Shown here in pieces: positions 1 through 52,588 of a DNA stretch of 52,588 nt (its first letter is position 1; every line of letters begins with the position of its first letter). Below the pieces are notes generated by a model, which was given only the letters and a program-made list of their open reading frames with translations, made no database searches and had not been told where the DNA came from. This stretch comes from Desulfobacteraceae bacterium (GTDB lineage: Bacteria; Desulfobacterota; Desulfobacteria; Desulfobacterales; JAABSP01), in NCBI GenBank assembly GCA_011390065.1, contig JAABTD010000008.1, positions 1-52,588 of the forward strand, in the 5' to 3' direction. Both the position numbers and the translations under genes were made by a program.

Positions 1-1
1 T

Positions 2-814
2 CGGAACCTTGCCATCGACAAGGTGGGCATCAAAAATCTCCGCTATCCCATCACGGTGCTCGACCGGGCAAAGGGGCGGCAGCACACCGTCGCCACCATC
101 AACATGTATGTGGATCTTCCCGACAAGTATAAGGGAACCCACATGAGCCGCTTCGTGGAGATGCTCCACATCTTCCGGCAAGAAGTCTCTCTGAAGAAGT
201 TCGCCATGATTCTCGATGAGATGAAATCCCACCTGAACGCCGAATCCGCCCACATCGAGGTCACCTTCCCCTATTTCATGGAAAAGCTCGCGCCCGTCAG
301 CGAGGCCCCGGGGTTGATGGACTATACCTGTTCCATCATCGGGTCCAGCGATTCCGACGGCAATGTGGATCTCATCTCCGAGGTGGTGGTGCCCATCTCC
401 TCGGTCTGCCCCTGTTCCAAAGAAATCAGCGACGGCGGCGCCCACAACCAGAGAGGCGAGGTCCGGTTGAGCATCCGGTTCAAACGATTCATCTGGATGG
501 AGGACATGATCGAACTGGTGGAGCGGTGCGCTTCTTGCGAAGTCTATTCCATCTTAAAGCGGGTCGACGAAAAATACGTTACGGAGCGCGGATTCCAGAA
601 TCCCAAATTCGTGGAAGACATTGTCCGGGACATCGCCACCCGGCTCAAAGCCGACGAAAACATCACCTGGTTCACGGTAAGCGCCGAGAACTTCGAGTCG
701 ATCCACAATCACAGCGCCTACGCATCCATCACCAGCGGTGAAAAACTGAAGAGCAAGATCCTAATCCAGGATGTCTACGATCTCTGCGAGTGCGGCGGCC
801 AGACGCCGGGCTGA
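2..814 (+). CDS. folE2: GTP cyclohydrolase I type B (FolE2), 5' end outside the window
   Basis: The frame is open from the window start (RNLAIDKVGIK). Motifs KGTHMSRF, CPCSKEIS-GAHNQR, NPKFVED and ESIHNHSAYA are present. The 3' end overlaps convergent dacB by 54 bp. Confidence 0.95.
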   Translation, partial: RNLAIDKVGIKNLRYPITVLDRAKGRQHTVATINMYVDLPDKYKGTHMSRFVEMLHIFRQEVSLKKFAMILDEMKSHLNAESAHIEVTFPYFMEKLAPVSEAPGLMDYTCSIIGSSDSDGNVDLISEVVVPISSVCPCSKEISDGGAHNQRGEVRLSIRFKRFIWMEDMIELVERCASCEVYSILKRVDEKYVTERGFQNPKFVEDIVRDIATRLKADENITWFTVSAENFESIHNHSAYASITSGEKLKSKILIQDVYDLCECGGQTPG

Positions 815-1981
815 CCGCCCGGGCGTGTTGACCAGCGCCGCGAAAGGGTAGCGCGCTCCTCCCTTCGACACGATGTACCCCGCCAGCGTGTTGATTCCGC
901 TCAATGTTCCCGTTTTGAAATAAAGATTCCCTTCCCGGCGCATGAGCCGGAAATGGGGCGCAAAGGCCGCCAGAACCCGGCCCATTTCGTGGGCCGATAT
1001 CCGGTTGGCTCGGGAGATCCCCGACCCCTCCGCCAGTTGGAACCCCTCCAGATTCAGCACTTCCCTGCCGTATTGCCGGCTCGCCCGAAGCCCTTTTTCC
1101 AGGGTCCCCGGCGGGCCGTAGGCCGCGACGCCGGCGGCCGCCAGGACTTGATTGGCGATGAAATTATTAGAATGTTCCAAAAGTTTCGAAAGGATCTCCG
1201 CCAGAGTGAAAGGAGATTGGTACCGCAGCACCAGCCGGTCGGCCTTCGGATCCACCCGTCCGATTCGGACGGTTTCTCCGCCCTTCGCCCCGGCCGCTTT
1301 CAGGAAATGACGGATGAGATGGCCGGCATAAAGGGTCGCCTCGTCCGCTTCCTGTGAGAGAATAATCCGGCCGCCCTTTCCTCCCCGGGATTTGATGCGC
1401 TGGACTGCAAAATCCAGCAACGGGGTCTGGGGCTCGGCGCTGACGAGGCGGCCGTTGGCTTGCCGGAAACAGACGGTGTTGAAATTAGCGCAGAGGGCCC
1501 CGTTGGGGGCGTCATAGGGGTTGAGCGTGGAGGTGACCCCCGGTATGACGATGGGGGCGAAATGAGAGCCGTCCAACACCAGATCCCGGTACCCGGCCGT
1601 TTTCACCGCCACCTGTCGGGCCAGGTCGGCGATGACTTCGGATATCAGCAGCGGGTCCCCGTAGCCCTTGATTTTCAGATTGCGGTCCTCATCCATATAG
1701 ACTTCGGTGACGAAGCGATGATCGGATCCCAGGTAGTGCAGGGCTGTCAGGGCGGTGAAGATTTTGAGGGTGGAGGCGGGGATCAGGGGCCGGTCTCCAT
1801 TTTGGGAAAACACCACCGTTCCCTCTTCATCGGAGAGGAGAACCCCGTCTCTGGGCCCGATCCGGTTGCGAAGGGCGTCAAACGGGTCGGCCGCCGCAGA
1901 TCGGGGCGTCCAGATCATCGGCAGGAGCAGGATCAGGAGGAAGACCGCAGCGCCGGTTTTCCGAAAGGAGGAGGGGGTCAC
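761..1981 (-). CDS. dacB: D-alanyl-D-alanine carboxypeptidase/endopeptidase (peptidase S13, PBP4)
   Basis: PASTLK (SxxK), HSNN (SxN) and KTGTL (KTG) motifs, plus GYGDP. The start is placed at GTG 1981, which overlaps the dtd stop (GTGA) and is followed by a signal peptide. Confidence 0.9.
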
Positions 1982-2418
1982 GGGCTCTCCACGATCAGGG
2001 TGACCGGTCCGTCGTTGACCAGGGATACGGCCATCATAGCGCCAAATCGGCCCGTTGCCACTTCGATCCCCTTTTCCGAGACTTTCCGGGCGAAGCATTC
2101 GTACAGGACCTCGGCCGTTTCAGGATCGGCCGCGTTCAGGAAGGAGGGACGCCGGCCTTTGCGGCAATCCCCCAGAAGCGTGAACTGAGAGACCACCATC
2201 ATCCGGCCCCCGACATCCGCCAGGGAGCGGTTCATCTTTCCCTTGTCGTCCTCGAAGATCCGCAGGCCGACGATCTTATCCACCAGATAGTCGACGTCCG
2301 TTTCGATGTCGCCCCTGCCCACGCCCAAGAGCACCAGAAGCCCCGCGTCGATGCGGCCGACGGTCTCGCCCCCGACGGCGACGGCGCTCTCGGACACCCG
2401 TTGAATAACAGCGATCAT
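1978..2418 (-). CDS. dtd: D-aminoacyl-tRNA deacylase
   Basis: [26 protein letters not shown] and NDGPVT signature motifs. Confidence 0.97.
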
Positions 2419-4700
2419 GATCGGTTGCCCTCCTTTCGGGCGGCTTGTTTTCCGAAGGCGTCGGCAAATGGAGTGTTGAAAGGCCGTTCCGTCCGATCGG
2501 ATTTTTTGGGGGGCTTCTTGGGCATGCCGGTCCGGACGGGGCGTTGGTCTTTCCCCGTGGAAGGGGCGTCTCCTTCATCGGGGCTGGACTTCATGGAAAG
2601 CGAGATCCGTTTCCGGTCGATGTCCACCGCCAAAACTGCAACGGAGACTTTCTGATGGACTTTGACCACCTGGGCCGGGTCCTTGATGAACCGGTCCGCC
2701 AGCTGGCTGATATGCACCAGCCCGTCCTGGTGGACCCCGATGTCCACGAAGGCCCCGAAGGCGGTCACATTGGTGACGATCCCCGGCAGCCGCATCCCCG
2801 GTTCAAGGTCGGCCATCTTCTGAACTCCGCTGTCGAAGGCAAAGGCCTCGAATTGTTCCCGGGGGTCTCGCCCCGGCTTGGCCAGTTCCGCCAGAATGTC
2901 CTGGAGCGTCGGCAGTCCCACGGCGTCGGTGACGAAATCCGGCAGTTGGATTTGCTTTCGCAGGGCTTCTTCTTTCATCAGGTCCGACACAGTGCAGTCC
3001 AGAGACCGGGCCATGTGTTCCACAACGGGATAGCTTTCCGGGTGAACGGCGCTGGCGTCCAGGGGATTTTTCCCTTCCTGGATCCGTAAAAAGCCGGCGG
3101 ACTGTTCAAACGCCTTAGGGCCGAGCCGCTTGACCTTTTTCAATTCCTTCCGGCCGGTGAAAGGGCCGTGTTCGTCCCGGTGGGTCACGATGTTTTTCGC
3201 CAGGGCCGGGCCGAGTCCGGAGACGTAAGAGAGCAACTGGGCGCTGGCCCGGTTGACGTCCACCCCCACGCTGTTGACGCAACTCACCACGACGTCGTCA
3301 AGGGACTGCTTCAGGGCGGTTGCGTCCACATCATGCTGGTACTGGCCCACCCCGATGGATTTGGGATCGATTTTGACCAGTTCCGACAGCGGATCCATGA
3401 GCCGCCGGCCGATGGAGATCGCGCCCCGAACCGTCAGGTCGAGATCCGGAAACTCTTCCCGGGCCGCCCCGGACGCCGAATAGATGGAAGCGCCGCTCTC
3501 GTTGACCATCGCCACCTGAACAGGGTGCGGAAAGGTCAGGGTCTTGAGAAAGGTTTCCGTCTCCCGACCGGCGGTTCCGTTGCCGATCGCGACGGCCTCC
3601 ACCCGGTAGGTCTCCACCAGATGGGAGAGCAGACGCGAGGCCTTTTCCGGCGCATGAAGGTAAAATACATCATGGTGAAGGAGTTTGCCCTGTCGATCAA
3701 GGCAGACGACCTTGCACCCGGTTCGAAATCCGGGATCGACCCCCATCACGCGCCTGGCGCCCAGGGGCGGGGCCAGAAGGAGCTGCCGGAGGTTCCCGGC
3801 AAAGACCCGGATGGCCTCGGCATCGGCCCGCGTCTTGGTCATCAGGCGGATTTCGGTTTCCATGGACCGGGAGAGGAGCCGCCGATAACCGTCCTCTATG
3901 GCGGCGGCCACCTGCTCGGCGTCCGGACCGGTCCCTTTGAGAAAGAGGCCTTTGAGCATTTCCAGGGCGGTCGCTTCATCCGGCGTCATGGTCAGGTTGA
4001 GGACATCTTCCTTCTCCCCCCGCCGCATGGCCAGAATCCGATGGGAGGGGGCTTCTCTGACCGGTTCTTCCCAGTCGAAATAGTCCTTGTATTTGGCGCC
4101 GTCCGCTTCAGAGGCGGCGGCCCGCACCGACCGGATGATCCCCTGCTCTGCAAAAAGCCGGCGCAGCTTGCCTCGGGCCGTCTCGTCCTCGTTGACCCAC
4201 TCGGCGATGATGTCCCGCGCCCCGGCCAGGGCCGATTCGACGGTTTCCGCGCCTTTTTCGGCATCCACGAATTCTTCGGCGGCGGCCGCCGGATCAATGC
4301 CCGTCTGTTCAAACAGTGCCCGGGCCAGGGGTTCCAACCCTTTTTCTCTGGCCATGGTTGCCCGGGTGCGTCGTTTGGGCCGATAGGGAAGGTAGACGTC
4401 CTCCAGGACCGCCAGGGTGTCGGCGGCCATGACCTTTTCCTTGAGCGGCTCGGTGAGATGGCCGTTGGTTTCCAGGGATTTGAGGATGGCTTCCCGCCGT
4501 CCGTCCAATTCGGCCAGGCTGTTCAAGCGGTCCCGGATAGACGTTATCTCGACTTCGTCCAGACTGCCGGTGACCTCCTTTCGGTAACGGGCGACAAAGG
4601 GGACGGTGGCGCCGTCTGCCAGCAGATCGGCCACGGATTGGACCCGGGCCGCATCCAGTCCCTGTTCCGCGGCGATTTTTTGAATGTGCGTTCGGTTCAT
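2415..4700 (-). CDS. tex: Tex/YhgF family RNA-binding transcriptional accessory protein (YqgF, HhH and S1 domains)
   Basis: [32 protein letters not shown] and the C-terminal S1 motif [21 protein letters not shown] 4700 follows AAGGAAAG. Confidence 0.95.
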
Positions 4701-4790
4701 GCTTTCCTTTCTTGAAATGCAATGCTGTGGGCGCATGATCTACATCAGAGAGACGGTTGAAGTCAAGGGGCGATAAAAGCGCCTTTGGAC

Positions 4791-4819
4791 TTGACCGGCA
4801 TTGGCGGCTCTGGTATTGA
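4791..4819 (+). promoter_or_regulatory. Candidate sigma70 promoter for the lipoprotein-DUF350-speE cluster
   Basis: TTGACC-N17-TATTGA; the -10 match is imperfect. Confidence 0.35.
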
Positions 4820-4859
4820 ACTGTAATTATAAATTGAAAAGTTCCTCAGAGGAGCATCC

Positions 4860-5573
4860 ATGGAACGAGCCAAAAAAATCAAACTGCAGGCCCTCCTGCC
4901 CATGGCGACCATCCTCCTCCTGCTGATGACGACATGGGGGTGCGGTCCGAAACAGCCGCCCCTTGCGAAGATTCGCCAGAAGCTGTCGGACGCATCGACC
5001 TACTCCGTGGTTCTGGAGAACATGAAGCAGGAGGGGACGTTTTTCAAGGATTATTATCACCAGTATGAAATCGCCACGCCGGAAAAGACCTGGGCCACGG
5101 GCTGGCTGAAAGTTCCCAAAAAATTTTACCAGCGGTACGCCATGTACCTGGGCATGACGGTCGCGGGCATGGAAAACGGAGAGCCGTCGACGGTGGCGGC
5201 GCCCCCCGGCTATCAGTATGTGGGAAATCCGCGTTACGGTCACTGGCGGTCGGGTCGGTCGGGTCAATACTGGGCGTTTAACCGGAACACCCCCCTGTAC
5301 AGCACCATGGAACTCGACTCCGACTTTCCGCGCATCTACCGGAATGACTATCGGCAGTATCGGTCCTCTCAATCCAGAGGAGTTCCCTATTTCGGCAGCA
5401 AGGGGCAATTCGGCACACAGGGGTCCTACACGAAAAAAGCCAATCCCGATTTTTTTCAGCGACAACGGGCCAAAGCGAGCATTAAGAGCGCATCCTTTTC
5501 CGAAAAGGTAAGCAAAAGCATCGGCCGGACCCGGACGGGATACAGGGGCCGGGCCGGGGGCAGGGGGAAATAG
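4860..5573 (+). CDS. Hypothetical lipoprotein of the type found in DUF350/speE clusters
   Basis: GAGGAG RBS, signal peptide with lipobox TWGC, PPGYQYVGNPRYGHW motif and an R/G/S-rich basic C-terminus. Confidence 0.75.
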   Translation: MERAKKIKLQALLPMATILLLLMTTWGCGPKQPPLAKIRQKLSDASTYSVVLENMKQEGTFFKDYYHQYEIATPEKTWATGWLKVPKKFYQRYAMYLGMTVAGMENGEPSTVAAPPGYQYVGNPRYGHWRSGRSGQYWAFNRNTPLYSTMELDSDFPRIYRNDYRQYRSSQSRGVPYFGSKGQFGTQGSYTKKANPDFFQRQRAKASIKSASFSEKVSKSIGRTRTGYRGRAGGRGK

Positions 5574-5575
5574 CC

Positions 5576-6424
5576 ATGATCATTCTTGACAGACTGCTGA
5601 CGGCAATCATTTACCTGGTCTTGTTTTATGTGTTGTTTTTCATCGGCAAACTGGTCCATCGGCTGCTCCACCGGGAATACGACCTGAGCGCGGAACTGGT
5701 GGAAAAGGACAATCCGGCCGTGGCCATCGCCCTGACCGGTTATTACCTCGGCATGGTTTTCGCCATCGGCGGCTCCATCGTCGGGCCCAGCTACGGCCTG
5801 GTCATGGACATGGTTTATCTGGGGATTTACGGTCTTCTGGGGATCGTGCTGCTGAACATCTCCTGGTTCCTGTGCGATCTGCTGATACTGAACCGTTTCA
5901 AAATCAGCGAGGAACTCATCCGGGATCGGAACTGCGGAACCGCCGTGATCTCGTTCGGTATGAGCTTTGCTTCGGGGCTGATCATCTTCGGCTCCATGTC
6001 CGGAGAAGGGGGCGGCATTCTCAGCGCCCTGGCGTTCTGGATTGTCGGCCAGGTCATCCTGGTGATCGCCGGGCGCGTCTACGCCGCCATTATCCCTTAT
6101 GACGTCCATGCGGAAATTGAAAAGGACAATGTTGCCGCGGGCGTGGGGTTCGCCGGGGCTCTGATCGGCATCGGGATCGTGGTGGGTCTGGCCGCCCAGA
6201 CCGAGTTTCAGTCCTGGGCCGAGAGCCTGGGGTCCTATGTCGTCATCGCAGTGGCGGGCCTGATCCTGCTGCCGGCCATCCGTTTTCTCACCGATCTGGT
6301 CCTGATCCCCAACGTCAAGCTGACCGATGAGATCGCCAACCAGGAAATCCCCAACGTGGGGGCCGCTTTCATAGAGGCCTTCTCGTATATTGCGGCGTCC
6401 CTTGTCCTTCTCTGGTGCATCTGA
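5576..6424 (+). CDS. DUF350 membrane protein (multiple DUF350 units)
   Basis: Repeated E-[LI]-x-x-x-N-x-[AG] units each precede a TM helix (ELVEKDNPAVA, ELIRDRNCGTA, EIEKDNVAAG, EIANQEIPNVGAA). Confidence 0.85.
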   Translation: MIILDRLLTAIIYLVLFYVLFFIGKLVHRLLHREYDLSAELVEKDNPAVAIALTGYYLGMVFAIGGSIVGPSYGLVMDMVYLGIYGLLGIVLLNISWFLCDLLILNRFKISEELIRDRNCGTAVISFGMSFASGLIIFGSMSGEGGGILSALAFWIVGQVILVIAGRVYAAIIPYDVHAEIEKDNVAAGVGFAGALIGIGIVVGLAAQTEFQSWAESLGSYVVIAVAGLILLPAIRFLTDLVLIPNVKLTDEIANQEIPNVGAAFIEAFSYIAASLVLLWCI

Positions 6425-7970
6425 TTCCCGCAACTTCGGTCTGGTGCTGAAGGTTGCGCTGTTTGCCACCGGGTGCGCGGGAATCGTCGCGGAATTCGTC
6501 CTGTCCACCCTGGCCACTTATCTGCTGGGAAACGCCATTGTGCAATGGACCGTCGTCATGTCGCTGATGCTTTTCGCCATGGGCGTCGGCAGCCGCATCA
6601 GCCGGTTTTTCCACACCCGCCTTCTGGACGTTTTCGTGGCCATTGAGTTCGGTCTTTCCATCTTGTGCGCCGTTTCGGCCATCCTTGCCTACACACTGGC
6701 GCCCTTTGTGGACTACTACAACCTGATCATTTATGGCGAAGCCTTCGCCATCGGGGTGCTCATCGGACTGGAGATTCCGCTGGCGACCCGGATGAACGAG
6801 GCCTACGAAGTGTTGCGGGTCAATATTTCCGGCATCATGGAAAAAGATTATTACGGCGCCCTGGCCGGCGGGCTGCTGTTCGCCTTTTTCGCACTCCCCA
6901 ACCTGGGCCTGACTTACACCCCCATTTTGCTGGGATCCATCAATTTTCTGGTGGCTTCGGTCATCCTGTGGCGGTTTTTCGATCTCCTGGAACGGCGGAA
7001 AACCCTGGTCTCGGCTTTCGGCGCCACCCTGACGATCCTGATTTTACTGGGCGTGTTTGCGGAACCGGTCATAACCTACGGCGAGCAGCGGAAGTACATC
7101 GACAAAATCGTCTACGCCGAGCAGACCGCCCACCAGAAAATCGTCATCACCCAGTGGAAGCGCCACTACTGGCTTTACATCAACGGTCAGGAACAGTTTT
7201 CCACCTTTGATGAGGAGCGCTATCACGAGCCGCTGGTCCATCCGGCCATGGTCCTGTCCGCAGATCCTTCCCGGGTGCTGATCCTGGGCGGCGGCGACGG
7301 TCTGGCCCTGCGGGAGGCGTTGAAATACCCGGAGGTGACCGCGGTCACGCTGGTCGACCTCGACCCGGCCATGACCGAGCTGGCCAGAACCCATCCGGTT
7401 CTGCTGACCATCAATGACGGGGCTTTGAACGATCCCCGGGTCACCGTGGTCAACGACGACGCCTACCGATTTCTGGAAGAGAGCGACACATTGTTCGGCG
7501 TTATCATTATCGATTTGCCCGATCCCGACACCGTCGATCTGATGCACGTCTATTCCGTCAGTTTCTATGAGCTGGCGCGCCGTCATCTGATCCGGGGAGG
7601 GGCGGCGGCGACCCAGGCGACCAGCCCCTATTTTTCGGGCCGGGCGTTTCGCTGCATCTTGAAAACCATGGCCGCCGCCGGATTTTCCGTCGCGCCTTAC
7701 CACAATCAGGTGCCGACCATGGGGGAGTGGGGCTGGGTTGTCGGCGTCCGATCCGATGAGGCGGACCCCCCGCTTGTCAAAAAGAGGCTTATGGCGTCCG
7801 ATTTTTCTAAGATCGATTCCCGGTTTCTGAATCGGGACGCCATGGTGTCCATGCTTCATTTCGGGAAAGGGGTTTTGGGAACAGATCTCATGGAAGAAGT
7901 TGACATTAATACGAAAATCAGCCCGGTTCTCTACCGGTATTATCAGGAGGGCGCCTGGGGCGTTTACTGA
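6390..7970 (+). CDS. speE: Membrane-bound polyamine aminopropyltransferase (spermidine synthase with N-terminal TM domain)
   Basis: About 7 TM helices followed by YHEPLVHP, LILGGGDG, VDLDPAM and IIDLPDP. Start uncertain (TTG 6390, TTG 6402 or GTG 6444). Confidence 0.9.
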   Translation: MRRPLSFSGASDSRNFGLVLKVALFATGCAGIVAEFVLSTLATYLLGNAIVQWTVVMSLMLFAMGVGSRISRFFHTRLLDVFVAIEFGLSILCAVSAILAYTLAPFVDYYNLIIYGEAFAIGVLIGLEIPLATRMNEAYEVLRVNISGIMEKDYYGALAGGLLFAFFALPNLGLTYTPILLGSINFLVASVILWRFFDLLERRKTLVSAFGATLTILILLGVFAEPVITYGEQRKYIDKIVYAEQTAHQKIVITQWKRHYWLYINGQEQFSTFDEERYHEPLVHPAMVLSADPSRVLILGGGDGLALREALKYPEVTAVTLVDLDPAMTELARTHPVLLTINDGALNDPRVTVVNDDAYRFLEESDTLFGVIIIDLPDPDTVDLMHVYSVSFYELARRHLIRGGAAATQATSPYFSGRAFRCILKTMAAAGFSVAPYHNQVPTMGEWGWVVGVRSDEADPPLVKKRLMASDFSKIDSRFLNRDAMVSMLHFGKGVLGTDLMEEVDINTKISPVLYRYYQEGAWGVY

Positions 7971-8216
7971 GGAAAAGCGGGATCGGGGAATGAAAGTAGA
8001 GAAATCCTACGCGTGAATACGACCATTCACCCATTGCCGATGTGTGGGGTTTTTGAGATACACGCCTTGATCCGTCAGCGTTTAAAAGCAAAATTGCTTG
8101 ACAATCAAGAGACTTTTCAATAATTATCAAATAGTAAATTAGGGAAATCGAGGGGGCGGTTTGTGGCGCCGAACATGACAACAAAAACGCCAGCATAGAA
8201 AACGGAGAGGGTTCTA

Positions 8217-10259
8217 ATGGTTAAGAGAGAAAAAGATTCCGGTAGGATGGTGTTGCGGTCGGCATGGAAGAAGCTGCTGCTTCTCTCCTGTGTGCTGCTG
8301 CTGATCGGCGGCTGCACCAAGATTCTCAATGATGCGGAACTTGCCGATCATCGGGAGAAGCAGGCCAGGAACGATCTGGAAGTGCTCAAGCCGCCCATGG
8401 ACATCAATTTTGAACAACCCCTTACCCTCGACGACGTCATCCAGATCGGGCTGCACAACAACCTGGAGGTCCGGATCGCCAAGCTGAACCAGGAGATATC
8501 CGACAAGGAGACGCTGGCGCAGCGCCTCAGGATGCTGCCCGGTTTGACGGCGGACGCCCGGTTCGAATATCGGGATCGGCTCCGGAAAAGCGACGTCTAC
8601 AATTGGCGACTGGATGAAGACCAGAAGGATTACACCGTCTCCGAACTCAAGGACAGTCTGCGGGGCAACCTCTCCCTGACCTGGAACGTCCTGGACACCG
8701 CCATGGCCTACGTCCGATCTAACGCCCTGGAGATGCAGGAACAGGTGCTGGAACGGAAACGGATCCGACAGGCCCAGCAATTGGCGCTGGACATTACGGA
8801 AGCCTACTGGCAGGCGGCGGCTCTGGAAGATGCCCTCGATTACGTTCATGCGGTCGAAAAGCGGCTCAAGGCCGTGAAGCGGAAAATCGACAGCGCGGTA
8901 GACGCCAGGGACCTTGATCGCATGGATGCCGCCGAGGCGGAACTTCGCCTCAAGGAACTGGAGTTGACCATCCGGCAGTTGCAGGCCAACCTCTCCTCCT
9001 CCCGGCTGGAACTCTCCCGGCTGCTGGGATTCAACCAGAACGTCCAGTATACGCTGGCCCGGCCGCCCATCAAGCCCATCGTGGCGGCCCTCCCGCATAC
9101 CAAGGAGCTGGACATCGACTCCCTGGAAGAATACGCACTGATCCACCGGCCTGAACTCTATCAGAGCGACATCCAGGTGATGATCCAGAAAGAGGAAGCC
9201 AAACGGGCTTTCCTCAACCTGTTTCCAGGGGTCAGCTTTTTCGCCGCTACGCATTATGACGATAACCGGCTCCTTTACGCCAACACCTGGAATTCGGTGG
9301 GGGCGGGCGTCGGATGGAATCTTCTGGAAATTCCCGCCAACCTGGCCCGTTTGAAGGGTCAGGAGAAAACCATCGATATGGCCGAGGCTCAGCGCCTCAT
9401 GATGACCGTGGGCGTCATTACCCAGGTCCACATCGGGTTGCTGGATTACGCCATCAAGGTGGATCGTTTCCGGTTGCTGGAGGAAACCTATCAACTGGCG
9501 GCCAATCTGCTGGATATGGCCGAGGCCAAGAACAGCGCGGGGCGCCTGCCCGAACTGGCGGTAACACAGCGATATCTTGAGGAGATGGCCGCGAAATTGA
9601 GACGGGACGAGGCGGTGGTGGATATGCTGGTGGCCCATAAACGACTCTGCGTGAGCGTCGGCATGGCGCCCCAGGAATGCGACGGCGCCATGCTGGCCGG
9701 CGGGGCCGGCACTGAATTCGATACCACCCTGGCCGGGGACTTCACCTCCGGTACTTCGACGGATCTGTATGGATCAGAGACCGGGGGGTTCAACAGCACC
9801 GACCTTGGCAGCGGCGATATCGGAACCGGCGCGGGCGTCAGCAACCCGTCAGGGGCTGGCGCCTGGTCGGACAGTTCCGAGTTCGGCGCCGATCTTCCGC
9901 CGGCGGAATGGGAACGTTCCGCAGGCGCGGGTGAAGCTGCGGCCGGATCGAGGTCGGCGGATATGAACGATGAAGGATGGGCCAGCGGCGCATCGGACCG
10001 GTTTCTGTGGAAGGTTCAGATGGGCGCTTTCACTCAGCCCGGGGGCCCCAGCAAGCGGATGGACCAGATCCAGAATATGGATTTACGGTTGCTGGACAAC
10101 CGGGATGCCCGCATCACCACCAAGCGCCTCGGCCCCAGTTTGTTCAACCGGGTCCGGGTGATGGGGCTGACCGAACCCCAGGCAAAAACGCTGGCTCAGG
10201 ATCTGCAGCAAAAGGGGATGGAGTACTGGGTCATCCCGCCGGACAGCAAGCACTGGTAG
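8217..10259 (+). CDS. TolC-family outer-membrane efflux lipoprotein with G/S/T-rich linker and C-terminal SPOR-like domain
   Basis: Lipobox LIGGC. OEP motifs PLTLDDVIQIGLHNNLE, LSLTWNVLD and ALIHRPEL. The C-terminus WKVQMGAF...RVRVMGL..EPQAKTLAQDL resembles SPOR. Alternative start ATG 8247. Confidence 0.85.
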   Translation: MVKREKDSGRMVLRSAWKKLLLLSCVLLLIGGCTKILNDAELADHREKQARNDLEVLKPPMDINFEQPLTLDDVIQIGLHNNLEVRIAKLNQEISDKETLAQRLRMLPGLTADARFEYRDRLRKSDVYNWRLDEDQKDYTVSELKDSLRGNLSLTWNVLDTAMAYVRSNALEMQEQVLERKRIRQAQQLALDITEAYWQAAALEDALDYVHAVEKRLKAVKRKIDSAVDARDLDRMDAAEAELRLKELELTIRQLQANLSSSRLELSRLLGFNQNVQYTLARPPIKPIVAALPHTKELDIDSLEEYALIHRPELYQSDIQVMIQKEEAKRAFLNLFPGVSFFAATHYDDNRLLYANTWNSVGAGVGWNLLEIPANLARLKGQEKTIDMAEAQRLMMTVGVITQVHIGLLDYAIKVDRFRLLEETYQLAANLLDMAEAKNSAGRLPELAVTQRYLEEMAAKLRRDEAVVDMLVAHKRLCVSVGMAPQECDGAMLAGGAGTEFDTTLAGDFTSGTSTDLYGSETGGFNSTDLGSGDIGTGAGVSNPSGAGAWSDSSEFGADLPPAEWERSAGAGEAAAGSRSADMNDEGWASGASDRFLWKVQMGAFTQPGGPSKRMDQIQNMDLRLLDNRDARITTKRLGPSLFNRVRVMGLTEPQAKTLAQDLQQKGMEYWVIPPDSKHW

Positions 10260-10337
10260 GCCGGATGTTCGTCGTAAGTACTCAAGGCCGGAAAATGGGC
10301 CAGAAAATATTAAGCCATAGGGAAGGGAGGAGTCGCC

Positions 10338-13300
10338 ATGTTGCACCTGATGAAACTGGAAGACAGGATCGTCCTGGACGGAGCCGCGGTCGGAGAGGCG
10401 ATCGATCACGCCATCGACCACGATGCGGTACAGGCCGAAGCGCAGACGGACGCGTCGTTCTTTCCGGATGAGGGGCCTGAAGCGACTGCATTCGCTGAAG
10501 CGGCCGCAGGCGCCGCGGCGCTCCTGGCTGATCCCGAACCTGCGGCGGAGCCGGTGGAGGTGGTGCTGATCTCCGACGACCTCTCCGATGTCGACGCACT
10601 GGCGGACGCCGTCGATCCGGATGCCGAAGTGATCGTCTATGACGCCGACGGGGAGACCGCCGAGGAGGTCCTGGGCCGGGTGACCGCCCTTTCGGAGGAA
10701 TTGGGTCGCCCCATCGAATCCGTCACCATCCTCTCCCATGGCGGCGACGGGACGTTCCGCCTGGGCGCCGACGATATCTCGGCGGACACATTCGGCGACG
10801 CTGAAGGGGCATGGCGACAGTTGGGCTCGGTGCTGGCGGAGGAAGGACAGATCTATATCTATGGGTGCAGCGTCTCCGGGTCCGGCCATGACCTGCTGAC
10901 CTCCCTGGCCGACGCCACCGGCGCCAGCGTTTACGCTTCCGACGACGTGACGGGCGCGGGCGGGGACTGGCAGTTGGAGGTCGAAACCGGGCACAGCGCA
11001 GGCGCCGACGCGCCGATCAATATCGCGGCCCTATCCGGCTACACGGGAACCCTGGCCTCTCCCACCATCAGCGGCGCGCCTCCCACAGTTGTTCAACAGG
11101 GCGAGGGCTACAGCTTCACACCCACCGCCGACGATGCGGATGGCGACATCGACCAGTTCATCATTTCCAATCCACCCTCCTGGGCGGATTTCGATCCCCA
11201 GACGGGCGCCCTGTCCGGCACGCCCGGAAACGATGATGTGGGGCAGGACTATTCGGATATCCGAATCGGCGTGGTGGACAGCGAGGGGAACGTCGCCCGG
11301 CTCGATCCCTTTTCCATTACGGTGACCAACGTCAATGATGCCCCCACCATTAGCGGCACGCCCGCGGAAAACATTCAGGAGGGGCAACTCTACTCCTTCA
11401 CGCCCAACGCCGCTGATCCCGATTTCAAGGTGGACCCCGACGAGGAGCTGACCTTCAGCATCGACCTGGACGCGGGCGCGCTGCCCGCTTGGCTGGCTTT
11501 CGACGCCGCCACGGGCCGGTTGCAGGGGACGCCGCCGGTGGGACTGGCGGATACGACCTATTCCAATATCGTTATCAGGGTCACGGATGCGGCCGGCGTA
11601 TCCGCTTCTTTGAGCGCCTTCGACATCACGGTGACGCAGCTCAATACCGAGCCCACCATATCGTTACCCGCCGGGAGCGATCCGACAACCGCCACGGAAG
11701 ACAGCCTCTATTCCTTCACCCCCCTCGCGGACGATGCGGAGGACCCGGACAGCGCCCTGAGATTCAGCATTTCCAATCAGCCGAGCTGGGCGAATTTCAA
11801 CGAATTGACCGGACAACTGTCCGGAACGCCGGACAACAGCGATGTGGGCGATTATAACAACATCGTCATTACTGTCGTAGATTCCGGAGGGCTCAGCTCT
11901 TCGTTGGCGCCCTTCGACATCACAGTGGCTAATGACCCGGATGCACCGACCATCAGCGGCACCCCCGCGAAAACGATTCAGGAAGGGACCGACTTCAGCT
12001 TCACCCCCACGATCACCGATCCGGATGCAAATGAATCGTTCGATTTCTCCCTGCGATGGGGAACTGAGCCGGCGCCGCCCGCCTGGGTGACGTTCAATCC
12101 GGACACCGGCGCCATCAGCGGCACGCCGGCGGATGCCGATACCGGCCAGTACAATGATATCGAAATTACCGTGACGGATAAAGACGGGTTGACCGACTCG
12201 ATGACATTCGACCTCACTGTCGTTGATAAAAACAACACCCCCACCATCAGCGGCACGCCGGATATGAGCATCGATCAGGGCGAAGCCTACAGTTTTACCC
12301 CCACCGCCGACGATGTGGACGGGGATGCGCTGGAGTTCAGCATTTCCAACCTGCCGGCGTGGGCGGATTTCGATCCCACCGACGGTACACTCTCAGGCAC
12401 GCCGGAAAACAGCGATGTGGGGCTGTATGAGGACATCGCCATCACAGTGACCGATGAGACCGGATTGAGCGCCACCCTGTCCTCTTTCAGCATCACGGTC
12501 AATAATGTCAACGATGCCCCCAGGATCACCGGAACATCGAGGCAAACCGTCCAGGAGAACTCGGATTACAGCTTCACCCCGACCGTAAGTGATATCGATA
12601 TGCAGGTCGACCCTCAGTTCTACCAGGAAGAGTTGACCTTTTCGATTAACCAGGAAGCATTGCCGGGGTGGCTCAGCTTCAACCCGGAAACTGGAACCCT
12701 GTCGGGGACGCCGACTCCTGATGATCAGGGGCTTACCGATCCCATAACAATTACTGTAGAAGACAAGGCCGGGGCGACGGCGCAATTGACATTTCAGATC
12801 AACGTGGTTCCGCTGAATACGCCGCCGACCATTGAAGGAACGCCGGACGTCACCGTCGACCAAGGCGAGACCTATCGTTTCATTCCTCAGAATGTGTCTG
12901 ATCTGGAGGATCCGGATGAATTTTTGAGGTTCAGTATATCCAATCAGCCCGCCTGGGCTGAATTTAACCAGGAAACCGGAGAACTGTCCGGGGCCCCCAC
13001 CAACGACGACGTCGGCATTTATCGGGACATCGTCATTACGGTGACCGACACCGGCGGCTTGGGCACTTCACTGGACCCGTTCACTCTTGAGGTCGTCAAT
13101 GTCAATGACGACCCGGGAATCAAGGGCGTACCCCAGAACAAAATCCGGATTGGCAATGAATACGTTTTCATCCCTACAGGGTTTGACGTCGACCTGAATC
13201 AGAGAGCCGGCGATGTGCCCGGCATCATCGATCCGGATGAGACCCTTCGGTTCGAGATCGAAAATCTGCCGCCCTGGGCGACATTCGACGAGACCACAGG

Positions 13301-15020
13301 TCAGATTCTCGGCACACCCGATATGGACAATTTAGGCGCTGAATACCTGGTGGATGATCAGACCAACATCGTCGCGCGTTATCCCATTACCATTACCGTG
13401 ATCGACGCCGATGGGGCCACCGCAGAACTTGTATACAATCTCGATGTGATCGCCGGCGGACCGAACCTGGGTCCGGGAAATACCGCCGAGTACATAGAAA
13501 ACGGCGATCCTCTGCTCGTCCATGATCTTATCACCATTGAAAACAGCGCCGGCATCAACATCACCGGATCAACCATTCAGATTTCAGATGGTTATCAGAT
13601 GGACCCCGACAGCGCCGACAAACTGCTGTTTGGCGGGATGGGGGCGGGCGACAATCAGTTCGCCCTGGTCTTTGATGATACGGGCAATGCCATAACCGGC
13701 GTTTGGGATGCAACCACTGGCGTCTTGACGCTCGACGGCAGGGCTACGGCGGCGGAATACGAGACGGCGCTGCGCTCCGTCAGATATGTCCATATCGGAG
13801 AGGATCCGGTTGATGGCGCGCGTGAACTGACCTATACGCTTACCGATGCACTGGGCGACACCTTTACGTCCGCAGATGATCCCGCCGTTCAGTTCATCGT
13901 CGATGTGGACGCCATCAACGATGCCCCTGACCTTGAACCCGAGACCCGGACGATTTTCTACACCGGGACCGGCGAGATCGTATCGGTCGCGCCTGAAATC
14001 ACTTTGACGGATGTGGACGATGAGCAGATGACCCGGGCCGTCATCACGATTTCCGACGGCACATTTCGCGCGGGCGAAGACGTCCTCGATTTCGCCGCAA
14101 CCGACGGCATCATCGGCGTTTGGGATGCCGCGTCAGGGACCCTGACATTGACGGCGTCGGGCGGGACGGCCGACATCAACACATTCCAGAATGCATTGCG
14201 GACCGTGACCTACCAGAACATCAGCGGTTCCCCGGATCAGGGCGTCCGGAACGTCACCATCACCGTTACTGACAATAATTCCGGAGGAGACGGCTCGGGA
14301 AGGCTGTTTGGCGCACAGGAATTGGGCGGCCCCATGAGCGATGATGTCCAGCGAGCGCTTAATGTCTCCATCTCGCCTCCTCACCGTCCCCCCTACGAAC
14401 CGCCCCCCTTCGAACGCCCCCCCTTCGAGCCCATCAGCCGGCCCGAAGGCGAAGGCCCCGACGGGCCGGGTCTCGGCCCGGTCAACTTCCCCGGCGACGT
14501 CCAGGACACCGGCCAATTACAGGATGTGGTCCGTGCATTGTCCGCCCCCTGCGGCGACGACGTGCTCTACGAGTGCTGCACACTGGAGGAAGCCCTGCGC
14601 ATCGGGTGCCGTTTCGCTCCGGCCATCGATCCCGATTCCCGACTGTGCAACATCACCTGGGACTATATGACCAACAGCCTGGGATGGGAAGATCCCTTTG
14701 TTCCCCGCATCGACGGTCGATATTTTAACGAAGAACTCGACCTGTTCAACCGGCTGTTTATGAAGGATGTGGAAGGCGATCCCGGCTTTCACCTTGAACC
14801 CGGCGCCTTTGCCGAGGCCTTCGGCATGACGGAAGAGGTTGAATTCGCAAAGTATAACCGGGATGAAGAACACGATGTCTATTCCCAGTTCTCCATGCAG
14901 GAAGCCCAGGGCTTCAACGACATGGCCCCCGGCGAACTGAAGGCAGCCTTTTTCAAGGGACGGGAAGGACTGGATAAGCCGTCCCGGTGGGATAACGACA
15001 GTGATGCCAGCGAGTGCTGA
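10338..15020 (+). CDS. Large repetitive exported/surface protein: LEPRxLL-type N-terminal motif, DUF4347, 8 He_PIG/dystroglycan-type cadherin-like repeats, 2 larger Ig-like repeats, Pro linker, Cys-containing C-terminal domain
   Basis: GGAGGAG RBS and N-terminal LEDRIVLDG. DUF4347 motifs ILSHG, IYIYGC and ASDDVTGAGGDWQLE. Repeats NxxPTISGTP..YSFTP..W..F...TG.LSGTP. No Sec signal peptide and no RTX nonapeptides seen. Confidence 0.88.
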   Translation: MLHLMKLEDRIVLDGAAVGEAIDHAIDHDAVQAEAQTDASFFPDEGPEATAFAEAAAGAAALLADPEPAAEPVEVVLISDDLSDVDALADAVDPDAEVIVYDADGETAEEVLGRVTALSEELGRPIESVTILSHGGDGTFRLGADDISADTFGDAEGAWRQLGSVLAEEGQIYIYGCSVSGSGHDLLTSLADATGASVYASDDVTGAGGDWQLEVETGHSAGADAPINIAALSGYTGTLASPTISGAPPTVVQQGEGYSFTPTADDADGDIDQFIISNPPSWADFDPQTGALSGTPGNDDVGQDYSDIRIGVVDSEGNVARLDPFSITVTNVNDAPTISGTPAENIQEGQLYSFTPNAADPDFKVDPDEELTFSIDLDAGALPAWLAFDAATGRLQGTPPVGLADTTYSNIVIRVTDAAGVSASLSAFDITVTQLNTEPTISLPAGSDPTTATEDSLYSFTPLADDAEDPDSALRFSISNQPSWANFNELTGQLSGTPDNSDVGDYNNIVITVVDSGGLSSSLAPFDITVANDPDAPTISGTPAKTIQEGTDFSFTPTITDPDANESFDFSLRWGTEPAPPAWVTFNPDTGAISGTPADADTGQYNDIEITVTDKDGLTDSMTFDLTVVDKNNTPTISGTPDMSIDQGEAYSFTPTADDVDGDALEFSISNLPAWADFDPTDGTLSGTPENSDVGLYEDIAITVTDETGLSATLSSFSITVNNVNDAPRITGTSRQTVQENSDYSFTPTVSDIDMQVDPQFYQEELTFSINQEALPGWLSFNPETGTLSGTPTPDDQGLTDPITITVEDKAGATAQLTFQINVVPLNTPPTIEGTPDVTVDQGETYRFIPQNVSDLEDPDEFLRFSISNQPAWAEFNQETGELSGAPTNDDVGIYRDIVITVTDTGGLGTSLDPFTLEVVNVNDDPGIKGVPQNKIRIGNEYVFIPTGFDVDLNQRAGDVPGIIDPDETLRFEIENLPPWATFDETTGQILGTPDMDNLGAEYLVDDQTNIVARYPITITVIDADGATAELVYNLDVIAGGPNLGPGNTAEYIENGDPLLVHDLITIENSAGINITGSTIQISDGYQMDPDSADKLLFGGMGAGDNQFALVFDDTGNAITGVWDATTGVLTLDGRATAAEYETALRSVRYVHIGEDPVDGARELTYTLTDALGDTFTSADDPAVQFIVDVDAINDAPDLEPETRTIFYTGTGEIVSVAPEITLTDVDDEQMTRAVITISDGTFRAGEDVLDFAATDGIIGVWDAASGTLTLTASGGTADINTFQNALRTVTYQNISGSPDQGVRNVTITVTDNNSGGDGSGRLFGAQELGGPMSDDVQRALNVSISPPHRPPYEPPPFERPPFEPISRPEGEGPDGPGLGPVNFPGDVQDTGQLQDVVRALSAPCGDDVLYECCTLEEALRIGCRFAPAIDPDSRLCNITWDYMTNSLGWEDPFVPRIDGRYFNEELDLFNRLFMKDVEGDPGFHLEPGAFAEAFGMTEEVEFAKYNRDEEHDVYSQFSMQEAQGFNDMAPGELKAAFFKGREGLDKPSRWDNDSDASEC
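11058..13460 (+). repeat. Eight tandem ~95-115 aa Ig/cadherin-like repeats within the large protein
   Basis: The translation shows recurring PTISGTP / YSFTP / PxWxxFxxxTG / ITVTD motifs. Boundaries are approximate. Confidence 0.9.
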
Positions 15021-15060
15021 TGTAACACTTTTTGAACATTGACGATTGTTGTGTTTTAAG

Positions 15061-15101
15061 GGGAGTTCAGGATCATTGTGTTTGTTCCTGAACTCCCTTT
15101 T
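15061..15101 (+). terminator. Intrinsic terminator after the large repeat protein
   Basis: 12-bp stem GGGAGTTCAGGA (15061-15072) / TCCTGAACTCCC (15086-15097), followed by TTTT. Confidence 0.75.
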
Positions 15102-15268
15102 GTTCAAGCTTTCGGCAAGGAATTAAAAGCTAAACATTAAGAAAAAAGTTGATTTTTAAAAAATTAGGAAAAATTTTAAAAACAGATATATGAAATCAGG
15201 ATAGAACGTCGTGCCAAAAAAAAACTCAAACATAACATACGGATAATTAAAGAATTTTTGCTTTTATC

Positions 15269-15547
15269 ATGAAAGTTAACCTTACAAATAAATATTTTCT
15301 TTATCGACTGAGAGTAAGGGAATATGAGTTAGAAAAAGTTGAATCGATTTTAAGAACATCTTCAGAGGTTTATTTTGATAGCGACACTGGGCGCAATATT
15401 AAGGTTGGCAAACATGACAATGTTTTGATTATTGTTGCGTATGATGTCGAACAAGATGGCTCAACAACACCTGTGACAGTTTATCAAACTTCCCGAAAAC
15501 AAATAAATTATTACCTGAAAAAAGAGAGGTTCCATGTCAAAGCATAA
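15269..15547 (+). CDS. DUF4258/BrnT-like putative toxin (RelE-fold RNase)
   Basis: 92 aa, basic and AT-rich, with LIIVAYDVE...TPVTVY. It overlaps a downstream DUF2283 gene, a typical TA arrangement. Confidence 0.65.
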   Translation: MKVNLTNKYFLYRLRVREYELEKVESILRTSSEVYFDSDTGRNIKVGKHDNVLIIVAYDVEQDGSTTPVTVYQTSRKQINYYLKKERFHVKA

Positions 15548-15755
15548 AATGAATTATTTTTCCGACGAGGATGTGTTGCACATACTTATAGAAGAAGGAC
15601 GAGAATCGGAATGTCGAGAATTGGCTCCCAATATAACGGCGGAATTGAATGAACGAGGTGAATTGATGGGTATTGAAATCTTAAACGCGAGCGAGTTCAT
15701 ACAAAATATTGTGCTTGAACAAGCTGGTTTAAAAGATTTAAAGATGGCAAGCTGA
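15534..15755 (+). CDS. DUF2283 putative antitoxin
   Basis: The pattern YFSDEDVLHI...ITAELNERGELMGIEILNAS matches DUF2283; 73 aa, acidic. Confidence 0.85.
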   Translation: MSKHKMNYFSDEDVLHILIEEGRESECRELAPNITAELNERGELMGIEILNASEFIQNIVLEQAGLKDLKMAS

Positions 15756-15912
15756 TTATGGAATGCGCAATTAAAAGCTCGCAATATTGTAAAGAATTTT
15801 CCAAAGAATCGTTTGAAAGCCAAATTATTGCCGACCCTCCGTTATATCCGCAAATCAGCGCCGCGGACAGGCGAACGCTGAGGCGGTCGGAATGGGAAGA
15901 AGTTGATTTCGG

Positions 15913-18057
15913 GTGAAAGAAGCACCCAAAAAACTCAAAGACCACCTCAAAACCCCCTGGCGCGGCCTCCGCCGGGACCTGATCCTCCATCCCGGTCCTT
16001 TGGACCGCGACGGCCACCGCTCCTGGGTCCTGGAAGATCCGGTCCGCGGCAACAACTATCGTCTGGGGTATGCGGAAGGGGAGCTGATCTACCGGCTCAC
16101 CGTGGAGCCCGACCTGGACAAGGCCGTGGCCAATCTCTACGCCACTACGCCCCTGCGTCCGTCCGTCGAGGAGATCCTCTCTTTCATCACCATGCTCCAG
16201 AACGAATCGCTGGCGCGGCTCTCGGAAGAAGAAGTGGTGAGACGGGAGTCCGCCCCGGGAGCGGGCCGAAAGCCGTCTTTTTTTCAACGCATTCTCCAGG
16301 GCGCCATTTTTTTTCGCGTCCCCCTCATCCGGCCGGACCGGTTTCTGAGCCGGACGCTTCCCTACGTCTCAACCCTCTGGTCCCCGGCGGCCCGGTGGTG
16401 TTATCTTTTGATCGGTCTGTTCGGTTTGATCCTCACCCTGCCGGAACTGGAACTCTACCTCTCCACCGTCAATTATCTGTTTACGCCCCAGGGGGCCGCG
16501 GCCTTTGTCCTGTGTCTGGCACTGCTGAAGATCGGCCATGAATTCGCCCACGGCTTTGCGGGCAAGGCCATGGGGCTCCACATCCGCTCCATGGGGATCT
16601 TCTTCATTGTGTTCTGGCCACTGCTCTATACCGACACCACCGATGCCTGGAAGATCCCCGACCGGCGGCGGCGGATGTGGATCAGCGGGGCCGGGGTCCT
16701 CTTTGAACTCACGGTGGCGGGCATGGCCCTTTTTCTCTGGGCTCTCCTGCCGGACGGCATCTTCCGGAGCCTGATGTTCTTTCTCTCCGGGACCTCGCTC
16801 GTCTCATCGGTCCTGATCAATCTCAACCCTTTCATGCGGTACGACGGCTATTACCTGCTCATGGACTGGTGGGGCATCGACAACCTCCGGTCACGGGCAT
16901 TCGCCATGCTGCGCCATGCCCTGCGGCGAAAGCTGCTGGGGTGGAAAGGACCGATCCCGGAAATTCATCCCCATCGCCGGAGCTTGATCGTTTATGCCGT
17001 TTTCGCCCTCATCTACCGGCTTTTCGTGGGGATCGCCATTGCCCTGGCGGTTTATTACCTCTTTTTCCCGGCCCTGGGGGTGCTTGTTTTCCTCGTGGAG
17101 ATATGGATGTTTTTTGTCCGGCCCGGCATCGGCGAAGTCAAGGCGGTGATCCAGAACCGGCATCTCATCGGATCCAAAACCCGGACGGCGGCCACCGGCA
17201 TTGCCGCAGCTTTATTGGTGGCGCTGGTTTTCGCGCCCCTGCCCCGTTTCCAGCACCTGCCCGGCCTGCTGCTTTATCACAACGCCTCGGCGGTGACCGC
17301 GCCAGCGGACGGGCGGATCGCCGCTCCCATGCCGGCTGAGAACCGGGCCGTAGATTTCGGCGAGCGGATCATCCACATCGAAAACGATCAGTTGCGCCAT
17401 GATGCCGACAACCTGAAGTTCGATCTGGATTCACTCCAGGCCCGGCTTCGGTCGGTGGGCGGCGGGGGGGAGCAGGGCGCCTACCGGGCCTGGCTCCAGG
17501 CGGAACTCTTTCGGGTGGAAGCGGCCAAAGAAAAGCTGGATGAAGCCATTGCCATGCTGGAGATCCACGCCCCGCTGGGCGGCCGCATCACGGATGTCAA
17601 CCCGGACCTTTACCAGGGCGCTTTTGTAAGCAAGGGGACGTATCTGTTTTCCGTCGGAACCCCCCGACACTGGGAGCTGGAGGCCTACGCCCATGAGGGG
17701 AAGGCTGCTCATCTGAAGGATGAGATCGACGCTTCGGTGAGGGTTCGATTGCCGAACCCGGAGGCGCCGGCGATCCGCGCCAGATTCCGGAACCGGAGTC
17801 GATTTCCGGTTTATCGGCTTCCCAACGAGAGTCTCCTGGATGTGGCCGGGGGGCCCATTGTTTCAGATGGGGATCGGAATGGAAATCGTCCCAAAGACGC
17901 GCATTTCGCCCTTGCTTTCGATATCCTTCAACCGCTTCCGGAATGGCTGCCCCACGGGACCCCCTGCTGGATCTGGCTCCGGGGCGAAAGCGGGTCGCTG
18001 GCGGGACGGTTTCTGGGCGACCTGTGGCGGAATGTGACCGAAAGAGGACTTTTTTAA
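15913..18057 (+). CDS. Site-2 protease (peptidase M50) fused to a HlyD-type membrane-fusion (biotinyl-lipoyl/coiled-coil/beta-barrel) domain
   Basis: HEFAH (HExxH, 16537-16551) and NLNPFMRYDG (NxxPxxxxDG) lie in a multi-TM region. The C-terminal half has VTAPADGRI...IHAPLGGRI lipoyl half-motifs around a coiled coil. Confidence 0.85.
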   Translation: MKEAPKKLKDHLKTPWRGLRRDLILHPGPLDRDGHRSWVLEDPVRGNNYRLGYAEGELIYRLTVEPDLDKAVANLYATTPLRPSVEEILSFITMLQNESLARLSEEEVVRRESAPGAGRKPSFFQRILQGAIFFRVPLIRPDRFLSRTLPYVSTLWSPAARWCYLLIGLFGLILTLPELELYLSTVNYLFTPQGAAAFVLCLALLKIGHEFAHGFAGKAMGLHIRSMGIFFIVFWPLLYTDTTDAWKIPDRRRRMWISGAGVLFELTVAGMALFLWALLPDGIFRSLMFFLSGTSLVSSVLINLNPFMRYDGYYLLMDWWGIDNLRSRAFAMLRHALRRKLLGWKGPIPEIHPHRRSLIVYAVFALIYRLFVGIAIALAVYYLFFPALGVLVFLVEIWMFFVRPGIGEVKAVIQNRHLIGSKTRTAATGIAAALLVALVFAPLPRFQHLPGLLLYHNASAVTAPADGRIAAPMPAENRAVDFGERIIHIENDQLRHDADNLKFDLDSLQARLRSVGGGGEQGAYRAWLQAELFRVEAAKEKLDEAIAMLEIHAPLGGRITDVNPDLYQGAFVSKGTYLFSVGTPRHWELEAYAHEGKAAHLKDEIDASVRVRLPNPEAPAIRARFRNRSRFPVYRLPNESLLDVAGGPIVSDGDRNGNRPKDAHFALAFDILQPLPEWLPHGTPCWIWLRGESGSLAGRFLGDLWRNVTERGLF

Positions 18058-18088
18058 CAGTGGCGGAAACACACGATCAAGGAAAGGC

Positions 18089-18865
18089 GTGAAAGATATG
18101 AAACAGCGATGGAAGGTCATTTTTACGGCAATGATTCTGGCGACCTGGGGATTGTCTTCCGCCCTTACGGCGACAGCCCAGCTTCAGGAAGGTCAGGAAA
18201 CGGCATCCGGCGAGGCCTATCCGGCCATCTTCGAAGCGACCCGGCAGGCGGTGCTGTCCGCGGAACGCGCCGGAGTGCTCAGCAGCCTCGCTTACGAGGT
18301 GGGATCAACCGTCAAAAAAGGAGAGATCATCGCTCAGGTGGAAACCGGCGAACTGGCCCTGCAGAAAAAACGGGCCGAACTTTCCCGCAAACACCTGGGC
18401 GTCAAAGTGGACAATCTGACCCGGCTCAGCAAACAGGGGCTGGCGACCAACGAAGAAGTGGCCGAGGCCCGCATGCAGCGGGACGTGGTCCGGACCGACA
18501 TCGACATCATCCAGCGTCAGATCGCCAACTCCTACATCCGCGCGCCTTACGCCTGCATCGTGGTCCGCCGTCACGTTCAACCCCACGAGTGGGTGACTGC
18601 CGGTCAGCCGGTGGTGGAAGTGGTGGACATAAAGCAACTGCGGGCCGTGGCCAATATCCCGTCCGCTTCGGCAGTGCGGTTGAACACCGGCGATGAGCAT
18701 TCCTTTTACGTTCATGATCTCGACAGAACCGTGACCGGCGTCGTCCGGGCGGTGGTTCCGGTGGTGGACGAATTGAGCAATACGGCCGAGGTGGTCTGGA
18801 CGATCCAGGAGACCGGGGACGCCCTGCTTTCCGGCATGAAGGGGGAAGTGCTCATTGACCGCTAG
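18089..18865 (+). CDS. Efflux periplasmic adaptor (membrane fusion protein)
   Basis: N-terminal signal/anchor; LSAERAGVL..GSTVKKGEIIA, IRAPYACIV and LLSGMKGEV motifs. Alternative start ATG 18098. Confidence 0.88.
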   Translation: MKDMKQRWKVIFTAMILATWGLSSALTATAQLQEGQETASGEAYPAIFEATRQAVLSAERAGVLSSLAYEVGSTVKKGEIIAQVETGELALQKKRAELSRKHLGVKVDNLTRLSKQGLATNEEVAEARMQRDVVRTDIDIIQRQIANSYIRAPYACIVVRRHVQPHEWVTAGQPVVEVVDIKQLRAVANIPSASAVRLNTGDEHSFYVHDLDRTVTGVVRAVVPVVDELSNTAEVVWTIQETGDALLSGMKGEVLIDR

Positions 18866-20288
18866 CCCCGCGACGCCGGACATGGACGCCGGGCAGAACG
18901 GCCCGCAACGCATCTCGACAGGATCCGGCCAGCAGGGACCGGTCCACACCGGCATGCGGCCGGGCAGCGACAGGGTCCTGGCCCGCTTTATCCGGCTCTG
19001 TTCGGCGGTGCTGGCGACGCCTGTACCCCAGGAAGCCGCGGCCCTCATCGTCAACCGGATTGCCGAAATCGCCCCCATGGATCGCGCCGTGCTGGTGCGC
19101 CTGCATGGCAAGGGCGCCATCCAGGCGGTGACCGGGGGCGGAAAAACAGCCCAGGACAGCCGCTTCGCCGATGCAGTGGAAAGCGTCCGAAAACAGTACC
19201 GGGACCGGCAGACGGCTCTGATCCTGCCGCCGGCGGCCGACGGAGGCCGGATGAACGCGGCCCTGCACACTGTCCAGTCCGCCATGGGGGGAACCCAGAT
19301 CCTGTGGCTTCCGCTCTGGATGGACCGGGAGGGGACGGCGCCCCCGGCTTACGCCCTGTGGCTGGAGCGGTGGCGGAACCGGCCCTGGGAGAAGTCGGAC
19401 GTGGAACTGCTGGGTCATGCGGCCCTGTTCATGGCGCATGGACTGGCCCGGCCCCGGGCCGAGGCCAATCGGTCCAGGAAGCGGTGGGTCCGGTCCGCGG
19501 CGGCCTTGTTGCTGATCCTGCTGATGGCCCTGCCCGTGACCTCCAATGTGACGGCGCCGGTGCGGGTCGCTCCGGATCGTCCCCACCACATTTTCGCTCC
19601 CATGGACGGCATCCTCAAAGAACTCCATGTCCAGCCGGGGCAGTGGGTCAAAAAGAACGACGTCCTGTTTCGCTATGACGCCCGGGTGCTGGAAAAGCGG
19701 CTGGACGAAGCGCATCGGAACGTGGCCGTGGCCCGGGCCAAGCTGGCCAAGCTGGAGGGCGCGGCCCATCGGGACCGGGAGGCCCGGGCGGAACTGCCGG
19801 TCCAGCGGCTGGAGGTGGAAAGAGCCGAAGCGGATGCCGCGTTTTACGCCAGGCAGCGATCCCGGGCCGCAGTGCGCAGCGGACAGGCCGGGGTCGTTGT
19901 ACTGGATGATCCCGATGCCCTGGTGGGCGCGGCGCTTCAGACCGGTCAGGCGGTGCTGAGCGTGGCGGATCCGGATCGGACCAAGCTCCGGCTGTGGGTT
20001 CCGGCCAGCGATGTGGGGTTTATCCGGAAGGGCGCCCGGGCCGCCGCCCGGTTGGACAGCGCGCCGTTTCGCAGCATTCCGGCGGTGATCGCCCGGGTGG
20101 GCTTCGACATTCAGCTGTCGCCGGAAGGGGTCCCATCGGTCATGGCCGAGGCCATCTGGACCGGGGAAGGCGCAGAGGTCCAGCCGGGTCAGAAAGGCGC
20201 CGCCAAAATTTACGGGGATTCCACCTTCCTCGGAATGCAGATTCTCAGAAAGCCCCTGATTGCTTTACGGTCGCTCATCGGGTTTTAG
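18855..20288 (+). CDS. HlyD-family periplasmic adaptor with N-terminal cytoplasmic GAF-like region
   Basis: An N-terminal soluble domain of ~210 aa, one TM helix, then IFAPMDGILKELHVQPGQWVKKNDVLF, a coiled coil and VQPGQKGAAKIYG. The GAF-like call is tentative. Confidence 0.8.
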   Translation: MTASPATPDMDAGQNGPQRISTGSGQQGPVHTGMRPGSDRVLARFIRLCSAVLATPVPQEAAALIVNRIAEIAPMDRAVLVRLHGKGAIQAVTGGGKTAQDSRFADAVESVRKQYRDRQTALILPPAADGGRMNAALHTVQSAMGGTQILWLPLWMDREGTAPPAYALWLERWRNRPWEKSDVELLGHAALFMAHGLARPRAEANRSRKRWVRSAAALLLILLMALPVTSNVTAPVRVAPDRPHHIFAPMDGILKELHVQPGQWVKKNDVLFRYDARVLEKRLDEAHRNVAVARAKLAKLEGAAHRDREARAELPVQRLEVERAEADAAFYARQRSRAAVRSGQAGVVVLDDPDALVGAALQTGQAVLSVADPDRTKLRLWVPASDVGFIRKGARAAARLDSAPFRSIPAVIARVGFDIQLSPEGVPSVMAEAIWTGEGAEVQPGQKGAAKIYGDSTFLGMQILRKPLIALRSLIGF

Positions 20289-20339
20289 AACCGAAACAGG
20301 GGGTTTCGGGACGCCGGATCGATTGAAAAGGCGCATTGC

Positions 20340-20368
20340 TTGACAAAGCCGGAAGATGCCGGTAGGTT
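20340..20368 (+). promoter_or_regulatory. Candidate sigma70 promoter for yqgE/algH
   Basis: TTGACA-N17-TAGGTT. Confidence 0.55.
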
Positions 20369-20413
20369 GGCCTGAAAAAGAGGATGATCGTTTAGCGGAA
20401 GTGGAGGAACCTC

Positions 20414-20983
20414 ATGGAAAACGCATATCCGGCCTCGCTGAAAGGCCAGTTTCTCATGTCCATGCCGGGCATGTTGGATCCGAATTTCTCACGGACCGTC
20501 ACCTGCATCTGCGAGCACACGGCCGAGGGCGCCGTCGGCATCGTCGTAAACCGCGCGCATGAATTTCTGCACGCCAAAGAGATGTTCGAGGAATTGAACC
20601 TGTCCTATATGCCGGAAAGCGCCCGAATGCCGATCTATGTCGGCGGTCCGGTCCACACCAACGAGGTGTTTATCCTGCACGGCCCGCCATTTGAATGGGA
20701 GGCTTGTCTGGCCATTACCCCGACCCTGGCCATGAGCAACAGCATGGACATCCTTCGGGCCATCGCCAATGGCTCGGGCCCGACGTCTTCGGCCATCTGC
20801 ATCGGATGCGCCGGATGGGGTCCGTTCCAACTGGAGGGGGAACTCCGGCAGAACGCGTGGCTGAATGGGCCGGTTGACGAAGCCCTGATTTTTGATATCT
20901 CCGTGGAACTGCGATGGGAGGAGGCGATCAAGGGAATCGGCATCGATCCGGCATTGCTGTCGGATACGGCCGGCCACGCCTGA
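20414..20983 (+). CDS. algH: YqgE/AlgH family protein (UPF0301)
   Basis: DPNFSRTV, GAVGIVVNR, YVGGPV, GCAGWGPFQLEGE and C-terminal AGHA. Confidence 0.92.
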   Translation: MENAYPASLKGQFLMSMPGMLDPNFSRTVTCICEHTAEGAVGIVVNRAHEFLHAKEMFEELNLSYMPESARMPIYVGGPVHTNEVFILHGPPFEWEACLAITPTLAMSNSMDILRAIANGSGPTSSAICIGCAGWGPFQLEGELRQNAWLNGPVDEALIFDISVELRWEEAIKGIGIDPALLSDTAGHA

Positions 20984-20996
20984 TATCCGGTCGGCG

Positions 20997-21158
20997 CTAT
21001 TCGGGTTTTTCTTCAGCATCAGCCTTTGACTTCGGTCGGGGCTTTTTCTTTTTAAGGCAGGTTTTGTCCCTTCTGGCGAACGCACAAAGTTTGGGGTTGT
21101 GATATTCCTTGCAGTTCAAAGGATTATATAGGGGACATTCGGGATGTTTTTCTGACAT
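20997..21158 (-). CDS. Small (53 aa) four-Cys, Lys-rich hypothetical protein
   Basis: MSEKHPECPLYNPLNCKEYHNPKLCAFARRDKTCLKKKK... It fills the gap, with AAGGA upstream; the longer ORF call overlaps the next gene. Confidence 0.6.
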   Translation of the reverse strand: MSEKHPECPLYNPLNCKEYHNPKLCAFARRDKTCLKKKKPRPKSKADAEEKPE

Positions 21159-21318
21159 AAATGAGTCGGTTCCTTGTGCATCTGAAAGCAATTGCCGTGG
21201 TGAGATGTTTTGTAACACAGAAACGGCGTATTCACAAGGGGGCTGCCGGCGCTCGCAGTCCTTCAAGATCATCAGAGGCGCGGCGTCACGCGGCAATTCG
21301 ATCTGAAAGGAGTGAATC

Positions 21319-22110
21319 ATGAGCGAACAACCGGATATGGCGAAGTTGAAAGAGCGCCTCATCGAGCGGCGTCAGGAGATATTCGAACGACGGCATCAGC
21401 ACCAGGATACATGGGAACGGCTCCATGAGGCGGAAAACGAGTTTGAGGAGACCGCCCAGAAAGCCCATATGTCCCAAGGGCTGGCCCAGCTGGATGCATC
21501 GGAGAAAAACGAGATCGAGGCCATTGACCGGGCCCTCGGCCGGTTGGAGACCGGCGATTACGGGGTCTGCCAGGGATGCGGCGGCCGCATCGCGTTGAGG
21601 CGGCTGGAGGCCCTTCCCTTTGTCCCCTATTGCACGCGGTGCGCCGAACGGCTGGAGCAGGGACGGCCCCTTCCCAGCGAGGAGGTGGAAACGGAGGAAA
21701 TCTCGGATCTGCTGCCGCCGGATTATGCGGGGATGACCGATGACCAGCTTGCCGATGCGGTCTACGACGAACTGGAAAAGGACAGGCGGGTGGAACTGGA
21801 TGAACTCGACGTCAGCTGCGACGAGGGCGTGATCCATTTGACAGGAGCGCTGCCATCGGAGCCCAAGCGGGAAATTCTGCACGAGATTGTGGAAGATGTC
21901 ATGGGGCTGCCGGAGGTGGTGGACCAGATCCGGATCGATCCGACCCTCTGGCAGCGGGGGGAATCGGTGACTCCGGCGACGGGGAAGCGGTCCAAAGCCG
22001 GTATTCTGATGGAGGGAGAAGAATCGGAGGACGAGGGAGAGGACGTCTATGCGGCTGAGCGGGACGGCGACCCCCTTCGGCCCCCGGACGAAATGGTCCC
22101 GGAACGTTAG
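21319..22110 (+). CDS. DksA/TraR C4 zinc-finger protein fused to a BON-like domain and acidic tail
   Basis: AAGGAG RBS. A coiled coil followed by YGVCQGCG..I...RLEALP...YCTRC, then BON-like DELDVSCDEGVIHLTG...GLPEVVDQIRI. Confidence 0.8.
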   Translation: MSEQPDMAKLKERLIERRQEIFERRHQHQDTWERLHEAENEFEETAQKAHMSQGLAQLDASEKNEIEAIDRALGRLETGDYGVCQGCGGRIALRRLEALPFVPYCTRCAERLEQGRPLPSEEVETEEISDLLPPDYAGMTDDQLADAVYDELEKDRRVELDELDVSCDEGVIHLTGALPSEPKREILHEIVEDVMGLPEVVDQIRIDPTLWQRGESVTPATGKRSKAGILMEGEESEDEGEDVYAAERDGDPLRPPDEMVPER

Positions 22111-22203
22111 AGGGCCGTTTCAACCTGACGGGGGACCGATTCTCCGGCGGTCGACCCGGCCCCGCCCGTACGCCTGCTGCCATTTCACTGCGATTTCAAC
22201 TAA

Positions 22204-22806
22204 CTATCGACTCCGCCCATTGACAATGAGCTTCTGGCCCGGACGGATCAGTGCGCCGGCTTCGAGGTTGTTCAACCGGCGGACTTCTTCGACCGAAATA
22301 TCATACCGGCGGCTGATCTGATAAAGGGTCTCTCCGGCCTTGACTTCATGATAATCAACCCTGGTTTTAGGGGTGGTGGGGCGCTTGACCGGCGGCGCGG
22401 CCTGGGATGCGGACGTGTCGCCATCCCCTTCTTTTTTGGTGATCGTTTTTTTTTCGGGAACCGCTTCGGTTTTCCCTCCGGAACCAACGAGTTGTTGCTG
22501 AAGGTTGGCCAGCTGCTTTTCCAGAGCGTCGATCCGTTCGGGCACGGCGTCTTGGATGAGATTCACTTTATGGGTCAGCATCTCGATGACGTCGTCCTGC
22601 TGACGGATGCGGGAAACGGCCTGATTCATTTCCTGAATTCGGATCTCCAGGGCGCTGACGGCATTTTCCAGGCGCATCAGTCGATCCTCCTCATTCGGAC
22701 CCCTTGTGAGAAAGACCCCGATGATGATGACGAGAACCAGCAACGCGGAACCTGCCAGGATCAGCGGCATCTGAGCTTCGCTGAGGGGGCGTTTTAATCG
22801 GTTCAT
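22204..22806 (-). CDS. Membrane-anchored coiled-coil protein with C-terminal LysM domain
   Basis: N-terminal TM helix, heptad region, then YHEVKAGETLYQISRRYDISVEEVRRLNNL...IRPGQKL. Confidence 0.88.
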   Translation of the reverse strand: MNRLKRPLSEAQMPLILAGSALLVLVIIIGVFLTRGPNEEDRLMRLENAVSALEIRIQEMNQAVSRIRQQDDVIEMLTHKVNLIQDAVPERIDALEKQLANLQQQLVGSGGKTEAVPEKKTITKKEGDGDTSASQAAPPVKRPTTPKTRVDYHEVKAGETLYQISRRYDISVEEVRRLNNLEAGALIRPGQKLIVNGRSR

Positions 22807-22962
22807 TTTCTTCTCTTGGATTTGGTGGTTTGTGAATACAATCAGGGGCTGCGGCCCATGGGCCATCCATTCTCTTGCAAATTCATACCATTTGTTTTAT
22901 TGTGGTTTCAAGCTTTTTTCGGGGCAATAACCTTCATTCGTAAAGATAACAGCGGAATAGAG

Positions 22963-23721
22963 ATGCGAAATAGTGAAACCATAAACATCGGGAAAAGGTC
23001 GCAGACGCGCATGGTCCCTGTTCCCTGGCGATGGTGGATGTTGCTGCTGGTCGCCCTGGCGTGGTTGCCGTCCATCGGGTTCAACCCGTCCGTCGCCGCC
23101 GCCGATACCGATCTGACCGTGGACGTCAAAGGGGGGAGACTGACGATCATGGCCGAAAAGGTTCAGCTCAAAGAGATTCTGGACGGCATCTACGACGCCT
23201 ATCCTCTGACCGTGACGGGCCTGGAGGCGCGATCTAGTGAAATCATTGATTTTAAAGCTGAAAATCAGCCCCCGGAAAAGATGTTCAAGCGGCTTTTGCG
23301 ACAGCTTGGAGAGAAAAACTACGCCTTCGAATTCAAGGGGCAGCGACTGAGCCGGATCTCGGTCATGCCCGAAGCCGGCGCCGGCGCCGCGCCGCGGCCG
23401 GTCCCGCCCCGGGAGACCCCATCGGTTCCGGCGGAAGACCTCGTCTCGGTGGTCCGGGTGGATCGCGTTATCGACGGGAGCCAGGCTCAGGATATGGGCG
23501 TTCAGAGCAACGATCTGGTCATTGAATACGACGGAATCAAGATCTCTCAGCCCGGCGACCTCATCCGGGAGGTGAAGCAGAAATCCGACAGCCCCAGCGT
23601 CGGCATGGTGCTGTTGAGGGACGGCGCGCCACTCCAGTTGACCCTCGCCGGCGGCTTCATCGGCATCCACATCGTTCCCCATAAAGTGCCGAGAGAAACG
23701 GTGGCGGGTTATATCGACTGA
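22963..23721 (+). CDS. Exported protein with N0/STN-like N-terminal domain and C-terminal PDZ domain
   Basis: A signal peptide ending AAA, then LTIMAEKVQLKEIL (secretin N0-like) and PDZ-like VIDGSQAQDMGVQSNDLVIEYDG. Start uncertain (22963 or 23011). Confidence 0.65.
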   Translation: MRNSETINIGKRSQTRMVPVPWRWWMLLLVALAWLPSIGFNPSVAAADTDLTVDVKGGRLTIMAEKVQLKEILDGIYDAYPLTVTGLEARSSEIIDFKAENQPPEKMFKRLLRQLGEKNYAFEFKGQRLSRISVMPEAGAGAAPRPVPPRETPSVPAEDLVSVVRVDRVIDGSQAQDMGVQSNDLVIEYDGIKISQPGDLIREVKQKSDSPSVGMVLLRDGAPLQLTLAGGFIGIHIVPHKVPRETVAGYID

Positions 23722-23753
23722 AAACGCCGATCTAAATCCAAGGAAAAGACGAG

Positions 23754-25583
23754 ATGGGAAAATCGACCAAAGACGACGCGACAGACGACGTTCGCGCCAG
23801 CGGTCAGGACACCCCCTACCAGGAAACCGTGGTGCTTTCCAAAAGGGAAGAGACGCCATTCGTCGGCGACCGGTCCGGCGAATCCGTGGACGACTACCAG
23901 GCTACGGTGGCGCTTCCCCGGGAAACCTATGACGTCGAAAACGACGTGACGGTGAGAACCCTCGAAGACATGCACCAGGAGACGGTTGCCATTTCACGGG
24001 AGGCCATGGGCGTCCAGCCGGATGCAGGGCCCGAAGATTTTTCAGCCACGGATACGGAAAAGTTTTTTTTCCGCCGTCTGGTGGCCAAGAATCACGGGGA
24101 CCGCAAATATCGTTTTTTGGGGAAGCTGGTGGCCGGCGGCATGGGGGCGATCCTCAGAGTGCTGGATCAGGATCTCCAGCGCACTTCGGCCATGAAGGTG
24201 GTTCTGCCGGCTTTCAAAAACCGGGAGGATGCCTTGACCGGGTTTATCGCCGAGGCCAAGATTACCGGATTGCTGGAGCATCCCAACGTTATCCCGGTCC
24301 ACGAACTGGGACTGACCGAGGATGAAGGCGTTTACTTTACCATGAAGCTGGCCCAGGGGGAAGCCCTCAACGAGATCCTCGATCGACTCCGGTCAGGGGA
24401 TCCCGAAGCCCTCGAAACCTTTACCACTTACCCCCTTCTGAGCATTTTCAGAAAGGTGTGCGACGCCGTCTCTTACGCGCATTCCAAAAACATTATCCAT
24501 CAGGACATCAAGCCGCACAACATCATGGTCGGGCAATACGGAGAGGTGCTCCTCATGGACTGGGGCCTTGCGCGCTACATCGGCGATCCGGACAAAGAAC
24601 CCGATCCCGGACAGCGGGAGCTGATCAAGGACTTTCTCGGCATCCTCAAAAGCGACGACGACGTTATAAAGGGCTCTCCGGTCTATATGGCGCCGGAACA
24701 GGTGATGGGCGTAGGGGCCGGCCTGGATAAGCAAACGGATATTTTTTTGCTGGGCGCCGCCATGTACCATGCGTTCACCCTGACCCCGCCTTATTTCGGC
24801 GGCAGCATCCAGGCGGTTTTTGAGAAGGCCCGGAACGTCGACCTGATCCCGCCCGACCGCAGAACGCCGGAACGCCAGATTCCGGAAGAGATCTGCCGGA
24901 TCATCCTCAAAGCCATGGCCGCCGACAAAGCCGACCGGTACGAGACGGTGGAGGCGATGGGCGAGGATATCGACGACCTCATCGCCGGCAAATGGTCCCG
25001 ACAGGAGAAAAAGCGTTTCGCCGCCGGCGAGACGCTCATGACGGAAGGGGAGGTCGGAAACGAAGCCTACCTCATCCTGAGCGGCAAAGTCCAGGTCGTC
25101 AAAGGGACGGGGGAGGGCGCCGTTGTTCTCTCCACCCTCGGTCCCGGAGACATTGTGGGCGAAATGTCGCTGATTGCGCAGGCGCCCCGCTCGGCGGGGG
25201 TCAAGGCCCTGGAGGAGACCGAGGCGGCCGTGCTGACGCAGCATCTGCTGACCCAGAACCTCAAGAAGCTGCCGCCCTATATGGAAAAGATCGTTGCCAC
25301 ATTGACCGACCGGCTCCGGATTGCCAATGAAAACATCCATCCCCATGCCGCCGCCGACCCAACCGGCGTGATCATCAAGCAGCTCCGCCTCCTCCTGAGA
25401 TACCGCGCAGGAAATGGGCGGAAAGCGGCCTTGGCCCCTCTGATGGAGATGGTTCAGGAGATCGCTCATGACTTGGGTCTCCCGGGTTCCCGGGTGAAGG
25501 AGGTTCTGACCCGGGCCGGTGAACAGGGCCTCATCATCGTCCGCGGGGACCATGTCGCTCTGGATGATGCCGCAATCCTCTGA
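23754..25583 (+). CDS. Hanks-type Ser/Thr kinase with C-terminal cyclic-nucleotide-binding domain
   Basis: AGGMG, AMK, LEHPNV, HQDIKPHN, DWG and YMAPEQ. The cNMP domain has EGEVGNEAYLILSGKV...GEMSL...PRSA. Confidence 0.92.
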   Translation: MGKSTKDDATDDVRASGQDTPYQETVVLSKREETPFVGDRSGESVDDYQATVALPRETYDVENDVTVRTLEDMHQETVAISREAMGVQPDAGPEDFSATDTEKFFFRRLVAKNHGDRKYRFLGKLVAGGMGAILRVLDQDLQRTSAMKVVLPAFKNREDALTGFIAEAKITGLLEHPNVIPVHELGLTEDEGVYFTMKLAQGEALNEILDRLRSGDPEALETFTTYPLLSIFRKVCDAVSYAHSKNIIHQDIKPHNIMVGQYGEVLLMDWGLARYIGDPDKEPDPGQRELIKDFLGILKSDDDVIKGSPVYMAPEQVMGVGAGLDKQTDIFLLGAAMYHAFTLTPPYFGGSIQAVFEKARNVDLIPPDRRTPERQIPEEICRIILKAMAADKADRYETVEAMGEDIDDLIAGKWSRQEKKRFAAGETLMTEGEVGNEAYLILSGKVQVVKGTGEGAVVLSTLGPGDIVGEMSLIAQAPRSAGVKALEETEAAVLTQHLLTQNLKKLPPYMEKIVATLTDRLRIANENIHPHAAADPTGVIIKQLRLLLRYRAGNGRKAALAPLMEMVQEIAHDLGLPGSRVKEVLTRAGEQGLIIVRGDHVALDDAAIL

Positions 25584-25606
25584 CGCGGACCCGCCGACCT
25601 GCGCTT

Positions 25607-27010
25607 TCAGCTTTTGAACGCCTCTTTCTGGATATCGTACTTGAGAAGGAGTTTGTGGAGCTGACGGGTGCTGATGCCGGCTTCCGTGGCGGAGCGGTTG
25701 ATTTTGCCCCGGTTCCGGGACAGGAGATCCATGAGATATTGCTGCTCGAAGGCCTCCACGGCGGCTCGGCGGGCGTCCGCAAGGGGGGCTGAGGCGTCCA
25801 CAGGCATCCAGGCGCCGGCCTCCCGGGCGAACAGTTCTGCGGGAAAGCTTTCCGGGGTGAGCACCGGAGACGTTTCCAGGATATAGGCCCTTTCGACGAG
25901 ATTTTCCAGTTCCCGTATATTGCCCGGCCAGTCATACTCCTTCATCGCCTCGATCACATGGGGATGGACTTCCCGGATATCCTTCTGGATATCCCGGTTG
26001 AGCCGTTTCAGGAACACCTCCACAAACAGTGGGATATCTTCCCGCCGCTGCTTGAGCGGCGGAATCTCGATGGGGAAGACATTCAGGCGATAGTAGAGGT
26101 CCTTCCGAAACGACCCTTCCCGGCTCATTTCCCGGAGGTTCTCGTTGGTGGCGGCGATGACCCGGGCGTTGCTTTCGAGCATCTCTTCACCCCCGAGACG
26201 GCTGAAGGTATGGTCCTGGAGCACCTGCAGGAGTTTGGCTTGAGCCGCCGGCGTGATGGTGCCCACCTCGTCCAGAAAAATGGTCCCGTTCCGGGCGATT
26301 TCGAATCTTCCCAGCTTGCGCTTGACGGCGCCGGTGAAAGCGCCTTTTTCGTGGCCGAACAATTCGGCTTCCAGCAGCGTGTCGGGGATGGCGCCGCAGT
26401 GGACGCTGATGAACTGGGCGTTCTCGCGCTGGCTATGGCGATGGATGAGACGCGCCAGGACGCCCTTGCCGGTGCCGGTCTCCCCCGTTAACAAGACGAT
26501 GGTGTTGGTGGGGGCCACAGACCGCACTTTTTCGTAGACCCCCTTCATGATCGCACATTTGGTCTGCACGAGGCAGAGGCTGTCGGCTTTCCAGAACTGT
26601 CCCCTGAGATAATCCAGTTCCGATTGGAGAAGGACGGTATTCTGTATGGTTTCGATCACAAATCTTATCTCTTCCGGATCCAGAGGCAGGGACAGGTAAT
26701 CCCTGGCCCCCGCCTTGACGGCCTGAAAGGCCAGTCGGACCCGTTCCCGTGACGATATCACCACAATCTCCATGGCCGGATAGATGTCCCAGAAGAATTG
26801 CAGCGTCTCCTTGACAGGTCGTTCCGGACGGGTCAACTCCGACATTTCGAGATCCAGCATCACGATGTCGTAACGGCGGTGGTGCAGCTTTTCTCTGGCC
26901 CCTGCCAGATGCCCTGCCCGTTCAATGCGATTGCCGACCGACAGAAGGGATTGTCGGATCAGATCGTATGCGTTGTCTGCTGCTGTGACCACCAAAAACG
27001 ACCGCATCAC
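25607..27010 (-). CDS. Sigma-54-dependent Fis-family (NtrC-like) transcriptional regulator with atypical receiver
   Basis: GETGTGK, ELFGHEKGAFTGA, FLDEV, WPGNIREL and a C-terminal HTH. Confidence 0.93.
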   Translation of the reverse strand: MMRSFLVVTAADNAYDLIRQSLLSVGNRIERAGHLAGAREKLHHRRYDIVMLDLEMSELTRPERPVKETLQFFWDIYPAMEIVVISSRERVRLAFQAVKAGARDYLSLPLDPEEIRFVIETIQNTVLLQSELDYLRGQFWKADSLCLVQTKCAIMKGVYEKVRSVAPTNTIVLLTGETGTGKGVLARLIHRHSQRENAQFISVHCGAIPDTLLEAELFGHEKGAFTGAVKRKLGRFEIARNGTIFLDEVGTITPAAQAKLLQVLQDHTFSRLGGEEMLESNARVIAATNENLREMSREGSFRKDLYYRLNVFPIEIPPLKQRREDIPLFVEVFLKRLNRDIQKDIREVHPHVIEAMKEYDWPGNIRELENLVERAYILETSPVLTPESFPAELFAREAGAWMPVDASAPLADARRAAVEAFEQQYLMDLLSRNRGKINRSATEAGISTRQLHKLLLKYDIQKEAFKS

Positions 27011-27059
27011 CTTCTCCTCATGCGGAGTTGTTCATCATAAAATCCTGACCGGCCAATGG

Positions 27060-27977
27060 TCAGGGGCGACGCGCAGCGCCCGCAAAAAAACCGAGTCGGA
27101 TTTGAAACTGGGAGAGAAGCATGCCTCCCAGCATCAATGCGCACCCTGTCAGGCCGCGCAAGGAGAGCGTCTCACCCAGGATCATCCACCCCGCCAGAGC
27201 CGCGAATGCGGCTTCCAGGCTCAGGATGATGGCTGCATGGGTCGGATGGGCCTTTTGCTGGGCCACCACCTGAAGGGTATAGGCCACGCCCACCGAGCCG
27301 ACGCCCCCGTAGAAGATCGGGACCGCCGCCAGGCGGAGCCCTTCCAGGGCGATGGTCTCCGTCGCCGCGGCGGTGATCAGACTGATCAGTGAACAGGCCA
27401 CGAACTGGCAAAAGGCCAGTTGAACGGCATCGACCCGGGGGGAGAACCGAGCCAGGATGTGAACATGGGCCGCCCAGAAAAATGCACCGATCAGCACCAG
27501 GAAATCGCCGAAGGCGATGGAAATCCCCTGGGTGATGCTCAACAGGTAAAGGCCCCAGGCGGCCAGAACCGCCCCGATCCAGGTCCCCAGATCGGGCCGC
27601 TGGCGCCAGATCAATCCCATGATCGGCACGATCACCACGTAAAGACCGGTGATGAAGCCGGCTTTTCCCGCCGTGGTGTAGACCAGCCCCACCTGCTGGA
27701 GGGAGGCCCCGAAGTACAAGGCCAGCCCGGCGATAATGCCGCCGGAAAGAAGGGTCCCGGCGCCGGCGGCAGGGGGATCCGTTTGACGTCCTTTTCGCCG
27801 GAGATGATTGAAAGCCATCAAAGGAAGGAGAGACAGGCTTCCCAGGGCGAATCGTACGCCGTTGAAGGTGAAAGGCCCCACATGATCCATGCCCACCCGT
27901 TGCGCGACAAAAGCGGAACCCCAAATGGCGGCGGTCAGCAGCAATAGGCAATTGGCTTTGATTGTTTCCGGGTTCAT
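27060..27977 (-). CDS. DMT/EamA family transporter
   Basis: Ten TM helices; AIWGSAFVAQR, TTAGKAGFITGLYVV and AAIILSLE. ATG 27977 follows GGAGAGG. Confidence 0.92.
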   Translation of the reverse strand: MNPETIKANCLLLLTAAIWGSAFVAQRVGMDHVGPFTFNGVRFALGSLSLLPLMAFNHLRRKGRQTDPPAAGAGTLLSGGIIAGLALYFGASLQQVGLVYTTAGKAGFITGLYVVIVPIMGLIWRQRPDLGTWIGAVLAAWGLYLLSITQGISIAFGDFLVLIGAFFWAAHVHILARFSPRVDAVQLAFCQFVACSLISLITAAATETIALEGLRLAAVPIFYGGVGSVGVAYTLQVVAQQKAHPTHAAIILSLEAAFAALAGWMILGETLSLRGLTGCALMLGGMLLSQFQIRLGFFAGAARRP

Positions 27978-28043
27978 TCCCTCTCCAGCCGATCTGATGT
28001 CAACGTTATAGAGGCAGTGCAATAACGCGATTGTCGCCTGTCG

Positions 28044-30575
<2,532 letters not shown>

Positions 30576-30662
30576 GGTATGGTGAATTGACGGATAAACC
30601 TCAATATGAAGCCCATTCTATACATCTTCTGTAAAAATCATTCAATAGGAGAGGGGGAGGAA

Positions 30663-31454
30663 ATGAGTGAGCGACCTGTTGTGATCGTGACCGGCGCATC
30701 CCGGGGCATGGGGGCCGAGGCGGCCCGGTGGCTCGGCAGGGCCGGCGCCGCCGTGGCGTTGACGGCCCGGAATCAGACAGCCCTCGATGAAGTGGCTGCG
30801 GATCTGGCCCAACACGGCGGGGATTCCATGACCCTTCCTGCCGATGTATCAGATCCTGCATCCTGCATCCATGTGACTGAGCAGGTCCTGGAACGGTTTG
30901 GCCGCCTGGACGGCCTGATCAACAACGCCGGGATCCTCGAACCGGTGGTCCCTGTAAGGATGGCGGATGTGGGCGCCTGGCGGCACAACATCGAAGTGAA
31001 TCTGATGGGCTCTTTCTACATGATATCGGCCGTCCTGGCTCCTCTCCGCAAGCGCCGGGGCCGGATCGTCAATGTCAGCAGCGGCGCTGCGGTCAACGCC
31101 GTGGCCGGATGGAGCGCCTACTGCGCGGCCAAGGCGGGCCTGACCCATTTCACCCGGGTGCTGGCCGTGGAAGAACCTGATGTGACGGCCATTTCCCTCC
31201 GACCGGGGGTGGTCGATACCCAAATGCAGGGCGTGATCCGGGAGAAGGGGCCCGGCAACATGGACCCCGACAAAACCGATTACTTCCAGAATCTGAAGGC
31301 GGAGGGGAAGCTGGCGCCGCCGGAGATCCCGGCCCGGTCCATGGCATGGCTGGCGCTGCGGGCGCCCGTGGAATGGAGCGGCCGGTTTATGGAATACGAC
31401 GACCCCGAGATCCTCGACCCGGCCCGGGAAATGCTGGGGGAAAGTTTGCGCTGA
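30663..31454 (+). CDS. Short-chain dehydrogenase/reductase
   Basis: TGASRGMG, NNAG, VSSG and YCAAK. ATG 30663 follows GGAGG. Confidence 0.93.
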   Translation: MSERPVVIVTGASRGMGAEAARWLGRAGAAVALTARNQTALDEVAADLAQHGGDSMTLPADVSDPASCIHVTEQVLERFGRLDGLINNAGILEPVVPVRMADVGAWRHNIEVNLMGSFYMISAVLAPLRKRRGRIVNVSSGAAVNAVAGWSAYCAAKAGLTHFTRVLAVEEPDVTAISLRPGVVDTQMQGVIREKGPGNMDPDKTDYFQNLKAEGKLAPPEIPARSMAWLALRAPVEWSGRFMEYDDPEILDPAREMLGESLR

Positions 31455-31536
31455 CGCGGCCGGCCATGTATACTGAATGGAGACACGGTCGGTTTTCAAT
31501 TGACATGAATCGCAGCGGAACCACAGGAGGCATTCC

Positions 31537-32106
31537 ATGAAAAAATCCATCGGCGCCAAGACCCTTCTCTACCCCGCCCCCGTTCTGGTGGTGGGGACCT
31601 ACGACGACAAGGGGCATCCCAACGTGATGACCGCCGCCTGGGGCGGGATTTGCTGTTCCAAGCCCCCCTGCGTGATGGTCGCCCTTCGGAAGGCGACCTA
31701 CTCTTATGCCGGCATCGAGGGCAACCGGGCTTTTACCATCAGCATCCCCTCGACGGCCCACGCCAAAGAGGCGGATTTCTTCGGCATGGCTTCCGGGAAA
31801 AACACCGATAAATTCGCCAGATCCGGGCTGACGGCGGCCCAAAGCGATCTCGTCAACGCCCCTTACGTGGCGGAATTTCCCGTGGTGCTGGAATGCGAAC
31901 TGCGCCACGCCTTCGAGTTGGGCCTCCACACCCAGTTCGTGGGGGAGGTCATGGACGTCAAGGCCGACCCCGAAGTGCTGGGGGACGACGGTCTGCCGGA
32001 TATGGAAAAAATCCAGCCCATGCTCTTCGCCCCCGAATCCCGCAAATACTACGGCGTCGGCGCCATCATCGGCGAGGCCTTTTCCATGGGGAAAGGGATT
32101 GGATAA
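31537..32106 (+). CDS. Flavin reductase family protein (flavoredoxin-like)
   Basis: LYPAPVLVVGTY, NVMTAAWGGICCS, SGKNTDKF and LECEL..HTQFVGE. Confidence 0.9.
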   Translation: MKKSIGAKTLLYPAPVLVVGTYDDKGHPNVMTAAWGGICCSKPPCVMVALRKATYSYAGIEGNRAFTISIPSTAHAKEADFFGMASGKNTDKFARSGLTAAQSDLVNAPYVAEFPVVLECELRHAFELGLHTQFVGEVMDVKADPEVLGDDGLPDMEKIQPMLFAPESRKYYGVGAIIGEAFSMGKGIG

Positions 32107-32112
32107 TCCGTC

Positions 32113-32454
32113 ATGTTGAAAAACTATCGTTTTGGCAGCATCGAAGCCAAAGGCAAAACCTACACCGACGACATCAAGGTCATCGACGGCGAGGTGGTCC
32201 CCGACTGGTGGCGGAACAGCGGGCACCGGCTGGCTGCGGCCGACATCCAGGACATCCTCACGGCCGATCCCGATATCCTGGTGATCGGCAAAGGCAATTC
32301 CGGCAACATGGCCGTTCCGGATTCGGTGGCGGACAAGATCCGGGAAGCGGGGATCGAGCTGGTCGCCGAAAATACAGGCTCGGCCGTGGAGACCTTCAAC
32401 CGGCTGCTGGACGAGGGAAAAAATGTCGCCGGCGGCTTTCACCTGACCTGTTGA
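32113..32454 (+). CDS. Mth938-like domain protein
   Basis: YRFGSI...YTDD, ILVIGKG, T.SAVETFN and GGFHLTC. Confidence 0.88.
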   Translation: MLKNYRFGSIEAKGKTYTDDIKVIDGEVVPDWWRNSGHRLAAADIQDILTADPDILVIGKGNSGNMAVPDSVADKIREAGIELVAENTGSAVETFNRLLDEGKNVAGGFHLTC

Positions 32455-32477
32455 CCCCCTGTTTTTGTGGGGAGCGG

Positions 32478-32504
32478 GTAGGGGCGAAAATTTTTCGCCC
32501 CTAC
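32478..32504. repeat. GTAG-type REP-like palindrome
   Basis: GTAGGGGCGAAAA-T-TTTTCGCCCCTAC is a perfect 13-bp inverted repeat in an intergenic region. Confidence 0.75.
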
Positions 32505-32561
32505 GGTTACCCGGTCCAAAATGGGGGGTGTTATTTTTCATGCATTCCAAAGGAGACATAG

Positions 32562-33197
32562 ATGACAGATCCCGCGGCGCTGGAAATCTTTTCGGACTAT
32601 ATCTGACCCTGGTGCTATTTCATCACCGGGCGTGTTGAGAGACTGAAAACCGAATTCGAGATCGATGTTCACTGGGTCGCCTTTCCCCTCCACCCCGAAA
32701 CGCCGGAGGAAGGGCGGTCCCTGGAGGACCTGTTCGCCGGCCGGCCGGTGGACATCCCGGCCATGCTCGACCGGCTCCGGCGGACGGCCGAGGACCTGGG
32801 ACTGGCTTTCGGCGACCGAACCGTGATCTACAACAGCCGCAAGGCCCAGGAGCTGGGAAAATGGGCCGAGGAGAAGGGAAGAGGGGACGCATTCCACCAC
32901 GCCGCCTTCCACGCCTATTTCGCGGAAGGGAAAAACATCGCCAAGATGGACGTGCTCACGGATTTGGCCGAAGCGGTGGGCCTCTCCGGAGAGGAGGCCC
33001 GTCGGGCGATGGAAGATGGCCGATACCGTGCGGCGGTGGACGCCGACTGGAACCGGTCCCGGGAACTGGGCGTTACGGCGGTCCCGACCTTCATCCTCGA
33101 CGGCCGGCGGCTGGTGGGGGCCCAACCCTACGAGACATTGGAGAAACTCCTGGACGACAACCAGGTAGCGAGGCGCGATGGATCCGACACAACTTGA
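32562..33197 (+). CDS. DsbA/FrnE-family thiol-disulfide oxidoreductase, selenoprotein (Sec at TGA 32604-32606)
   Basis: AAGGAG RBS and ATG 32562. It reads MTDPAALEIFSDYI-U-PWCYF and continues in frame into ORF 32748..33197 (FPLHP, GVTAVPTF, GAQP). A hairpin follows the TGA (32608-32630). Confidence 0.88.
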
Positions 33198-34662
33198 GGC
33201 CCGGCTTCTCGACCTCAACTACCGGTGGAGCGCCGACGCCCTGGACCTCTGGCGGGGCGTTTCAACGCCCAAAAACGGCTACCGAATTTACGACGAGGAA
33301 GGGGATCTCCTCCGCATCGAGAACCTTGCGGTCATCGACGCCTCGCCCGACGACGGCGCGTCGACGATGTATCGATCCCGCCTCAAACACGCCCTGATCG
33401 ACCATTATCTCCAGCGGACCATGCTGCCCCACGAGCTGGAGATGCGGACCTGGATGCGCGGCGCCAGGGCCGTGGTCAACGGTGAGCGGATCACGTTCGG
33501 GGAGATCATCCCCTGGTGCCAGAAATCAAGCACTTTTGAGACCCGCCGGATCCTCCAGAAAGAAACCGGCCCCCTCTGCAAATTTCTCAAGCCCTTTGCC
33601 CTCAATTACTGGACCCTTGTCCTGGAGATGCTGACCGGGGAACTGGGATTTGCAAACTACCTCGATTATTGCGGTCGGAAAAAAGGGATCGATTACGAGC
33701 GGTTTTACACTCTGGCCGGAGAATTGCTGGAAAAGACCGACGCCGTCTATTTCCCCGTCATGGCGGCATGGACCCGCCGCCGGTTCAACCGGCCCCTATC
33801 GGATCTCAACCGGTTCGACAGCATCAAACTGCTGTGTCTGGAGGAATTCGACGATCGATATCCTGCTTCCGATCTGAGGGCATATCTCCTGTTTTTTGAA
33901 AAATGGGGCATCGATTTCGCGGCCTTGCCCAATCTCCGGCTCGAATTGGGGGCCGAAACCGAAAAAACCGCCCAAGGCATGAGTTTTTTCCTGAAAGTGC
34001 CGGAGGAAATCCATGTGCTGATGCGGCCCGAAGGCGGGTGGATCGATCTGGAGACCCTGTTTCACGAGCTGGGCCATGGTCTCTCGGCGGTCTACACCTC
34101 GCCGGCGCTCCCCGCCGTGGACCGGAACATGGCCACCTCCTTCAGCCTCTCCGAGGCCTTCGCCTTCCTACTTCAACGCGCCGTCCTGTCCCGGCCGTTT
34201 CTTACGGAGGTCATGGGGTGCGACGAGAGGACGGCCGCGGCCCTCGGCTATCACCGGACCCTCCGGGATCTCTCGGCGTTTCGCCGGTATGCGGCCAAGT
34301 TCATCTCGGAATACGAGATGTTTTCCGGCACGGATCTGGCCGACGGCCGTCCCTATGCCGATCTCATGGCCCGACATACCGGCTTCTATCACCAGCCCGA
34401 ATCCCACCTCTTCGACCTGGTCCCCGAATTCTACAGCCTCGACTATATGCTGGGCTGGATGGGGGCGGCCATGATGGAGGAGACGCTAAAGGCCCGGTTC
34501 GGAAATCGATGGTTTTTCCAGGCCGAGACGGGAGATCTTCTGAAAAGGTGGTGGTCCCAGGGGAATCGGTGCGACATCTTCGGGTTTCTGGAGAAAAACG
34601 GGTTGGGACCGCTGACCCCGGCCCCGTTGCTGACGCGCTGGCAGGACGCGCTCGGACCCTGA
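33178..34662 (+). CDS. Putative gluzincin (M3/M32-like) metallopeptidase
   Basis: TLFHELGHGL (HExxH) with downstream SEAFA supplying a third-ligand Glu; FYSLDYMLGW. Confidence 0.6.
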   Translation: MDPTQLEARLLDLNYRWSADALDLWRGVSTPKNGYRIYDEEGDLLRIENLAVIDASPDDGASTMYRSRLKHALIDHYLQRTMLPHELEMRTWMRGARAVVNGERITFGEIIPWCQKSSTFETRRILQKETGPLCKFLKPFALNYWTLVLEMLTGELGFANYLDYCGRKKGIDYERFYTLAGELLEKTDAVYFPVMAAWTRRRFNRPLSDLNRFDSIKLLCLEEFDDRYPASDLRAYLLFFEKWGIDFAALPNLRLELGAETEKTAQGMSFFLKVPEEIHVLMRPEGGWIDLETLFHELGHGLSAVYTSPALPAVDRNMATSFSLSEAFAFLLQRAVLSRPFLTEVMGCDERTAAALGYHRTLRDLSAFRRYAAKFISEYEMFSGTDLADGRPYADLMARHTGFYHQPESHLFDLVPEFYSLDYMLGWMGAAMMEETLKARFGNRWFFQAETGDLLKRWWSQGNRCDIFGFLEKNGLGPLTPAPLLTRWQDALGP

Positions 34663-34666
34663 TACG

Positions 34667-35953
34667 TTATTCGAAAAGCAACAGGTTCCCGGCCTCATCA
34701 AAGGGCAGGGGACTGCATTCGAGGATCTCCACTCCCGGCGCCGCTGCGATCTCCTTCTTCAACGCCGGGCTGGCCCAGATGTCGGCCAGATGTCGGGTGT
34801 CCCGGATGATGAAGGCCCGCACCGTCTCCGGCGCCTTGGGGCCGATGGTGGTGAAGCAGGCCTGAATGGCCTTTCGATCAGTGGGCAGCCGCACCGGGAT
34901 GGCGGCCTTGCGCAGGGAGACGCCGGTGAGCGCGTTCATCACCGTGGCCTCATAATCCATGGCCTGCCAGACTTTTTCGGTGATGATGTCGGCGTTTCCC
35001 AATCCGATGGCGTTGCCCTTGCTTCCTTCCGACAGGTTCAGGATCGCCACTCGTGCGGCATTGAACATCCCCGAAAAATCGCTCTCCATCAGATCGTAGG
35101 CCCGGCCCGTGATGTTGGGATCCATGCCCGCCCCGGAGATCTCCTTGCCGATTTTTCCAATCACCAGCACGTCGGCGGTTCGCGCCGGCAGACGGGGCAG
35201 GTGATCTTCGGCCATCCGCAGCAGGGCCTCTTCCCGTGAGAGGATGTCCGGCGGCATCAGGGCTTCGATGTGGGTCGGCTGGTCATGACCGTCCTCCACC
35301 ACCGCGATCCCGAAGCGGAAATTGCTCTCCCGGACGACCGTATCGCCGACGGCCGACAGCAGGGGAAAGAAACCGAATTTCAGGGCGCAGCGATGGAAGG
35401 CCAGCGCCCCTTCATGTTTGCCCATGCCGATGCAGAGCATTTTCAAGATCCCGCTTTCGGCAGGGGCCTTGAATTTGGTGTGGGGCTTGATCCGATTGAT
35501 GCAGACGGCGTGGTCGGCGTTCAGGGCGTCTGCCGAGAACAGGACCGGCATTTCCTCCAGGGCGGTCCCGATCCGCCGGACCGAGAGATTGGACCGAATC
35601 GGCGCGCCGCAGGCCGATTCGGTAACGCCCAGAGATGCCAGCACCGCCGCCTGCCCGGTTTCCGTCGCCCCGCCGTGGCTGCCCATGGCAGGCAGAATGA
35701 AGGGTCGGGCCCCCGACGCTTTCAGGCAGTCGCAGACCGCTCGCACCATTTCCGGCAGGCGGGTGATCCCGCGGCTGCCGACCCCCACGGCCACTGTATC
35801 GCCCGGGGAGACGGGGTGTTTTTTCAGGGCCGCCGTCATGGCCGTTTCCACAGCCGCCGACGCGTCGGGAAGGGGATCGCTCCGGCGGGTCACGCGGATC
35901 CGGTAAAAATCCGGAAATTCGAAATCGGCTTCGATGTAAGGCGGATATCGCAT
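34667..35953 (-). CDS. LarA N-terminal-like (DUF2088/DUF362-type) domain protein
   Basis: AVGVGSRGI, PAMGSHGGAT, NRIKPHT, GMGKH and GKEISGAGMDPN. Confidence 0.75.
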   Translation of the reverse strand: MRYPPYIEADFEFPDFYRIRVTRRSDPLPDASAAVETAMTAALKKHPVSPGDTVAVGVGSRGITRLPEMVRAVCDCLKASGARPFILPAMGSHGGATETGQAAVLASLGVTESACGAPIRSNLSVRRIGTALEEMPVLFSADALNADHAVCINRIKPHTKFKAPAESGILKMLCIGMGKHEGALAFHRCALKFGFFPLLSAVGDTVVRESNFRFGIAVVEDGHDQPTHIEALMPPDILSREEALLRMAEDHLPRLPARTADVLVIGKIGKEISGAGMDPNITGRAYDLMESDFSGMFNAARVAILNLSEGSKGNAIGLGNADIITEKVWQAMDYEATVMNALTGVSLRKAAIPVRLPTDRKAIQACFTTIGPKAPETVRAFIIRDTRHLADIWASPALKKEIAAAPGVEILECSPLPFDEAGNLLLFE

Positions 35954-35982
35954 GGCGACGTTTCCCTGGTCCGGCGCCGACG

Positions 35983-36525
35983 TCAGAACCGGTCGTGGTG
36001 GGTGAACTCGTCGATTTCCCGGCGTTTGGGGACTGATGATGTTTTGGCCGGAAACCCCATGGGGATGAGCACAACCACTTCATGGCTGTCGGGGACCCTC
36101 AGCACGGCTTTCGCCTTGTCGTGATCGAACAAGCCGACGATGACGGTTCCCAGCCCCTCGTTATGGGCGGCCAGGCAGAGGCTCTGGGTGGCCAGTCCCA
36201 TGTCGAAGAGAAACCAGTCGCCGAATTTGGTGGTGACCTGATCTTTATAAAACCCCGAGGTCCCCAGCTTGCCGCAGAGGGCCAGGACCGCGGGCGCGCC
36301 GCTGATGGCCTTGGTGGCGGGATTTTTCGGGGCAATGGTCTCCTGAAGCTTTTCCTTCATGGCCGGGTCCTTGACCACCACCACCTCCCAGCACTGGGTG
36401 TTGGCCCAGGAGGGAGACCATCGGACGGCTTCCAGGACGCGATTCAAGGCGTCTTCGGGAATCGGCGTTTCCTCGTATTTTCGGATGCTGCGTCTTTCCT
36501 TGATGATCTCCATGAGATTCGTCAT
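35983..36525 (-). CDS. Nitroreductase family protein
   Basis: IKERRSIRKY, WSPSWANTQCW and LAAHNEGLGT. ATG 36525 follows AAGGAG. Confidence 0.93.
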   Translation of the reverse strand: MTNLMEIIKERRSIRKYEETPIPEDALNRVLEAVRWSPSWANTQCWEVVVVKDPAMKEKLQETIAPKNPATKAISGAPAVLALCGKLGTSGFYKDQVTTKFGDWFLFDMGLATQSLCLAAHNEGLGTVIVGLFDHDKAKAVLRVPDSHEVVVLIPMGFPAKTSSVPKRREIDEFTHHDRF

Positions 36526-36547
36526 GCCTTCTCCTTTCCGTTTTCCG

Positions 36548-36712
36548 TCAGGATGTTTCATCTTCCCGATAACAGTTGCAATGGGTTTCGCCGCACTCCT
36601 TGCAGACGAACCGCACCGGTTTTTCTTCCGACGATTTCGGTTGCGACAGAAGACGCCACAGGAGCAGTCCTCCGACCAGGGCCCCCGCCCCGACCATCAT
36701 CCAGACGATCAT
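36548..36712 (-). CDS. Small (54 aa) membrane-anchored protein with CxxC-x4-CxC motif
   Basis: GGAGG RBS; MIVWMMVGAGALVGGLLLWRLL...FVCKECGETHCNCY. It lies in the same strand run as its neighbours. Confidence 0.6.
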   Translation of the reverse strand: MIVWMMVGAGALVGGLLLWRLLSQPKSSEEKPVRFVCKECGETHCNCYREDETS

Positions 36713-36740
36713 TTGTGCACCTCCACATCCAACCGGGCCG

Positions 36741-37052
36741 CTAACCCGGAAAAGGGATAATTTTGCAGGCCGTTCTCCGGCGTTTGCGCATTGGAGATTT
36801 CCATCCCTGACACCGACAGAAGATCCAGACATCGCCGCACCTGGGGCACCGTTCCACCGTACATCCCACATGGTGGAAGCCGCCCGGCTTCACATTGCAG
36901 GATGGGCAGCGGCGTTGGGCCGGTTGAAACACCGTGTGCGGTTTTTCAGGATAAGGGATGGGGGCGTAGGCCCTGCCTTCAATGAGAAACCGGCTTTCGA
37001 TGCAGGTCGCCGCCCCGATGGTTTCCTTCCCGCACATCCGGCATCGGGCCAA
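36741..37052 (-). CDS. Small Cys/His-rich zinc-finger protein
   Basis: AAGGAG RBS then TTG 37052. Motifs CRMC, CPSC..GGFHHVGC..ERCPRC and CRC. Confidence 0.65.
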   Translation of the reverse strand: MARCRMCGKETIGAATCIESRFLIEGRAYAPIPYPEKPHTVFQPAQRRCPSCNVKPGGFHHVGCTVERCPRCGDVWIFCRCQGWKSPMRKRRRTACKIIPFPG

Positions 37053-37063
37053 AATGGCGCTCC

Positions 37064-37966
37064 TTATCCGTTGACGATATCGAGCAGTGCGGTTTCCAGG
37101 TCCGGATACCGGAAGCGATACCCCTCGGCAGTGAGTCCCTCCGGAACGGCCCGCTGGCTGCTCATAAGGACTTTGCCGAACTCGCCCAGAAACGTCTTCA
37201 GCAGGAATCCGGGGACCCGGAACACTGCCGGACGATTCAGAACGCGGCCCAGGGTTTTGACCAGTTCCCGGTTCCGGACCGGGTAGGGCGCCGTGAAATT
37301 GAAGGGGCCTTCTGCCGAGGGCGTCTCCAGTATAAATCGAGCCGCCGCTGTCAGGTCGGCCATGTGAATCCAGGGGAACCACTGGGAGCCGTCTCCTATC
37401 GGGCCGCCGGCAAAGGCGCGGAACGCGGGGATCATCTTGGCCATGGCCCCCCCGCCCTTTTCCAGCACGATGCCGAAGCGCATAAGGGCCACCCGCGCGC
37501 CTTTGGTTTCAGCCTGGCGGGCCTCTTTCTCCCAGTCGACGGCAAGCCGGGCGAGAAAATCGTCGCCGGGGTCGCTTTCTTCGGTCAGCAGCGCGTCGCC
37601 CCGGTCGCCGTAAAGCCCTACCGCGGATGTGCTGCAAAGGGCAAAGGGTTTGCCATCAGGGATGGCGGCCACCAGATTCCGGGTGGTGAAAATCCGACTG
37701 TCGTAGATCTCTTGTTTGACGCTGTCGGTCCAGAGCGTGAAAATGGACCGCCCGGCAAGATTGACCGCGCCATCCATATCCCCGACGATCTTCTGCCAGT
37801 CGCCTTCTTTGGCCGCGTCAGCGGAGATATAATGGAAATTGTCGTGGCCGGGACCATCGAACTCCGGACGGGTTCCCAGGGCCGTGACCTCATGGCCGTG
37901 TTTCAGCAGATGTCGCGACAGATGGGATCCGACGAAGCCCGAACCGCCGGTGATTAATATCTTCAT
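37064..37966 (-). CDS. TIGR01777/YfcH-family NAD-dependent epimerase-like oxidoreductase
   Basis: ITGGSGFVG, VNLAG, SAVGLYG, GDGSQWFPWIH and GPFNFTAP. Confidence 0.93.
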   Translation of the reverse strand: MKILITGGSGFVGSHLSRHLLKHGHEVTALGTRPEFDGPGHDNFHYISADAAKEGDWQKIVGDMDGAVNLAGRSIFTLWTDSVKQEIYDSRIFTTRNLVAAIPDGKPFALCSTSAVGLYGDRGDALLTEESDPGDDFLARLAVDWEKEARQAETKGARVALMRFGIVLEKGGGAMAKMIPAFRAFAGGPIGDGSQWFPWIHMADLTAAARFILETPSAEGPFNFTAPYPVRNRELVKTLGRVLNRPAVFRVPGFLLKTFLGEFGKVLMSSQRAVPEGLTAEGYRFRYPDLETALLDIVNG

Positions 37967-38012
37967 CTCCGCCCCCTTTCATTGCGCGCCGAAGGCCGTC
38001 CCCCGTGCGGTG

Positions 38013-38729
38013 TTATCCGATATGAAACTCTTCCGATTCGATGTAAGGGATGTCCGCCACATCGATGGCATGGACAATGTCCTTATAAAGTCGGGTTTTG
38101 AACTCCTTGACAATGGGCCGCTTCTTGTTGAGCATTCCGGCAAACGCCAGTGCACGATCCATCAGTTCGTTCCCATGACAGGCGTCGGAGACGATGTGGT
38201 GGGTCTTGCATTCTTCGGCCGTCAGCCGCACGCCCGTCAGGATCATCTCCTCCATTTTATATCGGGGGATGGCCCGGCCCAAAAGGGCCTGCATACCGGG
38301 CAGAAACGGGATGCCCAGGTCGATTTCAGGAAAACAGAAAAACCCCCGATCGGTTCGCATGAGGCGAAAGTCAAAGGCGCAGCACCAGATGGCGCCGCCG
38401 GCAAATGCATGGCCGCTGATGGCGGCCACCGTGAGCAGGGGCGACGTCAGGGTCCGCTTGAAGAGGGTGTTGAGGCGGTAGAAGAAGTCTTTGGCGGTCG
38501 CCATGTCCCCTCGCTGGATCACCGGGGCCAGCCATTCCAGGTCGATGCCGTTGGAAAAGATTTTTTCGTGGGAAGAGGCGACCACCAAGGCGGCGGCATC
38601 GGCGTCATTTTCAACGGCGTCCAGCACATCGACGAAGGCCTGGATAAAATCGGGGTTGAATCGGTTTTCGCCATCATTCAGTGTGATCAGCGCTACCGTG
38701 TCCTCTATGCGATAATCGATCCGCGTCAT
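38013..38729 (-). CDS. Enoyl-CoA hydratase/isomerase family protein
   Basis: ENRFN, FSNGIDL, AAISGHAFAGG and FPEIDLG. Confidence 0.92.
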   Translation of the reverse strand: MTRIDYRIEDTVALITLNDGENRFNPDFIQAFVDVLDAVENDADAAALVVASSHEKIFSNGIDLEWLAPVIQRGDMATAKDFFYRLNTLFKRTLTSPLLTVAAISGHAFAGGAIWCCAFDFRLMRTDRGFFCFPEIDLGIPFLPGMQALLGRAIPRYKMEEMILTGVRLTAEECKTHHIVSDACHGNELMDRALAFAGMLNKKRPIVKEFKTRLYKDIVHAIDVADIPYIESEEFHIG

Positions 38730-38779
38730 GTCAGCATCCTTTTATACATTATATCATCGATGAGCGTCCGGCGCCCCAA

Positions 38780-38813
38780 TAAAAAAAGCAGCACCCCTTG
38801 GGATGCTGCTTTT
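38780..38813 (-). terminator. Intrinsic terminator downstream of the HesB-like gene
   Basis: The minus strand reads AAAGCAGCATCC-CAAG-GGGTGCTGCTTTTTTT. Confidence 0.75.
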
Positions 38814-38848
38814 GATATTGCTGTGGAATCGCCATCCGGGATGGCGGA

Positions 38849-39166
38849 TCAGCAGCAGGCGCCGGTGGTGCCGCAACTGGTGCAGCTGGCGCCGGCGCCG
38901 AAATCCATGTCGGAAGAAACCTTGAACCCGAAATAATTGAAATCCACTTTGACGGGCTGGATTTTCTCGTAGAAATCCTGGTCAACAATGTATTTGAAGC
39001 CATCGATGTCAAACTCTTTGTCGCTCTCTTTCGGCTCATCCAGAGCCATGGCCAGCGAGGGACCGCCTCACCCGCCTTCGTTGAGAAAGATCCGGATGGG
39101 AGCGACCTCTTTGCCTGTGAAATATTCAGAGATCTGCTTTGTGGCTTCGGGTGTTACCTCGATCAT
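38849..39166 (-). CDS. HesB/IscA-like selenoprotein (Sec at TGA 39070-39068)
   Basis: AAGGAGG RBS and ATG 39166. It reads MIEVTPEATKQISEYFTGKEVAPIRIFLNEGG-U-GGPSLAMALDEP, in frame with ORF 38849..39049, and ends CTSCGTTGACC. Confidence 0.9.
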
Positions 39167-39271
39167 AAACGCCTCCTTGAAGATAAAAGATAAGGCCGAT
39201 CAGGTCGGCCGAAACTGATCATACAATACCCATTCAAATAGATTTGTCAACATGCAGCCGGCGCCGGAAAA

Positions 39272-39341
39272 TTCCACCTTCATCCAGGTGATGTCGCCCT
39301 GAACGACTTCGATACGGTCGAGGATTTCTTTGTTTTCCCAT
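39272..39341 (-). pseudogene. 5' remnant of a macrodomain (YmdB-like) gene
   Basis: AAGGA then ATG-G-GAA AAC AAA GAA ATC... Removing one G gives MENKEILDRIEVVQGDITWMKVE, matching the macrodomain start (I.VVQGDIT...VD). It stops before the AIVNAAN motif. Confidence 0.6.
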
Positions 39342-39384
39342 GGCGCTTTCCTTGTTCATGAACTGTTTTGAACTGTGATTCAAC

Positions 39385-39876
39385 TTAGAGGTCGTACAAG
39401 GTTTCGTCCCGGAAGGGGGCCGGCTTCCGGGCTCGGGCCGCCCGGCCTTTTTGGCCCGGCAGAATGAACGGGTCCTCGGACTCCAGCAGGTCGCCCATCT
39501 CCTCTTCGATCGCGTCCGGGTCCTCGCCCCGTTCCATCCGCGCCCGAGCCCCTTCCATGCCCCCGCCGAGCTGGATGCCGGTCATGTCCGACAGCTTCCG
39601 CATCAGGTTGGCGGCCTGGCGGGGGTCGTTCTCGTCGATGTTGCCGGCTTCCCGCTCCAGAACGTGCATGGCCTGTTCCATTTTGGATTCATCGAAGGGC
39701 AGGTCGTCATCGCCTTCCTCCTTCGCCCGCCCGGTGACGGCGAACAGGGAAACCTGCCGGCTCAGGGAGGGGTTGTCGCATTTGGGACAGGCGGGAACTT
39801 TGTCGGTGTTGATGGTCCTGGAGAAGAAGTTGAAGATGGTGTTGCAGTCGGTGCAGAAAAATTCATAGATGGGCAT
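39385..39876 (-). CDS. FmdB-family zinc-ribbon protein
   Basis: MPIYEFFCTDC...CPKC followed by an acidic helical domain ending DETLYDL. Confidence 0.88.
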   Translation of the reverse strand: MPIYEFFCTDCNTIFNFFSRTINTDKVPACPKCDNPSLSRQVSLFAVTGRAKEEGDDDLPFDESKMEQAMHVLEREAGNIDENDPRQAANLMRKLSDMTGIQLGGGMEGARARMERGEDPDAIEEEMGDLLESEDPFILPGQKGRAARARKPAPFRDETLYDL

Positions 39877-39916
39877 GGCCGATTATCTCCTCAATGGGTC
39901 GAATTTTTTGGGTAAA

Positions 39917-39945
39917 ATAATAGGATCATCCCCCTGGTTTGTCAA
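39917..39945 (-). promoter_or_regulatory. Sigma70 promoter P1 for the FmdB-family gene
   Basis: Minus strand TTGACA-N17-TATTAT. Confidence 0.65.
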
Positions 39946-39989
39946 CGTCTATCAACCCGTGCGGTTTAAGTTGGAAAAAAGCGCTTTGC

Positions 39990-40018
39990 CTTATAGCCGC
40001 GCGGGTTTGGCTTGTCAA
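39990..40018 (-). promoter_or_regulatory. Sigma70 promoter P2 for the FmdB-family gene
   Basis: Minus strand TTGACA-N17-TATAAG. Confidence 0.5.
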
Positions 40019-40082
40019 TCCCTTGAAAATCGGATAAGTCCAACCCCATGAGAATGATGGGAAGCGATTCGAGAGGGCGGGG

Positions 40083-42785
40083 ATGCTGACGTCCCATTTG
40101 GGCGGGATCGGAGACATCGGGTTCCTTCACCTCCATTGCGGGGTGCGGGCGGACCGCGGCAACCGGGTTTACGAGACGGCCGCCCTCCGCCTCGATTCCG
40201 GGGGCGCAGAGCGGTCCTGCCATGCCGTCGTCCGGTACGGGCACTTTGCGGAGCGGGACCGGCGCCGGTCGGGGCTGTCCGCCCCGGCCGTCGGCAAAGG
40301 AGCGTCGCCTGAAGCGGCCTGGCGCGAACTCGGGGCCTTTTGGGCCGGCGTCTCCTGCGTCTTTTTGTTCGACCTGTCCGGGGGGCTGGCGGTGGTCCGG
40401 GAGCGGTTCCCGGAAATTCGATTCATCGATCTCGGATTCGCCGCCGAATATTTCCTCCCCGACCTGCCGTCCCACACGCCCCGGCGGATCTGGGAGCATC
40501 TGGCCGGGAAAGAGCGCGACCGGGTCGGGTTTTCCGCTGAGGAAATGGCGGCCCTGGGAAAGGACCTGGTGCGCCACATCTGCGGGACGATCCTCAATGA
40601 CGGGCTCAACCCCAAGGCCCCGGCCCTCCGGTTTTACCTGAACCACAGCGAAACTCTTTTCGGGGATGCGCTGGTCCATCTGGCGCGCCGGTTCCAGTCG
40701 TATTTCGGCGGGCTCTTCAACCCCTGCGCCCTTCCGGACGCCGAGGGCTGGCGCCGGTTTCTGGAAAAGGCCGCGCCGGTTCCGCGCAAGACGCCGGACG
40801 GCGGGTCGTTCATAAAAGTCGGGCGGGACGAACTGGCCGCCCTTTTCCGCGGGCTGTCAAAGGGCGGTTACGCCTTCCGCGAGGTCCAGCTCGATTACGC
40901 CTGCCATGTGGCCGAGGCCCTCAACGACGGGACGGTCCTTTCCATCGAGGCCGGCACCGGCACGGGCAAGACCCAGGGGTATTTGATTCCGGCCCTGGCC
41001 TTTTTGCGTCGCAACCCCCAGGCCCGGGTCGTCATCTCCACCTACACCAAACAGCTCCAGGAGCAGGTGCTCAACCGGGAGCTGGCCTTCACCCGGAACG
41101 CCTTTCCCGGCCTCTACGACGCCATTCCGGCGGCGCTGCTCAAGGGAAAGTCGAGCTACGTCTGCGCCCGGAAGCTGGACCATCTCCTGGAGCCGGGCAT
41201 GACCGGCGCCCGGATGCTGGCCTGGCTGTATCTGGTCAACATCATTTTTCTCTTCCGCACGGCCGAGGCCGACGCCGCCGGCGACCGGGTCAAGCGGATG
41301 CTGGACCCGCACCTGGCGGTCATGCGCAACGAGGCCTCGGCCCGAAGCGGATGTCCGCCCCGCCACAACCGGTGCCCGGCCCAGGTGGTGACGGCCGAGG
41401 CGGCCACGGCCCGGCTGGTGATCACCAATCACCACAAGCTGGCCCTCATGGACAACGATCCGGTGCTGACGGGGCTGTTCCGGAACTACGTCATCGACGA
41501 GGCCAACCATTTCGAGGCGGCGGTGAGGAACGCCTTTGCCGTGGAGGTCGGTTCCCGGGAAATCCGGGAGGCGGTCCGGCATCTGGAACGGACGCTCCGG
41601 CCCATCGCGCGGCGGGCCTCCGGAAAGACCGCCGGCGACACCGCCAAAACCCTCAAGGCCGCGGCCGATCTCCGGGAGGCGTTGGGAATGATGCGGACGA
41701 TCCTGGAAACGCGGTATCCCGGCGCCGCCTCCGGCGTTGTGGCGGAGCTTCGGGCCGACGATCCGGCCCGGGGTTTCGGGGAGATCAAGGAGCGGCTCGA
41801 CGCAGCCCTGTCGCCCCTGGAGACGATCGGCAAACGGATGAAGTGGATCCGGGACCCGGACGTCTGCCGCCTCCTCAAGGTGCAGGAGCGGACCGTTCAG
41901 CGGATCAAGAGCGTCCTGGCCCAGGCGGCGGAAGCGGCCGACGCGGCCCGGGAGATCCGGAACTGCCTGGATGCGGACAACCGGGTGTCGACCTGCCGCC
42001 TCTACAGCCGGAACTGGTCCCTCATGAGCCAGTCGGTGGAGGTGGGGCCCCTCATCTCCCACCACATCTACGACGACAAGGACGCCGTCGTCTTCACGGC
42101 GGCCACCCTCTGCCACGGGGGCAGCTTCCGGACCTTCCGGTCCATCGTGGGCATCGACGGAGCCGCCGGACCCTTCGACGCCCACACCGGCGACGAGCGG
42201 TTCCGGTTCCGGATCATCCCGTCCCCCTTCTCGAAGGATCAGATGACCATCGTGACGCCGGACCGGGCGGTCAACGGCAAATACGGCAACAAATCCCAAT
42301 GGATCGCGGCCGTCACGGAACTGATCCCCGAGCTGATTTCCGAAAACGGGGGGCGGACCCTGGTGCTGTTTGCCAGCTACGCCGACCTGGAGGCCATCGT
42401 CCCCCAGGTCGCCGGCGCCATCGACGGAGCCCGGCACCCGCTGCTGGTCCAGCAGCGGGGGATGCCGACCCTGCCCCTTTGCGACGCCTTCCGGACCATC
42501 AAAGAAAGCGTCCTGTTCGGGGTGGACACCTTCTGGTACGGGGTCGATTTCCGGGGCGACACCCTGACCCAGGTGATCATCACCCGGATCCCCTATCCCT
42601 CCCCCGCCGACCCCATTCAGGCCGCCCGGAAGGGGATGCTCCCGCCCTCCGAATTCTGGAACCGATACCGCTACGAGACCGAGATCAAGCTCCGCCAGGG
42701 CATCGGCCGCCTCATCCGGTGCCACACCGACCGGGGCCGGGTGGTGATCCTCGATTCCCGGTACCGCCAGTTCGCCGCCCCTTGA
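40083..42785 (+). CDS. DinG-family ATP-dependent helicase with degenerate N-terminal exonuclease-like domain
   Basis: Q motif REVQ, EAGTGTGKT, LKGKSSYVC, IDEANH, FWYGVDFRG and QGIGRLIR...DRG.VVILDSR. Confidence 0.9.
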   Translation: MLTSHLGGIGDIGFLHLHCGVRADRGNRVYETAALRLDSGGAERSCHAVVRYGHFAERDRRRSGLSAPAVGKGASPEAAWRELGAFWAGVSCVFLFDLSGGLAVVRERFPEIRFIDLGFAAEYFLPDLPSHTPRRIWEHLAGKERDRVGFSAEEMAALGKDLVRHICGTILNDGLNPKAPALRFYLNHSETLFGDALVHLARRFQSYFGGLFNPCALPDAEGWRRFLEKAAPVPRKTPDGGSFIKVGRDELAALFRGLSKGGYAFREVQLDYACHVAEALNDGTVLSIEAGTGTGKTQGYLIPALAFLRRNPQARVVISTYTKQLQEQVLNRELAFTRNAFPGLYDAIPAALLKGKSSYVCARKLDHLLEPGMTGARMLAWLYLVNIIFLFRTAEADAAGDRVKRMLDPHLAVMRNEASARSGCPPRHNRCPAQVVTAEAATARLVITNHHKLALMDNDPVLTGLFRNYVIDEANHFEAAVRNAFAVEVGSREIREAVRHLERTLRPIARRASGKTAGDTAKTLKAAADLREALGMMRTILETRYPGAASGVVAELRADDPARGFGEIKERLDAALSPLETIGKRMKWIRDPDVCRLLKVQERTVQRIKSVLAQAAEAADAAREIRNCLDADNRVSTCRLYSRNWSLMSQSVEVGPLISHHIYDDKDAVVFTAATLCHGGSFRTFRSIVGIDGAAGPFDAHTGDERFRFRIIPSPFSKDQMTIVTPDRAVNGKYGNKSQWIAAVTELIPELISENGGRTLVLFASYADLEAIVPQVAGAIDGARHPLLVQQRGMPTLPLCDAFRTIKESVLFGVDTFWYGVDFRGDTLTQVIITRIPYPSPADPIQAARKGMLPPSEFWNRYRYETEIKLRQGIGRLIRCHTDRGRVVILDSRYRQFAAP

Positions 42786-42856
42786 AAAGCGTCGGAAAAT
42801 CGTTATTTTGAGGGAATGACTGGCGATCTCATTGTGAAAAGGAGGAAAGGAATATC

Positions 42857-43252
42857 ATGACCACTGAAACGGTGGAAGGATTGAAGAAAGTGGCGCTGAC
42901 GGTCCGGGCCGGCAGCGCGCCGGGAGAATCGGATCTCACCGGGGGGCCCGTCCCCATGTCGTTTATCTTCGGGCTGGGGGTGGAAGGGCTGACCCCCTTC
43001 GAATACAGCCTTGCGGGAAAAAAAGCCGGCGACGAGGTGGCGGCGCCCATCGGTCCGGGCGAGATGGGGAAGGTCTTCTGCCACCTCAACCCCAAGCTGC
43101 CGCCCATTTCAGCCACGGGCGGAACCTTCTACGTCACCGCCCGGGTGGACAAGGTGGCGCCGGCCGACAGCCGCGAGGTGGTCCAGGCCATGGCGCTCAT
43201 GAGCCAGTGCGGCGGCGGGGAAGGCTGCGGCTGCGGTTGCGGCGGCCACTAA
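42857..43252 (+). CDS. SlyD/FKBP-like small protein with Cys-rich tail
   Basis: FIFGLGVEGLTPFEYSLAGKKAGDE resembles the FKBP core; C-terminal CGGGEGCGCGCGGH. Confidence 0.65.
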   Translation: MTTETVEGLKKVALTVRAGSAPGESDLTGGPVPMSFIFGLGVEGLTPFEYSLAGKKAGDEVAAPIGPGEMGKVFCHLNPKLPPISATGGTFYVTARVDKVAPADSREVVQAMALMSQCGGGEGCGCGCGGH

Positions 43253-43265
43253 GAAGGGCAGGGCG

Positions 43266-43589
43266 CTACAACAGCTTTCCGGCCAGCCAGAACAGGGCCA
43301 TCCCCACCACCACCGTCCCGCCCAGGGACCGGGTTTTCAGGGCGAAGAGGAAGGTGGGCAGGGCCACCCAGAGTTCGGGCCGAAGGAAGGTCAGGTGCCG
43401 ATCCGCGCCGGAGGTGAGCAGAATGGGCGCCAGCAGCGCGCTTAAAATCGCCGCCGGGATGAGGTCCAGCCATTCCGCCACGACCGGCGGCAGGGTCCGC
43501 CGGGAAAGGAACGCCAGGGGCAGCCAGCGGGGCAGGTAGGTGACCAGGGCCATGCCCAGGAGCAGCAAAAGATAGTCTTGGTTCGTCAT
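43266..43589 (-). CDS. azlD: AzlD branched-chain amino acid transporter small subunit
   Basis: GMALVTYLPRWLP, IPAAILSALL and TVVVGM; adjacent to azlC. Confidence 0.88.
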   Translation of the reverse strand: MTNQDYLLLLLGMALVTYLPRWLPLAFLSRRTLPPVVAEWLDLIPAAILSALLAPILLTSGADRHLTFLRPELWVALPTFLFALKTRSLGGTVVVGMALFWLAGKLL

Positions 43590-43600
43590 ATCCACAGGTT

Positions 43601-43641
43601 AATCACGATAAATCACAAAAATCACAAGAATCACAGTTCAA
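43601..43641. repeat. Tandem AATCAC x4 element
   Basis: AATCAC at 43601, 43611, 43620 and 43629. The terminal 13-mer AATCACAGTTCAA also occurs inverted at 39368-39380. Confidence 0.7.
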
Positions 43642-44324
43642 GATAATTTGCGCCGAAAGATCACCCCCGCCGCCGCGGCCAGCACCGACGCCAGCACAAT
43701 ATGAAGGTTGCCGGGCATCATCATGGCCAGGCCCACCGACAGGGCGGCGGCCATGAGGGCGGCGAGGACGTATCGGGCGCCGTTGAGCTGGAAGACCAGC
43801 AGGCAGATGAACATGGCGATCAGCGCGTAGTCGGTGCCGAAGGCCCCGGGCGGTATGTATTGGCCCCCGTAGCCGCCGGCCACCGTGCTGGCGATCCAGG
43901 CCAGGTTGGCGGCGTGGTTGACCGTCAGGGAGCGGTTGGTGTTCCAGAAAGTCTCCCGGTATTTGGAAAAATTGACGGCAAAGCTCTCGTCGGTGACGCC
44001 GTAGGCGAAAAGGGCCAGACGGCCCTTTTTTTCGTTTTTCACGAACAGGCTCAGGGCCGAACTCATGAGCAGGTGGCGTAGGTTGACGATGAAGGTGGTG
44101 ACCACGATGGACAGGGCCGCGGCGCCCGAGGCGATCATGGACACCGCGATGAACTGGGCGCTGCCGGCGAACACCAGCGCCGACATGAGCCCGATTTCAA
44201 GAGGCGTCAGCCCCGCCTGCCGGGCGATGACGCCGAAGGCCATGCCGATGGGCGCGTAGCCCAGGCAGATGGGCCAGGCGGCGGCCATCCCCTGGCGGAG
44301 GTCCTGTTTCAGATCCGTTGTCAT
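43638..44324 (-). CDS. azlC: AzlC family branched-chain amino acid permease
   Basis: LGYAPIGMAFG, VFAGSAQF, VNLRHLLMS and GVTDESFA. Confidence 0.93.
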   Translation of the reverse strand: MTTDLKQDLRQGMAAAWPICLGYAPIGMAFGVIARQAGLTPLEIGLMSALVFAGSAQFIAVSMIASGAAALSIVVTTFIVNLRHLLMSSALSLFVKNEKKGRLALFAYGVTDESFAVNFSKYRETFWNTNRSLTVNHAANLAWIASTVAGGYGGQYIPPGAFGTDYALIAMFICLLVFQLNGARYVLAALMAAALSVGLAMMMPGNLHIVLASVLAAAAGVIFRRKLS

Positions 44325-44509
44325 TCCGTCGCCGATTTTCCTATCCTTTGGTCGTCACTGCCTCCTTGCCGGCGTGAGATTCAAGTAAGCATTCAAAGTT
44401 TGAGACGCCGTGAGCATAGCCCGATTTTCCGAAAAAATAAAGCGGCTTTCGGCCTCGATCTTCCGATCCTCTCAGTTCGGCGTTCCGGGCCGTCGGCATA
44501 TAAAATATA

Positions 44510-44538
44510 TTGACAACCCTTTATATGGATATTATATA
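44510..44538 (+). promoter_or_regulatory. Candidate sigma70 promoter for fusA
   Basis: TTGACA-N17-TATATA in an AT-rich context. Confidence 0.5.
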
Positions 44539-44565
44539 TATCGGTTTATATGACGGAAGGCAGCG

Positions 44566-44604
44566 AATCCCTATCGGAGCGGTTTCCGAATGAGGGATTT
44601 TTTT
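44566..44604 (+). promoter_or_regulatory. Terminator-like hairpin in the fusA 5' leader
   Basis: AATCCCT-ATCGGA...TCCGAA-TG-AGGGATT followed by a T run, lying between the promoter and the fusA RBS. Confidence 0.55.
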
Positions 44605-44667
44605 ATTCCTGAAAAAACGGTCCTGGATCGGGATCGACGCTTCAGCGAAAAGGGAGTGAAGAAGAAG

Positions 44668-46752
44668 ATGATCAGCAATAAAAACGTCAGGAACATCGGC
44701 ATCAGCGCCCACATCGACTCCGGCAAGACCACATTGACGGAACGGGTGCTGTTCTACACCAAACGGATCCATGCCATCCATGATGTCAAGGGGAAGGACG
44801 GCGTCGGCGCCACCATGGATTCCATGGAGCTGGAGCGGGAACGGGGCATCACCATCGCCTCGGCGGCCACCTTCTGCGAATGGAATGGCCATGAAATCAA
44901 CATCATCGATACGCCGGGCCACGTCGATTTCACCATCGAGGTGGAGCGGGCCCTGCGGGTCCTCGACGGGGCCGTTCTGGTCCTGTGCGCCGTGGGCGGG
45001 GTCCAGTCCCAGTCCATCACGGTGGATCAGCAGATGAAGCGGTACCGGGTGCCCCGCATCGCCTTTATCAACAAATGCGATCGGAGCGGCGCCAATCCCT
45101 TCCGCGTCGTCAAACAGCTTAAAGAGAAGCTGGGTCACAACGCAGTGGCCATGCAGATCCCCATCGGCCTGGAGGCCGATTTCAAAGGCGTCGTCGATTT
45201 GATATCCATGAAGGCCCTTTTTTTCGAGGGCGACAACGGTGAAATCGTCCGGGAGGCGGAGATCCCTGAAACACTGCTGGATGAAGCCCGGGAGCGACGG
45301 GAAGAACTGGTGGACGCGGCCTCTCTTTTTTCCGACGAACTGACCGAAGCGATCTTGGAAGAAGCGGATATTTCCGAAGCGATGATCGCCGATGCGGTGA
45401 AGAAAGGGGCCCTGGCCCGGGAGATCACGCCGGTCTTTATGGGCTCGGCTTACAAAAATAAAGGGGTCCAGCCGCTTCTGGACGGCGTCGTCCAGTTCCT
45501 GCCAAGCCCCGACGAGGTCAAAAACTTCGCCCTGGAAATGACAGACCAGGAAAAAGAGGTGGCCCTGACCTCAGACCCCGCGGATCGCCTGGTTTCCCTG
45601 GCGTTCAAACTCGAAGACGGTCCCTACGGCCAGCTCACCTACGTCCGGGTCTACCAGGGAACCCTTGCCAAAGGCGATACCATCTATAACGTCCGCACCG
45701 GCAAAAAGGTGAAGGTGGGACGTCTTGTCCGGATGCACGCCAATCAGATGGAGGAGATCGAAACGGTTCCCGCCGGCTTCATCGGGGCGATGTTCGGCAT
45801 CGACTGCGCGTCCGGCGACACCTTTGTTCACCAGGGGATGGAACTGACCATGACCTCCATGTACGTGCCCGAGCCGGTGATCTCCCTGGCCATCGTCCCC
45901 AAAGACAACAAGGCCCAGATCAACATGTCCAAGGCCCTCAACCGGTTTACCAAAGAGGACCCCACCCTCCGGACCTACGTCAATGACGAGACCAATGAAA
46001 CCATCATTTCAGGCATGGGCGAACTCCATTTGGAGGTCTATCTGGAGCGGATGCGGCGGGAGTATAACGCGGATGTGGACACCGGCATGCCCCAGGTGGC
46101 TTACCGGGAAACCATCACCCAACTGGCGGAGTTCAATTACATCCATAAAAAGCAGACCGGCGGCGCGGGCCAGTTCGGACGGGTGGGGGGCTATATGGAG
46201 CCGACCGCTGAAGCCGATTTTATCTTCGAGAACAAGGTGGTGGGCGGCGCCATTCCCACCCAGTTCATTCCGGCCTGTGAAAAAGGATTTCGGAACTGTC
46301 TTCCCAAGGGGCCCAAGCTGGGCTTTCCGGTCGCCAATGTCAAGGTGGTGATCAACGACGGATCCTCCCATTCGGTGGATTCTTCGGAAATGGCCTTCCA
46401 GGCGGCGGCTCGGGGGGCTTTCCTTGAAGGATACAACAAGGCCAAGCCGGTGATCCTCGAGCCCATCATGAAAGTGACGGTGGAGACTCCCACCGAATTT
46501 CAGGGCGCCGTCATGGGAACCCTGAACCAGCGACGGGGCATCATTTTAGGAACCCAGGACGAAGGCCCTATGTGCGTCATCGAAGCCGAGGTTCCGTTGT
46601 CCGATATGTTCGGGTATTCCACGGTGCTGAGATCCTCCACCCAGGGCAAGGCCCAGTTCACCATGGAGTTTTCCGCCTATAAGCAGGTGCCCAAGTCCAT
46701 CGCCGAGGAACTCATCAAAAAGGCGGCAGAGGGAAAGAAGCACGTCGCATAA
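44668..46752 (+). CDS. fusA: Elongation factor G (stand-alone copy, not in the str operon)
   Basis: [29 protein letters not shown] and [10 protein letters not shown] 44668 follows GGGAG. Confidence 0.97.
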
Positions 46753-47522
46753 TGGCCGACGTCATCCACTTGAGAGAAAGGTTTTTCAGCATGTTGAAGA
46801 AGGATCTGATTTTTCGGAACCCCCTCCGCGCGATGGGATCCGAAGACCATGACCCCAACGAGGAGATCCTGCCCGTTGGTGGTTTCGGGGCTGTTCTGGC
46901 CAGAGCCGGGCTGGGCAAGACCTCCCTGCTCGTTCAACTGGCCCTGGACGGTCTGCTTCGGGGACGGAATGTGCTCCATGTCAGCCTGGCGGACCCGGTC
47001 CGGAAGGTGTGCCTCTGGTACGAGGAGGTGTTCCGGAACATCGCGGCCCAGTATCGCATTCAGCAGATGGAACAGATGTGGGAGACGATTCTCCCCCATC
47101 GTTTGATCATGACCTTCGGCAAGGGGGGGTTCAGCGTCCCCAAGCTGGAAGAGCGGTTGTCGGATCTGGCGGAGCAGGATATTTTTCTCCCCAAGATCAT
47201 GCTCATCGACGGTCTCGCCTTTGAATCCGACGATATTGCGGGAACGCTGTCTGAGTTGAAAGCACTGGCGGCGGCCTATGGCCTTCATGTCTGGTTTGCG
47301 GTCCGCACCCATCGGGACGACCCGCCAGGACCTGACGGCATGCCGGCCACCGTCGGCCGTGTGGCGGATTTTTTCGATGTGGCGTTTCAATTGAAGCCGG
47401 ACGGATCTTCCATACTCGTCCAGCCGCTCAAAGGAACCACGAAGGATGCGGATCGATCGGACCTGATACTGGACCCGTCCACCATGTTGATTCGGGACCT
47501 TGCCGCCACCCAGAGCGCCTGA
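46752..47522 (+). CDS. RecA/KaiC-like P-loop protein
   Basis: Walker A ARAGLGKTS and Walker-B-like MLIDG. The start is either 46752 (TAATG overlap with fusA) or ATG 46791. Confidence 0.7.
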   Translation: MADVIHLRERFFSMLKKDLIFRNPLRAMGSEDHDPNEEILPVGGFGAVLARAGLGKTSLLVQLALDGLLRGRNVLHVSLADPVRKVCLWYEEVFRNIAAQYRIQQMEQMWETILPHRLIMTFGKGGFSVPKLEERLSDLAEQDIFLPKIMLIDGLAFESDDIAGTLSELKALAAAYGLHVWFAVRTHRDDPPGPDGMPATVGRVADFFDVAFQLKPDGSSILVQPLKGTTKDADRSDLILDPSTMLIRDLAATQSA

Positions 47523-47567
47523 CCGCCCAGTAAGATGAGATATCGGCAACAGGCCGAACCCCGACAA

Positions 47568-47623
47568 CGCGTCTCCGTTTGGAGGACCGCTTCGAGGACT
47601 ATGAACGCTCGGACGGGGACGCG
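47568..47623. other. Imperfect intergenic hairpin between convergent genes
   Basis: CGCGTCTCCGT (47568-47578) pairs with ACGGGGACGCG (47613-47623) with one G-U pair. No U tail. Confidence 0.4.
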
Positions 47624-47665
47624 ACGGGAGGGAAAAGGGGATTTACAGGAGGGGGCGCCGATGGG

Positions 47666-48145
47666 TCAGGAGGGGACGACGGAGAAATGGATCGCCTCCG
47701 GCGAATCCGGGGCCACCTTCCTTCCGAGTCCGAAAATGCCGCTGCCCTGAAGCAACAGTTCATTCTGTTTCAGGTTCATGCCTTTTTCACCTTTTATGAA
47801 CACATAGGTGCCGTTGGTGCTGTGATCGATAAGGACGAACTCGTTCTGCCGAAAGACGATGCGGGCATGGGACCGGGAAACCCGGCTGTCTTCCACGACC
47901 AGATTGTTGTGACTTTGGCGCCCCATGGTGATGCTGGGACGGGACTGGCTGATTTCCATGGCGGCGTCGCGGAATTTAAGTTCCAGGCGCGGCCCCTTTT
48001 TCTGGGAGATGCTTGATGCCGCAAACGGCGACCCGTGGAGCACCAGAACGGTATTGCAGCTGTCGCACCGGGGGGCGGCGCCTTCCTTGGCTGCTTCCGC
48101 ATCGACGATATTCCTCGAGCCGCACTCCTCACAAAAGACAATCAT
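47666..48145 (-). CDS. Zinc-ribbon plus FHA domain protein
   Basis: MIVFCEECG...CDSC, then intact FHA motifs MGR, VSRSHA and DHSTNGT. Confidence 0.9.
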   Translation of the reverse strand: MIVFCEECGSRNIVDAEAAKEGAAPRCDSCNTVLVLHGSPFAASSISQKKGPRLELKFRDAAMEISQSRPSITMGRQSHNNLVVEDSRVSRSHARIVFRQNEFVLIDHSTNGTYVFIKGEKGMNLKQNELLLQGSGIFGLGRKVAPDSPEAIHFSVVPS

Positions 48146-48234
48146 TACGGATGCTCTCCAGGCTGGATGCTGTCAACAAAGAGATGGCCCCTGATGGCCC
48201 CTGCGTTCATGGAATGGGTTGACGACGTGAAAGA

Positions 48235-49047
48235 TTATTGTTTAAGGGCCTTCAGTTCTTCTCTCAGGCCCCGGAACTCTCGTTCAAGGGTCTGCTGGAT
48301 TCGGATCAGCGCATTCAAAAGGTCTCGGTTGGTGGCCGGGGCGTCCGGGTCTTCGTCCATATAATAATCTGCGTCGTGCGCCACGACAGAGGGCTCGGAG
48401 CCGCCGGTTTCCGCGACGTCGACCTCCACCGCTTCTGCACGGGTGGGTTTGGGCGCAGGGGATTTGGGCGGGGTTTTTTTCTTTTTGGGCGCCTCTTTGA
48501 TGTGTTCCTTCAGCTGCTTGTATTTGTCCAATTCGACCATGAGCATTTTTTTCTTTTCCGCTTCGCTCATGTCCTTCGACAGCATCGAATTCTCCAGGCT
48601 CTCATATACGGAATTAATCAGCCCGATGGAATCAGGATGGGCGTCGGCCTGTTTTTTCTGGATATATTTACCCAGCGCTCCCATCAACTGGAAATAGGCC
48701 ACCGAGATCTTGTCGGCTTTGTGCTTTTTTTCAAGATGGGCGATTTCTTCCACAAGGCGGTTCATCACCTCCTCGCTGATTTCCCACTCCAGCGAAAGAA
48801 TGATCGATTGCAGATTCTTGAGCGGAGAATTTTCGACATCCATTGCTTTTATACCCGTTCCGGTTTTGGGGTTGTGATTTTTTTCGGCGCCGTCCTCGTT
48901 CTCGCTGAAAAACGCATCCAATCGGTCATCGACCTCTTTGACCTTCCCGGCGTCGACAGGGCCGCGTTCGGCGTCGTTGTCTCCAAAAAAGTCGTCCAGC
49001 CGGGTATCCAGTTCGGCATCGGCATCTTTTTTGTCTTCAGCGCCCAC
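48235..49047 (-). CDS. Hypothetical protein in the mgl operon (two acidic N-terminal motifs, helical SLEWEI domain, C-terminal coiled coil)
   Basis: GTG start with AAGGGGG RBS, 13 bp downstream of mglB; low-complexity linkers. Confidence 0.75.
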   Translation of the reverse strand: MGAEDKKDADAELDTRLDDFFGDNDAERGPVDAGKVKEVDDRLDAFFSENEDGAEKNHNPKTGTGIKAMDVENSPLKNLQSIILSLEWEISEEVMNRLVEEIAHLEKKHKADKISVAYFQLMGALGKYIQKKQADAHPDSIGLINSVYESLENSMLSKDMSEAEKKKMLMVELDKYKQLKEHIKEAPKKKKTPPKSPAPKPTRAEAVEVDVAETGGSEPSVVAHDADYYMDEDPDAPATNRDLLNALIRIQQTLEREFRGLREELKALKQ

Positions 49048-49060
49048 TCTGCTTCCCCCT

Positions 49061-49483
49061 TTATTCCCAGATGGCGTTGATCTTCTGGATGGCTTCCGCT
49101 ACCTTCAGCCGGAGAATGCCGAGGGTCACATCCTTGCCGAAAATCGTGATGAGCAGGAATTCGGCATTCACCTTGCTGAAGTGGATGTTTTCGCTTTCCC
49201 CTTTATGAAAGAGCAGGGAGAACTCCTCCTCGCCCACGATTTTCGCCATGGTGTCCACGGCTGCAAAATTGGCTGAGGCCAAGGCTGCCAGAGAATACAG
49301 ATCGTGATCGCAGTTGCCGTTGTCCAGCTGCGAGATGATGTTGCCGGCCATATCGATCACCATGACGCTGTGCACGCCGCTGTCGATCAGTTCCTCTTGC
49401 AGAACGCTCTCAATGGCCTCCAACTGCTCCGGCCCAAGTGAAAAGTCGGAAAAAGAGGCGTTGTCGTCATAATCGGAGCCCAC
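49061..49483 (-). CDS. mglB: Roadblock/LC7 protein MglB (copy 2)
   Basis: IDMAGNII, SLAALASANFAA, GEEEFSLLFHKG and TLGILRLK; adjacent to mglA. Confidence 0.88.
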   Translation of the reverse strand: MGSDYDDNASFSDFSLGPEQLEAIESVLQEELIDSGVHSVMVIDMAGNIISQLDNGNCDHDLYSLAALASANFAAVDTMAKIVGEEEFSLLFHKGESENIHFSKVNAEFLLITIFGKDVTLGILRLKVAEAIQKINAIWE

Positions 49484-49494
49484 TGTGTATCCTC

Positions 49495-50094
49495 CTATTT
49501 TAAAACGTTTTGCAGGGAAGCCATGGTAGCGGATATGATCTTTTTGAGGGTCGGCACCACGTTGTGTCCCGTGACGGCGCTCGCCTCGAAAGAGGGGACT
49601 TTGAGCTGGCTGTTGAGGTCCTTTTCCATTACTTCAACGGGCAGGAGCGGCACGTCGTTCAAATCCCTTTTATTATACTGCAATACCAGGGGCACTTTAA
49701 ATATGCTTTTCTTGTAAGCAGCAAGATTGTCCTGCAGGTTTTTCAGGGCGAGGACATTTTTCTTTCTCTGCTCCACTTGTGAATCCGCAACGAACACGAT
49801 GCCGTCGACGCCCTTTAACACCAATTTTCGAGTGGCGTCGTATTTGACCTGCCCGGGTACGGTGTACAACTGCACCTTTACATCGTACCCCATGATCTTT
49901 CCGATGTCAAAAGGGAGGAAATCGAAAAAGAGCGTCCGGTCCCCATGCGTCTTGATGCTGACCATCTCGCTTTTGATGCGTTCCCGAAATTTTCCATAAA
50001 TGTATTCCAGATTGGTTGTTTTCCCGCCCCTTCCAGGACCATAAAAAACGATTTTCGCCTGGACCTCCTTCGATTTCATATTGACGAACGCCAA
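49495..50094 (-). CDS. mglA: MglA family small Ras-like GTPase
   Basis: G1 GPGRGGKTT, G2 DRTLFFDF, G3 YTVPGQ, G4 YNKRD. TTG start with AGGAGG. Confidence 0.95.
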   Translation of the reverse strand: MAFVNMKSKEVQAKIVFYGPGRGGKTTNLEYIYGKFRERIKSEMVSIKTHGDRTLFFDFLPFDIGKIMGYDVKVQLYTVPGQVKYDATRKLVLKGVDGIVFVADSQVEQRKKNVLALKNLQDNLAAYKKSIFKVPLVLQYNKRDLNDVPLLPVEVMEKDLNSQLKVPSFEASAVTGHNVVPTLKKIISATMASLQNVLK

Positions 50095-50174
50095 GATGAT
50101 CCCTCCTACCCGCTAAGTTTTCCGTTTTTTAGGTCTAATTGTGAACATGAGGAGAAACACAACGCCGATTGCCG

Positions 50175-50597
50175 CTATTTCTGGACTATTTTATTAATTT
50201 TATCAATTGCTTCTGCTACTTTCAAGCGCAACAGACCGAGCGTTACCTTTTTTCCGAAAATGGTAATCAGAAGGAATTCATTGCTGACTTTGCTGAAGTG
50301 GATATTCTCATTTTCTCCTTTATGAAACAGGAGGGAAAACTCCTCTTCTCCGACAATCTTCGCCATGGTGTCGACCGCTGCGAAGTTGGCCGACGCAAGG
50401 GCCGCAAGAGAGTAGACGTCGTGATCGCAGTTTCCGTTATCGCGATGGGCGATGATATTGCCCGCCAGGTCGATCAATAGAACGCTGTGGACGCCGCTTT
50501 CCACCAGTTCATCCTGTAAAATCGTCTCGATGCGGTCTAGCTGCTCCTGGCCCAGGGCAAATTCCGAAAAGCTGTAATCATCGTAATTGGAACCCAA
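50175..50597 (-). CDS. mglB: Roadblock/LC7 protein MglB (copy 1)
   Basis: Same motifs as copy 2. TTG start with GGGAG. Confidence 0.88.
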   Translation of the reverse strand: MGSNYDDYSFSEFALGQEQLDRIETILQDELVESGVHSVLLIDLAGNIIAHRDNGNCDHDVYSLAALASANFAAVDTMAKIVGEEEFSLLFHKGENENIHFSKVSNEFLLITIFGKKVTLGLLRLKVAEAIDKINKIVQK

Positions 50598-50837
50598 TTT
50601 CTATTCTCCCATTGCTTGGTCGATCCTCGAAGTTCTCAAATTTATCGCGGCCGTTGCTGACAACAGCATGCAGCGCAAACTGTCAAGGCCGACATCGTAT
50701 ATTTTTTTACCCATGGCGGGGCACGGGGAAATCCGTTCCGGTGCAGTTTGCGTTAACAGAACTTTTTATCCGAAAAATTGTCCGGCTGTCAAAATATTTT
50801 TAGAAAAATCAGCCAAATTGAGACGAAACCAGGCTGG

Positions 50838-50866
50838 ATAATACCAGCCGCACCCACCCCTGTCAA
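50838..50866 (-). promoter_or_regulatory. Sigma70 promoter for the mglB-mglA-mglB operon
   Basis: Minus strand TTGACA-N17-TATTAT. The -10 box is flanked by the inverted repeat GGCTGG/CCAGCC. Confidence 0.6.
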
Positions 50867-51041
50867 TAACTACGCAAATCGAGAAAAAAGGCTTCCAGAC
50901 GGCGGCGGACATTGCCGACCCATAACCGGTTAAATTCACTCCAAAGGCCGATATCTTTTCGGTGCTTGACGCCGATTTTTTTTTGTGATAGAGGTTTTCA
51001 TTCGCGCTTATCAGTGTTGGACACGCAATTCAGGAGACCTC

Positions 51042-52588
51042 ATGACCTTGCGCCAGTCAGCGAGAACGACAGATCTCACGGAATGGACCGGTTTAAGGCA
51101 GTATGCTGAAACCTTCAGCCGTCCGGAAAAGCATCTGAAACATCTTCTTGCAGCAGAGGATCGGTTCTCCGGATTCTCCCGGAGCGGCGGAGGGCTCTTC
51201 TTCGATTTCAGCCGTCAACGCATCGACGCCGCCGCTGTCCGGCGCTTGGTGGATCTGGCCGGCAGACGGGGGGTCTTGAGACGGTTCAGGGAGATGATGG
51301 CGGGCGCCGTCGTCAACACTACCGAAGGGCGGGCCGCGCTCCACACCGCCTGCCGAGATTTTTCCGGACAACCCGTCACTGTGGCGGGAGAAGATGTGAT
51401 GCCGGAGATCCGACGGGTGCGGGAGGAGATCCGAGAGTTTTCCGAGGCCGTTCGAGGGGGCCGCATCACGGGATCCACGGGCAAACCTTTCAGGGACCTG
51501 GTGGTGATCGGCATCGGCGGTTCCTATCTGGGGCCGCTGTTCGTTTCAGAGGCCCTGGGGGCCTATGCCTCCGGGGGATTTCGTCTCCACTACCTGGCCA
51601 ATGTGGACAGCCACAATTTCGGCAGAATTGCGCCCCGCATCGATCCGGAACAGACCCTGTGGATCGTGATCTCCAAAAGCTACACCACGCCGGAAACCCT
51701 TGCCAATACCCGTCTGGCTTACGATTTCATGGCTGAAAAAGGTCTCGATCCCGCCAGGCATGTCGTAACGGTCACCGCAAAGGGCAGCCCCGGCGACGAC
51801 CCCTCCAATCCGGTGCTCAAGGCCTTCCACATGTTCGATTTCATCGGGGGCCGGTACAGCGTCGCTTCGGCGGTGGGGGGCGTTCCCCTGAGCCTTTACC
51901 TCGGCGATGACGTCTTCGACCGGTTTCTGAAAGGGGCCCAGGAGATGGACGCCCATGCCCGGGACGCCCAGGAGCAGGACAATCTCCCCCTTCTGGCCGC
52001 TCTCATCAGCATATGGAACAACAATTTTCTGGGATACCCCGCGCAAGCCGTCATCCCCTATGCCGATCCTCTGAGCGAATTCCCGGCCCATATCCAGCAA
52101 CTCTATATGGAAAGCAACGGCAAATCCGTGACCGACGACGGCCGCCCGATGGACGCGTCGACCGGGGTGATCCTTTTCGGAGAACCGGGCACCAACGCCC
52201 AGCACTCCTTTTTCCAGCTGGCCCATCAGGGGCAACCCTTTCCAATCGATTTCATCGGCGTGGTCAGACCCCAGTACGGGCCTTGCTCCGTTACATCCAA
52301 AGGCGTGACCAACCACCAGGAACTCTGGGCGAATCTGATCTCCCAGCCCATGGCGCTGGCCATGGGAAAAGAGGATGACAAACCGGAGAAAGCCTTTCCG
52401 GGCAACCGTCCTTCTTCAACACTGGTGTTGCCGGACCTTTCGCCGGAAAGCGTCGGCCGTCTTCTTTCGTTTTACGAGGCCCGGACCGTCTTCGAGGCGT
52501 TCATCTGGTCCATCAATCCTTTCGACCAGTTCGGCGTCGAATTGGGCAAGACCCTGGCGGCGGATATCCGCGGAGAAATGGCGGCCAG
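51042..52588 (+). CDS. pgi: Glucose-6-phosphate isomerase, 3' end outside the window (absent from the ORF track)
   Basis: AGGAG RBS and ATG 51042. Motifs VNTTEGRAALH, VIGIGGSYLGP, ISKSYTT, GGRYS, QQLYMESNGK and NPFDQFGVELGK. Confidence 0.95.
   Translation, partial: MTLRQSARTTDLTEWTGLRQYAETFSRPEKHLKHLLAAEDRFSGFSRSGGGLFFDFSRQRIDAAAVRRLVDLAGRRGVLRRFREMMAGAVVNTTEGRAALHTACRDFSGQPVTVAGEDVMPEIRRVREEIREFSEAVRGGRITGSTGKPFRDLVVIGIGGSYLGPLFVSEALGAYASGGFRLHYLANVDSHNFGRIAPRIDPEQTLWIVISKSYTTPETLANTRLAYDFMAEKGLDPARHVVTVTAKGSPGDDPSNPVLKAFHMFDFIGGRYSVASAVGGVPLSLYLGDDVFDRFLKGAQEMDAHARDAQEQDNLPLLAALISIWNNNFLGYPAQAVIPYADPLSEFPAHIQQLYMESNGKSVTDDGRPMDASTGVILFGEPGTNAQHSFFQLAHQGQPFPIDFIGVVRPQYGPCSVTSKGVTNHQELWANLISQPMALAMGKEDDKPEKAFPGNRPSSTLVLPDLSPESVGRLLSFYEARTVFEAFIWSINPFDQFGVELGKTLAADIRGEMAA

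Follow-up and report, generated by a model that had tools for sequence, protein, structure and literature searches.

On the plus strand of the window (the whole stretch of 52,588 nt analysed here), a gene for a TolC-like outer-membrane factor of 680 aa (8217..10259) is followed by a 1560-aa repetitive, surface-protein-like ORF (10338..15020), which is the passenger or cargo candidate, and then by genes for an RRE-M50-adaptor fusion protein of 714 aa (15913..18057, GTG start), a short adaptor, and a long adaptor. The TolC-like protein matched Pfam OEP in two stretches (120.9 bits) and carried an N-terminal hydrophobic signal segment in the hydropathy profile; its score for NCBIfam type_I_sec_TolC was under the cut-off. 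The short adaptor (258 aa, 18089..18865) matched Pfam HlyD_3 and HlyD_D23 as well as NCBIfam RND_mfp (125.3 bits, above the cut-off), and it also had an N-terminal hydrophobic segment by hydropathy. The long adaptor (477 aa, 18855..20288) comprised around 200 cytoplasmic residues, a membrane helix near residues 210-236, and a HlyD-type periplasmic part. A terminator-like hairpin followed by UUUUGUU was located 3' of the passenger gene (15058..15105, plus strand; MFE -27.2 kcal/mol, z -5.6); none of 200 shuffles folded equally well, and the hairpin was absent from the list of the consensus scan. The gene context of relatives was read in 80 related loci, and genome-level counts were obtained from 301 sampled genomes. 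All four cassette parts (TolC, short adaptor, long adaptor, and RRE-M50-adaptor) were present in 51 of the 80 loci, and this cassette is widespread and contains no ATPase gene. The number of matching stretches was estimated at ~5000 (185,579 species, each represented by a single genome), and the cultivable genera that harbor them include Pseudomonas, Azospirillum, Rhizobium, Komagataeibacter, and Halomonas.

The domain structure of the fusion protein was derived from its translation, Pfam, NCBIfam, and a full-length AlphaFold2 model (56 sequences; pLDDT 89.4, pTM 0.72). The M50/site-2-protease membrane core (residues ~158-440, 16384..17232; Pfam PF02163, NCBIfam, model, and hydropathy) was modelled as seven long helices (158-190, 192-219, 251-278, 283-303, 355-383, 386-414, and 422-440) and a beta-hairpin (227-240). 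The zinc-binding and catalytic motif HEFAH (residues 209-213, 16537..16551) lies inside the predicted helix 192-219, and the second M50 motif, NLNPFMRYDG (NxxPxxxxDG, with the third metal ligand), occupies residues 303-312 (16819..16848). Both zinc-site motifs had been read as intact from the letters alone, and the translation agrees; furthermore, the six key residues H209, E210, H213, N303, N305, and D311 were invariant in all 56 aligned relatives, which belong to several phyla. The C-terminal domain (17233..18054) is a true periplasmic adaptor of the HlyD/MFP type. It matched Pfam HlyD_3 (33.2 bits against a cut-off of 22.2) and contained an alpha-hairpin at residues 492-547 (17386-17553; model helices 492-514 and 520-547). 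Foldseek returned 68 matches at E <=0.001 for this domain, headed by chain D of TMexCD1-TOprJ1 (1.7e-11), followed by MexA, MacA, and AcrA (E 1e-10 to 1e-11). The seven long helices that separate the RRE from the adaptor domain fit a topology in which the RRE is inside the cell and the adaptor in the periplasm.

The protease core is, by sequence, nearest to RiPP leader peptidases. The fusion protein scored 28.3 bits for Pfam Peptidase_M50 (PF02163; cut-off 27.2) and 143.2 bits for NCBIfam daptide_HExxH (NF041824), which is below the equivalog cut-off of 300; the latter match covered fusion residues 99-397 and began past the N-terminal 66 positions of the model. All 56 fusion relatives matched daptide_HExxH (best E among all members 1.4e-54), and 50 of the 56 matched the YydH/LiaK epipeptide protease model. 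RRE-site-2-protease fusions are already known from daptides. The daptide peptidase MpaP/DapP, an intramembrane site-2 protease with an RRE at its N-terminus, is described in PMC10036551 as removing an RRE-recognised N-terminal leader. The present fusion shares with MpaP/DapP the order of RRE and M50 domains, and the daptide model was the best NCBIfam match of the protease core in all 56 relatives. In contrast, daptide peptidases lack an adaptor domain and act on short precursors in Gram-positive RiPP clusters, whereas the fusion described here has TolC and adaptor partners and a substrate candidate of 1560 aa (its counterparts in relatives reach 19,211 aa). The gene context of daptide clusters (short precursors and modifying enzymes) was not found around the fusion gene, whose neighbours encode the TolC-like protein, the adaptors, and the giant repeat protein.

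Predicted fold, profile-profile homology, and language-model features together identify the N-terminal domain (residues ~19-100, 15967..16212) as a RiPP recognition element (RRE), a winged helix of the PqqD type. The domain is predicted to be cytoplasmic, and the hydropathy profile contained no hydrophobic segment in the N-terminal ~100 residues of the fusion protein. Three strands followed by three helices were found in a domain-only AlphaFold2 model (60 sequences; pLDDT 79, ~90 in the core), and the full-length model, built on an independent alignment, repeated this topology (strands 24-27, 38-42, and 47-51; helices 53-64, 68-78, and 85-97). The sequence-only reading had described a soluble N-terminus of ~100 aa with this pattern and had likened it to PqqD and other RREs; the two models bear out the first description, and the structural and profile comparisons bear out the second. 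Among 48,161 chains searched, the best solved match was TbiB1 (5v1u_A; Z 10.0, rmsd 2.6, 82 of 84 residues), followed by TfuB1 (6jx3_B; Z 8.9, 83 of 85 residues). These lasso-peptide leader-binding RREs, with which the domain shares 13-17% sequence identity, were the only two chains with Z >=8, and the whole domain was covered. RRE-bearing RiPP enzymes (ThcOx, TigE, PqqD, TbtB, MibB, CteB, SuiB, LynD, MadB, PbtF, MccB, NisB, and McbBCD) were detected at Z 5.2-7.5, and non-RiPP proteins (Rv2067c, 2xdv, PKMT2, NGO1945, NovN, and NO66) at Z 5.3-7.0 in the same search. Foldseek listed RRE proteins in all of its top seven rows, yet no match reached E <=0.001. In hhalign, the domain was aligned with 30 PF05402 (PqqD) proteins at 94.1% probability (E 1.2e-7); when the full-length alignment was used, the PqqD profile selected residues 37-107 alone (84.6%, E 6.9e-6), and a control with the tag alignment gave 0.4%. 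In the ESM Atlas, which is based on language-model features, 16 of the 30 named matches were PqqD-bearing clusters (top score 0.93). NCBIfam lasso_PqqD_Strm was matched by one of the 56 fusion relatives; Pfam, including the PqqD model PF05402, returned no family for residues 1-149 at E up to 10, and a PDB profile search with the domain returned TfuB1 alone, at E 0.91. The most conserved positions of the RRE were R20, D22, W38, D42-R45, the beta3 strand 48-52, and F/M94, L95, and L100 of helix 3. Conservation was concentrated in the beta2-beta3 hairpin, beta3, and helix 3, which we take to be the canonical leader groove, judging by known RRE-leader complexes.

In lasso-peptide biosynthesis, the B1 RRE presents the leader to the B2 leader peptidase. 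TbiB1 and TfuB1 are thus similar to the present domain in structure and in the logic of an RRE that hands a leader to a peptidase, but they work with a soluble cysteine protease and have no link to secretion, whereas the fusion contains a membrane metalloprotease. Winged-helix domains are common, and the most familiar site-2 proteases, such as RseP and SpoIVFB, act in signalling. The fusion might on this basis be a signalling site-2 protease with a generic winged helix for DNA binding or regulation, which would control the expression of the adhesin locus and leave the passenger untouched, and the structural list did include the winged-helix DNA binders Fur, the OmpR/PhoB family, ToxR, and CadC (Z 3.7-4.7). 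However, the lasso RREs scored far higher across the whole domain, including its three-stranded sheet, and the PqqD homology was supported by hhalign. Transport is indicated by the periplasmic adaptor within the fusion and by the constant presence of TolC and adaptor partners, and no sigma or anti-sigma gene was found among the conserved cassette parts; a signalling role is therefore very unlikely. SpoIVFB, which cuts the N-terminal pro-sequence of pro-sigma-K, is comparable in being an M50 protease that removes a short N-terminal extension from a substrate other than an integral membrane protein. It differs in that it serves sporulation signalling, has no RRE for recognition, and has no adaptor or TolC.

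The passenger matched Pfam He_PIG (eight stretches), DUF4347, RibLong, and Big_9. Its ORF begins MLHLMKLEDRIVLDGAAV, and positions 10356-10382 encode LEDRIVLDG exactly; the start with LEDRIVLD that the sequence-only reading had assigned to these positions agrees fully with the translation of 10338-15020. The first residues form a tag, MLHLMK-LEDRIVLDGA (10338..10385, with L7-A16 at 10356-10385), which was recognised in the translation and the tag alignment as a divergent LEPR-XLL motif. Across 34 aligned tags, L7, E8, R10, and D14 were invariant and A16 was at least 90% conserved, and LEDRIVLD (residues 7-14) aligned without gaps with the tags of 33 relatives and displayed their L-E-x-R-h-h-h-(D/S) core. 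The NCBIfam LEPR-XLL model NF012209 (24 positions, cut-off 17 bits) did not match the tag of this passenger; it was matched at E <=1 by 8 of 11-12 N-termini of relatives, two of which were above the cut-off. An acidic linker rich in Ala, Glu, and Asp (10386..10559), read directly from the sequence, extends from the tag to the first folded domain, DUF4347 (residues 75-239, 10560..11054; Pfam PF14252, 108.9 bits, and the same place in the genome search), and comparable low-complexity stretches follow the tag in relatives. The passenger has no Sec-type hydrophobic signal, and no 19-residue window anywhere in it had a Kyte-Doolittle mean >=1.6. No RTX-type family was present among its Pfam matches, and its last 270 residues had no Pfam match; a C-terminal signal of an uncharacterised kind is possible.

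The motif that had been proposed as an N-terminal leader proved to be a conserved tag of giant proteins that is genomically coupled to the fusion. The RRE domain was found by tblastn in 59 of the 80 related loci, and a giant ORF headed by the tag motif was located beside the cassette in 33 of them, with one additional HEKRIVLDG variant; taken together, these counts constitute an observation beyond chance. Variants such as HEKRIVLDG were missed by the first version of the motif regex, and three false matches (L005, L015, and L070) were dropped by eye. Four genomes had no motif in the examined stretch of the locus, and three of these carried it on a giant ORF that, according to our own reading of the contig coordinates, sits just past the examined flank. 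Among the 301 sampled genomes, the fusion was present in 20, DUF4347 in 20, and both in 14 (1.3 expected); the tag motif was present in all 14, and fusion and DUF4347 were on the same contig within ~12 kb in 10 of them, as read from coordinates and ORF lengths. The leader profile matched six of the 301 genomes, all six with the fusion, and none of the 281 others. The DUF4347 proteins of fusion-less genomes lacked the motif in three of four cases. The genome under study contains a single tag and a single fusion, and the passenger is its sole DUF4347 match and its sole leader-profile match. Six of the 20 fusion-bearing genomes had no DUF4347 match; the leader profile, applied to four of these six, found no match, although the giant ORF of one of the four runs off its contig. 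No tag was detected at E <=0.1 in G301, a complete-looking genome with the cassette, and G124, a 94%-complete genome, contained a tag-like protein and no fusion. The cassette travels with giant proteins that start LExR(I/L)xx(D/S)(G/A), and this coupling is incomplete. Both the coupling and the co-diversification of tag and RRE subfamilies could stem from the shared descent of neighbouring genes alone. Among the tag-RRE pairs, 29 of 30 combined D at tag position 8 with a 'DP' turn, and four of four combined S at this position with a 'QDH-like' turn; this pattern follows a single subfamily split, and covariation was rejected as evidence of contact.

Adaptor-less RRE-M50 paralogues in the same phylum adjoin genes of the radical-SAM, YcaO, and ThcOx types and occur in true RiPP-type clusters. 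The RRE-M50 module could mature a RiPP-like peptide from a small, unannotated gene close by, with the giant protein as an unrelated neighbour that takes another export route. The only small ORFs between the passenger and fusion genes are two in an AT-rich insert, one with DUF2283 and the other without a family, and these were rejected as RiPP precursors. Furthermore, the passenger gene directly abuts the fusion gene in a related locus (L003), the cassette contains no gene for a RiPP-modifying enzyme, and the conserved N-terminal motif is on the giant ORFs themselves. Such a peptide has only a slim chance of being the substrate.

The cassette of this locus has no gene for an ABC or other ATPase, and no C39 domain was detected by Pfam. 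ORFs with ABC-like motifs were present in only three of the 80 loci, each at least 2 kb from the cassette, and a SecA-like search found no such motor in the 80 loci or in the window. The only SecA found in the genome (840 aa) is on another contig; thus, no motor for export is visible. A sister subfamily has a SecA-like motor encoded immediately after the fusion gene (domains SecA_DEAD, preprotein cross-linking, and P-loop), and the tagged ORFs next to this subfamily are 9,417 to 19,211 aa long. In C39-ABC exporters (CvaB with CvaA and TolC), a built-in protease recognises and removes an N-terminal leader during export. The analogy with these exporters, which the sequence-only reading had drawn, stands as a functional likeness, namely a leader-handling protease inside an adaptor/TolC export machine; it does not extend to the components, because recognition here would be by an RRE, the protease belongs to the intramembrane zinc enzymes, and the cassette has neither a C39 domain nor an ABC ATPase gene. 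The systems for type 1 giant adhesins (LapA-LapBCE, SiiE-SiiCDF, and RTX) likewise place giant repetitive Ig-like proteins beside adaptor/TolC-type genes. However, these systems depend on an ABC transporter and on a signal at the C-terminus, whereas the signal-like element here is N-terminal, and neither RTX repeats (Pfam) nor an ABC gene was found.

The analysis of this locus and its relatives showed three domains with their predicted folds, a catalytic site that is both intact and conserved, and a genomic coupling of the fusion and its cassette to the tag; we infer that the fusion protein most likely recognises the tag of its giant neighbour and probably clips it. The explanation that we favour, by a narrow balance of probability, is that the fusion acts as the subunit that recognises and processes the substrate in an envelope machine linked to TolC and lacking an ATPase. 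The cytoplasmic RRE would capture the passenger tag LEDRIVLDGA, likely as an extra strand that lines up with beta3 and lies against helix 3, the mode seen in solved complexes of RREs with leaders. The captured N-terminus would then be brought to the adjoining M50 (site-2-protease) active site, which would probably remove the tag. The fused adaptor and the two other adaptors would connect this inner-membrane site to the TolC-like channel, and the passenger, having no Sec signal, would leave the cell N-terminus first. Binding of the tag by the RRE, cleavage and its site, the transport direction, and the source of energy are all points that we infer. No record of the cleavage of any LEPR-XLL protein was found in the literature searched (main texts of papers outside subscription journals). 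The earlier phrase of RiPP-like logic applied to a giant protein is fair as anatomy, given an RRE, an intact M50 site, and a coupled N-terminal tag. A broader and more tentative reading, which we consider rather doubtful, is that the cassette represents a distinct Gram-negative secretion pathway without an ABC transporter, in which the RRE reads the emerging LEPR-XLL tag, the protease clips it, and the protein is threaded N-terminus first through an adaptor-TolC tunnel. In one subfamily, the drive for this pathway would come from the cassette-encoded SecA-like motor; in the ATPase-less subfamily described here, it might be supplied by the housekeeping SecA, by translation, or by extracellular folding.

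Two alternatives retain recognition of the tag by the RRE. In the first, the membrane domain is a docking site or conduit, and the tag stays uncut on the exported protein. No cleavage site is readable from the sequences, and a transport role has already been proposed for such membrane domains. However, the invariance of all six catalytic and metal-site residues across several phyla is hard to explain without catalysis, and retention of the tag is quite improbable. In the second, the M50 site cuts later, as a regulated switch for release, retention, or quality control that frees or degrades an N-terminally held adhesin; this logic resembles that of LapG, which cuts the retention module of LapA. 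Conserved catalytic residues would suit any proteolytic role, and the long, flexible linker and the folded DUF4347 after the tag could form a plug. Regulation is also suggested by the sensor-like cytoplasmic N-domain of the long adaptor, since the equivalent long adaptor of a sister cassette (locus L089) has a Pfam GAF domain in this place. On the other hand, the N-terminal 220 residues of the long adaptor described here had no Pfam match and no detectable GAF domain, the nearest relatives of the protease are maturation leader peptidases, and an RRE in the cytoplasm, as predicted, would meet the tag before export and not after. Such a switch is unlikely, and early recognition and clipping of the tag is preferred.

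No description of the adaptor-fused, giant-protein version of an RRE-site-2-protease fusion, or of its cassette, was found in the same literature. LEPR-XLL-tagged giant surface proteins reach 19,211 aa in the sampled genomes, and a 2026 preprint reports two giant proteins of 36,806 and 20,647 aa. If the explanation favoured here is true, it would extend the RRE from small-peptide biosynthesis to protein secretion and add a route to TolC that uses an N-terminal signal and no ABC transporter. It would also provide a handle for the annotation and manipulation of giant adhesins.

The RRE-M50-adaptor fusion (714 aa, 15913-18057), whose first part is a candidate RiPP recognition element (RRE, a PqqD-like domain), lies in a cassette region that spans 8217 to 20288, with all of its features on the plus strand. 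The region starts with a TolC-like outer-membrane factor (8217-10259), followed by the repetitive 1560-aa passenger (10338-15020), an AT-rich insert that carries two small ORFs (15020-15800), the fusion gene, a short adaptor (18089-18865), and a long adaptor (18855-20288). Upstream, the region is flanked by a gene for a polyamine aminopropyltransferase and downstream by one for an AlgH-like protein, neither of them related to the cassette. At 680 aa, the TolC-like protein is long, and the NCBIfam TolC-type model covers residues 68-459 only, leaving about 220 C-terminal residues outside it. No Pfam match was obtained for the approximately 200 cytoplasmic N-terminal residues of the long adaptor (18855-19514); in the counterpart of the long adaptor from a sister cassette (L089:6249-8189), a GAF domain occupies this position, a hint that the machine may be under ligand control. 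The C-terminal 270 residues of the passenger (14208-15017) also had no Pfam match, are Cys-rich, and are conserved in three related loci (L001, L003, and L004). A strong hairpin (15058-15105; stem of 15 bp, -27.2 kcal/mol, z -5.6), with UUUUGUU behind it, lies directly 3' of the passenger stop codon and is absent from the list of the consensus scan; because of it, passenger and fusion gene may be on separate transcripts in the window. The AT-rich insert has a GC content of 0.29-0.37 vs ~0.6 in its surroundings, and portions of it reach 93-97% identity in the loci of the two closest relatives (L001 and L002). One of its ORFs (15534-15755, 73 aa) matched DUF2283 (E 5.9e-14) and overlaps the other (15269-15547, 92 aa), for which no family was matched; the two may represent a small mobile or toxin-antitoxin-like pair.

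The sequence-only reading had attributed to the N-terminal domain of the fusion a three-strand then three-helix pattern and a likeness to PqqD. This domain was aligned in 60 sequences (the window and 59 related loci) and folded, and the resulting model (pLDDT 79, ~90 in the core) bore out the pattern. Pfam returned nothing for the domain at E up to 10, and a PDB sequence profile search gave one insignificant match (E 0.91), which was TfuB1, a lasso-peptide RRE. Foldseek against the PDB gave no match at E <= 0.001, and RRE proteins filled its best seven rows (chains of TbiB1, TfuB1, and CteB), with SuiB and PqqD ranking lower. In a Foldseek-independent structure search of 48,161 chains, only TbiB1 (Z 10.0, rmsd 2.6, 82/84 residues) and TfuB1 (Z 8.9, 83/85 residues) reached Z >= 8, and both structures were solved with leader peptides present. 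Thirteen further RRE-carrying RiPP enzymes scored Z 5.2-7.5 in this search, certain non-RiPP winged-helix proteins also scored Z 5.3-7.0, and classical DNA-binding winged helices scored Z <= 4.7. The PqqD likeness was upheld by an HHpred-type check, in which a profile of 30 PF05402 proteins, gathered from 151 genomes in the window's phylum, was compared with the domain alignment by hhalign (94.1% probability and E 1.2e-7 over 69 columns that span strand 2 to helix 3). Against an independent full-length alignment, the same profile selected residues 37-107 alone (84.6%, E 6.9e-6), and a negative control with the tag alignment gave 0.4%. Among ESM Atlas features, PqqD clusters accounted for 16 of the 30 named matches (top score 0.93). 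Conservation was highest at R20, D22, W38, D42-P43-V44-R45, the third strand (48-52), and F/M94, L95, and L100 of helix 3; the leader groove in solved RRE complexes is formed by the third strand and the third helix. The N-terminal domain of the fusion is very probably an RRE.

Both zinc-site motifs, which had been read as intact, were recovered in the translated M50 domain (HEFAH, residues 209-213; NLNPFMRYDG, residues 303-312), and H209, E210, H213, N303, N305, and D311 were unchanged across an alignment of 56 relatives with identity down to 29%. The fusion protein was barely above the Pfam M50 threshold (28.3 vs 27.2 bits) and also exceeded that of HlyD_3. The best NCBIfam match of the protease core (residues 99-397) was the daptide intramembrane leader peptidase, at 143 bits, which is below the model cut-off of 300 bits. 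This model was matched by all 56 relatives, and the YydH/LiaK epipeptide protease model by 50 of them. Other RiPP-linked M50 enzymes include EpeP, TglG, and TmoG, as named in a review (PMC10885120). The full-length model of the fusion (pLDDT 89.4, pTM 0.72) comprises the RRE, then a juxtamembrane strand-helix segment that is conserved, seven long helices (158-190, 192-219, 251-278, 283-303, 355-383, 386-414, and 422-440), with a beta-hairpin between the second and third of them (227-240), and a periplasmic part that contains an alpha-hairpin (492-547). Seven membrane helices agree with placement of the RRE in the cytoplasm and of the adaptor in the periplasm. Adaptor proteins of TMexCD1-TOprJ1, MexA, MacA, and AcrA were matched by the periplasmic part (E 1e-10 to 1e-11).

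A word-index search for relatives of the fusion gave 380, with generic names only. A pattern scan with one genome per species, for which approximately 5000 matching stretches were estimated, yielded 80 loci, distributed over Desulfobacterota, Nitrospirota, Planctomycetota, and Alpha-, Beta-, and Gammaproteobacteria. The cassette is conserved: TolC-like factor, short adaptor, long adaptor, and fusion occurred together in 51 of the 80 loci, and in 30 of the 36 that have at least 9 kb of flank on each side. A search for Walker-A plus LSGGQ motifs revealed an ABC-like ORF in three of the 80 loci, and in none of them inside the cassette. The passenger N-terminus starts MLHLMKLEDRIVLDGAAV, and LEDRIVLDG is encoded by 10356-10382, as the sequence-only reading had stated. 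Giant ORFs headed by LExR(I/M/L/V)x(F/L)D(G/A)A were found by motif search in 33 of the 80 loci; three more regex matches were dropped as chance. L, E, R, and D were invariant in the tag alignment, and one locus (L005) has the variant HEKRIVLDG. The NCBIfam LEPR-XLL model matched eight of 12 tagged N-termini at E <= 1, two of them above the cut-off, and did not match the window's own passenger tag. Three of four tested genomes with a tagless locus stretch do carry the tag; the ORFs concerned (2561, 5821, and 4108 aa) begin just beyond the examined flank (contig coordinates, read by eye). In the fourth (G301), which looks complete, the search gave no tag at E <= 0.1. In two loci (L013 and L018), a single cassette has a tagged giant ORF on either side, the two being on opposite strands, and in one genome (G179) one tagged ORF lies between two fusion genes; thus, one machine may serve several cargos, and the reverse.

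Coupling of tag and fusion was assessed in 301 genomes evenly drawn from the window's phylum. The fusion, including its adaptor part, was present in 20 genomes (17 whole, 3 cut or partial) and DUF4347 in 20, and both occurred together in 14 vs 1.3 expected (Fisher 3e-15, which is overstated since related genomes are non-independent). In 10 of these 14, the two genes are on one contig and at most ~12 kb apart (coordinates and ORF lengths, by eye). All 14 carry the tag, six by profile and eight (nine ORFs) by direct reading; the tag profile matched six of the 301 genomes, all of them fusion carriers, and gave no match among the 281 genomes that lack the fusion. Among fusion-less genomes, four strong DUF4347 proteins were examined, of which one has a Sec-type signal, one a signal anchor, and one neither signal nor tag; the fourth (G124, genome 94% complete) carries LESRVLLSGG. 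DUF4347 is missing from six fusion-bearing genomes, which count against a strict coupling rule. The tag profile found nothing in the four of these six that were tested, in one of which the adjoining giant ORF passes the contig end and its start is unreadable. In the window's genome, which is 98.6% complete, fusion, DUF4347 protein, and tag each occur once, and all three lie at this locus.

In a sister subfamily of the fusion, the RRE carries a "QDH-like" turn, which is paired with LExR(L/V)LLS(A/G)D tags in four of four pairs; the comparison covered 34 tag-RRE pairs in all. Directly behind the sister fusion, a ~680-aa SecA-similar ORF was found in three genomes of the sample (G201, G034, and G255) and twice in a fourth (G160); a representative from a related locus contains SecA_DEAD, preprotein cross-linking, and P-loop domains. 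Cargo ORFs in this subfamily reach 19,211 (G201:C2:24602-88485), 15,080 (G255:C1), and 9,417 aa (G034:C1); each starts with a basic stretch, then LE(R/N/K)R(L/V)LLS(A/G)D, and lies just upstream of the fusion gene, which is followed by the SecA-like gene. To our mind, this putative preprotein motor is the strongest indirect argument that the cassettes would move proteins. A search of the 80 loci and the window revealed no SecA-like gene, and the sole SecA in the window's own genome (840 aa) is on a separate contig. The missing motor in the window's subfamily leaves the largest gap in the proposed mechanism.

RRE plus M50-only proteins in the window's phylum adjoin radical-SAM, YcaO, and ThcOx-type genes, which are classical RiPP maturation genes. 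Two proteins of 565-566 aa (L092:3862-5559 and L093:3890-5590) match the fusion over its RRE and M50 domains only and adjoin radical-SAM, YcaO, and ThcOx-like nitroreductase genes, forming probable RiPP clusters of this phylum; their first ~140 residues have a weak likeness to a histidine-kinase-like ATPase domain, below the cut-off. No description of the RRE-M50-adaptor fusion or its cassette was found in the openly searchable literature. A 24-aa N-terminal LEPRxLL domain is described on two giant Chlorochromatium epibiont proteins (10.64898/2026.03.19.712371, 2026 preprint), and M50 is unmentioned in the available part of that preprint.

In the best reading overall, which we hold to be slightly better than an even call, the cytoplasmic RRE of the fusion would capture the N-terminal tag of the passenger, the adjoining M50 site would cut the tag off, and the fused adaptor would act with the other two adaptors and the TolC-like pore to take the Sec-signal-less passenger out, N-terminus first. 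Tag binding, tag cleavage, transport direction, and energy supply are steps that we infer beyond the observed domains, folds, catalytic and cassette conservation, and tag coupling. The earlier proposal that the tag is an export leader bound by the N-terminal domain and cleaved by the M50 domain stands in its observations (motifs, domain, and tag), and its interpretation stands in part, for the RRE (by folds and hhalign) and for tag-fusion coupling. The fusion is best read as a predicted RRE-guided site-2 leader peptidase recruited to an envelope machine that is linked to TolC and would serve giant proteins. RRE-guided site-2 leader peptidases are already known; the coupling to a TolC-linked giant-protein machine would be the new aspect.
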